32,000 nucleotides of DNA. Source: Planctopirus limnophila DSM 3776 (lineage in GTDB: Bacteria; Planctomycetota; Planctomycetia; Planctomycetales; Planctomycetaceae). Below, piece by piece: positions 1-32,000 of the stretch. Each line of letters opens with the position of its first letter. The first letter of the stretch is position 1. Location: contig NC_014148.1 of the NCBI RefSeq assembly GCF_000092105.1, forward strand, positions 2,700,001 through 2,732,000, in the 5' to 3' direction. Position numbers and translations under genes: made by a program. The notes under the pieces were generated by a model. That model had not been told where the DNA came from. It made no database searches and was given only the letters and a program-made list of their open reading frames with translations.

Positions 1-2199
1 AGGAACCATTAAAGCCGGTGCCAGAGAAGGAGACTGGGCAGGTGCCTGGGCAGGAACCGCTGGCTGCGCATCTTTGGCCGTATCCAGAGGCAAATCCAAA
101 GCTCGTCCAGCAGGTGGAACGACAGGTGACACTGGAATTGCAGGTTGGCCAATTGGAGTTGCTGTATCCGTTGGATTTGCTGAAGTTTTGGCAGCTTCGC
201 TCGCCTTTCGAGCTTCATCTGCGAGTTCGGCAGCCTCTTCGGCCAGATCTTCCAGCTCCCAATCCTCCAGAGCTGGCTCTCCCGGCTTTTTAGGAATCAC
301 ATTCTTTAAGGCCTCCTTAGCAGTCGTTGTGGAGGGAGCCAATGCAGGTGCTTTCTCGATGGCTGCGGCAGGCAAGCTTGGTGGCGGTAAAGCGACTCCC
401 GCGAAGGGATCTGCCACTTCATCTGCCATTGGTGCCGCTGCAGGAGTTGCGACCTGTGATGCCACCGGTGCAGGACTTGCGAGAGTTTTTTCCACTGGCA
501 ACACAGGTGTGTTCGACACAGGCGCGTTCGACAGGGTGGTGCTCTGCGTTGGCACAGCCTGTACAGGAGCAGCTGCGAGAGTTGTCGAATTTACTGGCGC
601 GGCAGAATTGGTTCCTTGAGCAACAGCCGCCGTCTGTGGTGCTGGTTCAGCCCGACGCAAGCCGCGATCCGCCATGGCTTCGGAGACTTCGGTAAACGGA
701 TCTGGGAAATCGTCCAGTCCTGCAGCCACTGCCGGTTGAGCGACTGGTGTTGCTTGAGAAGTTGCCTCGACGGCAGGTGCGACGGGTTTGACGACAGGAA
801 TTGCGGCCTGGTTCACAGGAATCCTGGTCTCTGTCACCACAGGCTGCTGCACCGCTTGTGCTGCGCTGGGAGTGGCTGGAATCCGTCCAGGATTTTGCAC
901 AGTCGGTTCAACAGGGGCTGGTAATGTGCCGAGTGGGACAGGCATTGAAAACACTGGTTCAGCAGCGACTGGCGCATTCTGCACTGGTGGCGTTTGCATT
1001 GGCGGAGTTTGCACCACGACCTGAGGCACTGGCTGTGTAGGAACTGCGGGAATCGCAGGCACAACAGGGATCTTTGCCACAGTAGCCTGTGGCGTGGTGA
1101 TGACTGGTGCCTGGACAGTCACTGGAACTTGAGTTGTGGCTGGTGGCTGAACAGCTGGCACCTGAACAGGGGCCGCGACTGATGCTTGGCGAGGTGCTGG
1201 CGATGGAGGAATCGCATACGAATCCACGGGTGCCATCACCGGTGGCGCAACAGTCTGCGATAACCCTTGCGGAACCGCCAGAATGCTGGAAGCAGCGACA
1301 GGAGCGGGCACTGGAGCAGGGACAGGATTCACCCGGGCAGCCTGTGGTGGAGCTTGCGCCGGAACCTGCCCCAGAGTTTGACTTTGAGGAGCAGGTAATG
1401 GGCGTTGCAATGTCACCACAGGACGAGTTGTGGGAGCCAAAGGTGCTGCTTGAATCTGGGGGGGAGCCATCACGGCAGGCAGTCGGCTCGGTGCTGCAGA
1501 GGGGAGCGGGACTTCATCACTCGTCATCAACTCGGCAGGTGGTACTGACGGAGCCTGATAAGCAGAATAAGAAGGTGTGACTCCCGGAGGTACAGGAGGT
1601 TGTGAGCTGGCAGGCGTGGTTTCTTTTCGACCGGGTGTCAGTCGTTTAAAGAATCGCGAAACAGCATTCCCTGATGGAGCAGGGGCAGGCTGAGCCGTTG
1701 CCGCTGCCTTAGGTGCCACAGCAGGAGTCCCAGAGGGCGGCAGATTTGCTGGAGCCGCTCCTGGAGCATACCAGTTTGTCGCAGGTGCCGCTGGAGCGGG
1801 TTGAGATCCAGCAGGGGCAGCGACGGAACTTCCCGGCGTTTGTCCAGGCCGCTGATAATTCGGGCTGGTTTGCTGGGTAGCTGATTCGAGAGTCATGGCC
1901 GGCATTTCCCGACCACTTTCCCGATAGAGTTTTTCTAACTCTTCCTGAATCGAGTTGTTTCCCACTGGAATGATTTTGGCCGCTTGCGAGGGCTGCTGAA
2001 TCGTCGCCGTCTGCTGCTTTGAGTTGACGTCATCCGATTTGGTCAAAGGCGTTGTTCGAGCCGGCGAACTTTTCTGCCCTTGAGGCAAGAACCCAGGCCT
2101 GATGATCTGTGCATCGGCAGGAGTTGCCGCAGCCAGCATGCCCCCGGCTGCGCATGTCAATAACCAACGATAGTCATTCATCCCTGACGACTTTTTCAT
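1..2199 (-). CDS. Secreted Pro/Ala/Val/Gln-rich low-complexity protein, partial (C-terminus lies beyond the window start)
   Basis: It is not in the supplied ORF track because it has no stop in the window. I read every in-frame triplet of this minus frame from ATG (2199-2197, GAGGAG about 10 nt upstream) to position 1 and found no stop (733 codons). The N-terminus MKKSSGMNDYRWLLTCAAGGMLAAATPADAQ looks like a signal peptide. The rest is coherent PAVQ-rich sequence. The + strand ORFs listed at 18-1580 are antisense shadows. Confidence 0.7.
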   Translation of the reverse strand, partial: MKKSSGMNDYRWLLTCAAGGMLAAATPADAQIIRPGFLPQGQKSSPARTTPLTKSDDVNSKQQTATIQQPSQAAKIIPVGNNSIQEELEKLYRESGREMPAMTLESATQQTSPNYQRPGQTPGSSVAAPAGSQPAPAAPATNWYAPGAAPANLPPSGTPAVAPKAAATAQPAPAPSGNAVSRFFKRLTPGRKETTPASSQPPVPPGVTPSYSAYQAPSVPPAELMTSDEVPLPSAAPSRLPAVMAPPQIQAAPLAPTTRPVVTLQRPLPAPQSQTLGQVPAQAPPQAARVNPVPAPVPAPVAASSILAVPQGLSQTVAPPVMAPVDSYAIPPSPAPRQASVAAPVQVPAVQPPATTQVPVTVQAPVITTPQATVAKIPVVPAIPAVPTQPVPQVVVQTPPMQTPPVQNAPVAAEPVFSMPVPLGTLPAPVEPTVQNPGRIPATPSAAQAVQQPVVTETRIPVNQAAIPVVKPVAPAVEATSQATPVAQPAVAAGLDDFPDPFTEVSEAMADRGLRRAEPAPQTAAVAQGTNSAAPVNSTTLAAAPVQAVPTQSTTLSNAPVSNTPVLPVEKTLASPAPVASQVATPAAAPMADEVADPFAGVALPPPSLPAAAIEKAPALAPSTTTAKEALKNVIPKKPGEPALEDWELEDLAEEAAELADEARKASEAAKTSANPTDTATPIGQPAIPVSPVVPPAGRALDLPLDTAKDAQPAVPAQAPAQSPSLAPALMVP

Positions 2200-2700
2200 T
2201 GCAGAAGCACTCCTCGCGACAGACCAGGCAGATTGACCATTTTGGCGTCGTGCAGGTGCTCAACACCTGGCACCCGAGCTGTCAATTCAGTTCCATTCGG
2301 CAATCGTCCACACATCTGGCCCTGGACAATGCTGCTCACTGTTCTGGATCGTCATTCCGAGTAAACCGAATTTCACGGTTCTGCGGGCGTCACGAGCGAT
2401 TCAGGTGGCACTTTGGCTAAAGTCGTTATACGACGAACAATCCTTACTCTTTGCCTGATCGTTAAAATTTGACAGTGTCCAGGCTTTATTTGCAGAATTT
2501 GCCACACAGCAGACGGCAATTCCTGTCCAGTGAGGATCGATCAGAAGGACTCATGAATGGGCACCGGAGACGCCTGAGACAGATTGGGACGGAATGTTGA
2601 ATGTTTCGCGAAGCTGAACAAGTGATACTGGCAATTCCACTGCAGGAACTGGAAATTACAAGGGAACCGAGTTGCCGATCACGGGGCCGATTTCAATGCG

Positions 2701-4383
2701 ATGAGACAACTGATGCCGAGCTGGAATCGTTCACAGAATCCTCCCGATGTCCTTCCTCCATCGATCATCATGGGGTTAGTCATCGCCTGCGCACTCCCTT
2801 TGGTGACCAATCTCTTCGGTATTCGCTGGGGCATCAATCCGGTTGACGCAGGGCCGGCCCTTCAGCAGGTTCGTGGCGAGATCATTGTCACACTGCTCTC
2901 ATGGACAGCTGCTTGTACCGGTGTTGTGACAGCCGTCAGCGCGTTTTCCATGTTTCGTCTCCGGGGAGATGTCACCACACCCATTCTTGGGACAGCACTG
3001 TTGTTCTGCGGTTTGATGGATGCTGCCAACGCACTGGCGATCAATGGAATCCTGGTCTCGGCTTCAGATCCCTCACGATTTGCTGACTTTACTGATGCCA
3101 TGACGCGCCTGACCTATGCCTTGATCATTACTTTAGGGACTGCTCCATTCGCCCTGGGGTTCATCACACCCGAATGGAGTGGATCCAGGAATAACCGCAA
3201 CGCAGGTTTTCTGATTTGTGCCGCGATCGTGTTCGGACTCGGTGCATTCTCGATTGTCGAACTCTGTGCCTGGATTCCGGAGTTGCCCAAAACAGTGTTC
3301 CCTGCATCTTCGATCCCCAGGCCTCTCGATGCGTTCACATTGATCATTTACCTCATCACTGGAATATTTTTTCTACCACGTTTTTACAAGCAGTATCCCA
3401 GCCTGTTCTCACATGGTCTGCTGCTGAGCGTGATCCCCCATATTCTACTGCAAATGTATATGGCCTTTGGATCTCGCCGGTTCGACGACAATGCGGCAGT
3501 CATCGCTCATTATCTGAAGATCGTCGGCTATCTCGTCCCATTTATTGGTCTGCTCTGCGATTACTCTCGTGTCTCGCAGGTCGAAGCCAAAATGTTGAGT
3601 ACCGAAGCCCAACTTCAATTGGCTCGCCAATTGCAGCAGGCACTTCTTCCCAGAGAAGCACCAGTCATCAAGAACTATCAGGTGGCAGGTTTTTCAATCC
3701 CAGCAGAAGCTGTGGGAGGAGATTACTTCGACTATCTGGTTTATAACGATGGATCGATTGGCCTGGTGATTGCCGATGTCAGTGGTCACGACCTGGGTGC
3801 TTCGATCCTCATGTCTCAGACGCGTGCATTTCTACGTGCTGATCTGAGTGTGGGTCACGATCCAGCGATCATTGCCGAACGTCTCAATCGATTTCTCTGC
3901 GATGGAGATATTCTCGGCCACAGGTTTGTCAGTCTGTTTTTTGCTCGACTGATTCCCGAAGAACACGAATTGCGTTACATCGCTGCAGGTCAACCGGGCG
4001 TTGTTCTATTCCCCGATGGTGGAACTCAAGCCCTGTCACCCACTGGCCCCGTGCTGGGGTTTGATCCTCATTGTCAGTTCGTTCAAGAACAAACGAAATT
4101 GCCGCCCGGCAGTCTGCTGCTCCTTTACACGGATGGCATCACTGAAACGACAGATACCTCGGGACTTGCTCTGGGGACACAGCCTCTGTACGAGTTACTG
4201 CATGCCGGGCAAGGCCAGTCGGCTGAACACCTCACGAGTGTGATCAAAACGGCTGTCCTGAGGCATGCCGGCGAACGCGGCCCGGTGGATGACCTGACCT
4301 GTCTTTTGCTGAAGCGATCTCCGCAGGAAGCGAGTATACCGCTGAATATCGGAGCATCTCTCGCGCATGCCACGAAAGGCTAA
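2701..4383 (+). CDS. Membrane-anchored SpoIIE/PP2C-family protein phosphatase (RsbU-like)
   Basis: 560-aa ORF with ATG at 2701. The N-terminal half has multiple hydrophobic helices. The C-terminal half has SpoIIE/PPM motifs GGDYFDY, ADVSGHDLGAS, LYTDGITE and DDLT. Confidence 0.9.
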   Translation: MRQLMPSWNRSQNPPDVLPPSIIMGLVIACALPLVTNLFGIRWGINPVDAGPALQQVRGEIIVTLLSWTAACTGVVTAVSAFSMFRLRGDVTTPILGTALLFCGLMDAANALAINGILVSASDPSRFADFTDAMTRLTYALIITLGTAPFALGFITPEWSGSRNNRNAGFLICAAIVFGLGAFSIVELCAWIPELPKTVFPASSIPRPLDAFTLIIYLITGIFFLPRFYKQYPSLFSHGLLLSVIPHILLQMYMAFGSRRFDDNAAVIAHYLKIVGYLVPFIGLLCDYSRVSQVEAKMLSTEAQLQLARQLQQALLPREAPVIKNYQVAGFSIPAEAVGGDYFDYLVYNDGSIGLVIADVSGHDLGASILMSQTRAFLRADLSVGHDPAIIAERLNRFLCDGDILGHRFVSLFFARLIPEEHELRYIAAGQPGVVLFPDGGTQALSPTGPVLGFDPHCQFVQEQTKLPPGSLLLLYTDGITETTDTSGLALGTQPLYELLHAGQGQSAEHLTSVIKTAVLRHAGERGPVDDLTCLLLKRSPQEASIPLNIGASLAHATKG

Positions 4384-4462
4384 CGCTCGATTGTCATAGA
4401 GAGTTACGATTCAAGACAACGGATACACAGGCTCCGCCAATCTGGCGTGAAATCAGGTGTGA

Positions 4463-5896
4463 TCAACTGGCAGCACGAGTCTGATCACCGTTGAGCTTGT
4501 TGTATAACGTCTTAAGAGCTATGCCCAACTCGGCAGCCACCTTGACTTTGTCACCTTTGTGCTTCTCCAGAACCTGATAGATGACTTCCATTTCAATCTC
4601 CCGCAAGGTCTTGGGAGAACCGCTGGAAAACGCAGCTTCTACTGCCTTATTGCCAGTCAGAACGGCAGATCGCTGACGGGTGATCGCGCCGGGAAGATGC
4701 TCGGGAAGGATCACTCCACCGTCAGCCAGAATCACCGCATGCTCCAATGCATTGGCGAGTTCACGAATGTTTCCACTCCAGTCGTGTGATTGCAATGCTT
4801 CGATCGTCTCTGGTGCCAGAATCTCGGGTGGCACGTCACGCCGTTTGAGATGTCTGGCAATCAGATTGCGAGACACATCTGGAAGATCTTCTTTCCGTTC
4901 GCGCAGCGGAGGGAGCCGAATCTCGAACGTATTCACACGAAAGAACAAATCTTCCCGAAAAGCTCCTTCGCGAACCATCGATTCGAGGTCACGATTTGTT
5001 GCACAGACGATGCGAACATCCACATGAAAAGCTTCGTTCTCACCCACACGACGAACTTCACCAGACTCTAAAAATCTCAGCAGCTTGACCTGCATCGACT
5101 TATCGAGTTCTCCCAGTTCATCCAGGAAGAGCGTCCCTCCGTTCGCCACCTCGATGAGTCCTTTCCGAGGTGTATCCGCCCCGGTGAAGGCACCTTTCCG
5201 GTGGCCGAACAGTTCGCTCTCCACCAGGTTATCCGGGAGCGCTCCACAATTCACAGCCACAAACGGCATCTGAGCACGATGGCTTAACTCATGCACCCGA
5301 CGAGCCACCAGTTCCTTGCCAGTCCCGGTCTCACCCAGAATTAACACAGCCGAATCTGTCGGAGCAATCTTTTCGATCATCCGTTTGACACGCTGCATCG
5401 ATGGCGTTTTGCCAATGATATCTGGTGCTCCTTCGACCGCCTTCAATCGCGTTTCCAGAGCAATCGCTTTATTGGTGAGAGTCCGTTTTTCAGCAACTCT
5501 TTTTAATGCAGCAGAAATCTCAAACAGCTTGCAGGGCTTGGGCAGAAAATCGTAAGCCCCCTTGCGAACAGCCTGAATGGCCGCCTCAAGATCACCATGA
5601 CCCGTACTGATAATCACTTCAGTTTCCGGAGAAACTTTTTTGATGTGATCAATCACATCCCAGCCACTGATCCCTGGCATCCGCAGATCCACAATCGCAG
5701 CATCGAAGGTATGATTCTCCAGCACCTTGAGTGCGGATTCACCATCTTCGCAAAATGTGACATCGTGCCCCATGCGTGGCAATTCGATCTTCATCACACT
5801 GCGGATAGCCGCCTCATCATCCACGAACAGCACACGCAGTTTGTTTGATGTCATCGTACCCAACGGGCTTTCTCCTTGCCCTTCCAGAGGCATCAT
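4463..5896 (-). CDS. Sigma54-dependent Fis-family response regulator (NtrC/AtoC type)
   Basis: Receiver domain (LRVLFVDDE, DLRMPG). AAA+ sigma54-interaction core (GETGTGKE, GAFTGA, LFLDELGEL, CATNRDL). C-terminal Fis-type HTH (AAELGIALKTLYNKL). ATG at 5854 is an alternative start. Confidence 0.95.
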   Translation of the reverse strand: MMPLEGQGESPLGTMTSNKLRVLFVDDEAAIRSVMKIELPRMGHDVTFCEDGESALKVLENHTFDAAIVDLRMPGISGWDVIDHIKKVSPETEVIISTGHGDLEAAIQAVRKGAYDFLPKPCKLFEISAALKRVAEKRTLTNKAIALETRLKAVEGAPDIIGKTPSMQRVKRMIEKIAPTDSAVLILGETGTGKELVARRVHELSHRAQMPFVAVNCGALPDNLVESELFGHRKGAFTGADTPRKGLIEVANGGTLFLDELGELDKSMQVKLLRFLESGEVRRVGENEAFHVDVRIVCATNRDLESMVREGAFREDLFFRVNTFEIRLPPLRERKEDLPDVSRNLIARHLKRRDVPPEILAPETIEALQSHDWSGNIRELANALEHAVILADGGVILPEHLPGAITRQRSAVLTGNKAVEAAFSSGSPKTLREIEMEVIYQVLEKHKGDKVKVAAELGIALKTLYNKLNGDQTRAAS

Positions 5897-6001
5897 GCCT
5901 CAGGGCCTGATCAGGCTGATTTGGCAAATTGTTACATCGGCTTGTTAACAGAAGACACAAATCCCGGCAATGCCGCCTTCATCGATTACTGGGGCTTTTC
6001 A

Positions 6002-7621
6002 TCATGCCGCCATCGACTGGACAGCTCTTTTGGGAAGATGAACACGGAAGGTACTTCCACAGCCAGGACCATCACTGTGAGCCTCAATTCGCCCGCCATG
6101 ATCAACGACAATCCGGTGGCTGATCGACAGCCCCAGACCAGTCCCACGCCCTGATTTTCTTTCTGTAAAAAAGGGCTCAAACAGATTCTCCAGGACGCGG
6201 GCCGACATGCCGCAACCGGTATCTTTAAAAGCCAGACAAACCTCATCAGAAAGCTCTTTGATTTCCACACTGAGCTTCCCACCAGATGCGCCCATCGATT
6301 CCAGGGCATTTGCCACAAGATTCAGAACCACCTGCTTGATTTCCGCACCATTAACTTCAGCGAAGACCGATTCCACAGGACGGCAATCAATCGTATGTCC
6401 CGAGAAACGCCCCATGTGACCCACCATCTGCACGACGTCCTGAACGATCTTCGTCAGATCCTGCCGACCGCGAGGAGCGTCCTGCCCGCGTGCAAAAGTC
6501 AATAATCTTGAAGTGATTTCTTCGCATCGACCCGCCTCGGACTGAATCATCTCCAGATACTGCCTCGCGACTTCTGCATCTTCCGCAGAGATCAACAATG
6601 GTTCGCCATTGGAACCCGCTACTCGAGATGCCAGCGATTCGGAAGCCATCGAGATGGCCGAAAGCGGATTATTGATTTCATGAGCCACTCCAGCCGCCAG
6701 AAAACCGACACCCGCCAGACGCTCCGAGCGAACCAGTTGTCTCGATCGCTCATTCACCTGTTTGTCGAGGTCAGCTTTAATCTCACAAAATCGCTCGGTC
6801 ATGGCATTGAATGCCTGTGCCAGATCGACAATCTCATCCTGCCCGTCGAGTTTGACTCGCACGCTGAAATCACCGCGAGCAACTTTCATCGCCTTTCGGT
6901 GCAGTTCTTTTATGGGCAGGAAGATCCAGCGAATCATCAGGTGCATCACCATGAAAATTGCGACGACGGCACACAGGGCAACGACCAGCAAAATCCAGAA
7001 GAAGACCTGATAAGTCGATTGCGAATCCTGCCAGAGCTTCTGCAACCCCTCAATCGGATTGGGAAGACTGACTGCACTCTTCTGCAAAGAAGCCAGCGAC
7101 CCAGTAATTTCCTGCTGGGCGACAAAAGCAATCTGCTGACTCTCAAGAGCTGGCAGCTTATCTTTCATGCGGGCAATATCCGCATCCATTTTCTGGAGAA
7201 TGGCAAAGGCAACTGCACTTTGCTCGCGGTTCTCGGGAGAATTCGGCAGCTTCGCCTGCTGCAAGCGGTAGTCAGCCATGGCCGATTCCAGATCGGCCAA
7301 ATGCCTCGAAAGCGTGAATGCGTCTCGCCTCAGAGTGGGGTCCATCAATCTCGAAGTTGCCGCGAGGACTTCGTAGCGACGAGGACTCGACCTCAGATTT
7401 TTTTCGATCTCATGAACCATACTTCCATAAGACCACAGGCCCAGAAATCCGGCTCCAAACAAAGCGGTGAGCAGCCCTCCCGAGATGAAGAGCACAATAC
7501 ACAGTTTGCGACGAATGGAACGCGTTAAAAACACCCGGCCTCCTTGCCGTAAACCTGCCATTCCATCAAGCCCGGGATTCAACTGCCCTGACTCTCTCGC
7601 AGCAACCAGCTTCTGTGCCAA
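6002..7621 (-). CDS. HAMP-domain sensor histidine kinase (partner of the sigma54 regulator)
   Basis: Two hydrophobic segments flank a roughly 170-aa extracytoplasmic region. HAMP segment (DEIVDLAQAFNAM), H-box AHEINNPLSAI, and ATPase boxes LNLVANALESM, DTGCGM, GTGLGLSIS. The track start at 7621 is TTG. ATG at 7561 is an alternative. Confidence 0.95.
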   Translation of the reverse strand: MAQKLVAARESGQLNPGLDGMAGLRQGGRVFLTRSIRRKLCIVLFISGGLLTALFGAGFLGLWSYGSMVHEIEKNLRSSPRRYEVLAATSRLMDPTLRRDAFTLSRHLADLESAMADYRLQQAKLPNSPENREQSAVAFAILQKMDADIARMKDKLPALESQQIAFVAQQEITGSLASLQKSAVSLPNPIEGLQKLWQDSQSTYQVFFWILLVVALCAVVAIFMVMHLMIRWIFLPIKELHRKAMKVARGDFSVRVKLDGQDEIVDLAQAFNAMTERFCEIKADLDKQVNERSRQLVRSERLAGVGFLAAGVAHEINNPLSAISMASESLASRVAGSNGEPLLISAEDAEVARQYLEMIQSEAGRCEEITSRLLTFARGQDAPRGRQDLTKIVQDVVQMVGHMGRFSGHTIDCRPVESVFAEVNGAEIKQVVLNLVANALESMGASGGKLSVEIKELSDEVCLAFKDTGCGMSARVLENLFEPFFTERKSGRGTGLGLSISHRIVVDHGGRIEAHSDGPGCGSTFRVHLPKRAVQSMAA

Positions 7622-7813
7622 TCACTGATGAGCTTTCATGGATTTGAAAAGATTACAAGGTGATGACCAACTCCAGCAAGACCGATTTCCGGAAGAAATC
7701 ATCTCGCCTGTCGAATTCTTACGACCCGCGATTGTTACACAGTCAACCGCCGGTAAGGATCCGTTTGCTGAATCACAAGGACGAGAACCAATCAGCCGCT
7801 GCTCATCAGTGAT
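7621..7813. repeat. Perfect 13-bp inverted repeat (atcactgatgagc at 7621-7633 / gctcatcagtgat at 7801-7813) bracketing the phosphatase-kinase intergenic region
   Basis: Read directly from the sequence. The arms are exact reverse complements and do not extend in either direction. Confidence 0.8.
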
Positions 7814-7835
7814 CACTCGGTAGTATCACCCAAGA

Positions 7836-9266
7836 TCAACTGCCTGAAGTGTCATTCGGTTTGCGTACCGGCCCCCAGCGAGACTCACGTTTCAGCCGCC
7901 GCCGCTGTGCCTGAACGCCACTCATCAGCATGCCGATCACTTTCGTCAGATCCCGAAATGCCCGACTGAGACGTTTCTCCATCGTGGCGAGGGTGAATTT
8001 CTGCATGAGATCATCATGTTCAGCCCAATCAATGGACCACTCTTCTTCCCGGGCCGCCTTCTGCAATTCAGCATGCAACCTGGCCAGCCGATCGATGAGT
8101 TCCGGTGTCGCGCGAGCCGATGCTGTTCGATAAGGCCGCCAGAGCACAGTCGCCATCGAATCGGCCTCAACCCCCGCTTTATCAGTTGGGCTCACATGGT
8201 TTTTACGAAAGATCCAACCAACAGCAAGGAGAAAGACAGATAATCCAATCAACGCTAAACCTGCGGCACGCCAATCAGGCCCATTGATCACCAGACTCAT
8301 TCCAAAACCACATGAGACCACCATGGCAATGACCCATGCCAGACGGGCGAATGAGCGTCCATCAATCTCGCGAGACTCACTCTCAGGAATTCCATCGAGA
8401 GAGACCCCTTCAGGCATGGCTCCCAGGCGAACTGCGATCACCGTAATGTTATCGATACCACCTCTCAAATTGGCGAGATTGACAAGAAATCGACAGGCAT
8501 CCGCAGGAGCCAGTTCCCGCACAGCCACGCCAATCTCCTGGTCACTTACCAGGTTCGTCAAACCATCAGAGCACAGGACATACACATCACCAGAAAGTGC
8601 AGGGAAGGGCCCTTCCATATCGACATTGACTGTGGGTTCGACACCCAAAGATCGGGTAATAATGTTTTTCGGAACGATTGAACTTGCATCTTTGGGATGC
8701 ACGCGACGCTGCTGAATCATTTCCCAGACAAGACTGTGATCTGCCGTCAGTTGATCAATCTGACTGCCTCTTACCCGATATGCCCGGCTATCCCCCACAT
8801 GACCAATCAGCACACCAGTACTTCCCAGTGTGAGCGCCGTACAGGTGGTTCCCATTCTTTCAAATTCGCGATTCTGCGTGCCACGCTCATTGATCACTCG
8901 ATTGCCATCAACGATGGCATTGAGGAGGGCTGTTTTCACATCCTGTTCAAGAGATTTCTGGAAAGCATGCGGAATCGTATCCACCGCCAGCTTACTGGCT
9001 AACTCTCCGACAGCATGACCACCCATACCATCACAAACGACAAACAAATGGCCGCGACGAACCCAGTCTTCGCGGTCTTTACAAATGTGAACCGCAAAGG
9101 AATCCTGATTATTCTGACGCCTGAATCCAATATCACTCAGACTGGCGAACTGAACGGACTGCTCAAAGAGCATGCCCTGCTTCCTGAAATTAAAAAATGA
9201 TCTCCACCTGCTGGATTTAACGAACGCCAGCTCGTTTAGACTATTATTTGTAACAGCAAGAATCAC
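7836..9266 (-). CDS. PP2C (PPM) family Ser/Thr protein phosphatase with C-terminal membrane anchor
   Basis: PPM motifs RRQNNQDS, VCDGMGGHAVGE, GDSRAY, LCSDGLTN and DNITVI, followed by two hydrophobic helices and a roughly 130-aa tail. ATG at 9173, preceded by AGGAAG, is a more likely start than 9266. Confidence 0.9.
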   Translation of the reverse strand: MILAVTNNSLNELAFVKSSRWRSFFNFRKQGMLFEQSVQFASLSDIGFRRQNNQDSFAVHICKDREDWVRRGHLFVVCDGMGGHAVGELASKLAVDTIPHAFQKSLEQDVKTALLNAIVDGNRVINERGTQNREFERMGTTCTALTLGSTGVLIGHVGDSRAYRVRGSQIDQLTADHSLVWEMIQQRRVHPKDASSIVPKNIITRSLGVEPTVNVDMEGPFPALSGDVYVLCSDGLTNLVSDQEIGVAVRELAPADACRFLVNLANLRGGIDNITVIAVRLGAMPEGVSLDGIPESESREIDGRSFARLAWVIAMVVSCGFGMSLVINGPDWRAAGLALIGLSVFLLAVGWIFRKNHVSPTDKAGVEADSMATVLWRPYRTASARATPELIDRLARLHAELQKAAREEEWSIDWAEHDDLMQKFTLATMEKRLSRAFRDLTKVIGMLMSGVQAQRRRLKRESRWGPVRKPNDTSGS

Positions 9267-9581
9267 CGCAGGTAAAGCTGTGAGTTCGTCAATTTCCTGG
9301 AGTTTCAGGTTGTAAGCATTGTACCGACAATTTCCAGAGGCCCATCAGTGCGTCACCGGCATGATGCGAGCGACGTGGCAGCGCCATGACACAACCTTCA
9401 AGTTCACAACCAATCAGGCAGAAAATGCCGTTACATAAACCTGAAATCGCATCGGTCGGGTGACTTTCACTTGATGGGACAGGCGAACTTCTGATATGAC
9501 CAAACTCCGCTTGTCTCTCCCTGGGCTTCTCCCCGCCTCTCCTCTCCTGGCCTCGATCTTCTCGTAACTCCCCTGTGCTGA

Positions 9582-10853
9582 ATGATCTTCAAACTGTTGT
9601 GCTGGACAGGATTCATGTCTTCTCCAAATCAAAAGGGTGCTTTCCATCGCGGAACAAACTCCGCTCCAGCACTGATGTCGATCACTCTGATCGCAGCAAT
9701 TTTCTATTCCAGCACCTCCTGGGCTCAGCACCCGTCCGGGCCGGTTCATACTGTTTCGCCTCTCACCCACCAATCAACAGAGACATTCGTAACCGAATCC
9801 AGCGCCACCGCCTGGCCTGTCATTTTGCTTATGCCGGAAGCCATCGAAGTTCAGCCCGAAGCTGTCGATTCCGGAAACACCTGGGCTGTGCCTGAATCTT
9901 CCTCAAGCGAGATTCCTGGCATGATCACTGCCGCGCCCCACGTGATTCCTGCAGCTCAATGGCAGGGCGAACCTCAAAATCAGATCCTGCAGGGCGATAA
10001 CGTCATGCTTCCGGGAGAGCCACCATCCCCGTTTGAAACTGATATTGGACAGGCCAACCTCAATGAACCACTGCTTCCTCAAGCCGGCAAACCATGGATT
10101 ATCCCCATTTCGACTCAAGCCGCGATTTCGATTCTGCCTGGTGATGGTGACGAACTGGGCATGACGAACCTCGAGTTCAGGCAAACATTTCTCTTCCCTC
10201 GATCCAACGGCTGGATGGTGACACCGGCTTTCAGCACAAATTTCCTTAACGGCCCGACAACGACCGATCTCCCGCCAACTCTTTACAGCGGCTCGATTGA
10301 TTTCATGTGGGCTAAAGAACTCTCGCCGAAATGGAAAATGAATCTGGCTGTTGCTCCGGGCATTTACACAGATGCTCAGAATACCAGCAGTAATGCTTAC
10401 CGCATCACCGGCCGAGCGATCTTCCTGTGGCAAATGAATGCCACCTGGCAATTGGCCTTTGGTGCCGTCTATCTCGATCGGGATGATATCGTGGCTCTGC
10501 CAGCCGTGGGGGCTGTTTATACCCCCAGTGAATCATTTCGAATCGAAGCCATTTTTCCCAGACCACGAGCCGCCTGGCGACTTTCGCAAGTTGGTGATGA
10601 AGAGCGGTGGTTCTATCTTGCTGGTGAACTGGGTGGCGGTACATGGGCCGTCGAACGTGCATCAGGTGCCGATGACACTCTGACTTACAACGCTCTCTAT
10701 CTACTGGCGGGCTATGAAATCAAACGTAAAGGCCGGCTGGCTCCTCGCTTTGAAGCCGGTTATGTCTTCAATCGCCGAGTCGAATACGAGTCCAATGTCG
10801 GGAATTTTAATCCCAGTTCAGCAGCGATGATCCGCGTGGGTCTCGGATTCTAA
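9582..10853 (+). CDS. Hypothetical secreted protein, putative outer-membrane beta-barrel
   Basis: 423-aa ORF. An internal segment MSITLIAAIFYSSTSWAQ looks like a signal peptide, and ATG 9615 is also possible. The C-terminal half is rich in G/Y/F/W with alternating polarity and ends in RVGLGF (terminal Phe, an OMP-type signature). I recognise no family. Confidence 0.6.
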   Translation: MIFKLLCWTGFMSSPNQKGAFHRGTNSAPALMSITLIAAIFYSSTSWAQHPSGPVHTVSPLTHQSTETFVTESSATAWPVILLMPEAIEVQPEAVDSGNTWAVPESSSSEIPGMITAAPHVIPAAQWQGEPQNQILQGDNVMLPGEPPSPFETDIGQANLNEPLLPQAGKPWIIPISTQAAISILPGDGDELGMTNLEFRQTFLFPRSNGWMVTPAFSTNFLNGPTTTDLPPTLYSGSIDFMWAKELSPKWKMNLAVAPGIYTDAQNTSSNAYRITGRAIFLWQMNATWQLAFGAVYLDRDDIVALPAVGAVYTPSESFRIEAIFPRPRAAWRLSQVGDEERWFYLAGELGGGTWAVERASGADDTLTYNALYLLAGYEIKRKGRLAPRFEAGYVFNRRVEYESNVGNFNPSSAAMIRVGLGF

Positions 10854-10861
10854 CTTAACCA

Positions 10862-12208
10862 TCACGAGAAGAGTTCCAGCACGGGGGTACCACCATCTGT
10901 AATAGGAACAGGACGCTCACCTGCATACAGTTCTTCCCGAGGATTCACGCCACATACTGCGTACATGGTGGCATGCAGGTCGGGTACGGAAACTGGTCTA
11001 GTGACGATGTTCATCGCCAGATCATCAGTCTCACCAATCGCCACGCCGGTCTTGATCCCGCCACCTGCACAAGCGACCGAAAAGCATTTGCCATGATGCC
11101 CGCGCCCGCCGCCACCATCGAATTTGGCAGGTCGTCCAAACTCTGTTGAAACCACAATCAACGTTTTATCGAGAAGTTTGTTTCGCTCCAGGTCGAGCAC
11201 GAGGGCTGCGAGCGCCTGATCGAGTTCCTGAATCAGTCGATGCTGCTGGACGATCCCATCATTATGGACATCCCAGCCAGTACCGTTGAGAAAGTTCAAG
11301 TTATGCGAGACTTCGACAAACCGCACCCCTGACTGCAGTAAGCGGCGGGTCAGCAGGCAGCGCTGCCCAAACTCGCCACCATATTCATTACGAAGGTCGG
11401 CAGATTCGGATTTCAAATCAAAGATCCGCATGAACTGCGGGCCAGCCAGCCGCTGAGCTTCATCAATCATCGACTCGTAATTTTTCAGTAAAGCCTGTTT
11501 TTCTTCAGTGGTATTGAGCTGGCGAACTTTCTTCAGCAATTCGTTACGACGTGCTTGCCGCTCCTGGCGAATCACCGAAGCTGGCTGAAAGCCCTGGGGG
11601 CCACTTTCGGTATCTGTCAGATAGACATAGTTCCCTTTGCTGCCCAGAAATCCCGGGCCTCTCGTCGTGCTGGGATACCCAATGAGAACATACGCAGGCA
11701 CACCATCACCTGCCGCACCACGCTGATGAGCAATGACAGAACCGACCGAAGGGTAAATCACCGTTTCACTGACAGGGCGGCCTGTATGCATACGATTCGT
11801 CGCTGCCGCATGCTCGTCAATCACATCGTGATGCACGGTTCGAAATAATGTGAATCGATCCATGATCGGTGCACAGCGCGAGAGGTGTTCGCAGACTTCC
11901 ACCCCTGGGATAGCCGTCTGAATCTTGCCATAATACGAACCCGCTTTATTCGCTTTGGGATCGCCTTTCACTTTGGGATCCCAGGTATCGATCTGACCGG
12001 CTCCACCACCGAGCCAGATCATGACACAATGCTCGGCTTTCCCCATCGGAAAGCTGACTTTTGCATGCTCCTCAGCCAATAGAGAAGACGCAGATCCAAC
12101 CCCTTGTATTCCTGCTGACAATCCAAAGGGTAACCCTGCCGATAAAGCTGCTGCCCCACCCAGTGCAGTGTACTGGTTGAAATCACGACGATTCAAAAAT
12201 GGATTCAT
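10862..12208 (-). CDS. DUF1501 domain protein (sulfatase-like, Tat-exported)
   Basis: Twin-arginine signal MNPFLNRRDFNQYTALGGAAAL. Overall DUF1501-like sequence including GGGGRGHHG. It lies immediately downstream of a PSD1/PSCyt gene, the usual planctomycete pairing. Confidence 0.93.
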   Translation of the reverse strand: MNPFLNRRDFNQYTALGGAAALSAGLPFGLSAGIQGVGSASSLLAEEHAKVSFPMGKAEHCVMIWLGGGAGQIDTWDPKVKGDPKANKAGSYYGKIQTAIPGVEVCEHLSRCAPIMDRFTLFRTVHHDVIDEHAAATNRMHTGRPVSETVIYPSVGSVIAHQRGAAGDGVPAYVLIGYPSTTRGPGFLGSKGNYVYLTDTESGPQGFQPASVIRQERQARRNELLKKVRQLNTTEEKQALLKNYESMIDEAQRLAGPQFMRIFDLKSESADLRNEYGGEFGQRCLLTRRLLQSGVRFVEVSHNLNFLNGTGWDVHNDGIVQQHRLIQELDQALAALVLDLERNKLLDKTLIVVSTEFGRPAKFDGGGGRGHHGKCFSVACAGGGIKTGVAIGETDDLAMNIVTRPVSVPDLHATMYAVCGVNPREELYAGERPVPITDGGTPVLELFS

Positions 12209-12300
12209 AGCGTTCTTCCATCAGCCCTGGGCCAAATCAACTATCGAATGGACAGGTGTGTTCGCACTTATAATCGATACTGTATCCATGCTGTTAATAT

Positions 12301-15300
12301 TCAGTTCAGCAGCACAAACTCGGGCATATTGATCAACGTCCACACAAAATCTTCCGCCCGCTCACGCCAATCAGCCTGTAACCGCGACGAGGGTTCATCA
12401 CCTTTTTCAATCGTCATGGCGTAGTTGACCTTAATGCTGTTCGCTTCTGACTGCAGATGATTCGTCCAGGATACACCCGTTGCCTGAGGACGAAGCACCA
12501 CTTTCGGTTCGGTACCCGCCAGCACACGTTCGCTGAAGCCAGAACTCAAGAACTCCACGAACATGGCCTTTTCCTGAACAGATGGAGCACGAGTCATCAA
12601 CTGCTGGAAGACTTTCTCAACAAACTCCTCGACGGACTTCGACGAAATCGCCAGTTCTGTGATCAAGCTATCATCGGAGAGTTGAGACGCCCGGAGAGTC
12701 AAAGTTCCATTGGCTAAGGTCGCGGGTTGCAGCACAGTCGTTTCCTGGCTACGCAGACTTTGGGGATCGGGCCGCGATGCTCTCCAGCCAAATGTTTCGA
12801 GCACATTGATAAAACTCTGCACCCCAGGCAAAGCCAGGCTCGGGCGGTCACGTTCATTGTTTGTGGCCACAAATTCCCAGGCACGTTCCGGGAAACCAAA
12901 TCCCAGGGACTGATTCATCGGCCTCAGGCCATCGACATCAATATTCAATTCTTCTGTGCGGAAACTCTTCCCGGAAGCCACAAAGAGCGAATCCACAAGT
13001 TGCTCGGCAGTCAGTTTTCGTGGGGCGGGCCCGGCAAAAAGCCGTGCTCGCCGGGCATCACTATAGACCGAATGGTCACTCTTTCGCTGGTAAACTTCGG
13101 TATTCAGGATCACGCGGGCGATCTGTTTCAGTTCATAACCGGAAGCGATCAACTCCTGTTCAAGAATCGACAGCACCTGAGGATGCGTCGGGTCGGGGGT
13201 TTCCCAATCATCAATCGGTTCCACAATCCCTTTTCCCAGATACCGCTGCCAGAGGCGATTGACGATCACATCGGCAAATCTTCGATTGGCAGGAGATGTC
13301 ACCAGCACAGCCAGTTGCTCACGTCGATCAGCAGGATGCTCCAGAATATCCGGAGATAGACTTGCCGAAAGACGCTCTGCAAATGGCCATTCCGGTGGGA
13401 CAGGCTCACCCGGTTTCAACGTCACTTTGACCAGCAGCGATTTCAGTGCATTTTCATCACCTGGAATTGTGCTCGTTTTGGGGACCGACTCGGGTTCTCG
13501 CTTCAGCATCGCTGCCAGACTGAAGAGGTCTCGCTGCTGAAAATCATGATAGGGAGCATCGTGACAACGAGCACATTTCATCTCCATGCCCAGAAAGGCC
13601 TGCGCCAGAATATGCGCCTTGGCAGCCATCGGACTGTCGTTCTGCGTCGCCAGAGCGAAACCAGCGGGTCCACCAAAATAGGTGCTCCCCTCCATAAGGA
13701 TCAATTCTGTCGCGAATCGATCAAACGGCTTGTTATCGCTGAACGATTCATGAATCCAATAGCGGAAGGGACCCGTGTTATTGAGCGTAGGATTCACCAG
13801 ATTCGGGTTTTCCGCCAGCACGTCCTGCCAGTAAGCCACCCAATGATCAGCCCAACCCGGCTGCTCCAATAACCAGTCAATCCATTCGGCACGTCGATTG
13901 GATTCCGCCAGAGACCAGAAGTGCTCCTGGAGCTTTAATGAAGGAATCGTTCCCAGAATGTCGAGTGTGGATTTTCTCAAAAACTCGGCATCAGAAACCG
14001 GCGCCATGGGCTCGACGCCAGCCGAAGAAAGACCTTGTTGAATCTCGCGGTTAATAGCCGCGACAGTGGCTTTGTTTCTGCTGAGATCTTCTCCGATGGG
14101 CCCTTGTGACTGCTGCCCGAGCGTATCTTTCGCCAGTTGATGACGTTTTTCCCAGTAGCGGGCGTACCCCTCAGAGGCTTTTCTTCGCCTGACGGTATTT
14201 TCACTTTCAAGACGTTTCTTCTCGGTTTTGGCCCATTGTTCCCAATGCCAGTCATCCAGTGGAAAGAGTTGTCTGGTAGACAACACCTGGAACTGTTTGC
14301 CATCAGCACTAATAGCCAGACACATCTCCCCCAGTTCCGGGCGGCGTCCTTTACCTCCTACCCAGAGATCAACTTGCACACGATGCTCACCGGATGTGGG
14401 ACTCCACGCAATGGCCTGCTCATAGTCACCTGGCTGCAAAGGACGAATCGCATCTGAGATCTGGCTCTCGACTCGATAGAGCGGGCCATGACCATCACTT
14501 CCTCGACCAGGGTGCCGATTATCGAGCACGAGTTGGTCATCAATCCATAGCCTGGCTCCACTGCGTGCCCTGAGTAGCAAATGCCGCGTTTCAGGTGGAA
14601 ACTCCACCAATCCGCTTAATCGCACGACGACAGGATTGCTGCGATCAGCCCGCACCCCATGAGAGTTGTAAAGCTGAGGAATCGCAATCAGTGACCAATC
14701 GACCTGCTGGAACGATTCGAACGGCTTACCTAAGCGAAATTCCCAATTATGCTTATCGGGAACATGATGAAAGACCTCGACAAAGACGTTGTCTCGTGAA
14801 AGGTGCTCACGAGGGGTCAGATATGGGGGCTCCTGAACGATGCGGGCATGCTGTGCGATGCGGTCAGGTGACAAGGCGGATCGATAAATGGCGACTTCAT
14901 CAATCAACCCACGAAAGGTACTGGAGGGATTCCCCCCTAACGAGGAGCCCACCCAGAGCTGATCATCATCGACGACAGGAGCTTTGGTTGTCGCCCCCCC
15001 ATAATCCCAGGTTCCCTCCACGAGGCTACCATCAATGTAACCTTTGATCGACTTGGGCTCGCCAAAAGTGTAACTCACCGCGATGTGATGCCATCCCGAA
15101 TCGACAGCTACGCCAGATTGTGAGTTCCAGCGATGGTAATTCTCACTATTCCCCGGCTGACTGTCCGCATCACGAAAGAGAAAACTGACGAGTGCCTGGC
15201 CGTTCTTGCCAGCCAATCGCAAGGCATAGTTCTGATTTTCGGCAGGATAGCCGGAGCGTTTGGTACGTCCTTTGCCGACCACATACATCTGCTGATTGTC

Positions 15301-15873
15301 GGCAATCTGCTGCACGTCAACCCAGGCTTCCAGAGTGATCGAATCACCCTGCTGAAATCGCAGGGGACTGGCCGCTAAGGCTGCTGGATCTTTGGTTTTG
15401 ATGGGGGAATCATCGAGTGTCAGGTAGCCCGCTTTGTTGCCGAACTCCAGAGCCTCATTGTCGCTACTGAAGAGAGGATACTTCTCACCCCTGGGCCCTG
15501 CGACTTTTAACTTGACGTTTCCTTGCTGCTGGAAGACCCATTGGCCAGAAACGTCTATCCCGGAAGCATCTTTCCCAGAAACATCTTTTAGAGAGCCTTG
15601 ATCAAAGCTCCAATAGAATGCGGGTTGATCGGCAGCGACCATCGCTGCATACAGGTTTTTCGAGAGTTGAGATTCACCAGAATCATCCTGACTAGTTGCT
15701 GCTGCTTCCTGAGAACTCTTCGACAACTGGGCAGGGACGGCCTCCGGTGGCTGACTCCAGCCCACACCCATTTGCCAGTTCGTTAGCACATGGAAGGTGA
15801 TCGCCATCATGACGATACGAAGAGAAGACTGGCTCATTAAGAACTCGCTACTCAAAGAAGACCTGCGGAGCAA
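12301..15873 (-). CDS. PSCyt2/PSD1 (DUF1549/DUF1553) giant protein with N-terminal LamG-like region
   Basis: 1190 aa with a hydrophobic N-terminus. It has a concanavalin/LamG-like segment (..HIAVSYTF..GYIDG..DEVAIY). The CxxCH-type motif KCARCHDAPYHDF is typical of DUF1549. The C-terminal part is DUF1553-like. It is paired with DUF1501. Confidence 0.93.
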   Translation of the reverse strand: MLRRSSLSSEFLMSQSSLRIVMMAITFHVLTNWQMGVGWSQPPEAVPAQLSKSSQEAAATSQDDSGESQLSKNLYAAMVAADQPAFYWSFDQGSLKDVSGKDASGIDVSGQWVFQQQGNVKLKVAGPRGEKYPLFSSDNEALEFGNKAGYLTLDDSPIKTKDPAALAASPLRFQQGDSITLEAWVDVQQIADNQQMYVVGKGRTKRSGYPAENQNYALRLAGKNGQALVSFLFRDADSQPGNSENYHRWNSQSGVAVDSGWHHIAVSYTFGEPKSIKGYIDGSLVEGTWDYGGATTKAPVVDDDQLWVGSSLGGNPSSTFRGLIDEVAIYRSALSPDRIAQHARIVQEPPYLTPREHLSRDNVFVEVFHHVPDKHNWEFRLGKPFESFQQVDWSLIAIPQLYNSHGVRADRSNPVVVRLSGLVEFPPETRHLLLRARSGARLWIDDQLVLDNRHPGRGSDGHGPLYRVESQISDAIRPLQPGDYEQAIAWSPTSGEHRVQVDLWVGGKGRRPELGEMCLAISADGKQFQVLSTRQLFPLDDWHWEQWAKTEKKRLESENTVRRRKASEGYARYWEKRHQLAKDTLGQQSQGPIGEDLSRNKATVAAINREIQQGLSSAGVEPMAPVSDAEFLRKSTLDILGTIPSLKLQEHFWSLAESNRRAEWIDWLLEQPGWADHWVAYWQDVLAENPNLVNPTLNNTGPFRYWIHESFSDNKPFDRFATELILMEGSTYFGGPAGFALATQNDSPMAAKAHILAQAFLGMEMKCARCHDAPYHDFQQRDLFSLAAMLKREPESVPKTSTIPGDENALKSLLVKVTLKPGEPVPPEWPFAERLSASLSPDILEHPADRREQLAVLVTSPANRRFADVIVNRLWQRYLGKGIVEPIDDWETPDPTHPQVLSILEQELIASGYELKQIARVILNTEVYQRKSDHSVYSDARRARLFAGPAPRKLTAEQLVDSLFVASGKSFRTEELNIDVDGLRPMNQSLGFGFPERAWEFVATNNERDRPSLALPGVQSFINVLETFGWRASRPDPQSLRSQETTVLQPATLANGTLTLRASQLSDDSLITELAISSKSVEEFVEKVFQQLMTRAPSVQEKAMFVEFLSSGFSERVLAGTEPKVVLRPQATGVSWTNHLQSEANSIKVNYAMTIEKGDEPSSRLQADWRERAEDFVWTLINMPEFVLLN

Positions 15874-16103
15874 AGCTGGATTGAATGGATGACTTAAAAT
15901 GTTCCGAATCGCATCATGAGCAAATGGGGCTCATGGGGCTCATGGGCCGAACCTGTCAAACTCATCACACAGTTTCATCGCACCGCGGGCCAGATCACTC
16001 GACGAACAGATAGATGCAAACGATGCCGTTCTCAGTGTAGCGAAAGCATCCACCAATCTCGATATGAAATCTCGAAATCAAGATTTCAGGATTGAGTGCA
16101 AAA

Positions 16104-16607
16104 TCAAGGAGCGGCGATTCTTCCACCTCGATTTACAGGTGCTACGCCATAGCCTTTCGCGGAGGCGGGTACTTCGAGATCGCAGGTCGCACCGACCTTT
16201 TCGACAGGAATGGTGAACATGAGAAACAGGGGAATATCAGCCTTGGTGATGATCGTTTCATCCCCCTGGCTGCTGGCGGGCTTCTTTTCGTAACCAGTTA
16301 CCCTCACAAGATGGGGCCCGGGAATGACTCCTTTCCCCGAACCCCTTGTCGAGAATTGCCCATCGACAATTTCCGCCGAACCAGCGGGGCCTTGATGACC
16401 TTTAGCGCTATCGGGAACAAACTCCAGCAGGCCGAACTTCACTGGCTCGCCGCCAAAAGTCACTTTCCCGGAGACATCGACGGGTTGCACCCCACTCTGG
16501 CCACAGCCTGTAACAAAGGTGCCAATCCAGAGCATCAGCGACAGATACCCGATCCATTGCATCCGTTGATTGAAATGGGAGCGGGAAAAAACATCGATCA
16601 TCTTCAA
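16104..16607 (-). CDS. Small lipoprotein, carboxypeptidase-regulatory-like fold (partner of DUF1559)
   Basis: Lipobox FVTGCG after a hydrophobic stretch, then VSGKVTFGGEPV (typical of CarboxypepD_reg-like beta-sandwich proteins). The likely ATG start is at 16562. It sits directly downstream of a DUF1559 gene. Confidence 0.75.
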   Translation of the reverse strand: MKMIDVFSRSHFNQRMQWIGYLSLMLWIGTFVTGCGQSGVQPVDVSGKVTFGGEPVKFGLLEFVPDSAKGHQGPAGSAEIVDGQFSTRGSGKGVIPGPHLVRVTGYEKKPASSQGDETIITKADIPLFLMFTIPVEKVGATCDLEVPASAKGYGVAPVNRGGRIAAP

Positions 16608-16729
16608 TCACCTAATTTCTCAGCACCTGCAGATCAAGCCGGAATCGCCAGCGAAGCGAGTCGTTGCCTCACACAAACGGCTGACATCCGACGAATGAAC
16701 ACAGCTCATAGTGGCTGCCGTCTCATGAA

Positions 16730-17761
16730 TTATTGAATCTGCATCGATTCGGCACCATCTCGACTGGCCGCCCCTTGATAGGTAGCAAAGTCAATATTCT
16801 CAGAGACAAAACGGACAGTTCCGTCGCCCATGAGAAAATGAGTCCCTCCGACATGCTGACTGCCAAACCGGGAATCATTGTAGAGACTGCCGGCAGTATT
16901 ACTTCTCCAACCGGTATTTGAACCAATCTGATGCGTAATATTCTTGGAGGCATACATGGCCGTGGAGTTATCGTTTGTCGAAACGCCTTGTGTCCAGGCT
17001 CGAAAAGTTCGATTCCAACCCGAAGCTGCGTTGGCTGAGGCCTCACCCATGAGGAATGTGTTCGACAAACCATCAGTACAGTCGCTGAATCTTGACGAGA
17101 CATTTCGGGTCAATAAACCATTCGTCGCCAGACCACCATGATCAGACGTCAGATTGGGAACTGCTGGCAGAGAGGCGTAATACGCAGTTGTTGAACCAGG
17201 TAAAAAGCCTTTTGCACCCGCAACTCCCAGATAATGTACCGATACGGGCGAATGAGTCTGGTTGTTCGTTGAGCCATAAGTGACTGTTTCGCTATCAGAC
17301 GTCCTGTCAGAGAGCAAGGCACTGGGGCAATGCAGGACAGGAATTGTGGAACGCTTTAACGCAAAGTTGGGTGCATCATTATAAAAGCGAGACATATCGA
17401 ACTGATTATAGAGTGGGGTCTGATCAAGAAATGGCAGAACACGCACATGAAAACTGAAGCGATTATGCTGGCCAGGATTCGGGGGCGTCCCTGCAGTTAC
17501 CGAAAAACCTGCCGCGGGGAGGCTATTGTATGTATCGTGGTAATTATGGAGTGCGAGCCCCCATTGCTTGAGAATGTTTTTACATTCCGTCCGGCGGGCC
17601 GCTTCACGAGCCTGCTGGACAGCCGGCAGCAGCAGGGCAATCAGAATCGCAATGATCGCAATGACGACCAGCAATTCAATCAGCGTAAAGGCTTTACGAT
17701 TTTGAAACAACATCTTTCTCACTCCAAGGAATAACGAATAACTCCGTATTGATAACAACAC
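16730..17761 (-). CDS. DUF1559 protein with prepilin-type N-terminal cleavage/methylation domain
   Basis: AFTLIELLVVIAIIAILIALLLPAVQQAREAARRTECKNILKQWGLALHNYHD, and a C-terminal H..GG..FLMGDGTVRFVS motif. The likely start is ATG 17713, with GGAG about 10 nt upstream. Confidence 0.95.
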   Translation of the reverse strand: MLLSIRSYSLFLGVRKMLFQNRKAFTLIELLVVIAIIAILIALLLPAVQQAREAARRTECKNILKQWGLALHNYHDTYNSLPAAGFSVTAGTPPNPGQHNRFSFHVRVLPFLDQTPLYNQFDMSRFYNDAPNFALKRSTIPVLHCPSALLSDRTSDSETVTYGSTNNQTHSPVSVHYLGVAGAKGFLPGSTTAYYASLPAVPNLTSDHGGLATNGLLTRNVSSRFSDCTDGLSNTFLMGEASANAASGWNRTFRAWTQGVSTNDNSTAMYASKNITHQIGSNTGWRSNTAGSLYNDSRFGSQHVGGTHFLMGDGTVRFVSENIDFATYQGAASRDGAESMQIQ

Positions 17762-17772
17762 CTCATGATGGA

Positions 17773-18312
17773 TTATGGATCGTTGAATCGGGCTTTGGGC
17801 CCCACAATTTCAATTTGCGCAGGCTTTCCACCAGTCGTTAATGCGAACTCGGAAGGATTCATTCCTGAACTCGTGACATGGGCAGTCAGAGTCGAGCCGA
17901 GTGGATCGGCATATGATTTAGGCACCACCCATTTATAAGTGATGTTCACAGAGGAACTGGCTTCATCACCGGGATTAACCTTAGGCTGACCCACGACTTC
18001 ACGCTTCTGAACCCCGACGAGATATTCGCCGTAAGGCAGCCCATCGCCGGGTTCATATGTCCTCACGGCAAACTGACCCTGAGCGTCCGTCACTCCTGTC
18101 GAAGGGCGCTGAAAACCAGCCTTTTCACCGGAGGTTTTGGGTTGAAAAACAATGGCAGCACCTTCGAGAGGCTTACCATCCAACGTGACTTTCCCCGTGA
18201 CCTTGACAAGTTTTGGGCGCCCATTCCCACAACCAGAAGATGTCAAGCATTCGACCAGAAGCACCAGGATTCCCAGGCTCAATAGGCCGGTTCGATACAT
18301 GGCAGCAGGCAC
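17773..18312 (-). CDS. Small lipoprotein, carboxypeptidase-regulatory-like fold (partner of DUF1559)
   Basis: Signal peptide plus lipobox LTSSGCG, then VTGKVTLDGKPLEGAAIVFQP. It is a paralogue-type repeat of the 16104-16607 arrangement. Confidence 0.8.
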   Translation of the reverse strand: MPAAMYRTGLLSLGILVLLVECLTSSGCGNGRPKLVKVTGKVTLDGKPLEGAAIVFQPKTSGEKAGFQRPSTGVTDAQGQFAVRTYEPGDGLPYGEYLVGVQKREVVGQPKVNPGDEASSSVNITYKWVVPKSYADPLGSTLTAHVTSSGMNPSEFALTTGGKPAQIEIVGPKARFNDP

Positions 18313-18400
18313 TGTTTAGCCCCTTATCTGTGTGAGTCTTTCGAGCAGACAGACGTCAACTTCAATAGAGTCACTCGCAGCTGACGTGGGAAAGTCAGCT

Positions 18401-19345
18401 TTAGAATTCACCAATCGTATTGCGATCATTAATCTGGAAGAGATTCTGGTAGAGAAAATTTCCTGTATCAGCCCCGAGTGCGGGATTGGATTGTATATTC
18501 TCACTCAGAAACCGGACGGTTCCATCACACATCAAGACATGCGCCCCTCCCGTGTGCGGACTCGCCACTGCCACCCGGGAAAAAAGATTGACCGGCGTAC
18601 CATTTTCCAGATAGCAGTTCGTAGCGGTGTCTAATGTTCCATCAAACGGGGTATTAATCTCAGTATGTGGTGAAACGATATTGATACGGAATTGACACAT
18701 TTTCCCCGTCCCCCAGGTCGAGCCAATGGCGACAAATGGAGCCGTCATTAATGCTTTTTCACCAGCGAGGATCGTATTCGACGTTCCATCGAGAATATCT
18801 GAGATGGGCGTGGCTTTAGGTGGGTTGGGAACCGGGAAAATCGTGTTGCTGCCACCGTACATGAGTACGCCCAGATTTTTGTGGTTCGGATTCAAATCAC
18901 CTCCATTGGCAGAAGGGCAGATGAAACCGGGGATCTTGGTCGTCAGCAATCGTTCAACGGTTCCGCCATTGGCTGTTGAGTAATCCTGAATGTTGGTCAT
19001 ATTCGCTGTGTTTTGAGGAATGAGATTCGAATTCCCCACGTTGATGGCGGTGTAAAGCGGCGTTTGATCGATGAACGGGAGCAACATGCATGACCATGTC
19101 CACGACCTGGTCGTGGTATCCTGATTGGCTCCTACGCCTCCTGCGACAGCTGCGACGGGAAAGCGCTTATGGACATCATGGTAATTGTGAAAGGCTAACC
19201 CCAACTGCTTCATGTTGTTTTTGCACTGAGTTCTCCTGGCCGATTCCCGTGCCTGTTGAACAGCAGGGAGCAGCAGTGCAATCAGAATCGCGATAATTGC
19301 AATCACGACGAGGAGTTCAATGAGAGTGAATGCGCGACGAGACAT
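18401..19345 (-). CDS. DUF1559 protein with prepilin-type N-terminal cleavage/methylation domain
   Basis: MSRRAFTLIELLVVIAIIAILIALLLPAVQQARESARRTQCKNNMKQLGLAFHNYHD, and C-terminal HTGGAHVLMCDGTVRFLS. Confidence 0.95.
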   Translation of the reverse strand: MSRRAFTLIELLVVIAIIAILIALLLPAVQQARESARRTQCKNNMKQLGLAFHNYHDVHKRFPVAAVAGGVGANQDTTTRSWTWSCMLLPFIDQTPLYTAINVGNSNLIPQNTANMTNIQDYSTANGGTVERLLTTKIPGFICPSANGGDLNPNHKNLGVLMYGGSNTIFPVPNPPKATPISDILDGTSNTILAGEKALMTAPFVAIGSTWGTGKMCQFRINIVSPHTEINTPFDGTLDTATNCYLENGTPVNLFSRVAVASPHTGGAHVLMCDGTVRFLSENIQSNPALGADTGNFLYQNLFQINDRNTIGEF

Positions 19346-19550
19346 GCGATTTCTCCACAGAAAGGAGTTTTGGCCAAAAGAACTGGCCCAGAAATGAATG
19401 GAGCGTTATTTGAACATAACAACATTCACTAATGCGATCAATCTTTTGCAATCACAAATGTGGAGGTTTTCGCTGAACTTGAGACATTCAAATGGCTGCA
19501 CGTTTGAAAGCCGCTGGATTCAACAACATGCCCCAATCCTTGCAAAGTGC

Positions 19551-20357
19551 CTAAAGCCGAACGACGAGGAGATCTTCTGCCACAACAGTTTTGGGGAAGA
19601 TCTGACGTGCCTGATCGAGATCGACCGGATCGTCACTCAGATCGCGCGGATCGATGTGAGTCAGGTAAAGCTGCTGGACTTTCGCAGCCAGTGCCAGCCG
19701 GGCGACTGCACTGGTATGGCTATGGCCTGTCGGCTGGCACCATTTCTCGTCAGCATCACGAAATGAGCATTCGTGAATCAGCAGATCCACTTCGCGAATC
19801 CAATCGAGATAGCTCTCGTTCGCCGTGGTATCTGTCACATAGGCCAGCGCCTTTGAATTTTTTTCGAGACGGAAGGCCATCGATCCTCCCGGATGCACCA
19901 TCGATCGAGAGGTAATGACACAGTCACTGCAAGAAATCACATCCTCAAGAATGCAGAACTCGAACCCGGGAAGAATGGGAAAAATCGGTTCCGCAAACAG
20001 ATGAGTGCGAACGGCATGAAGTGTGGCTGCGGTGCCATACAGCCTGCAACTGGTAAAGTACCCAGTGAGCAATGGTGCCAGCAGGTAAGTCAGACCACAC
20101 ACATGGTCAAGATGGGCATGGGAGAGGAAGACATTCAATTCCCCAGGTGGCATGACCTTGGGAATACGGAAGGCGCTCGTGCCCGCATCAAAGACAATTC
20201 GAGCTTCAGGGATGGCCACTCCCGCCGTATGCCGTCTTTCATTGGGGTGATACCCCCCGGTGCCCAGGAAAATCACCTCCATAACGGTTGATCCCTGTTC
20301 AAAATGAAAGACTTTCCCAGCACGATGCGTGCCCCACGTTACCAGCCGATTCGCCAA
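19551..20357 (-). CDS. MBL-fold metallo-hydrolase
   Basis: VIFLGTGG at the N-terminus and the HxHxDH motif LSHAHLDHVCGL. The likely start is ATG 20282. Confidence 0.9.
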   Translation of the reverse strand: MANRLVTWGTHRAGKVFHFEQGSTVMEVIFLGTGGYHPNERRHTAGVAIPEARIVFDAGTSAFRIPKVMPPGELNVFLSHAHLDHVCGLTYLLAPLLTGYFTSCRLYGTAATLHAVRTHLFAEPIFPILPGFEFCILEDVISCSDCVITSRSMVHPGGSMAFRLEKNSKALAYVTDTTANESYLDWIREVDLLIHECSFRDADEKWCQPTGHSHTSAVARLALAAKVQQLYLTHIDPRDLSDDPVDLDQARQIFPKTVVAEDLLVVRL

Positions 20358-20411
20358 CTCTGAAGCATCCGCGTGTCAATCATCATGCGCTGCGAGTGAG
20401 CAGCGATGCAA

Positions 20412-22184
20412 TCATTGATTTTCAGTCGCAGGTTGAGGCCGCGTGAGGAGCGATACCACAATCACGACCAGAAATCCGAGGGGGATTGTCACAATCCCGG
20501 GTTGACTGAAGGGGACGAGCGCCATCTGGGCGGCATCATTCTTCGCGTAGCCGTAGACGTTCTGGAATGTCTCCTGGCTGAGAAGAATCCAGGTCAAGGA
20601 CGACAACATCCCTACGAGAACCGAAGCTGCGACACCGGCACCGGTGGTCCTCCGCCAGAAGAGGACCATCACCAGAGCTGGCAGATTGGCCGAAGCCGCC
20701 ACACTGAAGGCCCACCCGACCAGAAAGCTGGCATTAAACTTCTGAAACCAGATCCCCAGACCAATGGCCATTACAGAGACCAACAAAGCGACGAGTTTTC
20801 CAAAGCGAACTTTCTGATGATCGCTCAATGGAATCTGCAGCCACCCCACCAGGAGATCGTGCACCACAGCACCACTGGCTGCCACAATCAAACCACTCAC
20901 AGTTCCGAGAACTGTGGTGAATGCAATGGCAGAGACCAGTGCAAAAGGAAGCTCACCAAAGGTTCGAGCCAGAAGGGGAGCCGCCATATTGCTGTCCGTC
21001 AGATCAATGTTTCCACCGGTCATGGCCCCCAGGCCCAGAAACAAAGTCAGAATGTAAAACACACCAATGGTCGCAATCCCGACCACGGTACTCTGGCGTG
21101 CCGCGCGGCCATCTTTAACGGTGTAATAACGAATCAGCACATGTGGTAAGGAGGCTGTCCCGGCAAAGAGAGCCAGCATCAGCGAGATGAAGTTCAGTTT
21201 GGGCCAGATGGAATCCGACTTGATGCCCTGGAACAAGGGGCTCCGCCCGGGCATCAGCACTTCCTGGCCAGAAACAACGATCGGGGAATAGGTGGTGACC
21301 TTTCCTTCCTCGGTCGCTTGAGTATTTTCATTCCACAGAATGACTTGTGACTGATTCAATTCCTGCAAAAATCCCCAGGGACTCAATGGGCCTGTGCTCG
21401 TGCGCGCTTCGCCATTGGGCCCTGTGGCTAACGACGCCAGTTGACCGACACCGCGAATACGAGCCTGTCCGGCACCACTTCCCAGAGGAGTACCATCAAT
21501 CAGTTTTTCTCCAGAGGCTGTCACCGTCAAAACCTGAGGCTGCATGGCCAGTGGATCATCTGTGCTGGTCAAACCACGATTGAGTATGAGAATCGTGATC
21601 AAACCACTGAAGAACACCAGCAACGCCCCCTTAATGAATTGAACGTACGTCGTACTCACCATCCCGGCGGAAACCACGATCACCGTGACGACCAGTCCCA
21701 CGGCAATCACACCCATCCAGTGAGGCAAACCGAAGAGTGGCATAATGAGTGCGCCGGCGCCGACCATTTGTGGAATCAGGTAGAACGCACTGACAACCAG
21801 CGCACTCAATCCCGCAGCAAAGGTCACTGCACGCGATTGAAAACGACTGTTCAAGGCATCGGCAAATGTGTATCGCCCCATGCGTTTGAGAGGTTCGGCA
21901 ATCACAAACAATGCCACCACCCAGCCAGCCAGAAATCCGATCGAATACAGAAATCCATCGTAGCCGTAGCGAGCAATCATCCCGCAAATTCCGAGAAACG
22001 AGGCGGCTGATAAATAGTCACCGGCAAAAGCCACACCATTCACAAACCATGGAATCTGCCCACCCGCTGCAAAGTAAGAGGCCGACGATTTACTTTTGGA
22101 AGCAAACCAGAAACTGATCCCCAGCGTGAAGCCGACAAAGATCAGAAAGATCAACATTGCCAATGGTGAAGGGTCTGTCAGCAC
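20412..22184 (-). CDS. actP: Cation/acetate symporter, sodium:solute symporter family
   Basis: The N-terminus LIFLIFVGFTLGISFWFASKSK..YFAAGG..NGVAFAGDYLSAASFLGI closely parallels E. coli ActP as I remember it. GTASLPHVLIRYYT is present. A DUF485 gene lies upstream. Confidence 0.88.
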   Translation of the reverse strand: MLTDPSPLAMLIFLIFVGFTLGISFWFASKSKSSASYFAAGGQIPWFVNGVAFAGDYLSAASFLGICGMIARYGYDGFLYSIGFLAGWVVALFVIAEPLKRMGRYTFADALNSRFQSRAVTFAAGLSALVVSAFYLIPQMVGAGALIMPLFGLPHWMGVIAVGLVVTVIVVSAGMVSTTYVQFIKGALLVFFSGLITILILNRGLTSTDDPLAMQPQVLTVTASGEKLIDGTPLGSGAGQARIRGVGQLASLATGPNGEARTSTGPLSPWGFLQELNQSQVILWNENTQATEEGKVTTYSPIVVSGQEVLMPGRSPLFQGIKSDSIWPKLNFISLMLALFAGTASLPHVLIRYYTVKDGRAARQSTVVGIATIGVFYILTLFLGLGAMTGGNIDLTDSNMAAPLLARTFGELPFALVSAIAFTTVLGTVSGLIVAASGAVVHDLLVGWLQIPLSDHQKVRFGKLVALLVSVMAIGLGIWFQKFNASFLVGWAFSVAASANLPALVMVLFWRRTTGAGVAASVLVGMLSSLTWILLSQETFQNVYGYAKNDAAQMALVPFSQPGIVTIPLGFLVVIVVSLLTRPQPATENQ

Positions 22185-22314
22185 GAGATTACCTTTACGC
22201 CGAGCGGCAGAAGAATTCGTCAGGCTGTTAAAGCGATTTGTGAAATCGAGATGCTGTTGATGAAGCCATCATCAGATGAGTCATTGAATCCGACTCCCCA
22301 CTTGAAAAGGGGAG

Positions 22315-22575
22315 TTACTCCGACGTACAGGCTCTGGCATAGAGCACTGCCAGAATGATCGCCCCCAGAATCAGGCCGAACCCTGCAGTCACTGCGGCGG
22401 GGACACCGAAAACTGGAATTGCCAGCGAAGAAAAAGAGAAGGCACTGATGGCAACAAACAGGCTGTATAAACTCGTGTAGAAGATGAACAGCCTCATTCC
22501 CAGGCGTGCATTGCCCTGCTGCGAAGCCAGTGACTGAGGGGCCGATTCGTTCACGGGTTGATGATCGAAGTGCAT
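22315..22575 (-). CDS. DUF485 (YjcH-like) small two-helix membrane protein
   Basis: 86 aa with ATG at 22575. It has two hydrophobic helices with the YjcH-like layout and sits upstream of actP, as in the yjcH-actP pairing. Confidence 0.75.
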   Translation of the reverse strand: MHFDHQPVNESAPQSLASQQGNARLGMRLFIFYTSLYSLFVAISAFSFSSLAIPVFGVPAAVTAGFGLILGAIILAVLYARACTSE

Positions 22576-22726
22576 CAGGAAATACCCCTCTTTTTAGCGA
22601 AACTCTCAACAGGCTGATCAATTCTCAATCGGCCGACTTGGGAGAGAACCTGGCAAATACAGCAGGCATGTTGCAGATTTATCCACAGACATGTTGATGA
22701 AATGTTTGAGTTTGTTTGGGAAAGTT

Positions 22727-22761
22727 TCGGGATCGGAATGATGGCCTCACTCCGATCCCGA
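22727..22761 (-). terminator. Perfect 11-bp stem-loop downstream of the sugar kinase gene (possible terminator, no U-tract)
   Basis: tcgggatcgga (22727-22737) and tccgatcccga (22751-22761) are exact complements with a 13-nt loop. The hairpin lies 29 nt after the stop at 22790. No T-run follows on either strand. Confidence 0.35.
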
Positions 22762-22789
22762 CAAACTATCCCCCATCTATAACGTCGGT

Positions 22790-23872
22790 TTAGCGCTGAA
22801 CGCGTGCTGAACCACCCTTGGCCAGTGCTTCTACTTCAGGCAGCTTGGCCATGGTGGTGTCCCCTGGGAAGGTCGTGAGCAGAGCGCCGTGAGCCCAGCC
22901 CAATCGGAGAGCCTGCTCTGGTGTCTTGCCATTGAGAAGGCCGTAAATCAAACCCGCACAGAAACCATCACCACCACCAATTCGATCGACAACGTCGAGG
23001 GCCATGGTGGGACTGACAAACTTCTGCCCGTTGAGCCAGAGCACAGCAGCCCAGTCATGTCGATTTGTGGTATGCACTTCGCGTAAAGTGGTGGCGACCA
23101 GTTTGACGTTCGGGAATTTCTTTGTGGCTTTGTCGATCAGTTGGAAGAAAGAGTCCGGGTCGAGTTTGGACTTATGCTCGACATCCTGTCCTTCAATGCC
23201 CAGACCTTTTTGCAGGTCTTCTTCGTTGCCAATCAGACAGTCGACATGCTCGACAATCTTGGCGATGGTTTCCTGACCCTTGGCATCACCACCGACCGAT
23301 GCCCAGAGCTTGGCTCGGTAATTGAGATCAAACGAAGTGATAGCTCCCGCAGCCTTGGCAGCCTTCATCCCTTCGATAATGACCTGTGAGGTTGTCTCCG
23401 AGAGGGCTGCAAAAATGCCACCCGAATGAAACCACTTGACGCCATTGGCGAAAATCTCTGACCAATTGAAATCGCCGGGCTTTAGCATGGCTCCCGCTTC
23501 GTTGGAGCGATTGTAGAACACGACGGGAGGGCGGACTCCCAGACCGCGATCACTGTAAACCGTGGCAATATTCGGCCCACGCACACCATCATGCTTGAAC
23601 CACTTATAGAAAGGCTTGACCCCCATTTCACGGACTCGGGCCTGCACCAGTTCACCAATCCCGTAGTCAACCATGGCCGTCGCTACGCCTGTCTTCTGAC
23701 CAAAACAATCCGCCAGGTTGGCAGCGACGTTGTATTCACCACCCGAAACATGGATGTCAAAACTTTTGGCCTTCCGGAAGGGGATAATGCCAGGATCCAG
23801 ACGATGCACGAGAGCACCCAGTGCCAGAAAATCGAGTTCACAGGCATCTTGACGAATTGCGAGGTCAGCCAT
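22790..23872 (-). CDS. PfkB-family sugar kinase, 2-dehydro-3-deoxygluconokinase (KdgK)-like
   Basis: 360 aa. It has GGEYNVAANLA, WFHSGGI, SFDLNYRAKLW, IGNEEDL and the PfkB C-terminal motif GGGDGFCAGLIYGLL. Confidence 0.88.
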   Translation of the reverse strand: MADLAIRQDACELDFLALGALVHRLDPGIIPFRKAKSFDIHVSGGEYNVAANLADCFGQKTGVATAMVDYGIGELVQARVREMGVKPFYKWFKHDGVRGPNIATVYSDRGLGVRPPVVFYNRSNEAGAMLKPGDFNWSEIFANGVKWFHSGGIFAALSETTSQVIIEGMKAAKAAGAITSFDLNYRAKLWASVGGDAKGQETIAKIVEHVDCLIGNEEDLQKGLGIEGQDVEHKSKLDPDSFFQLIDKATKKFPNVKLVATTLREVHTTNRHDWAAVLWLNGQKFVSPTMALDVVDRIGGGDGFCAGLIYGLLNGKTPEQALRLGWAHGALLTTFPGDTTMAKLPEVEALAKGGSARVQR

Positions 23873-23981
23873 GAGTTGAAAACTTTCTTTTCAGATAAAG
23901 GAGGAAACAGAGTTTGCCATTAAGGTCGTTATGCGGGTTTTCCAATCCGCAGGAACTACAAATGCTTGTCTCAATCAGGTC

Positions 23982-24809
23982 TCAGATGGTGACTGAAGAA
24001 AATCCACCATCGACCACAATATTCTGACCCGTCACGAAGGAAGAAGCTGTTGATGAAGCGAGCCAGACGACAGCACCCGAAAGTTCGTCCGCAGTCCCAA
24101 AGCGGGCCATCGGTGTATGCGAGATGATCTGCTGACCACGGGCGGTGTAGCTACCATCGGGATTGAACAGCAGAGCCTTATTCTGCTCGGCCGGAAAAAA
24201 CCCTGGACTGATTGCATTCACACGCACACCGGTCGTGGCCCATTCACGGGCGAGAAACTTGGTGAGATTCAATACCGCGGCTTTGGCTGCTGAATACGCC
24301 ACCACACGTGAAAGCGGGATCATGCCTGACATCGAGGCAATATTGACAATCGAGCCACGCTGCCGCTTGACCATTGACTCACCGAAAACCTGACTGGGGA
24401 GCAATACACCAGCCGTCAAGTTGAGATCAAACACTTCATTCCAGGCACTGATCGGGAGTTTGCAAAAGTCAGCCCCGGGAGGAAGCGTCGCCTCAGGCCG
24501 GTTGCCACCTGCCGCATTGACGAGAATTGTCGCAGTTCCGACAGTGCTCTCAATCTCCTGACGGGCTTGCAACAACGACTCCGCATGGCCGGCATCTGCC
24601 GATACAAAGCTGGCCCGGCCACCTTCCGCTCGAATGGACGCCACCCGGGCTTCACCGCGTTCCTGGTTTCGACCCATCACGACCACATGGGCTCCCTGAG
24701 CGGCGAGAGCACTCGCCATCGAGCCACCCAGAACACCGGTGGCGCCAATCACAATGGCGACATCTTCCGATAAATCAAAAATATTGCGCATCATGTTACC
24801 ATTTAACAA
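23982..24809 (-). CDS. SDR-family oxidoreductase, D-mannonate oxidoreductase (UxuB-type)-like
   Basis: Rossmann motif GATGVLGG, NAAGG, catalytic YSAAKAA, and a tail PMARFGTADEL..VTGQNIVVDGGFS. From memory, the GVLGG and NPDGSYT.RG features match SDR-type UxuB. Substrate is not proven. Confidence 0.88.
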   Translation of the reverse strand: MLNGNMMRNIFDLSEDVAIVIGATGVLGGSMASALAAQGAHVVVMGRNQERGEARVASIRAEGGRASFVSADAGHAESLLQARQEIESTVGTATILVNAAGGNRPEATLPPGADFCKLPISAWNEVFDLNLTAGVLLPSQVFGESMVKRQRGSIVNIASMSGMIPLSRVVAYSAAKAAVLNLTKFLAREWATTGVRVNAISPGFFPAEQNKALLFNPDGSYTARGQQIISHTPMARFGTADELSGAVVWLASSTASSFVTGQNIVVDGGFSSVTI

Positions 24810-24954
24810 TTTACAGACATTCGAAAAATCACCGCTATGAGCGAGTGGATTTCATCTCATATTTTTTGAATCTGGTCACTCGGGAAGTTCGTTTTCCAAT
24901 TTTGAGGTTTCATTTTTTGGGAAAGAGTAGCAACTGGCTGATCTTTTCGCACGC

Positions 24955-25365
24955 ATGCACACATGCGAAGGAGATCATTTGATGGAGTCTTCCAACACGA
25001 GTCCTTCCGATTCATCCGCGAACAGCACATTGGGAACAATAGCACCATCGAATCACCAGAATTCATGCTGGCGAGGGCTACGTTATCGAATGAGGCTGTC
25101 CCAGCGCAGAATTCGAATGTTTCCTAAACCGCTAAGGCTGATATTCATTTTCTGCCTGGGAGCAGGTCTCATCGCCTCCGGGATCATCATGCTCGTCATC
25201 CCTGGGCCGGGCATTCTGACGATCCTGTTGGGATTAAGTATTCTTTCGACAGAATTCTTATGGGCGGCCGGAGTGATGAAGTGGATCGCCAAACATTGCA
25301 AACCTTGGTTGCACTGGATCAATCAATGCTGGAGGCGAATGATCGAACCTCAAAGCGTGAAGTGA
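24955..25365 (+). CDS. PGPGW-motif small membrane protein
   Basis: Two hydrophobic helices around LVIPGPGILTILLGL. AAGGAG at 24968-24973 lies 8 nt before ATG 24982, which is the likelier start. Confidence 0.6.
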   Translation: MHTCEGDHLMESSNTSPSDSSANSTLGTIAPSNHQNSCWRGLRYRMRLSQRRIRMFPKPLRLIFIFCLGAGLIASGIIMLVIPGPGILTILLGLSILSTEFLWAAGVMKWIAKHCKPWLHWINQCWRRMIEPQSVK

Positions 25366-25480
25366 AGGTCTCTTGATGAAAGAAATCCTGCTCATGCCGA
25401 ATGCCATTTGATCTTTTGATTGGCTAAAGTGCTGGAGAGTTGTTGCCAGCACTTTGTCTTTACTTTAGAGAGACCAGATT

Positions 25481-26461
25481 TTGGGTAATTTTTCGGCGGG
25501 AAACGCTTCGACTCCCGACGCAGAGCCTGCGGGGTCTGGCAAGAGAAACTCGTCCCAGCGGGCTGTGCATCTGCCTGTTATGCTTCGCGAAGTTATCCAG
25601 CAGCTTCAACTCGAACCAGGACTCGTGGTGGCAGACGGAACTCTCGGGGCAGGGGGGCATAGCCGAGAGATTTTGAAAGCCATCGGATCAGCAGGGATGC
25701 TGCTCGCTTTCGACCGCGACCCGATGATGATTTCGTTGGCAGAGAAAACCGTGTGTGGAGAAAACGTCCACATTCACCAGGGAAGTTACATCGACATCCG
25801 GGATGTACTCCAGCGTCATACACAAGCCACTGGCCGCCCACCACTGGTTGATCGATTACTGCTCGACCTGGGTTACTCTTCCGATCAGTTGGCAGATCGA
25901 GAGCGCGGCTTCAGTTTTCAGACAGAAGGGCCCCTCGATCTACGTTTCTCAACCAGTGAAAACGTTTCGGCTGCCCATTGGCTGGCCACGGCCAACGATT
26001 CGGAAATTGTTCGAGTCCTGACAGAGTTCGGCGAGGAACCATTTGCAGATCGGTTAGGACCGGCGATTGGTCTTGCTGCGCGGCGAGGGGAATTACAAAC
26101 AACGAAAGATCTAGTACGTGTTGTCGAGCAGACTGTTCCACCGGCGATTTTGCGAAATGCCGAGAAGCATCCGGCCACTCGGGTTTTTCAGGCCCTGCGC
26201 ATTCAGGTGAATGATGAACTCACGCATGTCTCGACCATGTTGAACCAGATCGCACCGGAAGTATTGGCTCCTGGCGGAATCATGGCCGTCATCACCTTCC
26301 ATTCGCTGGAAGATCGACTGGTCAAGCAGGCCTTTCGACAAAAAAACGTATGGCAAGAATTAACAGACAAACCCCTCGTACCCACACCTGCCGAGATTCG
26401 ATTTAATCCTCGCAGCCGCTCTGCAAAACTTCGAATTGCACGAAGAATAGCAGAGAACTAG
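25481..26461 (+). CDS. rsmH: 16S rRNA (cytosine1402-N4)-methyltransferase
   Basis: HLPVMLREV, DGTLGAGGHS, LAFDRDP, LLDLGYSSDQL, ERGFSF, HPATRVFQALRIQVNDEL, ITFHSLEDRLVK and NPRSRSAKLRIA all parallel E. coli RsmH. Confidence 0.95.
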   Translation: MGNFSAGNASTPDAEPAGSGKRNSSQRAVHLPVMLREVIQQLQLEPGLVVADGTLGAGGHSREILKAIGSAGMLLAFDRDPMMISLAEKTVCGENVHIHQGSYIDIRDVLQRHTQATGRPPLVDRLLLDLGYSSDQLADRERGFSFQTEGPLDLRFSTSENVSAAHWLATANDSEIVRVLTEFGEEPFADRLGPAIGLAARRGELQTTKDLVRVVEQTVPPAILRNAEKHPATRVFQALRIQVNDELTHVSTMLNQIAPEVLAPGGIMAVITFHSLEDRLVKQAFRQKNVWQELTDKPLVPTPAEIRFNPRSRSAKLRIARRIAEN

Positions 26462-26498
26462 GCATTAGAGATCCGGTGCAAAGTCGAAAGTTCATCGT

Positions 26499-27101
26499 AT
26501 GTCATCACATAAGCCTGCCCCATCCTCGGTCGATATCCATCCTCTGATTCAAGATCGATGGAGTCCTTTGAGCTTTCGCCCGGAGCCTTTGACAAAACTG
26601 CAGATTCAGCAGCTTTGCGAGGCGGCTCGCTGGGCTCCCTCGAGTTACAACGATCAACCGTGGTATTTTTTAATGGCACCACGCGACGATGAAATCGAGT
26701 TTTCCCGTCTGCTGAGTTGTCTGGCTGAAGCCAATCAGGTCTGGGCACAACATGCAGGGCTATTGGTTCTGGCAATCGCCCGAACCACCCTGACCCGGAA
26801 TGGTCACCCCAATCGATTCGGGATGCATGATACGGGGATGGCGACCATTCAGCTTGTGCTTCAGGCAGAAGCTATGGGGCTCAAGGCTCACCTCATGGGT
26901 GGCTATAACGCTGCTCAGGCACGGGCCATTTACGAGATCCCCGAAAGCTTTGAACCTGCCGCTGTCATGGCGATTGGCTATCCGGGAGAAGTCGAAAAGC
27001 TTCCTTCAGAACTGCAACAGCGAGAACGATCCGAGCGTTCCCGGCGATCTCTTGAGCAGATGATTTTCACTGGAAAGTTCGAACAGTCATTTCAATTTTG
27101 A
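26499..27101 (+). CDS. Nitroreductase family protein
   Basis: 200 aa. RWSPLSF, APSSYNDQPW and the IGYPG pattern are typical of the nitroreductase fold. Confidence 0.85.
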   Translation: MSSHKPAPSSVDIHPLIQDRWSPLSFRPEPLTKLQIQQLCEAARWAPSSYNDQPWYFLMAPRDDEIEFSRLLSCLAEANQVWAQHAGLLVLAIARTTLTRNGHPNRFGMHDTGMATIQLVLQAEAMGLKAHLMGGYNAAQARAIYEIPESFEPAAVMAIGYPGEVEKLPSELQQRERSERSRRSLEQMIFTGKFEQSFQF

Positions 27102-28138
27102 TTATCAAATGACTGAGCCGCAGAGGGATTGATTTGCCCCTCGGATTTCAAGGTGGAATCGAGAGCCAACTTCTTCCAGCGAGTGGCGAGGAGACCACAG
27201 ATTACCAGTTGGAGCGGATGGTAAATCATAATCGGCAGGAGAATCATTCCCAGAGCAGGGCTGGTACCGAACATGATCTGTGCCATAGGGACAGCCGTGG
27301 CCATCGATTTCTTCGAGCCACAAAAAACAGTCGCAATCCAGTCTTCTCGATTGAACATCAACCCCTGGCAGACTGCACTGAGAATGAAAAATACGAGATA
27401 GAAGAGCGCGAGAGTGATTGCAGCCGTGATAGCGACGACCATCAACCCATGCTTCGTCCAGATGCCCAGGACCATCGAATCACAGAACGAAGTGTAGATC
27501 AGCAGAAGAATCGTGCCGCGATCGACCGAGCTGACAAATCGGCGATGCCTGGTCACCCATCCGCCCAGCCATGGCCGGCAAAGCTGCCCCAGAACCAGTG
27601 GCAAAACCAGCCAAAGTAAAAGCTCCCATATCACTTCCTGCATGGAAAAACTTCCCGCAGTGGAATTCGAATGACCGGCCTGCAAAACGGTTGCCATCCA
27701 TAAGGGAGTCAGCACGACGCCCAGCAGACTGGAAGTGGTGGCGTTGAAGATTGCTGCAGGTACGTTTCCACCTGCTGCTGCCGTCAGAGCCACAGATGAA
27801 GAAACCGTTGATGGCGAGGCACACAGGTAGAACAAACCCAGCCGCAAATCCTCAGGCAGCCAGCCCCTGGTGACTGATATCAACCCCAACCCGATCAGAG
27901 GAAACAGCAGAAACACCGCCCCTTGAACAACCACATGCACTTTCCATTTCATGATTCCCTGTCGCAACGAAGCAAAGCTCAGGGAAAGACCATTCAGATA
28001 AAAGACTAAAGCGACACCCAAACTTGTGATCAGTTCCGGATGGAGCCAGCCACCCCGTGCCCCAGGCGCTGGATAAAGCCACGCCAGCCCGATAGCCAGC
28101 AGCATTCCGAGCAGAAACCAGTCGATTTTCGGCTTCAT
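27092..28138 (-). CDS. Bile acid:sodium symporter (BASS/YfeH-like) family transporter
   Basis: 348 aa, polytopic. The N-terminus MKPKIDWFLLGMLLAIGLAWLYP..GG..HPE is characteristic of the YfeH-like SBF family. Confidence 0.88.
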   Translation of the reverse strand: MKPKIDWFLLGMLLAIGLAWLYPAPGARGGWLHPELITSLGVALVFYLNGLSLSFASLRQGIMKWKVHVVVQGAVFLLFPLIGLGLISVTRGWLPEDLRLGLFYLCASPSTVSSSVALTAAAGGNVPAAIFNATTSSLLGVVLTPLWMATVLQAGHSNSTAGSFSMQEVIWELLLWLVLPLVLGQLCRPWLGGWVTRHRRFVSSVDRGTILLLIYTSFCDSMVLGIWTKHGLMVVAITAAITLALFYLVFFILSAVCQGLMFNREDWIATVFCGSKKSMATAVPMAQIMFGTSPALGMILLPIMIYHPLQLVICGLLATRWKKLALDSTLKSEGQINPSAAQSFDNQN

Positions 28139-28293
28139 CTCGCCATGTTCTTTCGCGGCCAGTCAGGGTCAATCAACACAATGTTTTGATTGTTGTCAGT
28201 TGGGTGGCAGCCAATGACAGCAGAAGAATTCTCGATTCATGCGCGCAGTGTCATGACTGAAGGAAATATCAGGGTCGAAGATCACTGGAGACG

Positions 28294-28329
28294 AAAAGAG
28301 CCTGCTGAAGCAAAACTTCAACAGGCTCT
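28294..28329 (-). terminator. Rho-independent terminator directly after the tRNA-Leu 3' end
   Basis: The minus strand reads AGAGCCTGTTGAAG-TTTTG-CTTCAGCAGGCTCT followed by TTTCGT. This gives a 14-bp stem with one G-U pair, a 5-nt loop and a T-run. It starts 5 nt after the tRNA discriminator base. Confidence 0.65.
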
Positions 28330-28333
28330 CGAG

Positions 28334-28390
28334 TGCCCAAGACAGGAATCGAACCTGCACGGGAGTGATCCCACTAGCTCCTGAAGCTAG
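28334..28390 (-). tRNA. 5'-truncated tRNA-Leu(CAG) copy (anticodon arm to discriminator only); probable att-site remnant, not a functional tRNA
   Basis: The minus strand reads CTAGC-TTCAGGA-GCTAG (anticodon arm, anticodon CAG). Next come the long variable arm GGGA-TCAC-TCCC and the T arm GCAGG-TTCGATT-CCTGT. The 3' acceptor strand is CTTGGGC plus A. No complementary 5' acceptor strand (G[CT][CT][CT][AG][AG]G) and no D arm exist in the 60 nt upstream. Confidence 0.7.
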
Positions 28391-28417
28391 TGAGATTATG
28401 CCAAAAGCCACCCGAAA

Positions 28418-29260
28418 TTACACCGCAGAGCAGGGGGGCGGGGGTCGTTTTGCGATCCTTTTCTGTGGTCTGGCAATCGACTCCGGTCCCTTCGAGGCGA
28501 GCAGCTCCAGCCGCTTGGCCGCAATCTCGCAGTATGCCTCGGAAAGCTCGATTCCGATGGCCCTCCTGCCGCTGGCCTGGGCAGCCACCAGAGTGGTGCC
28601 AGAACCGGCAAACGGATCCAAAACCATGCCACCTGCCGGGCAGATCTGCACCAGCTCCAGCAGCAAGGCCGTGGGCTTGCCGGTCATGTGGTGTTTATCG
28701 TCCTGCCGCACCTGATGCCGCAGACACCCGGGAAAGGGGCCTGTATCCGATCGGTTTGCACACTTCCCAAGAGTCCCCCAGGGGATGAATTCGCACTGGT
28801 GCCGTATGTAGCCTTTGTGCGGTGCTCTGGAGGCCAGCCCCTTATCCCAGGCCATTGTGCCGCGGTGAATGAAATCGGCCCCCTGCATGGCGTTGGTGAT
28901 TGTCGGGAGTTGCCGCCAATCGGTGAAGACCATCGCATATGAGGTTTCCCGAAGTGATCTCCGGCAGAGCTTCAGCCAGAGCATCGACCACCAGCCATAA
29001 CTGATGGAATCCTTGTTGTCGCCGTCGAAACTCACCCGCCCGCAATTTTGGCCATTTTGGCAATACTTGAGCCGTGGGTCGCATTTCGCTCCCCCACCGG
29101 CGGCCCCCGAGCAATAGGGGGGATCGGTCAACAGCGTATCGACCACCAGGCCGCTCAATTTCGGCAGCACCTCGAACAGATCGCCGTGGTAAAGCGTCAC
29201 GGCACCGCTTTGAAAATAGGGGGACATCCTTGCCTCCGAGAATGGGAAGAATCGGCACAA
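28418..29260 (-). CDS. Beta-class N6-adenine/N4-cytosine DNA methyltransferase (N6_N4_Mtase type), orphan
   Basis: Motif IV TDPPY lies near the N-terminus and motif I VLDPFAGSGTT near the C-terminus, which is the beta-class order. ATG 29227 with GGAGG 7 nt upstream is the likely start. No restriction endonuclease gene is adjacent. Confidence 0.9.
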   Translation of the reverse strand: MCRFFPFSEARMSPYFQSGAVTLYHGDLFEVLPKLSGLVVDTLLTDPPYCSGAAGGGAKCDPRLKYCQNGQNCGRVSFDGDNKDSISYGWWSMLWLKLCRRSLRETSYAMVFTDWRQLPTITNAMQGADFIHRGTMAWDKGLASRAPHKGYIRHQCEFIPWGTLGKCANRSDTGPFPGCLRHQVRQDDKHHMTGKPTALLLELVQICPAGGMVLDPFAGSGTTLVAAQASGRRAIGIELSEAYCEIAAKRLELLASKGPESIARPQKRIAKRPPPPCSAV

Positions 29261-29399
29261 CTGACACGACCGGAGCCAATTCTGGAGGCGGAGGGCGAGC
29301 GGTCACGGCAAGCCGCTGGAGGTGTACTAATTTGGGAGTGATGCGGCGCATGGATGCCCCAGTGGGTGCATCCCGGCTGCGTGTTCAGTCGGTGATGTC

Positions 29400-29440
29400 G
29401 GCGGCGGGGTTGTTCGCGCAGCTCCGCCGCCACCTTTTTT
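29400..29440 (+). terminator. GC-rich hairpin plus T6, terminator-like on the + strand only
   Basis: ggcggcgggg(t) at 29400-29410 pairs with (g)ctccgccgcc at 29421-29431. That gives 8 G-C pairs plus G-U, G-C and U-G pairs, with a 10-nt loop. Next come acc and tttttt (29435-29440). On the minus strand no T-run follows the hairpin. Confidence 0.4.
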
Positions 29441-29517
29441 GTGACAGCACTCTTTGTTACCGCGGAATGAGCCCTTGCGCAAGCCCGGTCTTATCACACC
29501 TGAAATCAGCGTCCCAC

Positions 29518-30339
29518 CTAAGTTTTGTTCGGCAAACCGTCCACCGTTTGCGACGAAACCTTTTGATGATTCTGCAACATTACCTTTGCTGTTCTTGGCG
29601 GAACCCCTATTAACAACAGCCTGTCAATTATCTCAACAGGCGAAATTCCGCTGGCAATTCCATCTCGAATAATGCCCTCGGCGCGATCTAAAGAAAACAC
29701 TCCATCTAAATCGCGATTTCTTCTGACATCGACAAATGGAAATCGCTCCGTGACCATTTCAATTTGCCGAAGACGATGATTAAGCGACCTCGTGTTCTCA
29801 ACGATTTCCTCAAGGATGTCCTCCTTCGGCCTAGGTTCACTTGCCACAGATTCAGGAAACTGCAACAGCGCTGCATCAAACTTAGCCTTAAACGAACTCC
29901 AATATGTATCAAATACTTGCGTCAGAATTCGCTCATCAAGCGCATTAGCATCTAGGCAATTGTTCAACGTTCGAACCAACTCCCACACGCTGCTTCGCTC
30001 AGGCATTGTGTGATTGAATTGGGCAAGTGGATCTTCGAGATCTGATGGCTTCAAATCTACAAGAAAAGTGCATACACGATTCGAGGACAGGCCCTTTGCC
30101 AATGCACCAGACTCAAACAAAATCCAGGGGCGCTGACGATTTTCTTGGGTCAAGCAAACGATGCCAACTGACGTATCTTGCAGCTGGTCATGAATTTCGC
30201 TGAACCACAAGGCACCACGATCGATGTCACGAGTGGAAAGCCATGGTCGGGTTGCCTGAAGGACACATTTGATCCAATCATTAAGAATCTCTGCGATTGC
30301 TCGACTTCTCTCACCCGACCAACTGATAAACACCTTCAT
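29518..30339 (-). CDS. TIR-domain protein with uncharacterised C-terminal domain
   Basis: 273 aa with ATG 30339 and GGAG 6 nt upstream. The N-terminus MKVFISWSGERSRAIAEILNDWI and RPWILFESGAL (Trp...Glu motif, candidate catalytic Glu76) match bacterial TIR_2-type domains. Residues from about 130 to 273 match nothing I recognise. Confidence 0.85.
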   Translation of the reverse strand: MKVFISWSGERSRAIAEILNDWIKCVLQATRPWLSTRDIDRGALWFSEIHDQLQDTSVGIVCLTQENRQRPWILFESGALAKGLSSNRVCTFLVDLKPSDLEDPLAQFNHTMPERSSVWELVRTLNNCLDANALDERILTQVFDTYWSSFKAKFDAALLQFPESVASEPRPKEDILEEIVENTRSLNHRLRQIEMVTERFPFVDVRRNRDLDGVFSLDRAEGIIRDGIASGISPVEIIDRLLLIGVPPRTAKVMLQNHQKVSSQTVDGLPNKT

Positions 30340-30480
30340 AGAATACTCCGAGATACTTCACATCCCCTAAACAGGGTTCACTACTGACATCAAAACCAAC
30401 TCTAGTCTAGTCGCAATTAGCGCAGCGTTTCGCCACCTGAAACACCAACAAAGCACGAAGTTCACACCGCTTATCTATTC

Positions 30481-30963
30481 TCAACGAGTGATACACTTCA
30501 AAATCTTCTCGTTTACCTGAATCTTTTTCTCCTTCTGCCGACCTGTCAAAGCTCGCTTTCTACGAATATCATTATAGAACTTGTACTCCCAATCATTAAT
30601 AAATCGCTGCTGGTGAGCGTATTCAATCATTGCGACATTGAAAGACCTTCCGGCATCCTCCCTCACATATCTAACCGACTTAAAAAGGTCATTTGACGCG
30701 ATTTGAAGAAAGTTATTAACACATACATTTCCAACCTCTGTGGTGACGTTAGTAAACTGATTAACAATCACACATATCTCATTGATCGGATACTGTCCGC
30801 ACGGGCATGTCAACGAAGTTTCCGAATGGTAGATCTGGTATAGACGCCACTCACTCCTCGCATGCTCCCAATCATCCGATTGACTGAGACATAAAATATG
30901 TTCGTGAAGCTTCTGTTGGTTCGACATTTCCAGACTCAGAAAGTTCTTCCCCAAAGAGTACAA
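30481..30963 (-). CDS. Hypothetical small protein with Cys cluster (CPCG-x8-C-x17-C)
   Basis: The ORF start at 30963 is TTG. ATG at 30927 (MSNQQKLHEH..., 148 aa) is more likely. It lies in the AT-rich stretch, co-directional between the S8 and TIR genes. I recognise no family. The C-terminus is basic (RRKRALTGRQKEKK). Confidence 0.55.
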   Translation of the reverse strand: MYSLGKNFLSLEMSNQQKLHEHILCLSQSDDWEHARSEWRLYQIYHSETSLTCPCGQYPINEICVIVNQFTNVTTEVGNVCVNNFLQIASNDLFKSVRYVREDAGRSFNVAMIEYAHQQRFINDWEYKFYNDIRRKRALTGRQKEKKIQVNEKILKCITR

Positions 30964-31034
30964 TTAGAAGCCCCCACAGCTTCCACGCCAATCGCGCAAA
31001 CGAAATTGAGACTCTCCAACACACATTTCACGCC

Positions 31035-32000
31035 TCACGAACGACGACGCACACGAATTCGAGATGCAAGTCTCAGATCCTGGGCCCCCCAAGACAGTTT
31101 CTCCATCTCAGTAACCATTTCATTGTATACATTTGCCTTCCCTTCCGGGTCCCGGATTGTAAGAAGCAAAACAAGCTTTTGGGGTTCCTTACACCTGAAA
31201 CCATCACGATTAAGAATCTCTAGATGAAGACGCCAGTTCTTACAAATAGGCCCTGCGGTAAAGGCCCGATAATAAAACTTCAGAGGAGACCACTTAAACC
31301 CCTCAGAGACCATACGAGCCTCACCACCCCGAGTTACGTCTTTTGGAGCGGGCCTGAGTTGAGGATTATATACTTCTTTCCCCGTTTCGTTATTCTTCAT
31401 TACTGTCCCTAAACTCGCCGTCAGGTTCGTACGACAGTACTCCATACCGAATCGCGCATCTGTAGGCGGATCGTAAGCTAAAGTCATGAAGACTTCCGCT
31501 CGCAATCCTTTATTGGGAATGACGAGAGAACTTGGCATGGGGAATTGATGCTTCTCAAAGAAATGGCGATCAGTCAATTCAGCATGAAAGATGACCGTAG
31601 CCGAGGACTGCGTGCAATTCAGAATTTCTGACACATCTCCCGGACTCCCAAAACCCTTATAACGAACATCCAGGGCATCTGGGCAGCCTGATCTAAGAAA
31701 TGCAGAATGGGCAATCAGTCCTTTGACATATGCCGGAGACAAATTGCCTTCTGGCTCAAGCTCGCGATATATGTTCGCGGCAATGTTTGAAATATGAGGA
31801 GCAGCAAAACTGGTACCAATATTCTCGGCCAGATTTCCGTGGCCATCTGTAGATACTACGCCGCATTGCAAGCAATCCCCAGTTTCATCACAGTTGCCAC
31901 CGTAGTGACTGACTTCTGGTTTAATGTAGAAATGTGGCGCGGGACCACGTCGCGAAAATCCCGAAGGTTCATCAATTCCAACACATGACGATTGATTACT
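31035..32000 (-). CDS. S8 (subtilisin-like) family serine peptidase, partial (N-terminus beyond the window end)
   Basis: The active-site serine motif GTSFAAPHISN is present. The track start at 31871 is a TTG inside a longer frame. I translated 31872-32000 in frame (SNQSSCVGIDEPSGFSRRGPAPHFYIKPEVSHYGGNCDETGDC) and found no stop, so the ORF runs off the window. The catalytic Asp and His must lie outside. A roughly 220-aa C-terminal extension follows the Ser motif. Confidence 0.88.
   Translation of the reverse strand, partial: SNQSSCVGIDEPSGFSRRGPAPHFYIKPEVSHYGGNCDETGDCLQCGVVSTDGHGNLAENIGTSFAAPHISNIAANIYRELEPEGNLSPAYVKGLIAHSAFLRSGCPDALDVRYKGFGSPGDVSEILNCTQSSATVIFHAELTDRHFFEKHQFPMPSSLVIPNKGLRAEVFMTLAYDPPTDARFGMEYCRTNLTASLGTVMKNNETGKEVYNPQLRPAPKDVTRGGEARMVSEGFKWSPLKFYYRAFTAGPICKNWRLHLEILNRDGFRCKEPQKLVLLLTIRDPEGKANVYNEMVTEMEKLSWGAQDLRLASRIRVRRRS

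What the first reader, a model, noticed from the sequence alone, without database searches (positions are those of the whole stretch)
29518..32000. Co-directional S8 protease / Cys-cluster orphan / TIR cassette: candidate undescribed defence system
Three minus-strand genes sit in the AT-richest part of a tRNA-anchored island: an S8 subtilase running off the window, a 148-160 aa protein with no recognisable family, and a TIR-domain protein.
- TIR domains in bacteria are NAD-consuming or signal-producing immune modules (Thoeris and related systems).
- A Thoeris variant in which a TIR signal activates a caspase-like protease has been described, to my recollection.
- An ATPase + S8 subtilase pair is known as the ietAS defence system.

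I do not know of a described system that combines a TIR protein, an S8 subtilase and this small Cys protein. Two readings are possible. In the first, an Iet-like pair (with the ATPase just outside the window) sits next to an independent TIR module. In the second, this is a new TIR-to-protease signalling system with the small protein as sensor or regulator. The intergenic gaps (about 107 and 141 bp) mean operon status is not proven.
Basis: partly seen in the sequence, partly recalled or inferred. Interest (0 to 1): 0.85.

Follow-up and report, generated by a model that had tools for sequence, protein, structure and literature searches.

The report
Known ietAS beside unrelated TIR gene
The three neighbouring genes are not a new immune system: the protease is half of the known two-gene ietAS defence system, and the TIR gene and the small cysteine-rich gene are independent single-gene passengers that never travel with it elsewhere.

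Summary
Extending the contig shows an AAA+ ATPase just beyond base 32000. It overlaps the S8 gene by 8 bp. Both proteins match the IetA and IetS defence profiles end to end (E 4e-130 and 3e-251), with intact Walker A/B motifs and an intact Asp/His/Ser triad. This is an ordinary ietAS pair.

The proposed TIR-to-protease system fails the co-occurrence test. Profile searches found no cross-hit in 83 loci with TIR homologues, 20 loci with small-protein homologues, or 8 ietAS loci. The closest relatives of each gene were included.

The TIR protein belongs to a very widespread single-gene family with no conserved neighbour. It also occurs as a lambdoid-phage moron and as small-plasmid cargo, and it is surrounded by defence genes. 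Its TIR core averages 71% pairwise identity with invariant W72 and E76, while its C-terminus averages 12%.

The small 4-Cys protein belongs to a large uncharacterised family of about 2,500 clusters, found inside Type I R-M operons, in phage replication modules and fused to Abi_C.

Verdict: a defence-island mosaic of independent modules. Interest is low. The untested stand-alone TIR family is the only part worth following up.

The parts
31035..32000 (-). 3' part of ietS, the last 321 codons plus stop of a 760-aa S8 peptidase. The codon for catalytic Ser503 (GTSFAAP motif) is at 31809-31811. Asp271, His300 and the whole of ietA lie beyond base 32000.
   Evidence: The fragment matches PADLOC IetS PDLC02197 at E 4.1e-110, on model positions 435-749 of 749. 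The full gene on L001 (7023-9305) matches IetS at 2.6e-251, on model positions 5-749 of 749. NCBIfam IteS_antiphage matches at 6.5e-202, scoring 673 bits against an equivalog cut-off of 900. The triad motifs are shown. IetA (L001 5927-7030, 367 aa) matches PADLOC IetA at 4.2e-130, has Walker A GPPGVGKT at residue 131 and Walker B VLFLDE at residue 185, and overlaps ietS by 8 bp.
30928..31034 (.). 107-bp gap between ietS and the small gene.
   Evidence: No terminator-like or promoter-like site was found in the gap above background.
30481..30927 (-). Small 148-aa protein with four invariant cysteines (an alternative TTG start at 30963 gives 160 aa). It is a stand-alone member of a large uncharacterised family and is not linked to ietAS or TIR elsewhere.
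   Evidence: No credible Pfam, PADLOC, PHROGs or NCBIfam hit. C41, C43, C52 and C69 are invariant. The AF2 model has pLDDT 91 and no PDB match (best E 0.2), with only weak matches to uncharacterised viral proteins. An exhaustive HMM search found 2545 representative clusters. Contexts: between hsdM and hsdS in Type I R-M operons, in phage replication modules, next to a C5 methylase, next to a DEDDh exonuclease, and fused to Abi_C. No TIR or Iet hit in 20 loci.
30340..30480 (.). 141-bp gap between the small gene and the TIR gene.
   Evidence: DNA similarity to the closest TIR loci begins exactly at the TIR start codon, so the upstream gap is not shared.
29518..30339 (-). Stand-alone TIR protein of 273 aa: TIR core (about residues 1-130, with W72 and E76), a helical linker (about 131-195), and a hypervariable three-helix C-terminal domain (about 217-265).
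   Evidence: Pfam TIR_2 E 1.3e-6. PADLOC TIR-TM PDLC03016 E 3.9e-59, but only on model positions 1-202 of 293. phrog_13899 E 2e-88. 2779 homologous clusters. 285 relatives among GTDB species genomes spanning many phyla. No conserved neighbour: the most frequent family is in 5 of 80 loci. Mean pairwise identity is 0.71 in the core, 0.46 in the linker and 0.12 in the C-terminus, and W72 and E76 are invariant in 66 of 66. It is a phage moron in mEp390 and cargo of a 4.7-kb plasmid.
29400..29431 (+). GC-rich 14-bp-stem hairpin followed by a T-run, in the 290-bp GC-rich spacer between the TIR gene and the methylase gene. It marks a compositional and probably transcriptional boundary.
   Evidence: Terminator-like site. 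Spacer GC is 0.61 against 0.466 for the TIR gene. There is a weak, sub-threshold tfoR-like Rfam match of 25.5 bits against a gathering score of 70.
28418..29227 (-). N6/N4 DNA methyltransferase of 269 aa, GC 0.60. It is a separate module from the AT-rich block.
   Evidence: Pfam N6_N4_Mtase E 1.5e-25. PADLOC MTase_II PDLC03321 E 8.2e-51.
28333..28417 (-). tRNA-Leu(CAG)-like element that starts immediately after the methylase stop codon. It is probably a degenerate tRNA or a 3'-part remnant that marks an island boundary.
   Evidence: ARAGORN calls it. The Rfam tRNA model does not, at the gathering score or at E<=1. The fold lacks a normal acceptor and D arm. No second copy of its 3' part exists in the window or in L001.

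Best explanation
This stretch is the edge of a defence-island-like mosaic in Planctopirus limnophila. It is made of independent modules that happen to point the same way.

**1. A canonical two-gene ietAS system.**
- The AAA+ ATPase IetA lies just outside the window. The 760-aa S8 protease IetS has its last 321 codons inside the window.
- By analogy with the characterised system, IetS is the toxic or effector protease and IetA restrains it. Infection or loss of IetA control then releases proteolysis and arrests the cell. This step is inferred from the literature, not shown here.

**2. A stand-alone small 4-Cys protein of unknown function.**
- It is probably zinc-binding.
- It comes from a large mobile family seen in R-M operons and phage replication modules.
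- The best guess is a nucleic-acid-related accessory or regulator. This is an inference.

**3. A stand-alone TIR protein that most likely acts alone as an abortive-infection NADase.**
- The ultra-conserved TIR core carries the catalytic-type W-x-x-x-E glutamate (E76).
- The helical linker would drive the oligomerisation that TIR catalysis needs.
- The hypervariable C-terminal three-helix domain would sense a phage cue.
- The mechanism is inferred. The architecture and the lack of a partner gene are shown.

**4. A separate GC-rich N6/N4 DNA methyltransferase next to a tRNA-like remnant.**

No signalling link between the TIR protein and the protease is needed or supported.
For: **ietAS is complete and ordinary.**
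- The contig extension L001 is identical to the window over 3639 bp.
- It shows IetA (PADLOC 4.2e-130, NCBIfam IteA 1.5e-126) overlapping IetS (PADLOC 2.6e-251, model positions 5-749 of 749, with no extra domain) by 8 bp.
- Walker A/B motifs and D271/H300/S503 are intact.
- IetA lies directly upstream of IetS in all 6 of the 8 other ietAS loci where the contig reaches that far, at 40-66% identity. Nothing downstream of IetS is shared among the 8.

**The three genes are independent.**
- HMM and phmmer searches of six-frame ORFs gave 0 cross-hits in 83 TIR loci (up to 10 kb of flank each side), 20 small-protein loci and 8 ietAS loci (tblastn).
- The closest TIR relatives (72, 69 and 68% identity) have neither partner. 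DNA similarity to the window starts exactly at the TIR start codon and ends inside the ORF.
- Clustering of TIR neighbours found no family in more than 5 of 80 loci.

**The TIR gene is autonomous and defence-associated.**
- It is a moron between Q and the holin genes in phage mEp390, with its own bidirectional terminator.
- It is cargo of a 4.7-kb mobilisable plasmid.
- 140 ORFs within 2.5 kb of TIR homologues hit 184 PADLOC models, against 23 models for 140 ORFs at least 6.5 kb away.
- W72 and E76 are invariant, the core averages 71% identity and the C-terminus 12%.

**Literature.** ietAS works as a two-gene unit, with the protease as toxin and the ATPase as antitoxin, and its anti-phage mechanism is unknown (PMC13069673; 10.1101/2022.08.21.504612).
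Against: - The four AT-rich genes (ietA, ietS, small, TIR) form one low-GC block between GC-rich flanks. They are co-directional, and no convincing terminator lies in the two gaps. Co-transcription and local functional interplay in this strain cannot be excluded.
- The NADase activity of the TIR protein and the Zn-binding of the small protein are inferred only.
- The AF2 model of the TIR protein was poor (pLDDT 60), so the TIR fold rests on sequence profiles.
- The co-occurrence sample for the small family covers about 10 distinct contexts out of about 2,500 clusters.
Confidence: 0.85

Rival explanations
1. The three genes form a new signalling system. The TIR protein makes a nucleotide signal that activates the S8 protease IetS, in the manner of type IV Thoeris (TIR plus caspase-like protease), and the small Cys protein acts as sensor or regulator.
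For: The genes are co-directional and adjacent in one AT-rich block, with no clear terminators in the gaps. A TIR-to-protease precedent exists in type IV Thoeris (cited in PMC13069673).
Against: There were 0 of 83, 0 of 20 and 0 of 8 cross-occurrences. The closest relatives of each gene lack the other two. IetS aligns end to end with the IetS model and has no added ligand-sensing domain. It already has its cognate partner IetA, overlapping it by 8 bp. No ThsA, SLOG, Macro or caspase-like protein lies nearby.
Confidence: 0.03
2. The small Cys protein is a lineage-specific third component of ietAS, comparable to the helicase IetH in ietHAS.
For: It lies 107 bp downstream of ietS on the same strand. 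ietAS is known to recruit extra components (ietHAS, PMC13069673).
Against: The eight other ietAS loci, including relatives at 66% and 64% identity, lack it. Twenty loci with small-protein homologues lack IetA and IetS. The family instead sits in R-M operons and phage replication modules.
Confidence: 0.04
3. The small protein and the TIR protein form a two-gene sensor and effector pair, a soluble analogue of the 2TM-1TM-TIR system of P2-like phages.
For: The TIR core is 40% identical to the TIR-TM protein of phage P2_AC1, which works with two upstream small genes. A small gene also lies upstream here.
Against: The small protein has no TM segment and no PADLOC 2TM or 1TM match. No small-family member was found in 83 TIR loci, and no TIR in 20 small-protein loci. 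The upstream 148-aa ORF in L117 is unrelated.
Confidence: 0.03
4. The TIR protein is not an immune effector. It is instead a regulator or a host-interaction (Tcp-like) protein whose C-terminal helix-turn-helix-like domain binds DNA.
For: Some homologues carry precomputed Pfam GerE or Sigma70_r4_2 hits at the C-terminus. The C-terminal three-helix bundle is the only confidently modelled part.
Against: The catalytic-type Glu is invariant. The gene is strongly enriched among defence genes. It sits in a phage-moron position and as plasmid cargo. It is homologous to the TIR component of a catalogued phage-defence system. A hypervariable C-terminus is not what a conserved regulator would show.
Confidence: 0.08

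Closest known systems
ietAS (IetA AAA+ ATPase plus IetS S8 protease). Described as a toxin-antitoxin system of plasmid pTiC58 (Yamamoto 2009) and as an anti-phage system (Gao 2020); both references are as cited in PMC13069673.
   Same: Same two proteins, same order, overlapping genes, full-length profile matches, intact ATPase motifs and intact protease triad.
   Different: It is a divergent planctomycete subfamily. NCBIfam equivalog scores fall below the trusted cut-offs: 422 against 510 for IteA and 673 against 900 for IteS. The function has not been tested in this organism.
Rst 2TM-1TM-TIR system of P2-like prophage hotspots (PADLOC models 2TM-TIR, 1TM-TIR and TIR-TM). The attribution to Rousset et al. 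2022 is from my own knowledge.
   Same: The TIR core is homologous: 40% identity over 179 aa to the phage P2_AC1 protein, with the same PW(I)xFExGAL motif.
   Different: Only model positions 1-202 of 293 match. The C-terminal part is unrelated, and the two membrane-protein partner genes are absent. The window's protein belongs to a much larger partner-less family.
Thoeris types I-IV (a ThsB TIR protein plus a signal-activated effector; type IV uses a caspase-like protease)
   Same: A TIR domain with a catalytic-type glutamate, and a protease gene nearby.
   Different: There are only marginal ThsB-type matches (PADLOC E 0.0016; NCBIfam ThcB4 E 0.074). No ThsA-type or caspase-like effector is present. 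The nearby protease is IetS, which has its own ATPase partner. No co-conservation was found.
Accessory genes embedded in Type I R-M operons (for example prrC-type add-ons; comparison from my own knowledge)
   Same: Homologues of the small protein sit between hsdM and hsdS in three viral or proviral contigs.
   Different: There is no sequence or fold relation to any described add-on. In this window the small gene is not inside an R-M operon.

Membership tests
ietAS | A large S8 peptidase of about 750 aa, homologous to IetS over its full length, with an intact Asp/His/Ser triad | tested here: met
   PADLOC IetS PDLC02197 matches at 2.6e-251, protein residues 5-756 on model positions 5-749 of 749. 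The window fragment alone matches at 4.1e-110. D271, H300 and S503 are present. NCBIfam IteS matches end to end at E 6.5e-202 but below the equivalog cut-off (673 against 900 bits), which marks a divergent subfamily.
ietAS | An AAA+ ATPase, IetA, with Walker A and Walker B motifs | tested here: met
   L001 5927-7030 lies outside the window. It matches PADLOC IetA at 4.2e-130 on model positions 3-371 of 374. NCBIfam IteA matches at 1.5e-126, scoring 422 bits against a cut-off of 510. GPPGVGKT is at residue 131 and VLFLDE at residue 185.
ietAS | ietA lies immediately upstream of ietS on the same strand, as one unit | tested here: met
   The genes overlap by 8 bp on L001. The same order is seen in all 6 of the 8 other ietAS loci where the contig extends far enough.
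ietAS | A toxin-antitoxin or anti-phage phenotype that depends on the protease | not testable with these tools
   Needs an experiment. The properties reported in the literature are taken from PMC13069673.
Thoeris (types I-IV) | A ThsB-type TIR protein | tested here: inconclusive
   Pfam TIR_2 passes its cut-off (29.4 against 28 bits). ThsB-specific models match only marginally: PADLOC ThsB E 0.0016 over 28 residues and NCBIfam ThcB4 E 0.074.
Thoeris (types I-IV) | A cognate signal-activated effector (SIR2-SLOG, Macro-TM, or caspase-like) in the same operon | tested here: not met
   None of the neighbouring proteins (small protein, IetS, IetA, methylase, three upstream genes) matches a ThsA or caspase-like PADLOC model.
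Thoeris (types I-IV) | The TIR gene and the effector gene are conserved together across genomes | tested here: not met
   No neighbour family occurs in more than 5 of 80 TIR loci. IetS was found in 0 of 83. ThsA-like proteins appear in only 4 of the 140 sampled neighbour ORFs, and ThsB-like hits occur in the same sample (3 ORFs), so these may be complete Thoeris systems lying next door (their adjacency was not checked).
Rst 2TM-1TM-TIR | A full-length TIR-TM family protein | tested here: not met
   Only model positions 1-202 of 293 match (E 3.9e-59). The phage P2_AC1 protein, by contrast, matches positions 1-286 of 293 (E 2.7e-118).
Rst 2TM-1TM-TIR | Two upstream membrane-protein genes (2TM and 1TM) | tested here: not met
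   The upstream small protein has no PADLOC hit and no hydrophobic segment: the maximum Kyte-Doolittle score over 19 residues is 0.94. P2_AC1 has both genes, matching at 6.9e-58 and 2.7e-75.

The most novel reading that the evidence does not exclude
The stand-alone TIR protein represents an untested, extremely widespread single-gene anti-phage family.
- It has 2779 clusters at 90% identity and 285 hits among species-representative genomes spanning many phyla. It is also carried by phages and small plasmids.
- A near-invariant NADase-type TIR core is fused to a hypervariable C-terminal three-helix domain that would act as the phage sensor.
- It works without any partner gene and is distinct from Thoeris and from 2TM-1TM-TIR.

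A weaker second candidate is the 4-Cys small-protein domain, which has no Pfam model. It may be a new defence-associated module, given its position inside Type I R-M operons and its fusion to Abi_C.
Probability: 0.4. Interest if true: 0.45.

Novelty: new member of a known kind. Interest (0 to 1): 0.2.

Why it matters
Little is new for the question as posed. The locus adds a planctomycete example of ietAS and shows that adjacency in a defence island is not evidence of a system.

It is a useful negative. An S8 plus TIR combination that looked like a new TIR-to-protease pathway dissolves once the contig is extended by 2.4 kb and co-occurrence is checked.

The by-products may be worth a screen:
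- A partner-less TIR family with a 71%-identical core across many phyla and a 12%-identical tail.
- A family of about 2,500 clusters of 4-Cys proteins that has no Pfam model and recurs inside R-M operons.

Tried and rejected
- **AF2 model of the TIR protein.** A 20-sequence alignment gave pLDDT 60.5. The Foldseek hits were meaningless, with the best at E 0.8. No structural claim about the TIR core is made.
- **Profile search of the TIR alignment against PDB sequences.** It returned only a designed miniprotein at E 0.92.
- **Foldseek of the small-protein model.** The model is confident (pLDDT 91). Against PDB nothing scored below E 0.2. Against BFVD there were only weak matches to uncharacterised viral proteins. 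No function could be assigned.
- **Metagenome scan with IetS as a single protein.** It returned only 3 loci. This was supplemented with close relatives found by protein search and contig look-ups.
- **A 148-aa ORF directly upstream of the TIR homologue in L117.** It looked like a conserved pair but is unrelated and low-complexity.
- **76-aa ORFs downstream of IetS in L101 and L103.** They are unrelated to each other.
- **TIR plus N6/N4 methylase as a pair.** Distant methylase hits occur near the TIR gene in about 3 of 86 loci, in various orientations. This was rejected as ordinary island or prophage background.
- **Search for a second copy of the tRNA 3' part, to define the island.** None was found in the window, in L001 or in IMG/VR.
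- **Literature searches.** Searches for TIR-TM, stand-alone TIR and mEp390 gave nothing on this TIR family. Gao 2020 and Yamamoto 2009 are not in the held library.
Full report
**1. Observation**

The last 2.5 kb of the window carries three minus-strand ORFs exactly as described.
- A TIR protein of 273 aa at 29518-30339.
- A small protein at 30481-30927, 148 aa from the ATG, or 160 aa from an upstream TTG at 30963.
- An S8 peptidase reading frame that is open from 31035 to the window edge (322 codons).

Family assignments are as follows.
- Pfam gives TIR_2 at E 1.3e-6, just above its cut-off, and Peptidase_S8 at E 2.9e-12.
- The small protein has no credible match in Pfam, PADLOC, PHROGs or NCBIfam.

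The gaps are 107 bp and 141 bp. The block is AT-rich, with gene GC of 0.42-0.50 against about 0.53 for neighbouring core genes and 0.60 for the adjacent methylase.

The organism is Planctopirus limnophila DSM 3776, and the TIR protein is Plim_2105 (names returned).

**2. What lies beyond the window**

An exact-protein look-up found a 38-kb assembly contig of the same strain, L001. It is identical to the window over the 3639 bp they share.
- It shows a 367-aa AAA+ ATPase whose stop overlaps the start of a 760-aa S8 peptidase by 8 bp.
- The ATPase matches PADLOC IetA at E 4.2e-130 and NCBIfam IteA at 1.5e-126.
- The peptidase matches PADLOC IetS at E 2.6e-251 over model positions 5-749 of 749, and NCBIfam IteS at 6.5e-202.
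- Both NCBIfam scores fall below the equivalog cut-offs, so this is a divergent subfamily rather than a near copy of the E. coli prototype.
- Walker A (GPPGVGKT, residue 131), Walker B (VLFLDE, residue 185) and the S8 triad (D271, H300, S503) are intact. The Ser503 codon is at window 31809-31811.

The literature held here describes ietAS as a protease-toxin and ATPase-antitoxin pair that also defends against phages. Its mechanism is still unknown, and it is cloned and active as a two-gene unit (PMC13069673; 10.1101/2022.08.21.504612).

**3. Do the three genes travel together?**

*From the small protein.*
- The closest homologues (41-65% identity) lie in five different contexts, none with a TIR or S8 gene:
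  - next to a DDE transposase and upstream of a DEDDh exonuclease gene;
  - between a planctomycete PSCyt2/PSD1 gene and its DUF1501 partner;
  - after a C5 DNA methylase;
  - near a dCMP deaminase;
  - after an ABC-type ATPase fragment.
- Nine IMG/VR contigs add more contexts: between hsdM and hsdS of a Type I R-M operon (three contigs), and in phage replication modules.

*From the TIR protein.*
- A scan of one genome per GTDB species found 285 relatives. The best 80 loci, with up to 10 kb of flank on each side, come from many phyla.
- tblastn with IetA, IetS and the small protein found nothing in them.
- All-against-all clustering of neighbours within 6 kb found no family in more than 5 of 80 loci. 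Those few reflect shared ancestry of related genomes.
- The three closest TIR relatives (72, 69 and 68% identity) also lack both partners. Nucleotide similarity to the window starts exactly at the TIR start codon and stops inside the ORF.

*From IetS.*
- Relatives at 66, 64 and 57% identity, plus three metagenomic loci at about 41%, have IetA directly upstream wherever the contig allows. Nothing is shared downstream.

*Profile-level repeat.*
- HMMs of the TIR and small families, and phmmer with IetA and IetS, were run on six-frame ORFs.
- There were 0 cross-hits in 83 TIR loci, 20 small-protein loci and 8 ietAS loci.
- The Planctopirus locus is the only place where all three occur.

**4. The TIR protein**

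- The family is very large: 2779 clusters at 90% identity.
- It matches phrog_13899 at 2e-88.
- Its best PADLOC match, TIR-TM (PDLC03016), turned out to be the TIR component of the three-gene 2TM-1TM-TIR system.
  - In phage P2_AC1 that protein matches the model end to end and follows genes matching the 2TM-TIR and 1TM-TIR models.
  - The window's protein matches only model positions 1-202 of 293 and has no such partners. It shares the TIR core but is not a member of that system.
- Across 66 full-length members, the core (residues 1-130) averages 71% pairwise identity, the helical linker 46% and the last 78 residues 12%. W72 and E76, the W-x-x-x-E position typical of catalytic TIR domains, are invariant.
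- The AF2 model was poor overall (pLDDT 60) but confident for a C-terminal three-helix bundle. Some homologues carry precomputed GerE or sigma-70 region 4 hits there.
- The gene behaves as an autonomous unit.
  - In lambdoid phage mEp390 it is a moron on the opposite strand between Q and the holin genes, with its own bidirectional terminator.
  - In a 4.7-kb mobilisable Serratia plasmid it is cargo, apart from replication and mobilisation genes and nadS.
- Neighbours of TIR homologues are rich in defence genes. 140 ORFs within 2.5 kb hit 184 PADLOC models at E<=1e-5. These include Thoeris, PARIS and Abi components and PDC candidates. By comparison, 140 ORFs at least 6.5 kb away hit 23 models.

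I infer a single-gene abortive-infection NADase with a variable sensor tail. The enzymology is not shown.

**5. The small protein**

- Four cysteines (C41, C43, C52, C69) and several acidic residues are invariant.
- The AF2 model is confident (pLDDT 91): a three-stranded sheet carrying the Cys cluster, followed by a helical domain.
- It has no PDB match (best E 0.2) and only weak matches to uncharacterised proteins of large DNA viruses and phages.
- The word-indexed search had suggested a tiny family of 14 clusters. An exhaustive profile search found 2545 representative clusters, including tandem repeats and fusions.
- One fusion partner is Abi_C at E 1.6e-18. Another is a weak nucleoside 2-deoxyribosyltransferase-like match that falls below its cut-off.

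The contexts are methylases, R-M operons, an exonuclease, a deaminase and phage replication genes. They point to nucleic-acid biology in mobile or defence regions. The function remains unknown.

**6. Surroundings**

- Downstream of the TIR gene is a 290-bp GC-rich spacer with a strong hairpin and T-run at 29400-29431 on the plus strand.
- Next comes a GC-rich N6/N4 methyltransferase at 28418-29227.
- Its stop codon abuts ARAGORN's tRNA-Leu(CAG).
- The Rfam tRNA model does not recognise that element, and its 5' third does not fold as an acceptor or D arm.
- It looks like the 3' two-thirds of a tRNA. This would fit a remnant left at the distal end of an element integrated into a tRNA gene, with the island on its 5' side as observed. 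No second copy was found within reach.

**7. Verdict**

- The cautious reading (ietAS plus an independent TIR module) is confirmed.
- What remains is a mosaic of independent modules in a low-GC block.
- Local co-transcription or synergy in this one strain cannot be excluded with sequence data alone, but nothing calls for it.
- The finding rates low. The partner-less TIR family and the 4-Cys family are modest leads for experimental screens.

Noticed in passing
window 28333-28417 (-): ARAGORN's tRNA-Leu(CAG) is not recognised by the Rfam tRNA model, at the gathering score or at E<=1. Only its anticodon, variable and T arms look tRNA-like. It starts immediately after the methylase stop codon, and assembly contigs of the same strain break here. 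It is possibly an att-site remnant of an integrated island.
   Followed up: partly
L016-L095 (TIR homologue loci); window 29518-30339: The TIR family has an unusual conservation profile across many phyla: 71% mean pairwise identity in residues 1-130 and 12% in the last 78 residues. It has no conserved neighbour gene.
   Followed up: yes
L027, L028, L032 and two further loci, around position 10000: In five loci (at least three are Haemophilus or Aggregatibacter) the TIR gene appears to sit between a 780-aa and a 390-aa gene that look like nrdA and nrdB. This reading is based on their N-terminal sequences only, with no family search. If correct, it is a single-gene insertion inside an essential operon.
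   Followed up: no
L106, L107, L112 at about 5989-6470; L111 4032-4937; protein P0303: Homologues of the small 4-Cys protein lie between hsdM and hsdS of Type I R-M operons, in a phage Toprim-ThyX replication module, and fused to an Abi_C domain. The family has about 2,545 representative clusters and no Pfam model.
   Followed up: partly
L008 2437-2883: A small-protein homologue is inserted between a planctomycete PSCyt2/PSD1 (DUF1549/DUF1553) gene and the adjacent DUF1501 gene. From my own knowledge these two usually form a conserved pair, which would suggest single-gene mobility of this family.
   Followed up: no
window 29345-29441 (+): Two GC-rich hairpins followed by a T-run lie in the spacer between the TIR and methylase genes. 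Rfam gives a weak tfoR-like match (25.5 bits, gathering score 70), which is almost certainly just a terminator-like structure.
   Followed up: partly
L001 253-5926 (beyond the window, upstream of ietA): A GC-rich cluster (GC 0.59-0.63) holds two large proteins with no Pfam or PADLOC match (632 and 428 aa) and a two-domain glycosyltransferase. An 846-bp AT-rich non-coding gap follows before ietA. This is another compositional boundary of the mosaic.
   Followed up: no
L115 (Serratia marcescens plasmid NZ_CP091124.1, 4747 bp): A tiny mobilisable plasmid whose cargo, apart from replication and mobilisation genes and nadS, is a TIR protein (41% identity over 158 aa). Its gene overlaps the rep gene by 4 bp.
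   Followed up: partly
L116 and L118: The closest TIR relatives sit next to GpA_nuclease (terminase-like) genes. In L116 there is also an nSTAND1 NTPase. This suggests prophage or satellite hotspots.
   Followed up: no
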